Below are positions 1 through 21,000 of a stretch of DNA of 21,000 bases, piece by piece (positions within the stretch are counted from its first letter, which is position 1; the number at the start of each line of letters is the position of its first letter). The notes beneath the pieces are model-generated. The model saw nothing but the letters and a program-made list of their open reading frames with translations, did not search any database and was not told the origin of the DNA. Source of the DNA: Octopus sinensis. Its lineage: Eukaryota. The stretch is from assembly GCF_006345805.1 (NCBI RefSeq), contig NW_021823809.1, forward strand, positions 1 through 21,000, written 5' to 3'. Made by a program: the position numbers and the translations under genes.

Positions 1-7
1 TATATAT

Positions 8-310
8 GAACGTAGCGGCAGGTCTTCTCACGTACAACAAAGTAGTCCCACCCATTCTGGTAATCTCGTTTGCCAAATGCACCTCAGCAGGTTGCTCTGT
101 CCTTCTCACCTACACCAGTGTACAAACACAAGTTCAGAATAGCCCCATTCAACCGAGCCATCATCGTTCCATTCACCCACCTTTCAACAGATGTGCAGGA
201 GGACTGGACTTCCCTAATCACACTTTCCTTTTCAAGAGGAACTCGAAAATGTCAATGGGGGCTTGGCCGAAGAGAAAAGTATCTGTCTCCAGTCCTTTCA
301 TTATTGTCCA
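8..310 (-). mobile_element. Degenerate 3' end of a LINE ORF2 plus 3' UTR (probably L1/Tx1-like)
   Basis: The minus strand reads WTIMKGLETDTFLFGQAPIDIFEFLLKRKV, then after a frameshift IREVQSSCTSVERWVNGTMMARLNGAILNLCL. This resembles the C-terminus of an octopod LINE ORF2 as I recall it. No catalytic motif is present and the clade call is tentative. Confidence 0.45.
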
Positions 311-312
311 TA

Positions 313-410
313 ATACTACTACCCCCCCACCACAACCACCACCACCACCACCACCATCACACCACCACCACTACTACTACTACTTATAATAATAGTAATA
401 ATAATATTAT
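313..410. repeat. Compound (ACT)n/(ACC)n/(AAT)n microsatellite
   Basis: Direct reading. It is the source of the poly-P/H/T stretches in the ORF track. Confidence 0.95.
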
Positions 411-412
411 TT

Positions 413-810
413 CTGATTTATAGATAAGGGCAATAATTTCATGGGGAAGGAAATTGTCGGCACCAAGGAACCTGCTAAGTATAAGTCCTTTTAATTTCTT
501 GTAGTTTTCTATTCGCGCCATTTGTCGAACGGTTAAGTTACGGAATCGTAAAGAAAGAAAAAAAGCAGCAGTTATGAAGGGGTGGCAAGCTGACAAATAT
601 AGAAACAAACACACACACACACACACACACATAGTTATATGTGCAGACTTCCACACAGTTTCCACGTACCAGATTCACTCGTAAGCTATTGACCAGGCTG
701 TAGACAATAGTAAAAATAAAACCCTGCCTGAGATGGCGCGTATTGCGGATGAACGAGAAACCTTGGCTACTTGGTTGCATATGAGATTCTCAACTACACA
801 ACTTGGCATG
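413..810 (-). mobile_element. Old degenerate SINE remnant(s)
   Basis: tttgtcgaacggttaagttacggaatcgtaaa and ttccacacagtttccacgtaccagattcactc match the reverse complement of body segments of the SINE at 3488-3899. An internal (CA)n lies at the usual position. Confidence 0.55.
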
Positions 811-1169
811 GACATAATCGGTTTCTTTTTTTAAACCGTAGCGATTCCATTGTAAATTTAACCCTTGTATCTATCGGCTGCTGACACGCGGTTCAGCTTT
901 CCGTGATATTCACCAATTGCAAAAAAGAAAGTGATTCTGATCGGCATCTTCATATCTTTGCAATTTGTCTGAGATACAGGAGAAAGCAATGAACGTAGAT
1001 GGTTCAGTAGGCGGTTTTTGTGTCACGTGTACGTGTCATACGTGGCCGCTTCCTTCCGACAGCTTTCCTGCGAAGTCAATAACTAAGGTTAATAGCTGTG
1101 CGTGTGTAATGTCATTTGGTCTCACGACTGGCTGAGACCAGAGGGAGAAACACTGATAAAAGAGAAAGG

Positions 1170-1597
1170 ATGTGTATGTATGTGTACATGTGTGTGTATG
1201 TATGTATGCATATATACATATATATATATGTGTCTATATAATATATATTATATATTAATATATATATAATATATATATATTTATACATATATATGTATAC
1301 ATATATGCGTATATGTATAGAGAGAGATATTTTATATATATGTGTATGTATGTATGTGTGCATGTATGCGTGTATATAATTATATCATGTATAAATATGT
1401 TATATGTATATAGGTATATATGTATATATATATATTTATATATATATATAATATATATATATATGTATATACATATATTAAATATATGTCTGTATTTGTG
1501 TATATGTATATATATATATTTATTTTATATATATATATATGTATATATATATATACGCACATACGTGTCTGTATGGGTATACACACACATACACTCG

Positions 1598-1636
<39 letters not shown>

Positions 1637-1715
1637 GTGTGTGTATGGGTATGTGGTATATGTATTTATATATGTGTGTGTGTGTATCTATGTGTGGGTG
1701 TCTATCTGTATGTGT
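1170..1715. repeat. Imperfect (TA)n/(TG)n microsatellite field
   Basis: Direct reading. Confidence 0.95.
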
Positions 1716-1896
1716 TGAGTGTGAAAGCGAGAGTCAAGAGATTTCGAATGGAAACAGCCAACGCTTTTTTTTGCTTGTTTTCTCTTTACTACCATGATGT
1801 CAGGGTGATTCGATATGTTCTTACAACATCACATGTATAAACAGCAGCGTTGTGATAGATGGAAACGTACACAATATATACGACTTCTATAGACGT

Positions 1897-1950
1897 AACA
1901 ACAACAACAACATCAACTACTATTACTACTACTACTACTACTACTACTAC
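1897..1950. repeat. (ACA)n(ACT)n microsatellite
   Basis: Direct reading. Confidence 0.95.
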
Positions 1951-2208
1951 TTTTGTGAAAAAAGCCCACGAAAAAATACAAAAAAGCAAAACAATGCAAA
2001 ACAAAACAAAAGCTGTAATTTGTTTCTTGCAGAAAACCAGATCGTACTAATTCAGTATAAAGCGGTCACTGATTCATGAATGCACGACTGTCTATAGCTT
2101 TATATCCAGAAATTACAATGGAAGCATTAGCGTCTTGCAAATAGCATTTCTTTTCTAGTAATGTCTATTTCCTCCCACCTACCTAAAATAATAAAAGAAG
2201 GAAACAAA

Positions 2209-2210
<2 letters not shown>

Positions 2211-2255
<45 letters not shown>

Positions 2256-2291
2256 TATATATAATATATATATGTATGTATACATATATGC

Positions 2292-2324
<33 letters not shown>

Positions 2325-2326
2325 TC

Positions 2327-2360
<34 letters not shown>

Positions 2361-2509
2361 ATATATATATATGTATATATAATAGTATATGTATTATATA
2401 TACATGTATATATATATGTATATATATGTATATATATATGTATAAATAAATATATATGTATATATATGTATTATATATGTATATGTATGTGTATATATCT
2501 GTATATATT

Positions 2510-2580
<71 letters not shown>
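2211..2580. repeat. Imperfect (TA)n microsatellite
   Basis: Direct reading. Confidence 0.95.
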
Positions 2581-3487
2581 GCACAACAGACGAGATGAGA
2601 ATAACAGAATTGTTCGTTAAAACAAGAATATGTTAAGATCGAAGAATTTCCTGAAAGTATAGTAAACAGTTGAGTGTTATTTCCTTCCAAAATCACGAGA
2701 TCACCAATTCATTTAAAATGTATTTACGTCTTGGAGAACTGTATTTGGTGATGGTGTCTTCAGGAAAAAACTTTTCGTTCTGTCTAAGATTCCGAATGAA
2801 AGTTTTTTTGTTGTTATTTCTATATATTACGTTAGCCATTATTCAATGGCGTTTTTTCTTCTTTTAATTTTTTTGTGGTAGTATACTGAGTACGTATGTC
2901 TTTTCCTTTTAAAAAGAACTGTATTTCCTAATGTAATAACAACCCGACCATTCTGTCATGTAATAGGATTCTAGTATTCATTTTTCGTCTCAGTAGTTCA
3001 GAGAATAACACCAAGATTTCGAAAGAGATTTAGCGGCTCTGAAAACAAGATGCCTTGGAAGGCAATAGGCGGCGGAATCTTTCTTTTTCGTGCAGCTATA
3101 CGTATCATAGAAGTCGATCAAGTAAGAATAAAGACAGCCAAATTTGAAGAAACGAACCCTAGTTATGAGTACAAGCATAAAGCAATCAGCGTGAGATGAT
3201 TCTGTCTTGAATTTAAGTATCTTATTTCATAACATGTGCAGAAGATTTGCAGAAACCTCAGTAAAATGGATTAACGGATAAAATGAAAAGCCCTAATGCT
3301 ATCTCGTTTTCAGTTTTTTTTTTATATTGCGGGTTCAAAGCGCCAATGATTTAACCATCTTAGCAATTAAGCTGGCAATACCCGGCCGAAATATCCTTCC
3401 AGTTTCAATTTCAAACTGCCCAAATCTAGCCACTCACACTTACACTACAAATTCATCTTTAAAATATATAATCTTTAAAATATATAA

Positions 3488-3899
3488 GGCGCAGGAGTGG
3501 CTCTGTGGTAAGTAGCTTGCTAACCAACCACATGGTTCCGGGTTCAGTCCCACTGCGTGGCATCTTGGGCAAGTGTTTTCTGCTATAGCCCTGGACCAAC
3601 CAATGCCTTGTGAGTGGATTTGGTAGACGGAAACTGAAAGAAGGCTGTCGTATATATGTATATATATATTATATATATATATGGGGGGGGTCTGTGTTTG
3701 TCCCCCTAGCATTGCTTGACAACCGATGCTGGTGTGTTTACGTCCCCGTCACTTAGCGGTTCGGCAAAAGAGACCGATAGAATAAGTACTGGGCTTACAA
3801 AAGAATAAGTGCCGGGGTCGATTTGCTCGACTAAAAAGGCGGCGCTCCAGCATGGCCGCAGTCAAATGACTGAAAACAAGTAAAAGAGTAAAGAGAGTA
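3488..3899 (+). mobile_element. Full-length octopod-type tRNA-derived SINE (family A)
   Basis: tRNA-like head with A-box-like tggctctgtgg and B-box-like ggttcagtccc. CORE-like atcttgggcaagtg follows, then an internal (TA)n and the tail ...ccagcatggccgcagtcaaatgactgaaaacaagtaaaagag. Close paralogues lie at 12127 and 19583. Confidence 0.9.
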
Positions 3900-4040
3900 A
3901 TCGCATCATTAAAATCCCAAAGCTATGAGACAGTGAATGGGTAATTCAAAATAATGTGATTACGTTACTATTACGTGTAATTGCCAGAGGGTTAACTTAA
4001 TCTCTTATCACACGGTTTTAAAAACCGTGTTTTATAAAAC

Positions 4041-4466
4041 GCAAACACGGCTGCGTGGGTAAAAAGGTTACTTTGCGAGTACATTGTTTCGGGTTCAGTT
4101 TCACTTTGACAAGTATCTTCTGCTATAGCTCCGGGTCGACCGATGCCTTACGAGTAAATTTGGTGGACGAAATTGTGTGTAAGCACGTTGTACACACACA
4201 CACACGCACACAAACAGACACGCACACACACACACACACATGTTTATGTGTGTGTGTACCTTTCTATATGAGTATATACTTGTGTTTCCCCAGTGTTTGA
4301 CTGCCGGTGTTGGTTCGTTTACATCCGCGTAAATTAGAGGTTTAGCAAAAGAGACCGGTGGGATATATGCGAGACTTAAAAGAAAGGGGAAAAATGTCTC
4401 GGGATCGATTTCATCAACTAAAACCATTAAAGCGGTGCTCCAGCATGGCTGCTTTGCAACGACTGA
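4041..4466 (+). mobile_element. Diverged SINE, family A-related
   Basis: Colinear with 3488-3899: caagtatcttctgctatagc, an internal (CA)n/(TG)n, gcaaaagagaccg, and gcggtgctccagcatggc...gactga. Confidence 0.75.
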
Positions 4467-4604
4467 TCCCTGAAATTAATACTATAAGCGACATCTACAA
4501 AAGTCACTCAGTCCCATATATTCTTTCTTACAGTTTCACAAGACTTTATTTTTTTCTCATATTACGAAACAGCAAAAGTATATTAATTGCGAAACTATAA
4601 CACT

Positions 4605-4938
4605 GTCGCGTGGCTTAGTGGTTAGAGCGTCGAGCTTACGATCGTGAGGTTGTGAGCTCGAATCCCGGACCGGGCTGCGTGTTGTGTTCTTGATCAAGAC
4701 ACTTTATTTCACGTTGCTCCACTTCACTCAGCTGTAGAAATGAGTTGCGACGTCACAGGTGCCAAGCTGTATCGGCCCCTTTGCCTGTCCCTTGGACAAC
4801 ATCGGTGACGTGGAGAGGAGAGACCGGTATGCATGGGCGACTGCTGGTCATCCATAAAACAACCTTGCCCAGACTTGTGCCTCAGAGGGTAACTCTCTAG
4901 GTGCAAACCCATGGTCAGTGTCTGATCGAAGGGGGTCA
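4605..4938 (+). mobile_element. tRNA-derived SINE (family B)
   Basis: A box TGGCTTAGTGG (4611-4621) and B box AGCTCGAATCC (4655-4665). A CORE-like tgtgttcttgatcaagacactttatttcacgttgctcc...cagctgtagaaatgag segment follows, then a non-tRNA body. Confidence 0.8.
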
Positions 4939-5262
4939 AAAAAAAATAACACTGTCTAACAGGCTCTTTGTCCCTGGGTAGCAATTGTTTTTTCCTATTT
5001 GCTGACCCTAGAAAGTATGAAAAATAGGCTAATATTTCCTTCAGATTGGCTTTTGTTACATTTATTGAAACACGCCCCAAAATCTGTCTTAACACATGAC
5101 TCTCATGCTTCCCCACTAGTCCTGGTCATGATCAGTGATGCAATGCAAATATTGTCAGTCTCTAAGGAACATGTTCAAGTGGTTAAGGCCAAGTAACCGA
5201 CAAGCAAATCTGTGCTGTTGAACAGAATATTTGCAATAACGATAGCACACACACACACACAC

Positions 5263-5294
<32 letters not shown>

Positions 5295-5315
5295 ATATAT
5301 GTATTTTAAAGAAAC

Positions 5316-5517
5316 ACTCATTATTACTATGGACTCCGTGTGGGCAGTCATCTAAAAGTGTTTGTTCGTCATGATGCTGACATAAGTTCCTTGTCTTTCC
5401 TGATGGGAAGACGGCATAATGCACCCTTTATTCCTTCGGAATTGAGAATTGCAGTCTTCGAAACATATGTCGGGAATAAAGGAATTTTGTTAAATCGTCG
5501 TTCGACTCCATTCTTTC

Positions 5518-5521
<4 letters not shown>
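5316..5521 (+). mobile_element. ~206-bp (TA)n-anchored HHR-bearing element, copy 1 (Penelope-like terminal repeat or small retrozyme)
   Basis: About 93% identical (12 substitutions, 2 indels by hand alignment) to the reverse complement of 6690-6895. Its 3' end runs directly into (TA)n. Confidence 0.85.
5386..5485 (+). ncRNA. Type I hammerhead ribozyme with a core mutation (CUGAUGG, A9G)
   Basis: CTGATGG at 5400-5406. Stem II GAAGAC/GTCTTC, then GAAAC-ATAT-GTC at 5460-5471. Stem I gttccttgtctttc/gggaataaaggaat has mismatches. Probably impaired. Confidence 0.75.
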
Positions 5522-5601
<80 letters not shown>

Positions 5602-5612
5602 CATATACATAT
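5521..5612. repeat. Long near-perfect (TA)n
   Basis: Direct reading. Confidence 0.95.
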
Positions 5613-5859
5613 ACAAATGACTACCTTTACATAGATCATATTTCAACAGGTTACAGATAGTTATGAAAATTAAATTGAAAATGATGAGAGTATATGAAAA
5701 GGAAAAATGGAAAAAAATACTATTTACTTAACATGGAAAGATTTACATGTAATTATTACAGTTCCTGAAGATCTTTCATCTCACTATTGAGGGGGAAGCT
5801 ATCAGTTCCGTAAACATTTCCTTTGTGTCAGAAGTTCACGCGAAAGCGGTCACTCACAC

Positions 5860-5975
5860 GTATACACACATACACACACACACACATTGACACACGCGTA
5901 TGCACATACAGCCACACACCCACACGCAGATACAGAAGCGAACACGTACACCCGTATATATATATGCATATATGC

Positions 5976-6008
<33 letters not shown>

Positions 6009-6149
6009 GACATAAACACACACGTGTATATACGTACATTTATATATATATATATACATGCATACACGTATATGGTAGCATTATGCGTGAATGTATCTAT
6101 GTGCGTTTCTATATATATATATATTATATATATCTATATATATATAATA

Positions 6150-6191
<42 letters not shown>

Positions 6192-6224
6192 CATACATAT
6201 GTATTCTAAATATTTAACTATATA

Positions 6225-6272
<48 letters not shown>

Positions 6273-6350
6273 CATATAAATATGTATATATACATACATA
6301 CTTATATGCACATATATATATATATGTGTGTGTGTTTGTATATATATATA
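5860..6350. repeat. (CA)n/(TA)n microsatellite field
   Basis: Direct reading. Confidence 0.9.
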
Positions 6351-6637
6351 TGTTCAACTTCACATAAGACAATTGAGTGTCTGCGTCGTTAAAGTGTCAG
6401 ACATAAAAAGTGTTGCACAATCTATCCCGGATCATTGTTAACTGGGTGTACATTCACTCTTTTATCACATTGCTTTTTATCATTTGCGCTCACTTCTGAA
6501 GTAAATCTCTAGTGATGAAGTCCTGCTGTCTGCATCTGTAAGATGATAGCTGTTGAAATGCTCCATACCCTTATACCCCTATATATACATACAAAGATAC
6601 ATTCATACATATATGTATACACATAAATATATATATA

Positions 6638-6689
<52 letters not shown>

Positions 6690-6693
<4 letters not shown>

Positions 6694-6895
6694 GAAAGAA
6701 TGGAGTCGAATGGCGATTTAACAAATTCCTTTATTCTCGACATATGTTTCGAAGACTGCATATTCTCAATTCCGAAGGAATACAGGGTGCATTATGCCGC
6801 CTTCTCATCAGGAAAAACAAGGAACTTATGTCAGCATCATGACGAATAAAATCCTTTAGATGACTGCCCACACGGAGTCCATAGTGATAATGAGT
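6690..6895 (-). mobile_element. ~206-bp (TA)n-anchored HHR-bearing element, copy 2
   Basis: Inverted paralogue of 5316-5521 with the same 5' boundary (actcatta...). Its 3' end abuts the (TA)n at ~6625-6690. Confidence 0.85.
6725..6825 (-). ncRNA. Canonical type I hammerhead ribozyme
   Basis: The minus strand reads GUUCCUUGUUUUUC-CUGAUGA-GAAGGC...GUCUUC-GAAAC-AUAU-GUC^GAGAAUAAAGGAAU. The core is intact with G10.1-C11.1. Stem I pairs 12 of 14 positions, and stem II has a 6-bp base plus GCAUA/UAUGC. Predicted cleavage is between 6739 and 6738. Confidence 0.88.
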
Positions 6896-6970
6896 ACCCG
6901 GGTATCGGTTAACCGAATTATCCATACTAGGATAATTCATTCAACTACATATATATATATATATATATAT

Positions 6971-7036
6971 GATTGATTGATTGATTGATTGATTCTAGTT
7001 TCAGCTTATGAGCTGTGGCCATGCTGGGGTACCGCC
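6971..7036 (-). mobile_element. SINE 3' end with (AATC)n tail
   Basis: The reverse complement reads ggcggtaccccagcatggccacagctcataagctgaaactag followed by (AATC)6. This matches the family A terminal motif. Confidence 0.75.
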
Positions 7037-7037
7037 A

Positions 7038-7088
<51 letters not shown>

Positions 7089-7090
7089 AT

Positions 7091-7260
7091 ATAGTTCAAA
7101 TTGACAGAAAACAAGAAAGGTAAGGGAACATCAAGCAGTTGTATTAGTATGATGATCGGAAAAGGAATGGAAAAAGCCTTTGATGCTTCGAGTTTGCGCT
7201 CTTCGACCGAAATTCCTAAGAGTGAACGGAAAACGGAAAGAGAAAATATGTCTAGGGTTT
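7091..7260 (-). mobile_element. Penelope-like 3' terminal fragment, degenerate
   Basis: Homologous to 7533-7700 (gttgtattagtatg...cttcgagtttgcgctcttcgacc). Its 3' end abuts (TA)n. Confidence 0.55.
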
Positions 7261-7393
7261 AACGTTTGAATATGATGTAATAACCGGAAGAGGCTGAGTC
7301 ATACATACGTACACACACGCACACACACACACACACACACCACACACATATATATATATATATATACATAGGTACAAACATATACATATACAA

Positions 7394-7444
<51 letters not shown>

Positions 7445-7495
7445 TACAAACATATACATATACAAATATATATATAATATGTTATATATTATAGA

Positions 7496-7532
<37 letters not shown>

Positions 7533-7533
<1 letters not shown>

Positions 7534-7700
7534 ATAACGGGAAGCTTTATGAAAATAAACAAAAGACGAAGGCAGGTGGAAAACAACGAACAATTGTATT
7601 AGTATGGCGCTCAGGAAATATAAATAAAACAAGTCTTTAACGTTTCGAGCCTACGCTCTTCAACAGAAAGATACAGAGAGAGAGAAAAACACAGAAAGAA
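7533..7700 (-). mobile_element. Penelope-like 3' terminal fragment with a minimal HHR-like motif
   Basis: The minus strand reads atcttt-CTGTTGA-A-GAGC gtag GCTC-GAAACGTT-AAAGAc at 7634-7671 and ends in ...aagcttcccgttat(TA)n. The core is non-canonical. Confidence 0.55.
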
Positions 7701-8504
7701 GGAGAGAAAAAAAATGCGTGCAGTAGCTAACGAATCAACATATGTGTGTGTGTGTAGGGGTGAATAATGCGGTTCATATTTCCATTAGAATTTACGTAAC
7801 CTTTGTATATAAGAGGGTGAGTGCAAAAGTAATTCAGATAAAAATTGCATTTCATCGCAATGGAATCTGGCGTATAAAGAGAGAAACTGAAACTGAAAAT
7901 AAGAGTGAAAACATATAAGCATGCAGGTAATTTTAAATTTGAGCCATAAGCGAACTAAACATTAATGGAATCTATAAAAGAGTTTATATATTTATTCCGA
8001 AAAATTAAAAATCAAATGAGCTTGCAGATATATTTTAATTAAGTAATTGTTTCAAACACGCAAATAGATTTTTAGACACACACACACACACAACACGTAC
8101 GGACGCATGCGCGCAAAGAAACTCTACATTGTCTCTCACTCATACGTTCACAGACACTAACGCATTCCTACACAGGCGCTGCGGTGTATACAGACACGTA
8201 TAGACATGTATATGTTTGTGTTTACCCATGTGTTTATGAAGAGAGAATTGTTCCTCAATAATTAAAGTTCAATATTTATGCAGCAATTACTTAGTTTTCG
8301 CAAAAATTAATTAACTAAAGTCTACAAACTCTCGGCATATAACCACGTACAAACTCACACACGCACTCTCATAAACATATACATATACATAAACACAAGA
8401 AGATATATGCGTATTTTCAATAGAATATGTGTACTCACACATTTACCCACCAACACTTATATTAATCTTATGCAGCTCCACGCATTAAACCGGATCAAAT
8501 TGTT

Positions 8505-8533
8505 TTTCATAATAATAATAATGATTTCTCTTA

Positions 8534-8573
<40 letters not shown>

Positions 8574-8598
8574 GCTGGTGTTGCTGCTGCTGGTGCTG

Positions 8599-8652
<54 letters not shown>

Positions 8653-8677
8653 ATAATAATAATAATAATAATAATAA
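8505..8677. repeat. Compound (AAT)n/(CTA)n/(CTG)-interrupted/(AAT)n microsatellite
   Basis: Direct reading. It is the source of the poly-L and poly-S ORFs. Confidence 0.95.
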
Positions 8678-8707
8678 GTAGCCCACATCCTACGCAAGGC
8701 ATTCTAA
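8678..8707 (+). mobile_element. Possible extreme C-terminus of an RLE-type LINE ORF
   Basis: gta gcc cac atc cta cgc aag gca ttc taa = VAHILRKAF*, similar to the xTAHILRKxL end of R4/Dong-like ORFs. The match is very short. Confidence 0.35.
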
Positions 8708-8944
8708 TAATGCAACATAAATATATCAGACACACTCTAAACAGCATATATCCAATGAAAAATACTTCCACCGGCAAGTTAGATAACCAAAACCAAAGCA
8801 TTGCGTACACGTCACGCAATACCAGCAGTAACACAAGAAAAGATTGCAAGAGAAAAGATACAGTACCGAAAGAGTTTGGGCACTTCCAACAGCAGAAATG
8901 AACACAAAGAGAAATTATTTGGGGTTTGAATAATTCACCTCTGG

Positions 8945-8992
8945 CAACATCCTTAAACAACCTTCGTTCAACATCCTTAAACAACCCTTATT
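8945..8992. repeat. 24-bp tandem duplication
   Basis: caacatccttaaacaaccttcgtt / caacatccttaaacaacccttatt. Confidence 0.85.
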
Positions 8993-8999
8993 CAGGGAC

Positions 9000-9240
9000 A
9001 TTCTGAGCGGGTGCAGTTCTCGACCTGAAGAAAATCTCAACTGGACCCCACCTGCAAGTTCACACGGTGTTTGCCTTGATATAAAATCAGTATGTCGCCA
9101 CATATGGTTGTGGTGCATGTGCCTAGTGTACACTTACAAGACGGGTAGTCAGAATGGGTATATTGGGTTTTGTATATTTTACCCCAGTATCACTTTCATG
9201 GCATGCACTGCTTGGTCACTCAAAAAATCCCCCATTGGCA
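9000..9240 (+). mobile_element. Unclassified interspersed repeat fragment (probable retroelement 3' UTR)
   Basis: catatggttgtggtgcatgtgcc...gacgggtagtc...gtatattttaccccagt...ggcatgcactgc resembles a common octopod repeat end as I recall it. Not verifiable here. Confidence 0.4.
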
Positions 9241-9249
9241 AATATTGAT

Positions 9250-9637
9250 CTGTCGCAAACAAGCTGTTGTAGACCAAAAGCACATGCATCAGTCGCTATG
9301 GAACTCAGGGCTAAAGGCAGAGAGTGAAGGCTTTATATTGGCTGCTGAAGATCAGAGCTTATTGACCGGGAACTGTCAAGCCAATGTGATGAAAAATAGT
9401 TTAGACCCAAAATGACGATACTGCTACAAAATCATGACACGATAGAGTTGACCAACATCTACATTGGGTAATGTGTCGCCATTACTGCAGACAAGTGGCA
9501 CAAACACCACCCTGAAGCTGTAACTGAGGGAGAAAATGTAACTATTCTTTGGGATTTCCCAGTATGTACAGGCGGGACCATCAAATCAAACAGACCAGAT
9601 ATTGTTGTGAAAGACCAAAACAATAAAGCCTATTCTT
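9250..9637 (+). mobile_element. R4/Dong-like non-LTR retrotransposon fragment (zinc-knuckle/RLE region), pseudogenised
   Basis: VDQKHMHQSLWNSGLKAESEGFILAAEDQSLLTGNCQANVMKNSLDPK*RYC, then after deletions and frameshifts HDRVDQHLHWVMCRHY and TADKWHKHHPEAVTEGENVTILWDFPV...IKSNRPDIVVKD. RPD is the start of the restriction-like endonuclease motif. Confidence 0.85.
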
Positions 9638-9890
9638 GTCGAAATTCTTAGTGCTTGGGCAAAAACTCAGTCCAAGCTCTAGGTTTGAGACATCGACGGG
9701 CGAAAGTTTTAGTTTAGATAAATTTATGACCGACTTATTCTGTAGCGTGATGGTTTTTCTAGGGCAAGTGGTTTTCAGAGATTTTTCTCATTTGATTTCT
9801 GACTACTTTTTGGACGTTGCTCGAAATCTTCACTTAAAAGACGGAACCTATTGGGGGATAAAATTTGTTCTGAATGTTCTTGTTGAATTG

Positions 9891-10280
9891 TATTAGGTCA
9901 AGTATGGAATTTGTAGAAAAGAGAAAAAGTTTGCTAATGTTTTATAAATACAAGGACTAGTTTTATTCCTCAAAGCGTGCACCCATATTGTCAATACACT
10001 TTTGCCATTTCAGCGGTAGCTTGTCCAACCCGGAACTGAACTATAAAAGCCCGGTTATCTAGAGTCAATAAAATCTCGGAAAGCCTGTTTTACAGCATTC
10101 TCGGAATTGAATTCTTTTCTATCAAACTTATCCAAATTCTGGAAGAAGTGGTAGTCAGTGGGAGCAAGATCATGTGAGGATGGTGGATGATGGAGAACTT
10201 CCAAGTGCAAATCCTGTAGTTTTGCCGATGTCATTTTTGTGATGTGTGGTCTGGTTTTGTCTTTCAATAAAATAGGATGG
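9891..10280 (-). mobile_element. Mariner (Tc1/mariner, D34D) transposase 3' fragment with right end
   Basis: PILLKDKTRPH...HHPPSSHDLAPTDYHFF has exactly 34 residues between the two Asp residues. The frameshifted C-terminus reads DKLPLKWQKCIDNMGARFEE*. The end is TA|TTAGGTC at 9891. Confidence 0.9.
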
Positions 10281-10318
10281 CCGCAGTGAAATGACTGAAA
10301 CAAGTAAAAGAGTAAAGA
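10277..10318 (+). mobile_element. Isolated family A SINE 3' tail
   Basis: atggccgcagtgaaatgactgaaacaagtaaaagagtaaag matches 3852-3895. Confidence 0.75.
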
Positions 10319-10662
10319 GGATAATATTGAATATTATCATTATTACATTTCGAATATTGTTTCTCATTTCTAAGTATGCCAACCATGTCATACAGTACAT
10401 ACAACCACTGACGCAGCAACTCAGAAGAAAGCACAAGCGTACACATACCGAATCATACACTTGTGCATATCTATTCAGACGCATTACCACCCGCAGTTTG
10501 CTGATTATAAAGGAACCATTATGTTGCAGCACTTTCTCCATCCCACTGTGTCCCTTCGTTAAGACTGATCAGTTTCTATTGTTTGAATATGTGACAGGAA
10601 ATATCTCTGCGGATATCTGAAGGCTTGCGAAGGAATTTAATTAATTCCTTCCCTCTACGCCC

Positions 10663-10665
<3 letters not shown>

Positions 10666-10735
<70 letters not shown>

Positions 10736-10760
10736 ACACGTACACGAACACACACATAAA
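10666..10760. repeat. (CA)n microsatellite
   Basis: Direct reading. Confidence 0.95.
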
Positions 10761-11349
10761 TATACACACAGTGTTCATTCTTATATGCATGTTATATGAT
10801 CATGCGGAGGAGCATACGAAATAATACACACATATGTATCGTATCTAATATATAATATATCTGATTTCAATGCAGTGATTATTTTAAAGAAAACGTAAAT
10901 GCGGTTGTTCTATGAAAAGAACAATTTGCAACGTTTCGGATTATTATACTTTCTCTACGAGATAACAGAATAAGCAATACGCTTCCTTGTGCTAGATATA
11001 CAATGATTTATATTCAGTATTTTTTCCTTCGAAATTCAAATGCGACTAAAGTGAATTTTGTCTTTTATCATTTCTGGCTCCATACCTAATGTACCATGCC
11101 AGCATTGACTCTTCTCTCCCTATTTCTCTCCCTAAAACCAATGGCTATGGACAAGTGCGTATAGAGCCAGGGCTCCATTGCCATGATATGTCGAAAGATC
11201 TGTGCGTTTTTATAAATGCATGTACGTTTCCTCTAGGAAGTCTCGTGGATTTGTTTTCTCCATATTGATAGGTAAATTTCATTGAAATTTAATCTTTTTT
11301 TATTCTTCTTACAGTTTTCCCGATTTCTCTGCAAGCAACACTGTATTTC

Positions 11350-11772
11350 ACTCAGCTCAGAATGCAGTATTCGCTACTGAGGAGACTAAATGAGGCCGAA
11401 ACCCCGTGTTTCGTGACAGAGCAGTGTCCTGAACAGAGCCCTGGATTTTTAACACAAAAATATAAAGGTCTCTTAGAGCGGGAGAAAATTATTTGTAACA
11501 AAGTATTACAGTTAATACCATCGCATGTATATATACGATTGAATTTCGTACAAAAATGTCTTTCAAGTATGTACATTCCTATAATTTTAGTTTGTTTAGC
11601 TTTCTCACAAATCAGCAAACGTTTTGGTTACCTATTTACATACGGAGGTATTTATTTGCGGTTTAGCTTATAATGTTCGGTGTATTCATCACTGAGGAGG
11701 TGAAATCAACTTGAAACCTCGTATCTAACGACAGACCAGCCTACTGAGTGAAGTCTCGGCTTAACACAAAAA
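11350..11772 (+). repeat. Pair of diverged ~110-bp direct repeats (offset 315 bp) with CTGAGGA-N14-GAAAC
   Basis: 11350-11460 and 11660-11772 share agct..aatg, gtattc...actgaggag...aaat, gaaacc.cgt, gacaga.cag and ttaacacaaaaa. Confidence 0.6.
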
Positions 11773-11874
11773 CTCCCTGAGAAGCTTCACCAAGACAAGG
11801 CGTTACAACTAGTGTAGTTTCTGCCTTGTATTCAATATAAATCAGGGGGTATATACCAGTATATTAATGAGGTT

Positions 11875-12105
11875 GAGGGAACGTGGTCTAGTGATTAGAG
11901 TATTACAGTCGGGATCACTACATCGTGAGAACAAAACCGGAATCGAGCGACGAGTTGTATTCATGAGCAAAATACATCATGTGTTGTTGCTCCAGTCTGC
12001 TTCCCTGCAAATGGTTAACCCTGTGACGGACTAGATTTCGAATCTGGTTGAATTTTGGCTTGCTTGACTAGCAAGGCGTGACCGCATCTTTCGAAATCTA
12101 AAATA
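11875..12105 (+). mobile_element. Very degenerate tRNA-derived SINE (family B-like)
   Basis: A-box-like cgtggtctagtgattagag, plus gttgtattcatgagcaaaatac...gttgctccagtc resembling the CORE-like segment of 4605-4938. Confidence 0.4.
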
Positions 12106-12126
12106 ATGAACAGTTATATATATATA

Positions 12127-12543
12127 GGTGCAGAAGTGGCTGTGTGGTAAGTAGCTTGCTTACCAACCACATGGTCCCGGATTCAGTCCCACTGCGTGGC
12201 ACCTTGGGCAACTGTCTTCTACTATAGCCTCGAGCCAACCAAAGCCTTGTGAGTGGATTCGGTAGACGGAAACTGAAAAGAAGTCCGTCGTATATATGTA
12301 TATGTATATATATATATGTGTGTGTATGTGTTTGTGTGTCTGTGTTTGTCCCTCCAACATCGCTTGACAACCGATGGTGGTGTGTTTATGTCCTCCGTAA
12401 CTTAGCGGTTCGGCAAAAGAGACCGATAGAATAAGTTTCTAGGTTTACAAAGAATAAGTCCTGGGGGTCAATTTTCTCGACTAAAGGCGGTGCTCCAGCA
12501 TGGCCACAATGAAATGACTGAAACAAATAAAAGAGAGTAAAAG
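12127..12543 (+). mobile_element. Full-length family A SINE
   Basis: Colinear with and highly similar to 3488-3899, with an internal (TA)n(TG)n. Confidence 0.9.
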
Positions 12544-13221
12544 GAAATATATATATATATATATATATAATATATATATATATTATATATATCATCTGAT
12601 TGTCTGGACCATCACATCATCACTGGATTGTTAATAATCAAAGTTTCTTTATTGTTCGTTTATCAATTAAATATCAACAACGATATCAGATACAATATCA
12701 ACAACATCTACAGCGAGATCTAATAATAAAATCGAATAACTAAATAACTGAATATACGAACGGGGGCGAAATGCGAAAACAAAAAACAAACGCACAAACA
12801 TCAAATACGTCAAGCGAGTTACAATCCAAATTAACATGGCTTAAGGGTTAAATATACAAATATATATATATAATAAATAAACAAACTCAAAGATCATAAA
12901 TTGCTAAATTCTAGAAACATAGCAACACTTGCGGTAACTAATGTCTGCAATATTCCAATATATATATATATATATATTCTTCAAAAAAAAAAAATATAAA
13001 TGTTAAAGCAGGAAAGGCAATGACGTCATTTGTCTCTCTCTAAGACCCAGGTGTTTTGCTTAAATTTCAATATTTTTTTGTTTTTTGGCCTTTATTATTA
13101 CCATATTATGATTTTTGTTTGGCTTGATAATTTTCCACTTTCGCTAGTATTGCCTTTGTTAATGTAATTAGTTTTTGCAAGGAAAATTAGATTTCGATTC
13201 AGTCAATATTCTATCGGGGGA

Positions 13222-13360
13222 GGTGTCTCTCTCTCTCTCTCTCTCTCCCTCTTTCTTTCTTTTCCTCTCTCATTCTCCCTCTCTCTCACTACGTTTTATA
13301 TATATATATATATATATATATGTATACATACATATATATGTATGTATGCGCGTGTGTACA

Positions 13361-13425
<65 letters not shown>

Positions 13426-13773
13426 AATATAAATATATATATCATATAGGTATGTACGTATGTTATATCTATCTATCCATCTATCTTCGTGTGTGTGTGT
13501 GTGTGTGTGTGGGTGTGTGTGTGTGTGTGTGTGTTATAGTTTTTTTCTTCAATAACAAACAAATGCAGAAACGTAAATATAAGGCAATACGTGTCTGTCT
13601 GTGAATGTCTCTCTTTGTTTCTCTCTCTCTCTCTCTTCATCTCTCACTCTCTATCATTATATACATACGTACTAACACACATACACTCGGAATTTTCCTT
13701 TTAAAGTCCGTTTCTTGTTTGATTTATGTTCTCGTCTCTCGTTGTGTTCTACGTTTATTTGTGGTGTCCTGTA

Positions 13774-13835
<62 letters not shown>

Positions 13836-13915
13836 CATGTATATATACATGTAGATGTAAGTATGTCACATATATGTATGTATATATGCATATTTTATTT
13901 ATTTATATATTACTA
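13222..13915. repeat. (TC)n/(TA)n/(TG)n microsatellite field with short unique spacers
   Basis: Direct reading. Confidence 0.85.
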
Positions 13916-13969
13916 TATGACCGACGCACGCGTTATTCTCTATTTCTCTTCTCCAAGTTTATATATATA

Positions 13970-14260
13970 TACTAGCAGTATCGCCCGGCGTTGCTCGGGT
14001 TTGTAAGGGAAATAACTATATAAGCATTTTTAGAGAGTCATAGCCAAAAAAATAGCAAAAAATGCATTAAAAATGGAAAAAATGATGGTATTTTTTTTTT
14101 AAATCGTAGACTCATCGTAGACGCGCGCTAATACCCAGAAGGGCCTCGATATGAATCACGACTATAAGGTACCGGTTTTGGGTTAAACTGCACCTAAAAT
14201 GTGGGAGTAGTTGGAATCTAAATCGTAGGAGACAGACACACAACTTCTCTTTTATATATA
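13970..14260 (+). mobile_element. Non-autonomous Helentron-associated (HINE/DINE-1-like) element
   Basis: It starts TACTAGCAGTATCG followed by the imperfect hairpin CCCGGCGTTGCTCGGG. It ends ...aaatcgtaggagacagacacacaacttctcttttatatata and sits in TA-rich flanks. This layout is typical of DINE/Lep1-like elements. Confidence 0.65.
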
Positions 14261-14304
14261 AAATATATATATATATAATTTCTCAATAAAATCTGCATCT
14301 TTCG

Positions 14305-14670
14305 TTCTTCACTTGTTTCAGCTATTAAACTGCGGGCATGCTGTGGAACCACCTTCAATAAATTTTAGCCGAAGGAATCGACGCCATTACCTTTTTAAAG
14401 CTGGTACGTATTCTATCGGCCTCTAGTAACAAGGACGGACAGAAACTAACCCCGGTTGTCAAGAGTTGGTGGGGAATATACATAGACACACAGACAGACG
14501 CACATACATATATATATGACAAACTCCTTTTCAGTTTCCATCAACCACATCCGTTCAAAGGATCTTGCCCGGTTCGAAGCTATGGTAGAAGACCCTTGAC
14601 CAGGGTGTCACGCAGGGGTTCTAAACCCTGAAGAATGTGGTTGATACGCAAGCTTCTTACAAGAGAGCCA
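14305..14670 (-). mobile_element. Diverged family A-related SINE
   Basis: Reverse-complement matches to the tail (cttgtttcagc...gcatgctg), attctatcgg, cttttcagtttcc and ctatggtagaagacccttg. Confidence 0.7.
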
Positions 14671-14989
14671 ATATACATACATTTATATCTATGAGAACAA
14701 TATGACACAAGACAAAGAATTGTTATGTTATGGACTTCATTGAATTACAGTTGTTTCCGCTATAAAATGAAGCAGACTCTTAGATGAGTGCGGGAATAAT
14801 TTCCTGTAGCTTCATCGGAGCCTCAGATATGAAGTGCAAGTTGAGAAATATGAGTTGTAATTTGTCAGTATTCAGAGAAGGTATTTACCAGTGAGACAGT
14901 TATTACTGAAACTTATTCCTGCAAACAACTATAAATATGTGTAATGCTTTTTAGGTTTTATCCCAAGGCTAGCACATTTTATAGAGAGA

Positions 14990-15062
14990 GCTGTTTAGTC
15001 GATTACATCGAATTATTTTTGCCAACATCGAATGGATGAATGGCAGAGTCGACGGAATTACA
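14990..15062 (-). mobile_element. Short SINE remnant (family C)
   Basis: ttagtcgattacatcga...atcgaatggatgaatggcagagtcgac is the reverse complement of segments in 15754-16018. Confidence 0.5.
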
Positions 15063-15087
15063 AGTCCCAAAGACATGCAAACGATTC

Positions 15088-15242
15088 TATTAGTCAAGTA
15101 TGGAATTTGTTGAAAAGAAAAAAAGTTTGCTATAAAAGCCTGGTTACCTAGAATCAATAAAATCTCGGAAAGCCGGTTTTACAGTATTGTCGGAATTAAA
15201 TTCCTTCCTATCAAAGTTATCCAAATTCTGGAAGAAGTGGTA
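15088..15242 (-). mobile_element. Second copy of the mariner right end, internally deleted
   Basis: Aligns with 9891-9936 and 10041-10153, with 107 bp missing between two CTA trinucleotides. Confidence 0.85.
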
Positions 15243-15681
15243 CTATATGCACGAGAATATACACATACAAAAAAACAGTCTGTATGTATACATACAAGCA
15301 TGTATACATACGTGCATGCATACACACACACATACATACACATATACATACATAATACCTACATACATATATATACAAACAAAACTACCCTGTTGCTGTT
15401 GATGCTATTGAAATTCAAATGATGAATCCTTGAATCTAGGTCAGAAACCGGCTCGTACATTCATAAGAATAGGAGATCACAAGTGTATAAACGACTATCT
15501 TATAAACATCACTCGGTTACGGCTGTTTCTGCTATAATAGGCAGTGGAAAGTAGTTGAGCGCATGGGAAACACGTTATAGCTTCGCCGGAGCATTGAATG
15601 TGAAGTACAATTTGTTTGGGGAAAAATAACACTGATAAATATATGTATATATAATCGACACGGTTTTTTTTATTACCTACT

Positions 15682-15937
15682 TTTAGTGTAAAGCACATAT
15701 TTACCTAAGGATTGCCATCAAAATATAACCATAGGATAATCTTTGGAATTTCAAAGGAGGCGAACTGGCAGAATCATTAGCACACCTGACAAAATGCTTA
15801 GCAGTATTTCGTCTACCTTTATGTTCTGATTTCAAATTCTCCCGAGGTCGACATTGCATTTCACTCTTTCGGGGTCGATAAATTAAATGGATATATTTTG
15901 ATGGCAATCCTTAGGTAAAGATGTGCTTTACACTAAA
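15682..15937. repeat. 51-bp inverted repeat (15682-15732 / 15887-15937), 49/51 identical
   Basis: tttagtgtaaagcacatatttacctaaggattgccatcaaaatataaccat versus atggatatattttgatggcaatccttaggtaaagatgtgctttacactaaa. Confidence 0.95.
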
Positions 15938-16018
15938 CCAGTTGCGTACGGGCGTCGATCTAATCGACTGGCCAACTCCCCCAAAATTTCGAGCATTGTG
16001 CTTAGAGAAGAAAAGATT
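15754..16018 (+). mobile_element. tRNA-derived SINE (family C), interrupted at 15887-15937
   Basis: A-box-like ctggcagaatcattag and B-box-like gatttcaaattc. The body reads gaggtcgac...cggggtcgataaattaa | accagttg...gtcgatctaatcgac...ccccaaaatt. Confidence 0.8.
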
Positions 16019-16129
16019 CTTTGGAATTTCAGTCAACAAGAACAACATAACACAACTGGTGATTACAAAAAAAAAAGATTCTCATTATGCTATGTGGTTG
16101 TGTCTGCGCGTCATGTTTAGGATGATGAC

Positions 16130-16672
16130 ATATGCATATGCATATACATATGTAATATTATATATATATAATATAACTATATATATATAGATAATATATA
16201 TATATATATATATATATAGATATAGATATATATATATATATATATATATTATACATATTATATACTAAGATAAAACTTACTTAGAAATGGACGCGTGCGT
16301 TCCGTCATATAATAACAAATTAATAAATAAACATATGCATATATACATCATATGAGAACGTACCTACACTACATGTATATATACATGCATATATGGGAAT
16401 TTTCCCTGTGGGGTATCTTCTACTCTATTTTTTTCGTTGTTTAAGAAAAATGTCCATTGCTTGGTTTTGTGTTTATGTTTTTCGTTTCTCATTGTGTTCG
16501 ACGTCTTTTTGTGTCATGTACCCATATATTCATGTATAGTATACATTAGATGTGGGACGTACATATATGTATGTATATGTAATATATATGTTTTATTTAT
16601 TATTTTGTTATATATATATATATATAATTTATAATTTGTTATATATATAATATATATAATATATATATAATA
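16130..16672. repeat. TA-rich microsatellite/low-complexity flank
   Basis: Direct reading. Two TA-rich blocks are separated by ~250 bp of AT-rich sequence. Confidence 0.8.
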
Positions 16673-16834
16673 TAAACAAATCAAATTGCGATAAAATAAA
16701 AAATAATTATAATCGCTGGTATTACTAACACAAGCCATATATTTTTCATATATCAGTACATTAAGGCGAAATATGTGCTAGGAATACAGAAGCTTGATAA
16801 ATTAAGTGAAATGAAGATAAAAACATTTACTAAA

Positions 16835-16926
16835 CCGGAAATTCTCAGACTGCAGTTTCTTTCTATTTAGCAAACAAGATAATTTATTGCCCAGGGAGAA
16901 TTCATCATGAGACCCTGTTTTTCTGG
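16835..16926 (-). ncRNA. Type I HHR, array unit 1 (C3 missing: mutation or sequencing indel)
   Basis: The plus strand reads ttcatcatgagacc instead of ttcatcagtgagacc. The GUC site would be at 16848/16847. Confidence 0.55.
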
Positions 16927-17225
16927 GATCCTAACTCACTAGAAGCATGTGCGTCTAATGAGTTACTCTTCCTAACTACATATCACTGCGCAGACTCCGA
17001 ACGTCCCGACAACACTAGGGAATTCTGGTATATCGCCTGGCGCTCATAATTTATCGAGAATATGTAAACAAATCAAATTGCGATAAAATAAAAAAATAAT
17101 TATAATCGCTGGTATTACTAACACAAGCCATATTTTTTTCATATATCAGTACATTAAGGCGAAATATGTGCTAGGAATACAGAAGCTTGATATTAAGTGA
17201 AATGAAGATAAAAACATTTACTAAC

Positions 17226-17319
17226 CCGGAAAATTCTCAGACTGCAGTTTCTTTCTATTTAGCAAACAAGATATTTATTTGCCCAGGGAGAATTCATCAG
17301 TGAGACCCTGTTTTTCTGG
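17226..17319 (-). ncRNA. Type I HHR, array unit 2
   Basis: UCUCA-CUGAUGA-stem II-GAAAC-UGCA-GUC^UGAGA. Predicted cleavage 17240/17239. Confidence 0.8.
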
Positions 17320-17623
17320 GATCCTAACTCACTAGAAGCATGTGCGTCTAATGAGTTACTCTTCCTAACTAATCATATCACTGCGCAGACTCCGAACGTC
17401 CCGACAACACTAGGGAATTCTGGTATATCGCCTGGCGCTCATAATTTATCGAGAAATATGTAAACAAATCAAATTGCGATAAAATAAAAAAATAATTATA
17501 ATCGCTGGTATTACTAACACAAGCCATATATTTTTCATATATCAGTACATTAAGGCGAAATATGTGCTAGGAATACAGAAGCTTGATAAATTAAGTGAAA
17601 TGAAGATAAAAACATTTACTAAA

Positions 17624-17717
17624 CCGGAAAATTCTCAGACTGCAGTTTCTTTCTATTCAGCAACAAGATAATTTATTTGCCCAGGGAGAATTCATCAGTG
17701 AGACCCTGTTTTTCTGG
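17624..17717 (-). ncRNA. Type I HHR, array unit 3
   Basis: Core intact, with small differences in distal stem II. Predicted cleavage 17638/17637. Confidence 0.78.
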
Positions 17718-18020
17718 GATCCTAACTCACTAGAAGCATGTGCATCTAATGAGTTACTCTTCCTAACTAATCATATCACTGCGCAGACTCCGAACGTCCC
17801 GACAACACTAGGGAATTCTGGTATATCGCCTGGCGCTCATAATTTATCGAGAAATATGTAAACAAATCAAATTGCGATAAATAAAAAAATAATTATAATC
17901 GCTGGTATTACTAACACAAGCCATATATTTTTCATATATCAGTACATTAAGGCGAAATATGTGCTAGGAATACAGAAGCTTGATAAATTAAGTGAAATGA
18001 AGATAAAAACATTTACTAAA

Positions 18021-18114
18021 CCGGAAAATTCTCAGACTGCAGTTTCTTTCTATTTAGCAAACAAGATAATTTATTTGCCAGGGAGAATTCATCAGTGAGA
18101 CCCTGTTTTTCTGG
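18021..18114 (-). ncRNA. Type I HHR, array unit 4
   Basis: Core intact. Predicted cleavage 18035/18034. Confidence 0.8.
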
Positions 18115-18417
18115 GATCCTAACTCACTAGAAGCATGTGCATCTAATGAGTTACTCTTCCTAACTAATCATATCACTGCGCAGACTCCGAACGTCCCGAC
18201 AACACTAGGGAATTCTGGTATATCGCCTGGCGCTCATAATTTATCGAGAAATATGTAAACAAATCAAATTGCGATAAAATAAAAAATAATTATAATCGCT
18301 GGTATTACTAACACAAGCCATATATTTTTCATATATCAGTACATTAAGGCGAAATATGTGCTAGGAATACAGAAGCTTGATAAATTAAGTGAAATGAAGA
18401 TAAAAACATTTACTAAA

Positions 18418-18512
18418 CCGGAAAATTCTCAGACTGCAGTTTCTTTCTATTTAGCAAACAAGATAATTTATTTGCCCAGGGAGAATTCATCAGTGAGACC
18501 CTGTTTTTCTGG
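18418..18512 (-). ncRNA. Type I HHR, array unit 5 (consensus-like)
   Basis: CCAGAAAAACAGGG-UCUCA-CUGAUGA-AUUCU-CCCUG-GGCAAAUA-AAUUAUCU-UGUUUGCU-AAAU-AGAAA-GAAAC-UGCA-GUC^UGAGA-AUUUUCCGG. Predicted cleavage 18432/18431. Confidence 0.82.
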
Positions 18513-18817
18513 GATCCTAACTCACTAGAAGCATGTGCGTCTAATGAGTTACTCTTCCTAACTAATCATATCACTGCGCAGACTCCGAACGTCCCGACAA
18601 CACTAGGGAATTCTGGTATATCGCCTGGCGCTCATAATTTATCGAGAAATATGTAAACAAATCAAATTGCGATAAAATAAAAAAATAATTATAATCGCTG
18701 GTATTACTACTCACAAGCCATATATTTTTCATATATCAGTACATTAAGGCGAAATATGTGCTAGGAATACAGAAGCTTGATAAATTAAGTGAAATGAAGA
18801 TAAAAACATTTACTAAA

Positions 18818-18913
18818 CCGGAAAATTCTCAGACTGCAGTTTTCTTTCTATTTAGCAAACAAGATAATTTATTTGCCCAGGGAGAATTCATCAGTGAGAC
18901 CCTGTTTTTCTGG
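18818..18913 (-). ncRNA. Type I HHR, array unit 6 (extra A: GAAAAC)
   Basis: One extra T in the plus-strand homopolymer at 18840-18843, possibly a sequencing error. Site at 18832/18831. Confidence 0.65.
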
Positions 18914-19215
18914 GATCCTAACTCACTAGAACATGTGCATCTAATGAGTTACTCTTCCTAACAATCATATCACTGCGCAGAACTCCGAACGTCCCGACAA
19001 CACTAGGGAATTCTGGTATATCGCCTGGCGCTCATATTTATCGAGAAATATGTAAACAAATCAAATTGCGATAAAATAAAAAAATAATTATAATCGCTGG
19101 TATTACTAACACAAGCCATATATTTTTCATATATCAGTACATTAAGGCGAAATATGTGCTAGGAATACAGAAGCTTGATAAATTAAGTGAAATGAAGATA
19201 AAAACATTTACTAAA

Positions 19216-19310
19216 CCGGAAAATTCTCAGACTGCAGTTTCTTTCTATTTAGCAAACAAGATAATTTATTTGCCCAGGGAGAATTCATCAGTGAGACCCT
19301 GTTTTTCTGG
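19216..19310 (-). ncRNA. Type I HHR, array unit 7
   Basis: Core intact. Predicted cleavage 19230/19229. Confidence 0.8.
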
Positions 19311-19582
19311 GATCCTAACTCACTAGAAGCATGTGCGTCTAATGAGTTACTCTTCCTAACTAATCATATCACTGCGCAGACTCCGAACGTCCCGACAACA
19401 CTAGGGAATTCTGGTATATCGCCTGCGCTCATAATTTATTTATCGAGAAATATGTAAACAAATCAATTGCGATAAATAAAAAAAATTTATAATCGCTGGT
19501 ATTACTAACACAAGCCATATATTTTTCATATATCAGTACATTAAGGCGAAATATGTGCTAGGAATACATATTTATATATAAA

Positions 19583-19903
19583 GGTGCAGGAGTGGTTCCT
19601 TGGGAAGTATCTTCTGCTATAGCCCCGGCCGACCATGCCTTGTGAGGGATTTTGGGAGAATTGGAAACTGAAAAGAAGCCCGTCGTATATTGTATATATA
19701 TATATATATATATATATCTATATGTGTGTGTTGTGTATGTTTGTGAGTCTGTGTTTGTCCCCGTTACTTAGCGTTCGGCAAAAGACCGATAGAATAAGAG
19801 TACTGGGCTTACAATAGAATAAGTCCCGGGGTCGAGTTGCTCGCTTAAAGGCGGTGCTCTAGTATGGCCGCAGTCAATTGACTGAAACAGTAAACAGTAA
19901 AAG
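19583..19903 (+). mobile_element. Family A SINE with most of the tRNA head deleted
   Basis: ggtgcaggagtggt is joined directly to ccttgggaagtatcttctgctatagcc. The rest is colinear with 3488-3899 apart from a second deletion after the internal microsatellite. Confidence 0.85.
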
Positions 19904-19915
19904 ATATATATGTAT

Positions 19916-19974
<59 letters not shown>

Positions 19975-20221
19975 TACAAATATAAGTGCATATATGAGCA
20001 TTTACCCAAAAAACGTCTGCGCATGCACTTGTGAAAAAGCTATGTGGATACCCCCAATTTTTACATTAGCTTAAACGCATATACACAAACACATTTCAAA
20101 AAACGATAATGCATGAATTTTAACACATTTCTTCTTGGAGAATTTAAACGCCTTTCATCAAGCGTTTGTATGATAACGTTAGACCTAGGACTCAGTCACA
20201 ATAATGACAAAGGCGTTATCA

Positions 20222-20280
20222 ACACACCACAACAACAACAACAACAACCGCAACAACAACGACAACGATAACAACACTAA
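20222..20280. repeat. Imperfect (ACA)n microsatellite
   Basis: Direct reading. Confidence 0.9.
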
Positions 20281-20629
20281 CAGACGTGTATATAAGAAAA
20301 CTGTGGAAAGAAAAGCACTGAACGACACGTTGGCAATTTGGCGATAAGAGCGTTATTTGTAAAAAAAAAAAATTGTAATTTTCGGTATCGATATTACTTA
20401 AATGCATTGATGAGGCATATCTTAATGGTAACTTGTGATGTTTCGGGTGTCAGGGGGAAAGGCTGGTGTGTGAGCGGGTGGTTTGGTGGTGTGGTGGTGG
20501 TGGTTGGGTGCTGTGGCGTATGTTTTAGAAAAACACCAGCGAAAATAAGATATTTCAAAGAGGCTGAAACATAACACATATACTCTTTCATGTTTCTATA
20601 GTAAGTGTATGTATATGTATGGGTGTGTC

Positions 20630-20787
20630 TACACCGTTACATATGTATATATATATAATATATATATATATACGTATACACATATACAGAATTATATAAT
20701 ATATTGCCATAGAGACACGTGTGTATAAATATTTATATCTTTCTCTTCTTTACATACGTATATAGATGGCTATATATATATGGTATA

Positions 20788-20828
<41 letters not shown>

Positions 20829-21000
20829 TTTATATATATATACAATATATATTTATATACATATATATATATTATATATATAATGCGTATATGTATATAT
20901 GTATTTATATGTATGTATATATTTGTATGTACTATTCAATATATAGGATATATATATATATATATTGAAATATTTAAACACAAATGCACATACATACGCA
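20630..21000. repeat. Imperfect (TA)n field
   Basis: Direct reading. Confidence 0.9.

What the first reader, a model, noticed from the sequence alone, without database searches (positions are those of the whole stretch)
16673..19568. Tandem ~398-bp repeat with one hammerhead ribozyme per unit: candidate cephalopod non-LTR retrozyme producing monomer/circular RNAs
Seen: 7.3 near-identical head-to-tail units with no conserved ORF. On the minus strand each full unit has stem I (UCUCA/UGAGA), CUGAUGA, a long stem II, GAAAC-UGCA-GUC and a distal stem I helix. The core is intact in units 2, 3, 4, 5 and 7. Successive GUC sites are 398, 400, 397, 397, 398 and 392 nt apart. Established: tandem non-coding repeats of a few hundred bp with one type I HHR per unit are the architecture of newt satellite 2, Schistosoma Sm-alpha, cricket pDo500 and the metazoan non-LTR retrozymes of mussels and corals. 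In those systems oligomeric transcripts self-cleave to monomers, circularise, and are thought to spread using the reverse transcriptase of another element. Inference: this is such an element in an octopod, and the near-identity of the units implies recent amplification. I cannot tell whether this family has been described.
Basis: partly seen in the sequence, partly recalled or inferred. Interest (0 to 1): 0.92.

Follow-up and report, generated by a model that had tools for sequence, protein, structure and literature searches.

The report
Hammerhead-ribozyme tandem repeat in an octopus
A 2.9-kb non-coding stretch of octopus-type DNA is made of seven head-to-tail copies of a ~398-bp unit, each carrying a slightly off-consensus hammerhead self-cleaving RNA motif; this is the layout of the known animal "retrozyme" mobile elements, apparently not yet described in cephalopods, and its activity is untested.

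Summary
TRF finds one array at 16673-19568 (period 398, 7.3 copies, 97% matches). The minus strand carries seven type I hammerhead (HHR) motifs. Their GUC sites are spaced exactly as reported, and five cores are intact. The unit is non-coding, 35% G+C, and has no ribozyme hit on the other strand. Shared SINE and LINE copies with Octopus sinensis support an octopod origin.

The array has the layout of a metazoan non-LTR retrozyme (Cervera & de la Pena 2020). It starts and ends inside a unit, away from the cleavage site, and lies in TA-rich DNA, the preferred target of some Penelope-like elements.

Caveats:
- The HHR scores 24.3 bits against Rfam's 34-bit cut-off.
- It has an A.A mismatch at 10.1/11.1, a weak helix II interrupted by a ~30-nt hairpin, and a 2-bp helix III.
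- Folding predicts the active fold at P<=0.03, against competing helices.
- The palindrome ACUGCAGU pairs between adjacent units at P=0.98, which points to a newt-like dimeric ribozyme.
- No related copy could be retrieved, so conservation, expression and cleavage are untested.

Verdict: a new member of a known kind, of moderate interest.

The parts
16673..19568 (-). Tandem array: 7 full periods plus 117 nt of a ~398/399-nt unit. On the RNA-sense (minus) strand it starts at unit position 61 and ends at unit position 177, counting from the cleavage site.
   Evidence: TRF; unit alignment; junction mapping.
19224..19297 (-). HHR copy 1, core intact. Predicted cleavage after C17 = 19230.
   Evidence: Rfam RF00163, 24.3 bits; motif coordinates.
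18826..18900 (-). HHR copy 2. GAAA reads GAAAA (1-nt insertion in an A run; possibly a read error). C17 = 18832.
   Evidence: Not reported by cmscan at E<=10.
18418..18512 (-). Reference HHR (copy 3) with its extensions:
- distal helix I 5' strand: 18512-18505
- internal loop ACAGGG: 18504-18499
- helix I 5' strand UCUCA: 18498-18494
- CUGAUGA: 18493-18487
- A10.1 + UUCU: 18486-18482
- internal loop CCCUGG: 18481-18476
- inserted hairpin GCAAAUAA/UUGUUUGC: 18475-18454
- UAAAU: 18453-18449
- AGAA + A11.1: 18448-18444
- GAA + ACUGCAGU + C17: 18443-18432
- helix I 3' strand UGAGA: 18431-18427
- UUUUCCGG: 18425-18418
   Evidence: Element coordinates (the UAAAU position was corrected by hand from the sequence printed there); Rfam alignment.
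18029..18101 (-). HHR copy 4, core intact (one G fewer in CCCUGGG). C17 = 18035.
17632..17704 (-). HHR copy 5, core intact (a U deletion and an A>G change in distal helix II / loop). C17 = 17638.
17234..17306 (-). HHR copy 6, core intact. C17 = 17240.
16841..16914 (-). HHR copy 7, C3 of CUGAUGA missing. C17 = 16848.
   Evidence: Rfam 17.6 bits; alignment.
16563..16672 (.). AT-rich microsatellite abutting the 3' end (RNA sense) of the array. Candidate target DNA.
   Evidence: TRF rows 16563-16674; junction sequence.
19569..19582 (.). 14 nt of TA-rich DNA (plus strand TATTTATATATAAA) between the 5' end (RNA sense) of the array and the head of a SINE copy. No clear target-site duplication can be read.

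Best explanation
The array is a retrozyme-type element: a non-coding, non-autonomous tandem repeat descended from the hammerhead-bearing, Penelope-associated repeats of animals, sitting in an octopod genome.

**Proposed working (steps 1-4 are inferred from the sequence and from published systems; none is shown here)**
1. The minus strand is transcribed as an oligomer. Pol II or read-through is likely, because runs of 5 and 7 T in each unit would stop Pol III.
2. Each unit's type I hammerhead cuts after GUC (C17 | U1.1). Helix III is only A-U and C-G closed by UGCA, and the whole ACUGCAGU is a palindrome. Two neighbouring motifs therefore most likely pair into a 'double hammerhead' with an 8-bp helix III, as in newt and axolotl repeats, and cleave during or soon after transcription.
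3. [quoted passage not shown] In the relaxed RNA, more stable alternative helices hide the ribozyme and would protect the circle. These are GAAUUCUC/GAGAAUUU and an upstream AGUGAG paired to CUCACU.
4. A reverse transcriptase from an autonomous element, most likely a Penelope-like element, copies the circle round and round. The tandem cDNA is then integrated at TA-rich DNA.

After insertion, the array has probably also been reshaped by unequal crossing-over or gene conversion.

**Shown here:** the anatomy of the array, the motif on one strand only, the lack of coding capacity, the flanks, and the octopod background.
For: **Layout**
- 7.3 copies of 398 bp, one HHR per unit and only on the minus strand, no ORF, G+C 34.6%.
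- These are the features listed for non-LTR retrozymes in PMC7229834: 150-450-bp tandem repeats, GC <45-50%, no LTR/PBS/PPT. Mussel units there are 350-390 bp.

**The hammerhead**
- All invariant core bases are present.
- Helix I has 5 bp, then an asymmetric internal loop, then a distal helix.
- Helix III has 2 bp and a 4-nt palindromic loop. PMC4209133 describes canonical metazoan type I HHRs this way (helix III of 1-2 bp capped by a 2-4-nt palindromic loop, active as dimers in tandem repeats).
- The 3' part of loop 2 (AAUAG) still aligns with the Rfam consensus.
- A chance origin is unlikely (7 of 150,000 shuffles).

**Dimer**
- In a transcript holding two HHRs, the ensemble pairs the two ACUGCAGU segments of adjacent units at P=0.70-0.99 (0.98 for the six inner pairs). 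The monomeric helix III has P=0.

**Insertion**
- Neither end of the array falls at the cleavage site (unit positions 61 and 177). A cDNA primed anywhere on a circular template would give this.
- Both flanks are TA-rich, and (TA)n is a preferred target of Naiad and Neptune Penelope-like elements (PMC8557442).

**Possible helper**
- Octopus vulgaris has 31 Penelope-like families counted as recently active (PMC13282606).
- Vertebrate non-LTR retrozymes are phylogenetically tied to PLE pseudo-LTRs (bioRxiv 10.64898/2026.07.22.740005).

**RNA structure**
- The minus-strand circle folds at -90.7 kcal/mol, against -80.0 +/- 5.4 for shuffles (z = -2.0) and -75.9 for the plus strand.
Against: - The Rfam score is 24.3 bits, below the 34-bit gathering cut-off.
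- Position 10.1/11.1 is A.A instead of the highly conserved G-C (PMC4209133).
- Proximal helix II has four A-U-rich pairs, followed by a 6x5 internal loop.
- The HHR fold is -10 to -14.5 kcal/mol against an MFE of -23.2 for the same 107 nt.
- In one- and two-unit transcripts the ensemble probability is <=0.03 for helix I and <=0.1 for helix II, even for nascent prefixes.
- Within the locus the HHR region is no better conserved than the rest: 1.8% against 1.3% differences, Fisher p=0.35.
- A shared C292T variant in three of seven units and more divergent edge units point to DNA-level array dynamics, which need no ribozyme.
- No second locus, no related species copy and no RNA evidence could be obtained.
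- No target-site duplication can be read in the TA-rich flanks.
- The window holds no reverse-transcriptase gene apart from a decayed LINE 3' fragment 7 kb away.
Confidence: 0.62

Rival explanations
1. Relic satellite. The unit descends from a hammerhead-bearing repeat, but the ribozyme is now dead or nearly so. The array is maintained and homogenised purely at the DNA level by unequal crossing-over, replication slippage and gene conversion, with no RNA intermediate.
For: - A.A at 10.1/11.1, a weak helix II and strong competing helices; active-fold helices I and II at P<=0.1.
- Sub-threshold Rfam score.
- The core is no better conserved than the rest of the unit within the locus.
- C292T is shared by three units, and edge units differ more than central ones. 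This is the classic pattern of arrays homogenised by unequal exchange.
Against: - All invariant core bases and the palindromic helix III survive in 5 of 7 copies.
- Nearest-neighbour folding does not score the non-canonical core pairs or tertiary contacts of hammerheads, so low probabilities are weak evidence.
- Short-helix-III HHRs of newts also look poor as monomers, yet they cleave as dimers (PMC6155905, PMC7229834).
- The array is short (7 units), starts and ends inside the unit and sits in TA-rich DNA, which fits an insertion.
Confidence: 0.25
2. Part of an autonomous Penelope-like element. The units would be tandemised pseudo-LTRs or terminal repeats of a PLE whose coding part lies outside the array or has been lost.
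For: - PLE pseudo-LTRs carry type I HHRs, and PLEs insert as partial tandems, often in (TA)n (PMC4209133, PMC8557442).
- Xenopus retrozyme families are sister to PLE pseudo-LTRs (bioRxiv 10.64898/2026.07.22.740005).
Against: - There are seven uniform 398-bp units with no intervening ORF.
- Neither the flanks nor the rest of the 21-kb window hold an RT or GIY-YIG reading frame. The window's ORFs >=45 codons were listed, ten ORFs gave no Pfam match, and the only RT-related piece is a LINE 3' end at 8908-9648.
- PLE HHRs are usually minimal, lacking helix III and having a 7-8-bp helix II (PMC4209133), unlike this motif.
Confidence: 0.08
3. Ordinary satellite with a chance hammerhead-like string and no evolutionary link to ribozymes.
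For: - The score is below Rfam's threshold. At 24.3 bits, my extrapolation of the E-value to a ~2.8-Gb genome (both strands) gives about 1-2 chance hits for this one family.
- The seven copies are one observation, not seven.
Against: - The loose descriptor hits only 7 of 150,000 shuffles of the unit, before counting the palindromic loop 3, the distal helix I and the retained AAUAG of loop 2.
- The motif sits in exactly the repeat size, composition and one-per-unit layout known for HHR repeats (PMC7229834).
Confidence: 0.04

Closest known systems
Metazoan non-LTR retrozymes (Cervera & de la Pena 2020, PMC7229834), in particular those of the mussel Mytilus galloprovincialis
   Same: - Non-coding tandem repeat with one type I HHR per unit on one strand, and low GC.
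- Unit size: 398 bp here, 350-390 bp in mussel.
- Same phylum (Mollusca).
- Like the mussel HHRs, it lacks most of the archetypal loop 1 / loop 2 contact nucleotides.
   Different: - Most invertebrate retrozyme HHRs are reported to have a stable helix III and to cleave well as monomers. Here helix III is 2 bp.
- Helix II carries a ~30-nt inserted hairpin, and 10.1/11.1 is A.A.
- Expression, circles and copy number are unknown here.
Newt satellite 2 / axolotl retrozymes (amphibian type I HHR repeats)
   Same: - ~330-350-bp tandem units.
- Short helix III closed by a palindromic loop, so two tandem motifs can form an extended helix III and cleave as a dimer (PMC6155905, PMC7229834). Here ACUGCAGU pairs between adjacent units at P=0.98.
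   Different: - Different phylum and no sequence relationship tested.
- Amphibian motifs keep G10.1-C11.1 and a compact 4-bp helix II with the conserved loop.
[quoted passage not shown]
   Same: - Type I topology, reliance on dimers, and palindromic 15.2-16.2 / loop 3.
- An unpaired nucleotide right after A9.
- Tandem insertions and a liking for (TA)n targets.
- PLEs are the likely source of the reverse transcriptase.
   Different: - PLE HHRs are minimal (usually no helix III, helix II of 7-8 bp, G10.1-C11.1 highly conserved) and flank a ~3-kb RT/GIY-YIG gene.
- Here there is no coding part, and an extra A lies on both sides of helix II.
Schistosoma Sm-alpha and cave-cricket pDo500 HHR repeats
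   Different: Sm-alpha is SINE-like and its HHR is the canonical, highly active reference motif. No sequence comparison was possible with the tools at hand.
Plant LTR retrozymes (PMC4918200)
   Same: Non-autonomous, HHR-processed, with a proposed circular RNA intermediate.
   Different: Type III HHRs in LTRs, PBS/PPT, 4-bp TSDs, GC >55%, ~700-nt circles. None of these applies here.

Membership tests
Metazoan non-LTR retrozyme (PMC7229834; bioRxiv 10.64898/2026.07.22.740005) | Head-to-tail tandem repeat with a unit of about 150-450 bp, from dimers to large multimers | tested here: met
   Period 398, 7.3 copies, 97% matches.
Metazoan non-LTR retrozyme | A type I hammerhead in every repeat unit (the 2026 preprint's criterion for an 'active' element) | tested here: inconclusive
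   Seven motifs in seven periods, with 5 cores intact and 2 carrying 1-nt indels that may be read errors. All are below Rfam's gathering score.
Metazoan non-LTR retrozyme | Non-coding; no LTR, PBS or PPT; low G+C (<45-50%) | tested here: met
   Stops in all frames; uniform units with no terminal repeats; G+C 34.6%. PBS/PPT were not searched for specifically.
Metazoan non-LTR retrozyme | Target-site duplications, when present, longer than 4 bp | tested here: inconclusive
   Both flanks are TA-rich low-complexity DNA, so no duplication can be delimited.
Metazoan non-LTR retrozyme | Self-cleavage of transcripts at the HHR site | not testable with these tools
   Needs in vitro transcription. Folding gives the active fold a low probability, but it does not model the core or tertiary contacts.
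Metazoan non-LTR retrozyme | Abundant linear and circular monomer RNAs in tissues | not testable with these tools
   No transcriptome access. Pseudo-ORF look-ups in public assemblies found nothing.
Metazoan non-LTR retrozyme | Highly self-paired circular RNA | tested here: inconclusive
   Circular MFE -90.7 kcal/mol, 63% of bases paired, z = -1.98 against shuffles, 7 of 200 shuffles as good.
Metazoan non-LTR retrozyme | Co-occurrence with autonomous Penelope-like elements in the same genome | not tested
   Literature only: 31 recently active Penelope-like families in O. vulgaris (PMC13282606). None is present in this window.
Rfam RF00163 Hammerhead_1 | Bit score at or above the curated gathering score (34) | tested here: not met
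   24.3 bits over the full-length model 1-45. The shortfall comes from a 28-29-nt insertion in loop 2 and two non-standard pairs.
Canonical metazoan type I hammerhead (PMC4209133) | Invariant core C3 U4 G5 A6 N7 G8 A9 / G12 A13 A14 / A15.1-U16.1 / H17 | tested here: met
   CUGAUGA ... GAA-A...U-C is present in 5 of 7 copies.
Canonical metazoan type I hammerhead | Helix III of 1-2 bp capped by a 2-4-nt palindromic loop | tested here: met
   A-U and C-G closed by UGCA; ACUGCAGU is a perfect palindrome with duplex energy -11.1 kcal/mol.
Canonical metazoan type I hammerhead | G10.1-C11.1 closing pair and a compact ~4-bp helix II with the conserved loop | tested here: not met
   A.A at 10.1/11.1. 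Helix II is U-A, U-A, C-G, U-A, then a 6x5 internal loop and an 8-bp hairpin. Only the AAUAG part of the loop is retained.
Canonical metazoan type I hammerhead | Helix I of ~6 bp with an internal loop that contacts loop 2 | tested here: inconclusive
   5 bp, then a 6x1 internal loop, then a distal helix of 5 bp or more: the right geometry, but not the conserved contact bases. A possible Watson-Crick substitute exists, CAGGG with CCCUG.
Penelope-like element (autonomous) | ORF encoding a reverse transcriptase and a GIY-YIG endonuclease between pseudo-LTRs | tested here: not met
   No such ORF lies in or next to the array.

The most novel reading that the evidence does not exclude
The octopod motif may be a working hammerhead of an undescribed sub-type with three features.
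- The canonical loop 1 / loop 2 tertiary contact is replaced by a 5-bp Watson-Crick clamp between the helix I internal loop (CAGGG) and the helix II internal loop (CCCUG). Both loops lie at matching heights above the core, on antiparallel strands.
- A direct repeat of UCUC on either side of CUGAUGA lets the 3' strand (UGAGAAUUU) toggle between helix I (active) and GAAUUCUC (inactive). This would be a built-in switch that allows cleavage of nascent oligomers and protects the finished circle.
- The ~30-nt hairpin in helix II, which contains AAUAAA followed by UUGUUUG, would be a lineage-specific addition.

The evidence is thin. The complementarity has a chance probability of about 0.006-0.008, and the CAGGG/CCCUG hairpin appears in one nascent-transcript MFE. 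There are no homologues with which to test covariation.
Probability: 0.12. Interest if true: 0.6.

Novelty: new member of a known kind. Interest (0 to 1): 0.36.

Why it matters
- **Taxonomic reach.** If the element is active, the retrozyme/circular-RNA life cycle extends to cephalopods. Their genomes are about two-thirds repeats and hold recently active Penelope-like elements. The most detailed octopus repeat annotation (2026, PMC13282606) mentions no ribozyme-bearing repeats. Part of the 'unknown' repeat fraction there might be of this kind; this was not tested.
- **Detection.** The motif is missed by Rfam's gathering threshold (24.3 bits against 34), and stringent HHR descriptors might miss it as well (not tested). 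Counts of hammerheads in cephalopod genomes, such as the 235 Hammerhead_1 loci reported for the giant squid (PMC6962438), may therefore be underestimates.
- **Ribozyme tolerance.** The element offers a natural test of how much deviation a hammerhead tolerates: A.A at 10.1/11.1 and a large insertion in loop 2.
- **If inactive.** It is then an ordinary satellite that keeps a ribozyme fossil.

Tried and rejected
1. **Retrieving related copies for a covariation test.** All attempts were empty:
   - two pseudo-ORF searches of the 5.8-billion-protein set;
   - a full HMMER search of 1.84 billion representatives;
   - two exact-product look-ups;
   - DNA pattern scans of metagenome contigs, GTDB genomes and viral contigs.
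   These collections probably hold little or no cephalopod repeat DNA, so the misses say nothing about copy number.
2. **Other copies nearby.** BLAST of the unit against the rest of the window and against 20 kb of O. sinensis found no other copy.
3. **Pfam on window ORFs.** Ten ORFs gave no match.
4. **A second ribozyme on the plus strand or elsewhere in the window.** Rfam in E-value mode over the whole window gave only microsatellite-driven miRNA look-alikes. A viroid-like, two-polarity ribozyme arrangement is rejected.
5. **tRNA-derived unit.** ARAGORN found nothing.
6. **Insertion into the neighbouring SINE.** Rejected: the SINE head is intact 14 nt from the array end, and the missing stretches are internal deletions.
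7. **Plain MFE folding as a test of the hammerhead.** It does not recover the motif. I treat this as weak negative evidence only.
8. **Reading the extra A after A9 as a PLE-like single bulge.** Rejected: shifting the register leaves only 2 pairs in helix II.


Full report
**1. The observation**

Tandem Repeats Finder reports a single long-period array at 16673-19568: period 398, 7.3 copies, 97% matches, 1% indels. Reading the minus strand and locating CTGCAGTC and CTGATGA gives seven motifs of the form UCUCA-CUGAUGA-[helix II]-GAAAC-UGCA-GUC-UGAGA. Their C17 positions are 19230, 18832, 18432, 18035, 17638, 17240 and 16848.

An alignment of the units cut at the predicted cleavage site shows five intact cores. 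The copy at 18832 has GAAAAC. The copy at 16848 has lost C3.

The 399-nt consensus has stops in every frame. The longest stop-to-stop stretch is 83 codons, and the longest ORF with a start codon is 56 aa.

**2. Is the hammerhead real?**

*Rfam.* At gathering thresholds Rfam reports nothing in the window. In E-value mode the five intact copies match RF00163 (Hammerhead_1) end to end at 24.3 bits against a cut-off of 34. E is 0.0094 for the 3.4-kb region and 0.058-0.06 for the whole window. The C3-less copy scores 17.6 bits. No other ribozyme family and no plus-strand hit appears. The other sub-threshold hits in the window are microsatellite artefacts.

*Where the score is lost.* The Rfam alignment shows three sources:
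- a 28-29-nt insertion inside loop 2;
- a G.A at the outer end of helix I;
- an A.A at the helix II closing position, 10.1/11.1.

*What is retained.* All invariant core bases are present, together with a 5-bp helix I followed by a 6x1 internal loop and a distal helix (GAAAA/UUUUC, then CC/GG). The AAUAG of the canonical loop 2 is kept. Helix III consists of A15.1-U16.1 and C15.2-G16.2 closed by UGCA. Cervera & de la Pena (PMC4209133) describe canonical metazoan type I hammerheads in just this way: helix I ~6 bp, helix II ~4 bp, and helix III 1-2 bp capped by a 2-4-nt palindromic loop. Such motifs are poor as monomers and active as dimers in tandem repeats.

*Chance.* I wrote a descriptor just loose enough to accept the real motif: CUGANGA; 4 contiguous helix II pairs, allowing one unpaired base on either side; GAAA; a 15.2-16.2 pair; U16.1; H17; and 5 helix I pairs. 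It hit 7 of 150,000 dinucleotide shuffles of the unit with both strands searched. It hit the real minus strand once and the real plus strand not at all. The seven copies are one observation, and the descriptor is post hoc. Even so, with the extra features it does not score (palindromic loop 3, distal helix I, loop 2 remnant) and the textbook repeat context, chance is a poor explanation.

**3. Does it look active?** Here the evidence is mixed.

*Against the active fold.*
- The 107-nt hammerhead fold evaluates at -10.3 kcal/mol (canonical pairs only) to -14.5 (constrained optimum), against an MFE of -23.2.
- The main competitor is an 8-bp helix between GAAUUCUC (A9 onward, including the 5' strand of helix II) and GAGAAUUU (the 3' strand of helix I). 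UCUC occurs on both sides of CUGAUGA, so the 3' strand has two possible partners.
- A second competitor pairs an upstream AGUGAG with CUCACU.
- In a 659-nt transcript containing two motifs, ensemble probabilities are <=0.001 for helix I and <=0.002 for proximal helix II. The competing helix, formed in trans between neighbouring units, has P of about 0.9-0.97.
- Nascent prefixes give helix II <=0.1 and helix I <=0.03.

*For a dimeric ribozyme.*
- The same ensemble pairs the ACUGCAGU segments of adjacent units at P=0.98 (0.70 for the two terminal pairs). The monomeric helix III has P=0.
- This 8-bp helix (duplex energy -11.1 kcal/mol) is the hallmark of the double hammerhead of newt satellite 2 and ASBVd (PMC6155905).

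*Limits of the method.* Nearest-neighbour models ignore the sheared G.A pairs of the core and any tertiary clamp, so these numbers are weak negative evidence. Known retrozyme circles, however, are drawn with the hammerhead present in the MFE (legends in PMC7761336), and this one is not.

My estimate that the motif still cleaves at a useful rate, most likely as a dimer and during transcription, is about 0.4.

**4. What the array looks like as a piece of DNA**

*Composition and structure.* The unit has 34.6% G+C, and CpG is not depleted (11 observed, 11.9 expected). The minus-strand circle is modestly more structured than shuffles: -90.7 against -80.0 +/- 5.4 kcal/mol, z = -2.0, 63% of bases paired. 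It is also more structured than the plus strand, at -75.9.

*Ends and flanks.*
- On the RNA-sense strand the array begins at unit position 61 and ends at unit position 177. Neither end coincides with the ribozyme cut. A cDNA primed at an arbitrary point on a circular or multimeric template would give this; so would any DNA-level expansion.
- The 3' flank is a 110-bp AT-rich microsatellite (16563-16672).
- The 5' flank is 14 nt of TA-rich DNA followed by the intact head of a SINE.
- The array has not interrupted the SINE. That SINE's missing parts are internal deletions.
- No target-site duplication can be delimited in such flanks.
- (TA)n is a documented preferred target of Naiad and Neptune Penelope-like elements (PMC8557442).
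- At the 3' junction the unit reads UUUACAUAUUU where the flank reads UUUAUAUUAUAU. Priming by microhomology is therefore conceivable, but this is inference only.

*Differences between units.*
- The alignment gives 41 differences in 2,910 compared positions. 28 are indels of 1-4 nt, with deletions outnumbering insertions 21 to 7. This pattern suggests long-read consensus errors.
- True substitutions are about 0.2-0.3%.
- One C>T at a CpG (unit position 292) is shared by three units (the 2nd, 4th and 5th of the seven that cover this position).
- The edge units carry more differences than the central ones.
- A single rolling-circle copy of one circle should give identical units with only private changes. 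Some unequal exchange or gene conversion, or a heterogeneous template, is therefore also part of the history.
- 'Near-identity means recent amplification' is thus plausible but not compelled.
- The hammerhead region is no better conserved than the rest of the unit within the locus (1.8% against 1.3%, Fisher p=0.35). This is uninformative for so young or so homogenised an array.

**5. Origin of the window**

- A decayed LINE 3' fragment (9149-9648) finds Octopus sinensis LOC115230721 at 70% identity as its only named relative.
- The O. sinensis contig that encodes it (VCDQ01003308.1, locus L001) shares SINE copies with the window at 85-88% over 384 bp, and LINE DNA at 77-83%.
- An octopod origin is therefore supported. 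The species is not determined.

**6. Comparison with what is known**

The layout meets the published description of metazoan non-LTR retrozymes (PMC7229834): short tandem repeats of 150-450 bp, one type I HHR per unit, GC below 45-50%, and no LTR, PBS or PPT. These elements are proposed to be mobilised as circular RNAs by LINE or, more likely, Penelope-like reverse transcriptases.

- Mussel units are 350-390 bp, and their HHRs also lack the archetypal loop-loop bases.
- In its short palindromic helix III the octopod motif resembles the amphibian and PLE hammerheads more than the 'efficient monomer' HHRs reported for most invertebrates.
- A 2026 preprint ties vertebrate retrozymes phylogenetically to PLE pseudo-LTRs (10.64898/2026.07.22.740005).
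- Octopus vulgaris has 31 Penelope-like families scored as recently active, and that annotation mentions neither ribozymes nor retrozymes (PMC13282606).
- The giant squid genome paper lists 235 Rfam Hammerhead_1 loci without further analysis (PMC6962438).
- Full-text searches combining ribozyme, hammerhead or retrozyme with octopus, cephalopod or mollusc found no description of a cephalopod retrozyme. The supplement of PMC7229834 does not mention cephalopods either.

I therefore file this as a new member of a known kind. The caveat is that two defining features of the family, self-cleavage and circular RNA, are untested, and that the element fails Rfam's sequence threshold and the G10.1-C11.1 / compact helix II criterion of canonical HHRs.

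**7. Rivals**

| Explanation | Probability |
|---|---|
| Retrozyme-type element, as proposed above | about 0.62 |
| Relic satellite whose ribozyme is dead and which is maintained only at the DNA level | about 0.25 |
| Tandemised pseudo-LTRs of an autonomous PLE | about 0.08 (no RT/EN ORF anywhere near) |
| Chance motif | about 0.04 |

**8. Most novel reading not excluded**

The helix I internal loop (ACAGGG) and the helix II internal loop (CCCUGG) contain a perfect 5-bp complement, CAGGG/CCCUG, with duplex energy -6.7 kcal/mol and a chance probability of about 0.006-0.008. The two loops lie at matching distances from the core, on strands that run antiparallel in the hammerhead fold. That hairpin appears in the MFE of one nascent prefix.

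It could serve as a Watson-Crick clamp in place of the usual loop-loop contact. The UCUC duplication could then serve as a switch between cleaving and protected states. Without homologues this cannot be tested. I give it 0.12.

**9. What could not be done**

Every route to related sequences failed. The steps that would settle the matter are listed under decisive next steps.

Noticed in passing
window 3481-3850 (+), 12121-12498 (+), 19583-~19990 (+), 14475-14670 (inverted): Four copies of one SINE family, 85-88% identical to a copy in Octopus sinensis contig VCDQ01003308.1. Each of the three aligned plus-strand copies is preceded by TATATA-like DNA. The copy next to the array has two internal deletions (60 and 28 nt) but an intact head.
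   Followed up: partly
window 8908-9648 (+): Decayed 3' end of a LINE, with frameshifts and stops. It is 70% identical in protein to O. sinensis LOC115230721 and 77-83% identical in DNA to the same contig. It is the only reverse-transcriptase-related remnant in the window, about 7 kb from the array.
   Followed up: partly
window 10058-10333 (-); 10041-10153 and 15130-15242: An ORF fragment containing ...HPPSSHDLAPTDYHFF... resembles the C-terminal part of a mariner/Tc1 transposase (from memory; Pfam found nothing at E<=0.01). A 113-bp piece overlapping it recurs 5 kb away at 91% identity.
   Followed up: no
window 5316-5566 and 6645-6895: Inverted repeat arms of ~130-250 bp, 93-94% complementary, about 1.1-1.3 kb apart. 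This is either two copies of one element in opposite orientation or the ends of a DNA transposon.
   Followed up: no
whole window, e.g. 1210-1635, 2212-2580, 6110-6351, 13297-13448, 8535-8652: Very dense (TA)n, (CA)n and (ACT)n microsatellites. They produce dozens of sub-threshold Rfam 'miRNA' matches (mir-297, mir-3149, mir-466 and others), which are artefacts.
   Followed up: yes
unit position 359 on the minus strand, e.g. window 18473-18455: Each unit has AAUAAA followed within ~6 nt by UUGUUUG, which looks like a polyadenylation signal plus a downstream element. Both are sequestered in the two arms of the helix II hairpin. Each unit also has T runs of 7 and 5, which would stop Pol III.
   Followed up: no
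window 18504-18500 with 18481-18477 (and the same positions in every unit): CAGGG in the helix I internal loop is perfectly complementary to CCCUG in the helix II internal loop. The chance probability is about 0.006-0.008, so this is a possible pseudoknot clamp.
   Followed up: partly
window 18488-18481 with 18430-18423 (and the same positions in every unit): UCUC is duplicated on both sides of CUGAUGA. The 3' strand of helix I can therefore pair either with UCUCA (the active fold) or, more stably, with GAAUUCUC. Between adjacent units this competing helix has P of about 0.9-0.97.
   Followed up: partly
array 16673-19568: 28 of the 41 differences between units are short indels, with deletions exceeding insertions (21 to 7). 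This looks like long-read consensus error and may explain the two 'broken' cores. CpG is not depleted in the unit (11 observed, 11.9 expected).
   Followed up: partly
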